From: Amoeboradix gromovi X-113
Taxonomy: Eukaryota; Fungi; Sanchytriomycota
Assembly: GCA_018985225.1 (NCBI GenBank)
Contig: JADGIF010000346.1
Span: 1 to 10,403, forward strand
Length of the DNA: 10,403 nucleotides
Reading direction: 5' to 3'
Positions 1 through 10,403 of the stretch are shown piece after piece. The stretch's first letter is position 1. Every line of letters starts with the position of its first letter. A program made the position numbers and the translations under genes. Under the pieces are notes generated by a model, which made no database searches, was not told where the DNA came from, and saw nothing but the letters and a program-made list of their open reading frames with translations.

Positions 1-94
1 CGTATAATAGAAGATCTTTTATTAATGATAGCATTTCCTCGGTATGATGCACCTTTAAAAACGAGTTAGTCTAGTTTTTATATTTGGTGTCCCA

Positions 95-263
95 ACACAT
101 TCAATAATCTCATAGAGTTACAAGTTCATGCCAGTTTGCAAATTGTGACGTAGTCGTGTATAGATGTAAGTGCGAATTACAATTTCAAGCGATCACAACT
201 CGACTTAGAAGTTGTGAAAGAGAGTTAGCCGAAGAGTGATAGTAAAAAATTTCCTTTAGCATC
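95..263 (-). mobile_element. Degenerate left-end/subterminal fragment (X) of the Fanzor-associated element family
   Basis: 95-126 aligns to 8785-8816 (about 26/33 columns). AGAGAGTT, TGATAGT and TAGCATC at 219/237/257 recur in the same order at 8859/8873/8890, inside element C. Confidence 0.55.
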
Positions 264-394
264 TAGCGCTCCTCGCTAAAAGTGCTGATTTCCGAGAAAA
301 CCAAGAATTTCCACAAAGAACCTGAAAAAGACAGTCTCTCCGTTACAGTGATCGCTCACGCTTTCACTACCCTGAGGCGGGATTGAATAAGGAT
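264..394 (-). ncRNA. Putative Fanzor omegaRNA scaffold / transposon right end, copy A
   Basis: Lies directly 3' of the DRDHMAARNI coding remnant and is in the same open frame. 104/115 identical to 8651-8777 outside a variable hairpin top. Similarity stops sharply after ...GAGGAGCGCTA (minus strand). TnpB/Fanzor omegaRNAs are known to occupy this position. Confidence 0.7.
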
Positions 395-705
395 GCAGAT
401 ACTTGATGTATATGTTCCTTGCTGCCATATGATCTCTGTCTATCTCCAAATGACAATTGGTACAATTGTAGGTTTCTAAGCTGGTTCTCTTTAAAGTAGC
501 ATACCTCGTACATGGCATCGAATTTGTTCCTTGGTGCCATGTGGTCCACTTCCAAATGACACTCTGTACATGAATAGCTCTCCAAATTGGTTTTCTTTAG
601 AGTGCCACATATTGTACATGGAATCTAATTCTTCCATGTTTGGACCAGCTTATCAGTCTGAGACGAATGTATGCTGCACCTGCTAGTTACTTCTTTAGAA
701 TTGAT
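395..705 (-). pseudogene. TnpB/Fanzor nuclease C-terminal fragments (zinc finger + RuvC-III), present twice
   Basis: The minus strand reads IPCTICGTLKKTNLESYSCTECHLEVDHMAPRN and then, in another frame, MPCTRYATLKRTSLETYNCTNCHLEIDRDHMAARNIYIKYL. This matches the TnpB/Fanzor CxxC...CxxC...DRDxxAAxNI signature. In-frame stops, a frameshift and the missing RuvC-I indicate a pseudogene. Confidence 0.85.
413..630. repeat. Diverged tandem pair (413-524, 112 bp; 525-630, 106 bp) of the Fanzor ZnF/RuvC-III segment
   Basis: Both units start TGTTCCTTG(C/G)TGCCAT, share TCCAAATGACA and end GTACATGG(C/A)ATC(G/T)AATT. The 6-bp length difference is the loss of the Arg-Asp codons. Confidence 0.85.
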
Positions 706-889
706 TTACCTTTTGCGAAAAGAATTTCGAGTATTTAGGCTATTAAAAAAATCTGGAAAAGTCTTGAAATTATACAAAAATGCATACAAATTCGCGATAA
801 ATAATTTATTCAGGAAAACCACTGAACTACTCGCCATTGAGAACGTCTCCCGACACGAACAACATTAAATTTAGAATTCCTCCTTTGTG

Positions 890-906
890 ATTGGCTGTGA
901 CACGTG
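890..906 (+). promoter_or_regulatory. Candidate RPS20 promoter motifs: inverted CCAAT box (ATTGG 890-894) and E-box CACGTG (901-906)
   Basis: Short motif matches about 40-55 bp upstream of the ATG; function is inferred only. Confidence 0.3.
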
Positions 907-943
907 CGGAATCGATCGGCTAAACATTTAACAAGAGAAATGT

Positions 944-1279
944 ATGGACGAAAAACCAACTGAACTGAAGATTCACAAGATTAGAATTACATTAACTTCT
1001 ACTCAAGTTAAGTCTTTAGAACGTGTAACTTCTCAATTATTAAATAATGCAAAAGATTACAAATTGAAAACAAAAGGACCAGTTCGTATGCCTACCAAGA
1101 AACTAGTGCATACTACTAGACGTACACCTTGTGGTCAAGGTTCAAAAACCTGGGATCGATATGAGATGAGAATTCATAAGCGCGTTTTAGACCTTGAAAG
1201 TCCGGGAGAGATCATCAAAAAGATTACCTCTATTACCATTGAACCCGGTGTAGAAGTAGAAGTCACTATACTTCAATAA
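944..1279 (+). CDS. RPS20: 40S ribosomal protein S20 (uS10)
   Basis: [47 protein letters not shown] and [13 protein letters not shown] are the eukaryotic uS10 signature. The ORF is uninterrupted. Confidence 0.98.
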
Positions 1280-1395
1280 ATAAGCTATAAGCATATATTA
1301 TTTATTCTGTATCCATGAACTTCGTTCTTTTACTAAGTTCACTATACGGATTTTTCCTCTTTCTATTCTAATATCTTCAAGATGTAGAAAAGCCT

Positions 1396-4300
1396 ATGGT
1401 CATGAACAAATTTGTTCCTTCAAGCCACATGAGAATTTTTTCTTCAAATGAAGATAAAGATATTAAATCTAAAAAGAACTTTGTCCCTTCTAAATCAGCT
1501 ACGCCATTGCCAATAAAAACAGCTAGTTTCTTTGAAGGTGAAAATCTCTCGCAGTTACTGATATCTAAAAATGTAGCAGCATCAAAAGCGCGTTTAGACT
1601 TACTCTGCGATATAAACACCTGTGTAGATATATTTGGAAACACGCCTTTACATCTTGCAGTATCAATGAAAGACATTCCGTTCATTATTCTTTTACTACA
1701 AAAAGGCAGCGATATTGATGCGTGTAATAACAGTGGTCAAACGCCATGGGATTTAGCAATTGCTATGAAAGACCATAATGTTTTGGGACTGCTGCTGCTG
1801 TTTAACAATGACATCAACTCGATTAGAACAGATCATCAAAATTTGTTGCAGCAAGCGGAGAATGCTCGTGGTAGATTTATCTATCAGAAGATCTGTTTAT
1901 TAAATACCATTGAAAATAGTGCGAGCCTTGGCCATTTAGAAGAAGTCACCATCAAGCTTCAAAATCGTGAAGTCTTGGAAAGTAAAGACAAAAATGGAGT
2001 CACCATATTAATGCGGGCGTGTTATAAAGGCCACTTGATGATGGTTAGAAAAATCTTCGAATGGGGAGTTTTACCAGAGGTCAAAGATAAGTACGGCTGG
2101 AATTGCTTGTCATATGCGGTGTTCGGCGGCCATCTGGATGTGATAAAATATCTGATCCAGAATAAAAAGATGGCTAAAGTTGGCGATTCAAGCTCTAACG
2201 AGCCTATAGTTATTGCCGCTTACATGGGATTCTACCACATTATTGTTTATTTTGACGAAACTTTTGATATCTTCAAGGTTTCCAAGTTTGTTAGTAAATG
2301 TGTAATGATGGCTGTATGGATGGGACATGTCACTGTAATACAATATCTCAAATATCGTAGATTCTCTAGTGGCGAGGGCAATGGATGGCTTTTAAAAGGT
2401 TGTACATACGTTGACAAGTTTTACGATCATTACTCTTACATGGATGGAATAAAAAAAAATTACAAGTCTGAATGGATCCAACAAGTTGAGGCCATTGTTA
2501 ACGAAAACAATGACTTGTACGCCAAAAGAAAGGTCTTGGTCAGCTACAATGTTGATGAGTCTAGACTAGACTCTGTCAGCCCGAATAAGCCTCCATGTGG
2601 AAATTTAATCCGGCTACATTTTCATTCTTTACCCGAAATCGAGGAGGTTAGACAAAAAGCACATGACATTAAATTGCTGGTAGATGTTCCCGAGGCATAT
2701 CAACCACTGATTCTGTTAGCTAGTCAACGTATTTATTACATAGGCACTTGGCTGGATGAAGAGTACTATCGGGTTGTAGGTAAATTCAGATCTACAATAT
2801 TAAATATCGATGGGGAAGATAAAGCAAATGTCATAGTTCTATCAACTCAAGTCAAAGACGTAATTGAAGAGGTTATCGGTAAAATCGAGAAATTAATAAA
2901 CACCCTAAGCCAGGACAAATCCGGGTTTCTATTTTTATTGAATCCAACCTTTCTCAACCTAGTGAAAGAAGCGAGCAGAAAGATAGACGAGGATGATTTG
3001 AACGAACTTTTGAAGAAAACTAAATTGATCAGCGGAGTGTGGATCCCAGCTACAGCGAAAAAGGAATTTTTAACTTCATTATGCACAATGATGGTCGATT
3101 TCGGGAATCTTATTGATTTAATTAATAGCACAGGAATATTCAACATGTATGTGCTGTTATTTCAGAAAGAAGTACAAAAGCAGAATAGCAACTATACGGT
3201 CAACGTCACAGATGTGGACTATAAGGATTATAAACAAAAGCAATATGAGCAAATACAGCAAGATGCTAGCAAGAATGAAGACATGGCTAGCGACAATGAT
3301 CCTGATGTGCTGTTTGGACAGAGACTGGAGTATTTAATAACCCAATTTGTAACCTCAATAAAACTATTGCGAGTTAGTTTAGGAAGTAGTATTGCGGTTG
3401 GAGATGCTACTAACAAAAAGATCGAGAACGCAGGAAGTGCGGTACACTATGCCTGCGATGCAATAGTAGACGAAGTAATTCAATACGAGCTATTTGGCAA
3501 TCCTGATTTGGTAAATAAGAATGATTTGAGTCCTGCGTTGCGTAACAACATACAAGATATAAGGTTAAATGTTTTACAGCACGGACAGCAAGTTATGCTC
3601 TTGGCAAATGAGATGATCAAGTTTGCTCAACTAGCAAGTGGCAAGTGGCCACCACCTGACAGTAAAGATGCGCTGATGTATTCGCTATCGCCTATAGCAA
3701 GCGAAATAAAAGAATTGGTGGAGGTTTCGAAGCAGGGAGCTACAACAATTCGACAATTAGAAAAACTGGTGATGGAGAAAATGAGTAACTGGCAAAAGTC
3801 GGTTATGCAAACACAGCGTCTGAGCAAGATATTTCAATTCTGGGATCAAAACGATGCTATGCAGGTACAGACTGAATCTGATTATTGGGATGGAACATTA
3901 GAGGAGAAAACTATTATAGGCAAGGATGGTTTAGTCATGGACTTGGTAGTGAAAGGTGGCAGATTAACAAAATTTGTAGAATATTTAACGCATCCTTTAA
4001 AAAAGGACGAAGATTTCATGGCTGATTTTTTCATGACATATCGTACATTTTCTGCACCAGTGGAAGTGTTGGATTTGTTGGTAATGAAATATAACAGTCA
4101 GCCGCCATTCGGCTTGACTGAAGTTCAGTTTATGGCGTTTATGAAGAGACACATAGCACCGATGAGACTAAAAATCGCAGGAATGTTCAGGTATTGGGTT
4201 GATAAATACTTTCAAGAGGACTTTGAACAGGAGGAGTCGCTACTGTTGAAATTGAAACAGTTTATCAATCAAAAAATATCGAAAGACTATGCGAAACATG

Positions 4301-5199
4301 CTTCTGAGATTCTTTCGATATTGAAGCAGCTCGAGGGTGGATATCTACCTCCAGTTGAAAACGCAGTCTCAAATTTAGAAATACCAAAACCATTAGTAAC
4401 CAAGAAGTACAATTTGTCATATATAATAAATGACGTCAGAATTTTGCTCGAGTTAGACCCCGTGGAAGTAGCTAGACAGATCGTATTAGTAGAATATTCT
4501 CTGTTTTATAAAATAAGAGGTAGGGAAACAATAAACCAAGTATACGCCGATACTGCCGGAAAGGAAATAAATTTGTATCCAAATGTTCATAGAATGATTA
4601 GCTTTACCAACCAAATAACCATGTGGGTATGCTCTTCAATGGTGAGCATTACAGATATGAAGACTAGAATACTGATGATGAAGTTTTTCATGAGTATAGC
4701 TATTGCGTTGAGAGAAATACAGAACTTTAATGCTTTAACAGCGATAGTTGCAGGATTGACGATGGGACCAGTTTACAGATTGAAAAAGACTTTGAATAGG
4801 TTGGAGAAAAGCTATCCGAAAGTAAAGGAAGCATATTTAGAGAGTGTAACTATAGTGTCTCCAAAAGGACAATATGCAAACTATAGAAAACATTTAAAGA
4901 CGCTGCAAAAACCAATTTTGCCATTCTTAGGAGTGTTTATAACCGATATGACATTTGTTGATTTAGGGAACAACAACTTTTTACCCGAAAACCATTTTAT
5001 AAACTTTGATAAACGCAGGAAGTTTAGCCATTTGATCAAGGAGCTGAATCAATACCAGAGAGTGCCATTTAATTTTGTGCCAATAAGTTTTATACAAGAA
5101 TATCTGTTTACAGTTAAACCAGAGCAAAACGAAAATAAACTTTTTGAAATGAGTCAGCAAGTTGAACCACCAGAACAGCAGTCTGATGATGACGAGTAA
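1396..5199 (+). CDS. Ankyrin-repeat Cdc25-type Ras guanine nucleotide exchange factor (ANK repeats, helical region, REM/RasGEF_N, CDC25 domain)
   Basis: Ankyrin motifs (GNTPLHLAV, GQTPWDLA, GVTILMRAC, GWNCLSYAV). REM motif (VKGGRLTKFVEYLT..FFMTYRTF). CDC25 motifs (LDPVEVARQI, QNFNALTAIVAGL..VYRLKKT, LPFLGVFITDMTFVDLGN, INFDKRRK). Confidence 0.93.
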   Translation: MVMNKFVPSSHMRIFSSNEDKDIKSKKNFVPSKSATPLPIKTASFFEGENLSQLLISKNVAASKARLDLLCDINTCVDIFGNTPLHLAVSMKDIPFIILLLQKGSDIDACNNSGQTPWDLAIAMKDHNVLGLLLLFNNDINSIRTDHQNLLQQAENARGRFIYQKICLLNTIENSASLGHLEEVTIKLQNREVLESKDKNGVTILMRACYKGHLMMVRKIFEWGVLPEVKDKYGWNCLSYAVFGGHLDVIKYLIQNKKMAKVGDSSSNEPIVIAAYMGFYHIIVYFDETFDIFKVSKFVSKCVMMAVWMGHVTVIQYLKYRRFSSGEGNGWLLKGCTYVDKFYDHYSYMDGIKKNYKSEWIQQVEAIVNENNDLYAKRKVLVSYNVDESRLDSVSPNKPPCGNLIRLHFHSLPEIEEVRQKAHDIKLLVDVPEAYQPLILLASQRIYYIGTWLDEEYYRVVGKFRSTILNIDGEDKANVIVLSTQVKDVIEEVIGKIEKLINTLSQDKSGFLFLLNPTFLNLVKEASRKIDEDDLNELLKKTKLISGVWIPATAKKEFLTSLCTMMVDFGNLIDLINSTGIFNMYVLLFQKEVQKQNSNYTVNVTDVDYKDYKQKQYEQIQQDASKNEDMASDNDPDVLFGQRLEYLITQFVTSIKLLRVSLGSSIAVGDATNKKIENAGSAVHYACDAIVDEVIQYELFGNPDLVNKNDLSPALRNNIQDIRLNVLQHGQQVMLLANEMIKFAQLASGKWPPPDSKDALMYSLSPIASEIKELVEVSKQGATTIRQLEKLVMEKMSNWQKSVMQTQRLSKIFQFWDQNDAMQVQTESDYWDGTLEEKTIIGKDGLVMDLVVKGGRLTKFVEYLTHPLKKDEDFMADFFMTYRTFSAPVEVLDLLVMKYNSQPPFGLTEVQFMAFMKRHIAPMRLKIAGMFRYWVDKYFQEDFEQEESLLLKLKQFINQKISKDYAKHASEILSILKQLEGGYLPPVENAVSNLEIPKPLVTKKYNLSYIINDVRILLELDPVEVARQIVLVEYSLFYKIRGRETINQVYADTAGKEINLYPNVHRMISFTNQITMWVCSSMVSITDMKTRILMMKFFMSIAIALREIQNFNALTAIVAGLTMGPVYRLKKTLNRLEKSYPKVKEAYLESVTIVSPKGQYANYRKHLKTLQKPILPFLGVFITDMTFVDLGNNNFLPENHFINFDKRRKFSHLIKELNQYQRVPFNFVPISFIQEYLFTVKPEQNENKLFEMSQQVEPPEQQSDDDE

Positions 5200-5233
5200 A
5201 ACCCATAAATAAATATTGAAAACCGAGTTTATT

Positions 5234-5363
5234 TAGTTTCTCCTTGTTAATAGCTCTAATATAACAAAAACCCAATAGTTTCCACAGTGTGTCATAAAGA
5301 CAGTCGCTGCGTCACAGAGGTTTCTCAAACTTCCATCATCCTGAGGTGTGATTGAACAAGGAT
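5234..5363 (-). ncRNA. Degenerate omegaRNA scaffold / right end, copy B
   Basis: Collinear blocks shared with copy A and/or C: TAG..CTCCT, TTTCCACA, AAAGACAGTC, CTGAGG, GATTGAACAAGGAT. Clearly more diverged than A versus C. Confidence 0.6.
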
Positions 5364-5372
5364 ATGTACATC

Positions 5373-5495
5373 ACAAGTATACGTCAATAAACTGGTATTC
5401 TTCAGAGCGCGGCATATTTCACAAATTTGACAAGTTAACGCTTCATTACATTCACCAACGTCTTTCTTCTTTTTTTTGCACTTACAATTCAATTT
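5373..5495 (-). pseudogene. TnpB/Fanzor fragment (LxxK...VxxxxExxT..CxxC region), not in the ORF track
   Basis: The minus strand reads KLNCKCKKKKDVGECNEALTCQICEICRALKNTSLLTYTC, which aligns with copy A CTICGTLKKTNLESYSC. The DRD..AARNI segment is deleted and the fragment runs into scaffold B. Confidence 0.75.
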
Positions 5496-5518
5496 TTACA
5501 AGTGTCTTACTTTATTAA

Positions 5519-6505
5519 CTAAGGATTTCCGTAAATCTCAAATATCTTTGATTTAAGGTTACTCCCAGCTCTGATCTTTCTAGCGAACAAAGACGTTGAG
5601 TCCTTCAAATGAGGCACATAATCGTCGAGGCCTAATAAGCATGGCGACCAACCTATAATTGACATTTCTGTGTGCTCAGTCTTACAGTCCAGCCAAACTG
5701 TCCTCATCCAGTCCTGAGAAAATAAAAAATTATTGGATCTAAATGGACTATTCATGTGCAAAGATTGAAAGAATGCTTCATCAGATATAATGTAACTGTT
5801 CTCAAAGAATTGTATCCACTCATTTAGCCATTTCTCCTCTTTTAAGAAATAATTTATAAAGGGTTTGGATAATATGCTCCATTGTGGTCCTTTATAAATA
5901 GGGCCATTTTGGGGGGTCATGGTGTATTTTGTGCACTCATCGTCCATGCAAGTTGCTTCCGATCTTGAACAGGCTTGAATTGTTGGTGAATCTTGTTTAC
6001 AAGTAGGTATATTACTTCCATATCCGGAGTCGTTGCTGAATACAATGCTGTGGTTTAGTGGAATTGCTCTTATTGCATTCTCAATTTGATTTAAAGGTCT
6101 TAATGGAAAGGTTGCTCCATCCAAGTAAACCAAGTGATCGAATTCACAATCTACTCTTGCTAGCTCTATTTGTGCGTGTACTAAACTAAACTGTCCCCAT
6201 GATATGTCATATTGCTTCTTAGTTTCTAAAATTTGTGGATAAAGCCGTTTAAACTTTTTTATAGATTCCAATGGTGTCTTTTTGTCAAAATGCATCACAT
6301 AGCAATGCTCCCTGTTGTATATCTTGTCAAGAAGTTCCAATACTCCATTTATAGATTCCTCTGAGTATGCTAGCATAGCAAACCCAATTTTATTTACTTT
6401 ACTGGGTGCCTTCCCGTCGAATCCAACCTTATAGTCAGGGTTTAGTAATATTACTGTCATTAATGCTATGATAAAATATGATGAAATTGACTGAATTTCC
6501 CGCAT
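5519..6505 (-). CDS. Glycosyltransferase family 14 (core-2/I-branching/xylosyltransferase-like), N-terminal signal anchor
   Basis: Hydrophobic N-terminus. Motifs YVMHFDKK, ISWGQFSLVHAQ, LDGATFPLRP, YKGPQWSILS, DEAFFQS and LFARK are typical of the Branch/GT14 family. Confidence 0.88.
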   Translation of the reverse strand: MREIQSISSYFIIALMTVILLNPDYKVGFDGKAPSKVNKIGFAMLAYSEESINGVLELLDKIYNREHCYVMHFDKKTPLESIKKFKRLYPQILETKKQYDISWGQFSLVHAQIELARVDCEFDHLVYLDGATFPLRPLNQIENAIRAIPLNHSIVFSNDSGYGSNIPTCKQDSPTIQACSRSEATCMDDECTKYTMTPQNGPIYKGPQWSILSKPFINYFLKEEKWLNEWIQFFENSYIISDEAFFQSLHMNSPFRSNNFLFSQDWMRTVWLDCKTEHTEMSIIGWSPCLLGLDDYVPHLKDSTSLFARKIRAGSNLKSKIFEIYGNP

Positions 6506-6547
6506 AGTGGCTTGAACCTAAAAATAAGAATTGTCTAAAGATATTTA

Positions 6548-7324
6548 TTATTCCCATTTCATTTTACCTTTGGTCCAGTTCAGGACACCTTGAGCTTTAT
6601 CTACACTACTTTGCAACAATTCTCGGACTTGGTCCAAATGAGAAATCATTCCATTACCTTTGTTCATTAAGTCCATACATTCTTGCTGCACCTGATCACC
6701 CTCTGCATGCTGTGCGGGCTGCTTCCACACATTTACTAGGTGCATTACCTGCTCCCTCAGCATGTCTTTGTACGGTACAATTCCTCCGTATTGATTTAAT
6801 AAATCCACCATCATGCGCAATAATCTTATAAAGTCACTTTTTATTTCCTGCAAAGCGTAATTAAAACCAACAACAGCATTCTGATGATGATATTGCTGGA
6901 GTGTTGTTGTTAAGTATTGTATATGTATTGTCATTTTATGAATGGCATAGTTAACCCAGTCCAAAAGATAATGGATGGTGTATTTAATTTGATCACTCAA
7001 CACAATTGCACCTCCAGTGGTAGTTGTGATTATAAGGTTACCAATCTGCCCCAAAAAACCTTTATTTTCTCTATCTGATACCGTAACACTAGAAGTGCTG
7101 GTATTCGTCAGCGTTGTATCTTCCGTAATATTCCCTAACAATTCATGAATATGTGGCAGAGTGTTTGGCTTGGGTGAGTCAAATATCGAGGAATCTTTTA
7201 TTCCATTTAATTCTCGTTTGTGTTCATGATAGGTATCTATTAAGCTATCCTGTTTAGACAGAGTATCATCAGCAAGGGAAATAGTGCTGTCAATGTCCAT
7301 TTGAGAAGATGAACTTACTTGCAT
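6548..7324 (-). CDS. Opi1-like transcriptional regulator
   Basis: GGAIVLSDQIKYTIHYLLDWVNYA and IKSDFIRLLRMMVDLLNQYGG..LREQVMHLVNVW resemble conserved fungal Opi1 blocks (recognised from memory). Start set at the ATG (7324) rather than the GTG at 7327. Confidence 0.65.
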   Translation of the reverse strand: MQVSSSSQMDIDSTISLADDTLSKQDSLIDTYHEHKRELNGIKDSSIFDSPKPNTLPHIHELLGNITEDTTLTNTSTSSVTVSDRENKGFLGQIGNLIITTTTGGAIVLSDQIKYTIHYLLDWVNYAIHKMTIHIQYLTTTLQQYHHQNAVVGFNYALQEIKSDFIRLLRMMVDLLNQYGGIVPYKDMLREQVMHLVNVWKQPAQHAEGDQVQQECMDLMNKGNGMISHLDQVRELLQSSVDKAQGVLNWTKGKMKWE

Positions 7325-7384
7325 CACGGAGAAGTCTGTCGCACGATTGGTCTCAAATCAAATGTCCTGAAATTTAAATCCAGC

Positions 7385-7620
7385 ATGGAGCTAGTTTAAT
7401 TTCAGTGAATTCTCGCAAATTTTAAATTTTTGGACACAGTTGTATGTCTAGTAGGCCCACTCTGCTGTGCAGAACACATTGAGGGAATAAAATCTGGTAG
7501 TTACGTCCTTGCAAGATAAAAACGCGGAATTCTTTTTATACTAAAACGATGATTCGATTTATCTATTCGCGCAATATTATAAACTTAAATGAATATTTGC
7601 CTAAAAACTTGAATACGCTG
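7385..7620 (-). mobile_element. Degenerate solo left-end remnant (D) of the same element family
   Basis: GAATTCT, ATGAT, CAATATT and GAATACGCT occur at offsets 0/22/45/84 from 7527, versus 0/22/46/86 from 8850 in element C. 7416-7433 matches 8819-8836 at 17/18. The sequence is AT-rich and the boundaries are approximate. Confidence 0.5.
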
Positions 7621-7747
7621 CTTTAAAATTTAGTAAATCTCATCCAAAACTAAAAATTTGTCTGCAAGTCCAGAGCCTTTTTGATATCAAAATTTTCAAG
7701 TAAAACAATTTTGGAGTCAAAAATTTTGCTACAGTGAAACATCAAAG

Positions 7748-8032
7748 ATGCCTGATGTTCCAATAGATTTTTTGCTCGTAAATGGCCAGCGGAAGGAAAT
7801 GACATTTGATTCAAATTTAACGGTAAATGAAATATCAGAGTATCTGTACAAAAACTGGCCAGAAGAATGGAAAGACAACGCTCCTCCGAATGCGAATAAC
7901 ATTCAGTTTCTTCATCAAGGAAAGTTTATTGATAAGCAAACTAAATTGCCTTTTACAGATAAAACGGTAGTACACCTGGTTATCAGACAGCCTGAGGAAA
8001 CGAAAAAAGAAAAGTGCTGTATGATTATATAA
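7748..8032 (+). CDS. Membrane-anchored ubiquitin-fold protein (UBL3/MUB family)
   Basis: Ubiquitin-like fold motifs (FLLVNGQRKEMTF, NWPEEW, IQFLHQGKFI, VVHLVIR) and a C-terminal CCMII CAAX box. Confidence 0.88.
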   Translation: MPDVPIDFLLVNGQRKEMTFDSNLTVNEISEYLYKNWPEEWKDNAPPNANNIQFLHQGKFIDKQTKLPFTDKTVVHLVIRQPEETKKEKCCMII

Positions 8033-8050
8033 ATTTATAAAAATAAAATT

Positions 8051-8587
8051 TTATTTATTTTTCTCTTCTGCGCTATTATCCTGCCTCACTGGTGACACGT
8101 ACCACTGAAGTATTGCAGATTCTAATTTTTGCAAATATGATTCGCTGTGTGAGCTCTCTGAATATTTCTGAGTGGTGTCTATGGTGTTCCAACCATGGTT
8201 TTCAATAATTGGTTCTACACTTATGCTTCTTTTTATGGGCTGCATTTTAACTGGACTACTTAGCTGCGGAGCACTAGGTGGGTCTGGGTATATTACAGTG
8301 CCAAGACTAGCCTCTAGGTGAATATTTTGAGGTTGTTTGGGTATCAGTATGTATTTGCGAGTGTATAAATGTCTATCTGAGCTTAACTTATTAATTTTTT
8401 TGAGATTCGGGACAGTGACATGATAGAATAGCGCTATTCCCTGTAAGCTATCTGTCTTACATAAAAAATGGACGAAATATTTGTTTGTTATATCTGGTTT
8501 TAAATAGTCAACCTCTGGTAAGGTGTCGTCTGTTAATGGATGTGTTGAATCAGATATGTCTATTGAGGATTTCTGTGAAAATTGCAT
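8051..8587 (-). CDS. LysM-domain protein (LysMD-like, no signal peptide seen)
   Basis: HFLCKTDSLQGIALFYHVTVPNLKKINKL...YILIP is a single LysM motif. Confidence 0.88.
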   Translation of the reverse strand: MQFSQKSSIDISDSTHPLTDDTLPEVDYLKPDITNKYFVHFLCKTDSLQGIALFYHVTVPNLKKINKLSSDRHLYTRKYILIPKQPQNIHLEASLGTVIYPDPPSAPQLSSPVKMQPIKRSISVEPIIENHGWNTIDTTQKYSESSHSESYLQKLESAILQWYVSPVRQDNSAEEKNK

Positions 8588-8650
8588 TCAGACAAATTGT
8601 TTGACGCGAAATTGAATACAAAAAAATTACCCCCAGATTTCATAAATCTA

Positions 8651-8777
8651 TAGCGCTCCTCGTTAAAAGTCCTGATTTCCGAGAAAATCGAGAATTTCCA
8701 CAGAGAAACTAATGCTAGATCTCCGTTACAGTGGTTGCTCACGCTCTCACCACCTTGAGGCGGGATTGAACAAGGAT
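8651..8777 (-). ncRNA. Putative Fanzor omegaRNA scaffold, copy C (best-folding copy by eye)
   Basis: About 90% identical to copy A. Minus-strand stems: UUGUUCA/UGAGCAA, CCGCC/GGUGG, CGGAGA..CUA/UAG..UCUCUG and GAUUUU/GAAAUC. Confidence 0.7.
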
Positions 8778-8945
8778 ACGGGACACACACTACAATAATC
8801 AGATAGAATTCAAATTTCCAAATTTTAATTTTTTGGGTTTTCTAAATCAGAATTCTGTAGAGAGTTCAAAAATGATAGTCACTAAGCTGTAGCATCAATA
8901 TTCACAGAGATATAGCGAGGTAAAGTTTTTTAACGGAATACGCTA
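8651..8945 (-). mobile_element. Non-autonomous MITE-like 'ghost' element (copy C): left end plus omegaRNA right end, nuclease gene deleted
   Basis: Imperfect TIR: TAGCG-ctcct-CGTTAAAA (8651-8668) versus the reverse complement of 8928-8945, TAGCG-tattc-CGTTAAAA. TA occurs at both extremities. Internal parts match the other family fragments in the window. Confidence 0.72.
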
Positions 8946-9014
8946 CAATAACTAGATAAAATTTCATTGTACATACTGATTTGTCTAAATATCAATAATT
9001 TTAAATTAAACATA

Positions 9015-9046
9015 TGGGACACCCAATGTGATTTCTAGGCTAACTC
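9015..9046 (+). repeat. Dispersed repeat fragment, inverted homolog of 63-94
   Basis: TGGGACACCCAATGTGATTTCTAGGCTAACTC versus the reverse complement of 63-94, TGGGACACCAAATATAAAAACTAGACTAACTC: 25/32 ungapped. Confidence 0.55.
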
Positions 9047-9272
9047 TGAAAAATTAATTTTGAGAAAAATCCATTTCAAGTTGAAAATGTCTTTTCGAAT
9101 GTGAAAATTAGACCAAGTCAATTGACCAATAAAATTCGTTTATTCTACAATTTCTTTTATTATTTCTAGACTAGTATTTATCGTATTACATATTGGATAG
9201 CAGATCAACTTTAAAGGTTGCCCAAGTGAGGATTTAAAAAGTAATGTAAATTCTTAATTATAATAAAGTTAT

Positions 9273-10376
9273 TTATTCCGATCTCATTGATAGTTGATCT
9301 AAAGCAGCATCATAGCTTACATGGGAATCATAAACAACAACCAGTTCATCATCGCTGTAATTCCATTCTCTTAAGCGTTTAACCCAACTTCTATCCTCTT
9401 CAAGTCCAGGAATATGCCCAGAATTTATCCAAATATACTTGGCTAGCAGTCCTTTTGATTTAATCATCTCAACAGTTTTCTTCAGATATGCAAATGGATT
9501 GTTCGAAACATCAAGTTTGGATACTTTAGTTGCCAAATCCAACAGCGTATCAAATTCTTTGTCCTCTTTGATTTGTATATTATTGCTACTTAAATTTAGA
9601 ATCTCCAACCCAGCTAAATTGGCTAAATAACACAAGTCCTCTTTGACGAGTCCACAACCTGACAAATTCAAGTAAGCAATACTTTTCATGTTCAATTCAT
9701 GAGTGATCCAGTATCCTAGATTATCAATTGGTAATTCGTACATTTTGCCATTGCCTTTCTTTATAGATTTGCATTTGTGGTCTAAAAAGATACATTTTTG
9801 AATCAAATCCACATAAATTGTCTGCTTAAACAGCCTATCATAAAGACTACGGGCGATTATACGATGCTTTTTAGGGATGTCATAGATGAACTGTTCAAAT
9901 CCCAATTCCAACAAATAATCAGCAGAAACACCATCCAAATATTCTTTAAGATGTGAGTATTCTTTCAAATCCATTAATTCAACATAGGCATCTTCAAAAG
10001 ACTCGTAGTAATGATATTTGCCGAAAATTTGTCTTCCTTTGTCATCATACAAAGCATTCAGTACTGATTTGACAATTGACTTTTCAACGGAAGCAAACTG
10101 AGATCCAAATTCAATCCAAAAGGACTCAAACTGGCTACAAAAATTAATTTTCTGAGAAGTCTTCAGAGGTTGCATAATAGTTGCCACCTTAAGGGCTAAC
10201 TGTTCAAAGTCTGAATCTTTCATTTTTGCTTTTTTAGACTCTACTTTTATCTCTTTAGAGTATTTCTCACATTTAGATGTAGAAAAAATCTCAACATACC
10301 GTGACATGCTCCTAGACAATTTGTATCGAAATTTCAAAAATAAATATTCTGTACAGCTATTCTCTTGCTCTTTCAT
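9273..10376 (-). CDS. Leucine-rich-repeat protein with an uncharacterised N-terminal region
   Basis: 367-aa ORF with three LxxLxLSxN/C-type repeats: IAYLNLSGCGL, LEILNLSSNNI and VSKLDVSNNPF. The start codon is uncertain. Confidence 0.7.
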   Translation of the reverse strand: MKEQENSCTEYLFLKFRYKLSRSMSRYVEIFSTSKCEKYSKEIKVESKKAKMKDSDFEQLALKVATIMQPLKTSQKINFCSQFESFWIEFGSQFASVEKSIVKSVLNALYDDKGRQIFGKYHYYESFEDAYVELMDLKEYSHLKEYLDGVSADYLLELGFEQFIYDIPKKHRIIARSLYDRLFKQTIYVDLIQKCIFLDHKCKSIKKGNGKMYELPIDNLGYWITHELNMKSIAYLNLSGCGLVKEDLCYLANLAGLEILNLSSNNIQIKEDKEFDTLLDLATKVSKLDVSNNPFAYLKKTVEMIKSKGLLAKYIWINSGHIPGLEEDRSWVKRLREWNYSDDELVVVYDSHVSYDAALDQLSMRSE

Positions 10377-10403
10377 CTAGCCTTTATTTTAGAATTGCAG
10401 GAT

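Follow-up and report, generated by a model that had tools for sequence, protein, structure and literature searches.

What is the short segment that recurs three times on one strand of this fungal locus, and does it carry the guide-RNA scaffold of an RNA-guided transposon? The window analyzed here, a stretch of 10,403 nucleotides from contig JADGIF010000346.1, comes from the sanchytrid fungus Amoeboradix gromovi X-113 (assembly GCA_018985225.1), whose genome size is 10.55 Mb. A segment of ~125 nt occurs on its minus strand at positions 269-394 (copy A), 5240-5363 (copy B), and 8656-8777 (copy C), with copy B about 72-76% identical to copies A and C. Copies A and B are each found immediately 3' of what remains of a TnpB/Fanzor zinc-finger coding sequence, as a preliminary description of the locus had proposed, while copy C is without a coding remnant. 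The best explanation, to which we assign a probability of roughly 0.85, is that the segments are the right ends of high-copy, ~590-bp internal-deletion derivatives of an IS607-type Fanzor2 transposon, and that these right ends carry a guide-RNA scaffold.

The position of the right end was read from the whole genome, where the right-end pattern was counted 566 times compared with 20 times in the control, far beyond chance. Across 101 genomic copies, the family boundary is ...TTTTAACGAGGAG|, and the information content drops to zero right after it, which corresponds to boundary bases 269 (A), 5240 (B), and 8656 (C) in the window. The minus-strand repeat had been recognized correctly in the preliminary description, but its copies had been drawn at 264-394, 5234-5363, and 8651-8777, each 5-6 nt too long. 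Beyond the boundary, copies A and C both continue with CGCTA. The corresponding 12-mer was found genome-wide only at these two window copies, so CGCTA is flank, and its assignment to the element was ruled out. Because the family boundary lies 5-6 nt inside the earlier one, the guide-position flanks shift by the same distance. On the minus strand, they read CGCUAGAUGCUAAAGG for copy A (268 to 253), AAACUAAAUAAACUCG for copy B (5239 to 5224), and CGCUAUAGAUUUAUGA for copy C (8655 to 8640); the guides listed before were out of register. Apart from the CGCTA common to A and C, the flanks are mutually unrelated, in agreement with the earlier reading. The base after ...GAGGAG is not fixed in the 101 copies (A, 34; C, 21; G, 11; T, 35), and the left flank shows a weak bias, with W at -2 in 58 of 69 copies and R at -1 in 56 of 69. 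An IS607 hallmark, insertion at GG followed by a fixed right-flank base, was not seen. The last 3 nt of the right end are 74-88% conserved, less than the rest of the right end, and could hide the crossover site.

In a census of the family, an element of ~590 bp was represented by about 546 right ends and by about 416 left ends. The left-end pattern was counted 417 times in the whole genome compared with once in the control, the left-end boundary was consistent over 69 copies, and 63 left-end/right-end pairs measured 450-625 bp in length. Each derivative joins a left end to a right end through the final ~100-145 codons of a Fanzor2 open reading frame (ORF); the stop codon falls 8-13 nt short of the element end, and the final ~125-160 nt lie wholly within the ORF tail. 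Frames of 143-145 amino acids are still open in many of the short elements. The two ends have diverged by 5.9% and 7.7%, compared with 12.8% for the interior, and are thus about twice as conserved. The ends, CAGCT... and ...GAGGAG, do not form an inverted repeat with each other, and no terminal inverted repeats (TIRs) were found; a 10-nt subterminal inverted repeat is common to both ends. A search for target site duplications (TSDs) in the 63 pairs returned 3 of 63 at k=3 and 0 of 63 at k=5. This anatomy leaves scarcely any room for ordinary cut-and-paste MITEs, or for a Fanzor1-type cargo of a TIR transposon whose terminal repeat would be a 32-nt inverted motif present in the window at 63-94 and 9015-9046. 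That motif does lie within 400 nt of 19 of the 63 elements and is biased in orientation, but it is found on both sides in only 1 of 63, at distances varying from 1 to 366 nt, and was ruled out as the TIR of the element on these grounds. The near-absence of TSDs and the lack of inverted repeats at the element ends also argue against such a reading, as does the linked transposase, which is an IS607 serine recombinase.

The coding sequence identifies the element specifically as an IS607-type Fanzor2 with a serine recombinase rather than as a generic Fanzor transposon. Genome-wide, 560 TNB-domain candidates were found, and all 150 of those scored were above the Pfam PF07282 cut-off. The PF07282 matches are positioned about 17 nt upstream of the segment, linking it to Fanzor coding sequence on the same strand throughout the genome, as the preliminary description had predicted. 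The Fanzor fingerprint was defined as DPG, a glutamate six residues before CxxC, the zinc finger, and D; a RuvC-II glutamate in the alternative position, six residues ahead of the first CxxC, is a Fanzor criterion (PMC10711439). The complete fingerprint is present at several loci. The family ORFs read NESFTSQTCTRC, which includes the alternative glutamate, the DPG motif (RuvC-I) is found at C542, C392, C689, and C459 as well as in the relatives P0129 and P0002, and the RuvC-III aspartate motif (DRDxxAARNI) is readable in 55 frames among about 100 loci. The best PDB match of the sanchytrid protein is 9b0l, the TnpB-like protein L79 (E=4e-16). The nuclear context is eukaryotic, with RPS20, an ankyrin-RasGEF gene, and a ubiquitin-like gene on the same contig; the RPS20 protein clusters with a Sanchytrium tribonematis protein at at least 90% identity.

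TnpA was found as a Resolvase domain at 12 loci; the C459 TnpA scores 160.2 bits against the NCBIfam IS607 transposase equivalog NF033518 (cut-off, 110). At C46, TnpA is joined to the internal region of the window family, and longer copies at C385 and C565 run on into Fanzor2 coding sequence. One intact sister element, at C542, contains a Fanzor2-like ORF with the full catalytic fingerprint, and its protein passes the NCBIfam guided_TnpB model NF040570 (123.2 bits; cut-off, 100). Together with the TNB candidates and the fingerprint loci, this ORF bears out the claim that a Fanzor family is or was present in this genome. An intact Fanzor ORF ending in the segment itself, which the preliminary description had proposed to look for, did not emerge from the genome search: the internal coding region of the window's own family is retained at only 6 places, all partial, and the assembly holds no intact full-length copy. 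Since many contigs break off within these repeats, intact copies may have escaped assembly.

Within the window, copy A is a nearly complete short (mini-IS607EU) element of 556 bp (269-824, minus strand), as placed by BLAST and motif coordinates. Its left end begins with CAG at 824 and its right end stops with ...AGCGAGGAG at 269; positions 12-166 and 353-595 of the reference short element align to 818-668 and 514-269, respectively. The left-end block (668-824, minus strand) shares 86% identity with the reference and carries a small deletion close to its start. An internal 106-bp tandem duplication (438-630, minus strand; units at 438-524 and 544-630; 71% identity; repeat family D2) repeats part of the zinc-finger coding region, yielding the peptides CTECHLEVDHMAPRN and CTNCHLEIDRDHMAARN. 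The remnant Fanzor2 C terminus (276-518, minus strand) passes PF07282 (E=4.4e-6; 27.2 bits; cut-off, 26.3), and the same ORF gave weak NCBIfam matches to IS607_TnpB and guided_TnpB. Its first zinc knuckle is mutated (CTRY) and is accompanied by a second knuckle (CTNC), the RuvC-III motif DRDHMAARNIY, and then the tail. The putative omegaRNA scaffold of copy A, its right-end RNA domain (269-394, minus strand), scores 143.8 bits with covariance model R1, which was built from sanchytrid copies only, and is degraded (fold z=-0.50).

Copy B belongs to a diverged subfamily. Its coding remnant (5373-5495, minus strand), identified by BLASTP, spans the alternative glutamate and the first zinc knuckle, where it reads ECNEALTCQICEIC, and the peptide is 51% identical to a preserved family ORF over 41 amino acids (E=9e-13). 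The diverged right-end RNA domain (5240-5363, minus strand) stops with ...AACAAGGAG at 5240 and scores 74.2 bits with R1 (E=4.5e-15; fold z=-0.46). Copy C is a solo right-end RNA domain (8656-8777, minus strand) that is 93.5% identical to the reference and scores 136.4 bits with R1 (fold z=-1.49); its homology starts exactly at the first base of the RNA domain. An ORF with a LysM domain lies on the same strand, 68 nt beyond the end of copy C, which is upstream of it. The RuvC-I (DPG) region is deleted in all three copies. The window copies survive as relics: in A the mini-element is whole, though it bears a duplication and its zinc knuckle is broken, while of B a diverged fragment remains and of C only the right end. 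As decayed deletion derivatives or fragments, none of the three encodes a nuclease, and since all are fragments, they cannot reach the whole-protein guided_TnpB cut-off.

It is unlikely that the window copies belong to a currently active OMEGA system, in which they would be working guide RNAs for an intact Fanzor2 elsewhere in the genome. The intact ORF with its full catalytic fingerprint at C542, the open frames in many short elements, and the preferential conservation of the element ends would all be in keeping with activity. However, the folds of the three window copies are no better than those of shuffled sequences, and the internal region of the family is intact nowhere. The C542 element is itself single-copy; its tail differs from that of the window family, and R1 found no match in it. 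The first zinc knuckle encoded there reads CxC, and no ATG precedes the catalytic motif in the accompanying TnpA frame. In addition, no pair of copies is more than 95% identical, and the family may therefore be extinct.

In preserved copies, the last ~125 nt fold stably (z=-3.8 and -3.2), and the ORF 3' ends of two relatives from another assembly, about 52% identical, share the fold architecture (z=-3.2/-3.5 and -2.2); the closest relatives reside in assembly GCA_013565735.1. R1 finds both foreign relatives at full length, ending ...CUAGGAG, with weak E values of about 0.002 and 0.007. In an alignment that is fitted to the model and depends on these two weak matches, 27 pairs are changed on both sides, compared with 10.4±2.4 in shuffles (0 of 500 reach this count), and the covariation score is 0.281, compared with 0.155 in controls and 0.06-0.12 with slid partners; none of the covariation measures was matched in any of the 500 shuffles. 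The predicted 3'-end pairing would be GCCUC...GAGG in the sanchytrid and CCUAG...CUAGG in the relatives, with 4 of 4 pairs of this helix changed on both sides; the 3' end of reRNA/omegaRNA scaffolds is engaged in pseudoknot or long-range pairing (PMC10711439, PMC13565253). RNAalifold gave almost no consensus structure for 32 sanchytrid copies, and covariation within the family stayed at shuffle level in pair counts, which is expected of neutrally decaying copies. No Rfam family matched the window at the gathering threshold. The stable folds and the cross-lineage covariation support a putative guide-RNA (omegaRNA) scaffold that would end at the element boundary. The omegaRNA-scaffold reading of the preliminary description thus gains support at the level of the family, and the window copies have degraded folds.

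The scaffold region is also an ORF with tail peptide motifs, IPPxG and F.EIL.FL, that are conserved in relatives, so part of its conservation could act at the protein level. Taken to its limit, the segment would be conserved only as DNA and protein, as recombinase-binding right-end DNA and a Fanzor2 C-terminal peptide with no functional RNA scaffold. We regard this as quite improbable, even though the ORF reaches to 8 nt from the element end, the tail motifs are common to P0129 and P0002, within-family covariation is at chance, and the 10-nt subterminal repeat connects the two ends. Between the motifs, no alignment of the tail peptides is possible across the three lineages, yet each lineage has two hairpins at the same positions, and the count of pairs changed on both sides exceeds all 500 shuffles and every slid control. 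Moreover, serine recombinases work on double-stranded DNA without any need for hairpins (IS607, PMC6188088), and the guide RNA is encoded at this place in all characterized TnpB/Fanzor2 systems (PMC10711439, PMC10530073).

On the favored explanation, the full-length parent carries genes for an RNA-guided nuclease, Fanzor2 (TnpB-like), and for the serine recombinase TnpA. The final ~125-160 nt would form a structured RNA, predicted as a long-range helix enclosing three to four hairpins, that stops exactly at the element boundary, and a transcript reading ~15 nt into the flank would, by homology with TnpB/Fanzor2, be the guide RNA (omegaRNA/reRNA). By the same analogy, we infer that the segment would be transcribed and bound by Fanzor2 supplied in trans; with this RNA, the nuclease would cleave the empty site so that the element is retained or re-homed, while TnpA would carry out the actual movement.

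Bacterial miniature elements derived from IS200/IS605 likewise keep their ends and the guide-RNA region without a working nuclease gene. A close parallel is the mimivirus IS607/Fanzor2 (ApmFNuc, L79, PDB 9b0l), which shares the serine-recombinase TnpA, the Fanzor2, and the DPG and alternative-glutamate fingerprint, and whose guide-RNA sequence occupies the 3' end as far as the right end (PMC10530073), as is putatively the case here. In mimivirus, however, the conserved noncoding RNA region extends about 200 nt beyond the ORF (PMC10530073), whereas the putative sanchytrid scaffold lies wholly in the ORF tail; protein identity is low, and mimivirus has 3 copies compared with several hundred derivatives in the sanchytrid. 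The bacterial IS607 element ISXfa1 is of the same transposon type and likewise lacks TIRs and TSDs. Its TnpB uses an reRNA of about 150 nt that reads past the right end and has three stem-loops and long-range/pseudoknot pairing of the scaffold 3' end (PMC10711439), an arrangement resembling that predicted in the sanchytrid. ISXfa1 recombines at GG, which makes its first right-flank base fixed and part of the scaffold (PMC10711439), unlike the sanchytrid family with its variable base and weak left-flank W-R bias, in a eukaryotic host.

Among eukaryotic elements, the Chlamydomonas Fanzor1 CrFNuc has about 20 extra solo fRNA copies (PMC10530073, PMC3627910), and these and other nonautonomous Fanzor elements resemble the sanchytrid derivatives in retaining the ends and guide-RNA region with no working nuclease gene. 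The sanchytrid family differs in its about 550 right ends in 10.5 Mb and in deriving from IS607/Fanzor2 rather than from Helitron/Fanzor1. SpuFz1/SPu-1 of the chytrid Spizellomyces punctatus is also a Fanzor family with multiple genomic copies in an early-diverging zoosporic fungus, but SPu-1 is bounded by 33-bp TIRs with TA TSDs, and its nuclease is a Fanzor1 (PMC3627910), whereas the sanchytrid family lacks TIRs and TSDs, is associated with a serine recombinase, and clusters with Fanzor2.

Fanzor2/IS607 elements are known RNA-guided nucleases, so neither the principle nor the kind of system is new. This Fanzor family, however, appears to have gone unreported, as do its roughly 550 copies and its host group. 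No other recorded sequence exceeds 39-53% identity to this Fanzor2 lineage. We found no report of a Fanzor in Sanchytriomycota in the searchable literature; the Sanchytriomycota genome paper never mentions transposons, and the supplements of the NAR paper do not mention sanchytrids. The about 550 right ends far exceed the published census maximum of 122 Fanzor copies per genome (PMC10530073, PMC3627910). This high copy number gives both element ends at single-base resolution and about 100 sampled natural flank "guides," and the compact ORF-embedded putative scaffold, its fold conserved in distant relatives, makes minimal-scaffold design and a cleavage test straightforward.

As right ends of IS607-type Fanzor2 derivatives, these segments belong to a single transposon family that largely shapes the spacer DNA of a small sanchytrid genome. 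A bolder and speculative possibility, which we consider rather unlikely, is that the ~550 mini-elements are guide-RNA-only parasites, in whose parent the entire TnpA gene would sit within the 5' third of the Fanzor2 reading frame. The nesting, with two start codons 7 nt apart and leaky scanning, would be an adaptation to eukaryotic translation. Each locus would give a flank-specific omegaRNA to a handful of trans-acting Fanzor2 nucleases, and if this were true, a compact fungal genome would be a natural library of several hundred guides and targets.

A repeat search and a three-way alignment of the window bore out the preliminary description of a repeated segment of ~125 nt, present on the minus strand at 264-394, 5234-5363 and 8651-8777 (copies A, B and C). 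Its claim that TnpB/Fanzor zinc-finger coding remnants lie 5' of two of the copies also held. The ORF preceding the segment in copy A (276-518, minus strand; reading ...CTNCHLEIDRDHMAARNIY...) passed the Pfam Cas12f1-like TNB model PF07282 with 27.2 bits against a cut-off of 26.3. Upstream of copy B, a peptide matching a preserved family ORF (51% identity over 41 aa, E=9e-13) spans the alternative glutamate and the first zinc knuckle, and comparison of the window with the reference element found no coding remnant at copy C. Copy A (269-824, minus strand) spans a whole derivative; its first zinc knuckle is mutated, and it contains an internal tandem duplication of 106 bp. The duplication (438-524 and 544-630) doubles the zinc-finger and RuvC-III coding remnant, and the duplicated form is apparently common to several other genomic copies (loci L022, L023 and L029). 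Copy B is a diverged fragment within the 320-bp spacer of two convergent genes, and copy C is a solo right end. In solo right ends (8656-8777 in the window and 2151-2273 at locus L013), homology begins exactly at base one (ATCCTT) of the folded 123-nt domain, and such copies may represent a separate scaffold-only class. Copy C ends 68 nt short of the ATG of a LysM-domain ORF (8051-8587) encoded downstream on the same strand (gap, 8588-8655), and any transcript leaving this element would run into the LysM-domain gene. Its gene content marks the window as clearly eukaryotic DNA, with RPS20, a 1267-aa ankyrin-RasGEF protein, a Core-2/I-branching enzyme, a ubiquitin-like gene, and LysM and LRR proteins; the RPS20 groups at ≥90% identity with a EukProt protein of Sanchytrium tribonematis.

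The segment was then searched for in the window's assembly (10.55 Mb, 1319 contigs), giving 652 candidates, of which the 40 scored were 86-90% identical. Homology upstream of the segment stops after ~450-630 nt, at a left end as sharp as the right and beginning CAGCT[T/C]GA[C/T]T[A/G]TTTTCTTGAATAAATC. Pairing of left and right ends yielded 63 short elements of 450-625 bp, most of 565-620 bp. No target site duplication was found among the 63 pairs (matches in 3/63 at k=3 and 0/63 at k=5), and comparison of the two ends showed that they do not form inverted repeats. Flank signal is confined to the bases before the left end, with W at -2 (58/69) and R at -1 (56/69). Genome-wide pattern counts were 566 for the right end (control, 20) and 417 for the left end (control, 1), a density of ~1 element per 19 kb, or some 2-3% of the assembly. 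Of a TnpB-like ORF, each element retains just the C-terminal ~100-145 codons, with a tail reading ...YDLIYLPSFNTSQM...NESFTSQTCTRCG...CTKCHLKIDRDHMAARNIYIKYMHPYSIPPQG...EILDFLGNQDF* and a stop codon 8 nt short of the element end.

A second dispersed repeat, GAGTTAGTCTAGTTTTTATATTTGGTGTCCCA, is present in the window at 63-94 (plus strand) and 9015-9046 (inverted and diverged), as well as beside loci L013, L017, L020, L022, L025, L069 and others, with 59 arms in the 227 kb of DNA examined. An arm lies inside 400 nt of 19 of the 63 short elements, with an orientation bias (11/12 upstream arms are plus, and 8/9 downstream arms are minus). Arm-element distances vary from 1 to 366 nt and both arms occur at one element only, ruling out this repeat as the terminal inverted repeat of the short element.

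To what parent do the short elements belong? A genome search with PF07282 returned 560 candidates, and all of the 150 scored exceeded the cut-off; each match shares the strand of the segment and precedes it by ~17 nt, confirming the proposed linkage of the segment to TnpB-like coding sequence. With a Fanzor2-like protein as the query, nearly all genomic places matched across its last ~100 residues only, and the internal coding region is retained at only 6 places in the assembly. From position 164 of the short element through the right end, longer copies on contigs C385 and C565 are 90% identical to it, and they run on into upstream Fanzor coding sequence. Contig C46 links the internal region with a decayed serine recombinase. 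The genome contains 12 Resolvase-domain loci, and the C459 protein passes the NCBI IS607-family transposase equivalog (160 bits versus 110). The nuclease of contig C542 passes guided_TnpB (123 bits versus 100), in line with the TnpB/Fanzor assignment. Among solved structures, the sanchytrid protein matches 9b0l best, "TnpB-like protein L79" (E=4e-16), the structure of mimivirus Fanzor2. The Fanzor fingerprint combines DPG at RuvC-I with a glutamate placed six residues ahead of the first CxxC (PMC10711439). It is stop-free in C542 and C392 and interrupted by a single stop in each of C689 and C459, so that the past or present occurrence of a Fanzor family in this genome, as originally proposed, is upheld by both the domain matches and the fingerprint. 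Collectively, the longer copies, the TnpA linkage, the model matches and the fingerprint identify the short elements as derivatives, shortened by internal deletion, of an IS607-type transposon with TnpA and Fanzor2, a type named "IS607EU" (PMC13565253).

No intact parent of the window's family was found in the assembly. Numerous contigs start or end inside elements (for example, C1155, C1142, C128, C1229, C925, C432 and C565), indicating that the repeat family breaks the assembly, which may account for the missing full-length copies. The C542 sister element (L031) holds the only intact Fanzor2-like ORF in the genome, the protein of which has an N-terminal extension with a K/R-rich stretch resembling a nuclear localisation signal. 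This element differs from the window's family in its tail, has CxC instead of CxxC at its first knuckle (TCICGS; ~1590-1680, minus strand) and has a TnpA frame without an upstream ATG. Given these features, the missing parent and the finding that no copy pair among the 63 elements exceeds 95% identity, present-day activity is doubtful.

At three loci, the 5' third of a Fanzor2 ORF contains an entire serine-recombinase TnpA gene in another frame, the two overlapping by 614-716 nt. These loci are L031 on C542 (1476-3491, minus strand), L040 on C459 (2012-3626, plus strand) and L106 in the assembly GCA_013565735.1 (3122-4964, plus strand). The Fanzor frame over the TnpA gene has 0 stops versus 2.6-3.6 expected from synonymous-codon shuffling of TnpA (P=0.018, 0.005 and 0.016 for C542, C459 and L106, respectively). 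Conservation between C542 and L106 holds for both frames (54% and 47% identity). TnpA is complete at two of the loci, C459 and L106, where its ATG precedes the Fanzor ATG by precisely 7 nt. Leaky scanning may yield two proteins from one eukaryotic mRNA. No description of this nested arrangement was found in the literature searched.

Alignments of ~30 and then 101 genomic copies placed a very sharp 3' boundary of the segment immediately after ...GGACTTTTAACGAGGAG. Across the 101 copies, information content is 1-2 bits per position through the final element base and 0.01-0.08 bits directly after it. The copies therefore share a 3' end, as had been claimed, but it lies 5 nt inside the ...GCGCTA originally proposed; the guide-position flanks read from there were out of register, and after correction they occupy 253-268 in A, 5224-5239 in B and 8640-8655 in C. 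The 12-mer CGAGGAGCGCTA occurs genome-wide at window copies A and C only, so CGCTA belongs to the flank and not to the element. These first five flank bases are identical in A (264-268) and C (8651-8655), which could be due to chance (for one pair, ~1 in 1000) or mean that both insertions are locally related. Conservation is lower at the last three bases of the right end (74-88%) than over its remainder, and minority classes end in ...GAGAAG and in ...GAGT plus variable sequence. The first base after the right end is variable (A34 C21 G11 T35), in contrast to IS607 elements, in which recombination at GG fixes the first right-flank base (PMC10711439).

Well-preserved right ends fold as a closed multi-hairpin structure (z=-3.8 and -3.2). 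Window copies A, B and C fold at z=-0.5, -0.46 and -1.5, indicating that their folds are degraded. An Rfam search found no matching family. Among the 63 elements, divergence is 7.7% at the left end, 5.9% in the right-end domain and 12.8% in the interior, so that both ends are ~2x as conserved as the interior; the conserved 3' block covers element positions 436-595. As neutral decay should produce even divergence, the amplifying lineages were constrained at the ends. Covariation inside the sanchytrid family is at chance level, as expected for such data. Two full-length relatives emerged from an exhaustive protein search: P0129 (551 aa, 53%) and P0002 (604 aa, 52%), both from GCA_013565735.1, with alignments reaching into the tail. 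The 3' ends of their ORFs fold at z=-3.2/-3.5 and -2.2 with the sanchytrid architecture: a long-range helix, in which the conserved GCCU..GGG region pairs with the last bases before ...CUAGGAG, encloses three hairpins of unrelated sequence. The predicted pairing of the long-range helix changes from CCUAG/CUAGG in the relatives to CCUC/GAGG in the sanchytrid family. R1, a covariance model built from sanchytrid copies only, matches both 3' ends full-length at the exact place and strand (E ~0.002 and ~0.007). In the R1-derived alignment, both sides changed at 27/37 pairs versus 10.4±2.4 in shuffles (0/500), and the covariation score was 0.281 versus 0.155±0.013 when shuffled and 0.06-0.12 with slid partners, although an alignment fitted to a model is biased towards the structure of that model, and both foreign matches are weak. 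Single-sequence folds, which are independent of this alignment, agree with it.

The tail peptides of the three lineages have only the motifs IPPxG and F.EIL.FL in common, both coinciding with RNA helices. The peptide between them is unalignable, yet its DNA retains two hairpins. Since hairpins are kept where the peptide is unalignable, and a serine recombinase needs none, we read the conservation of the right end as probably acting at the RNA level, laid over coding sequence. In a diverged copy (L043 on contig C11, 3416-3537), the hairpin-2 loop is GCTCACGC in place of the family 8-mer GCGTGAGC, its reverse complement, and the stem is intact with an A:U to G:C change; the sequence between the stem arms is thus inverted.

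As a putative guide-RNA scaffold, the right-end domain has a predicted fold in agreement with those of published Fanzor2/IS607 guide RNAs, in which the scaffold comprises three stem-loops, its 3' end engages in a pseudoknot and the non-conserved guide measures 14-15 nt (PMC10711439, PMC13565253). The 2023 census counted no more than 122 Fanzor copies in any genome and listed ~20 extra guide-RNA copies for Chlamydomonas (PMC10530073). Transposons and repeats go unmentioned in the sanchytrid genome paper (PMC8371127), sanchytrids are absent from the supplements of PMC10711439, and our literature search found no paper pairing sanchytrids with Fanzor, TnpB or IS607. The closest proteins to that of C542 anywhere share at most 39% identity. 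The sanchytrid family, which is very abundant, appears to be new within the already known IS607/Fanzor2 type.
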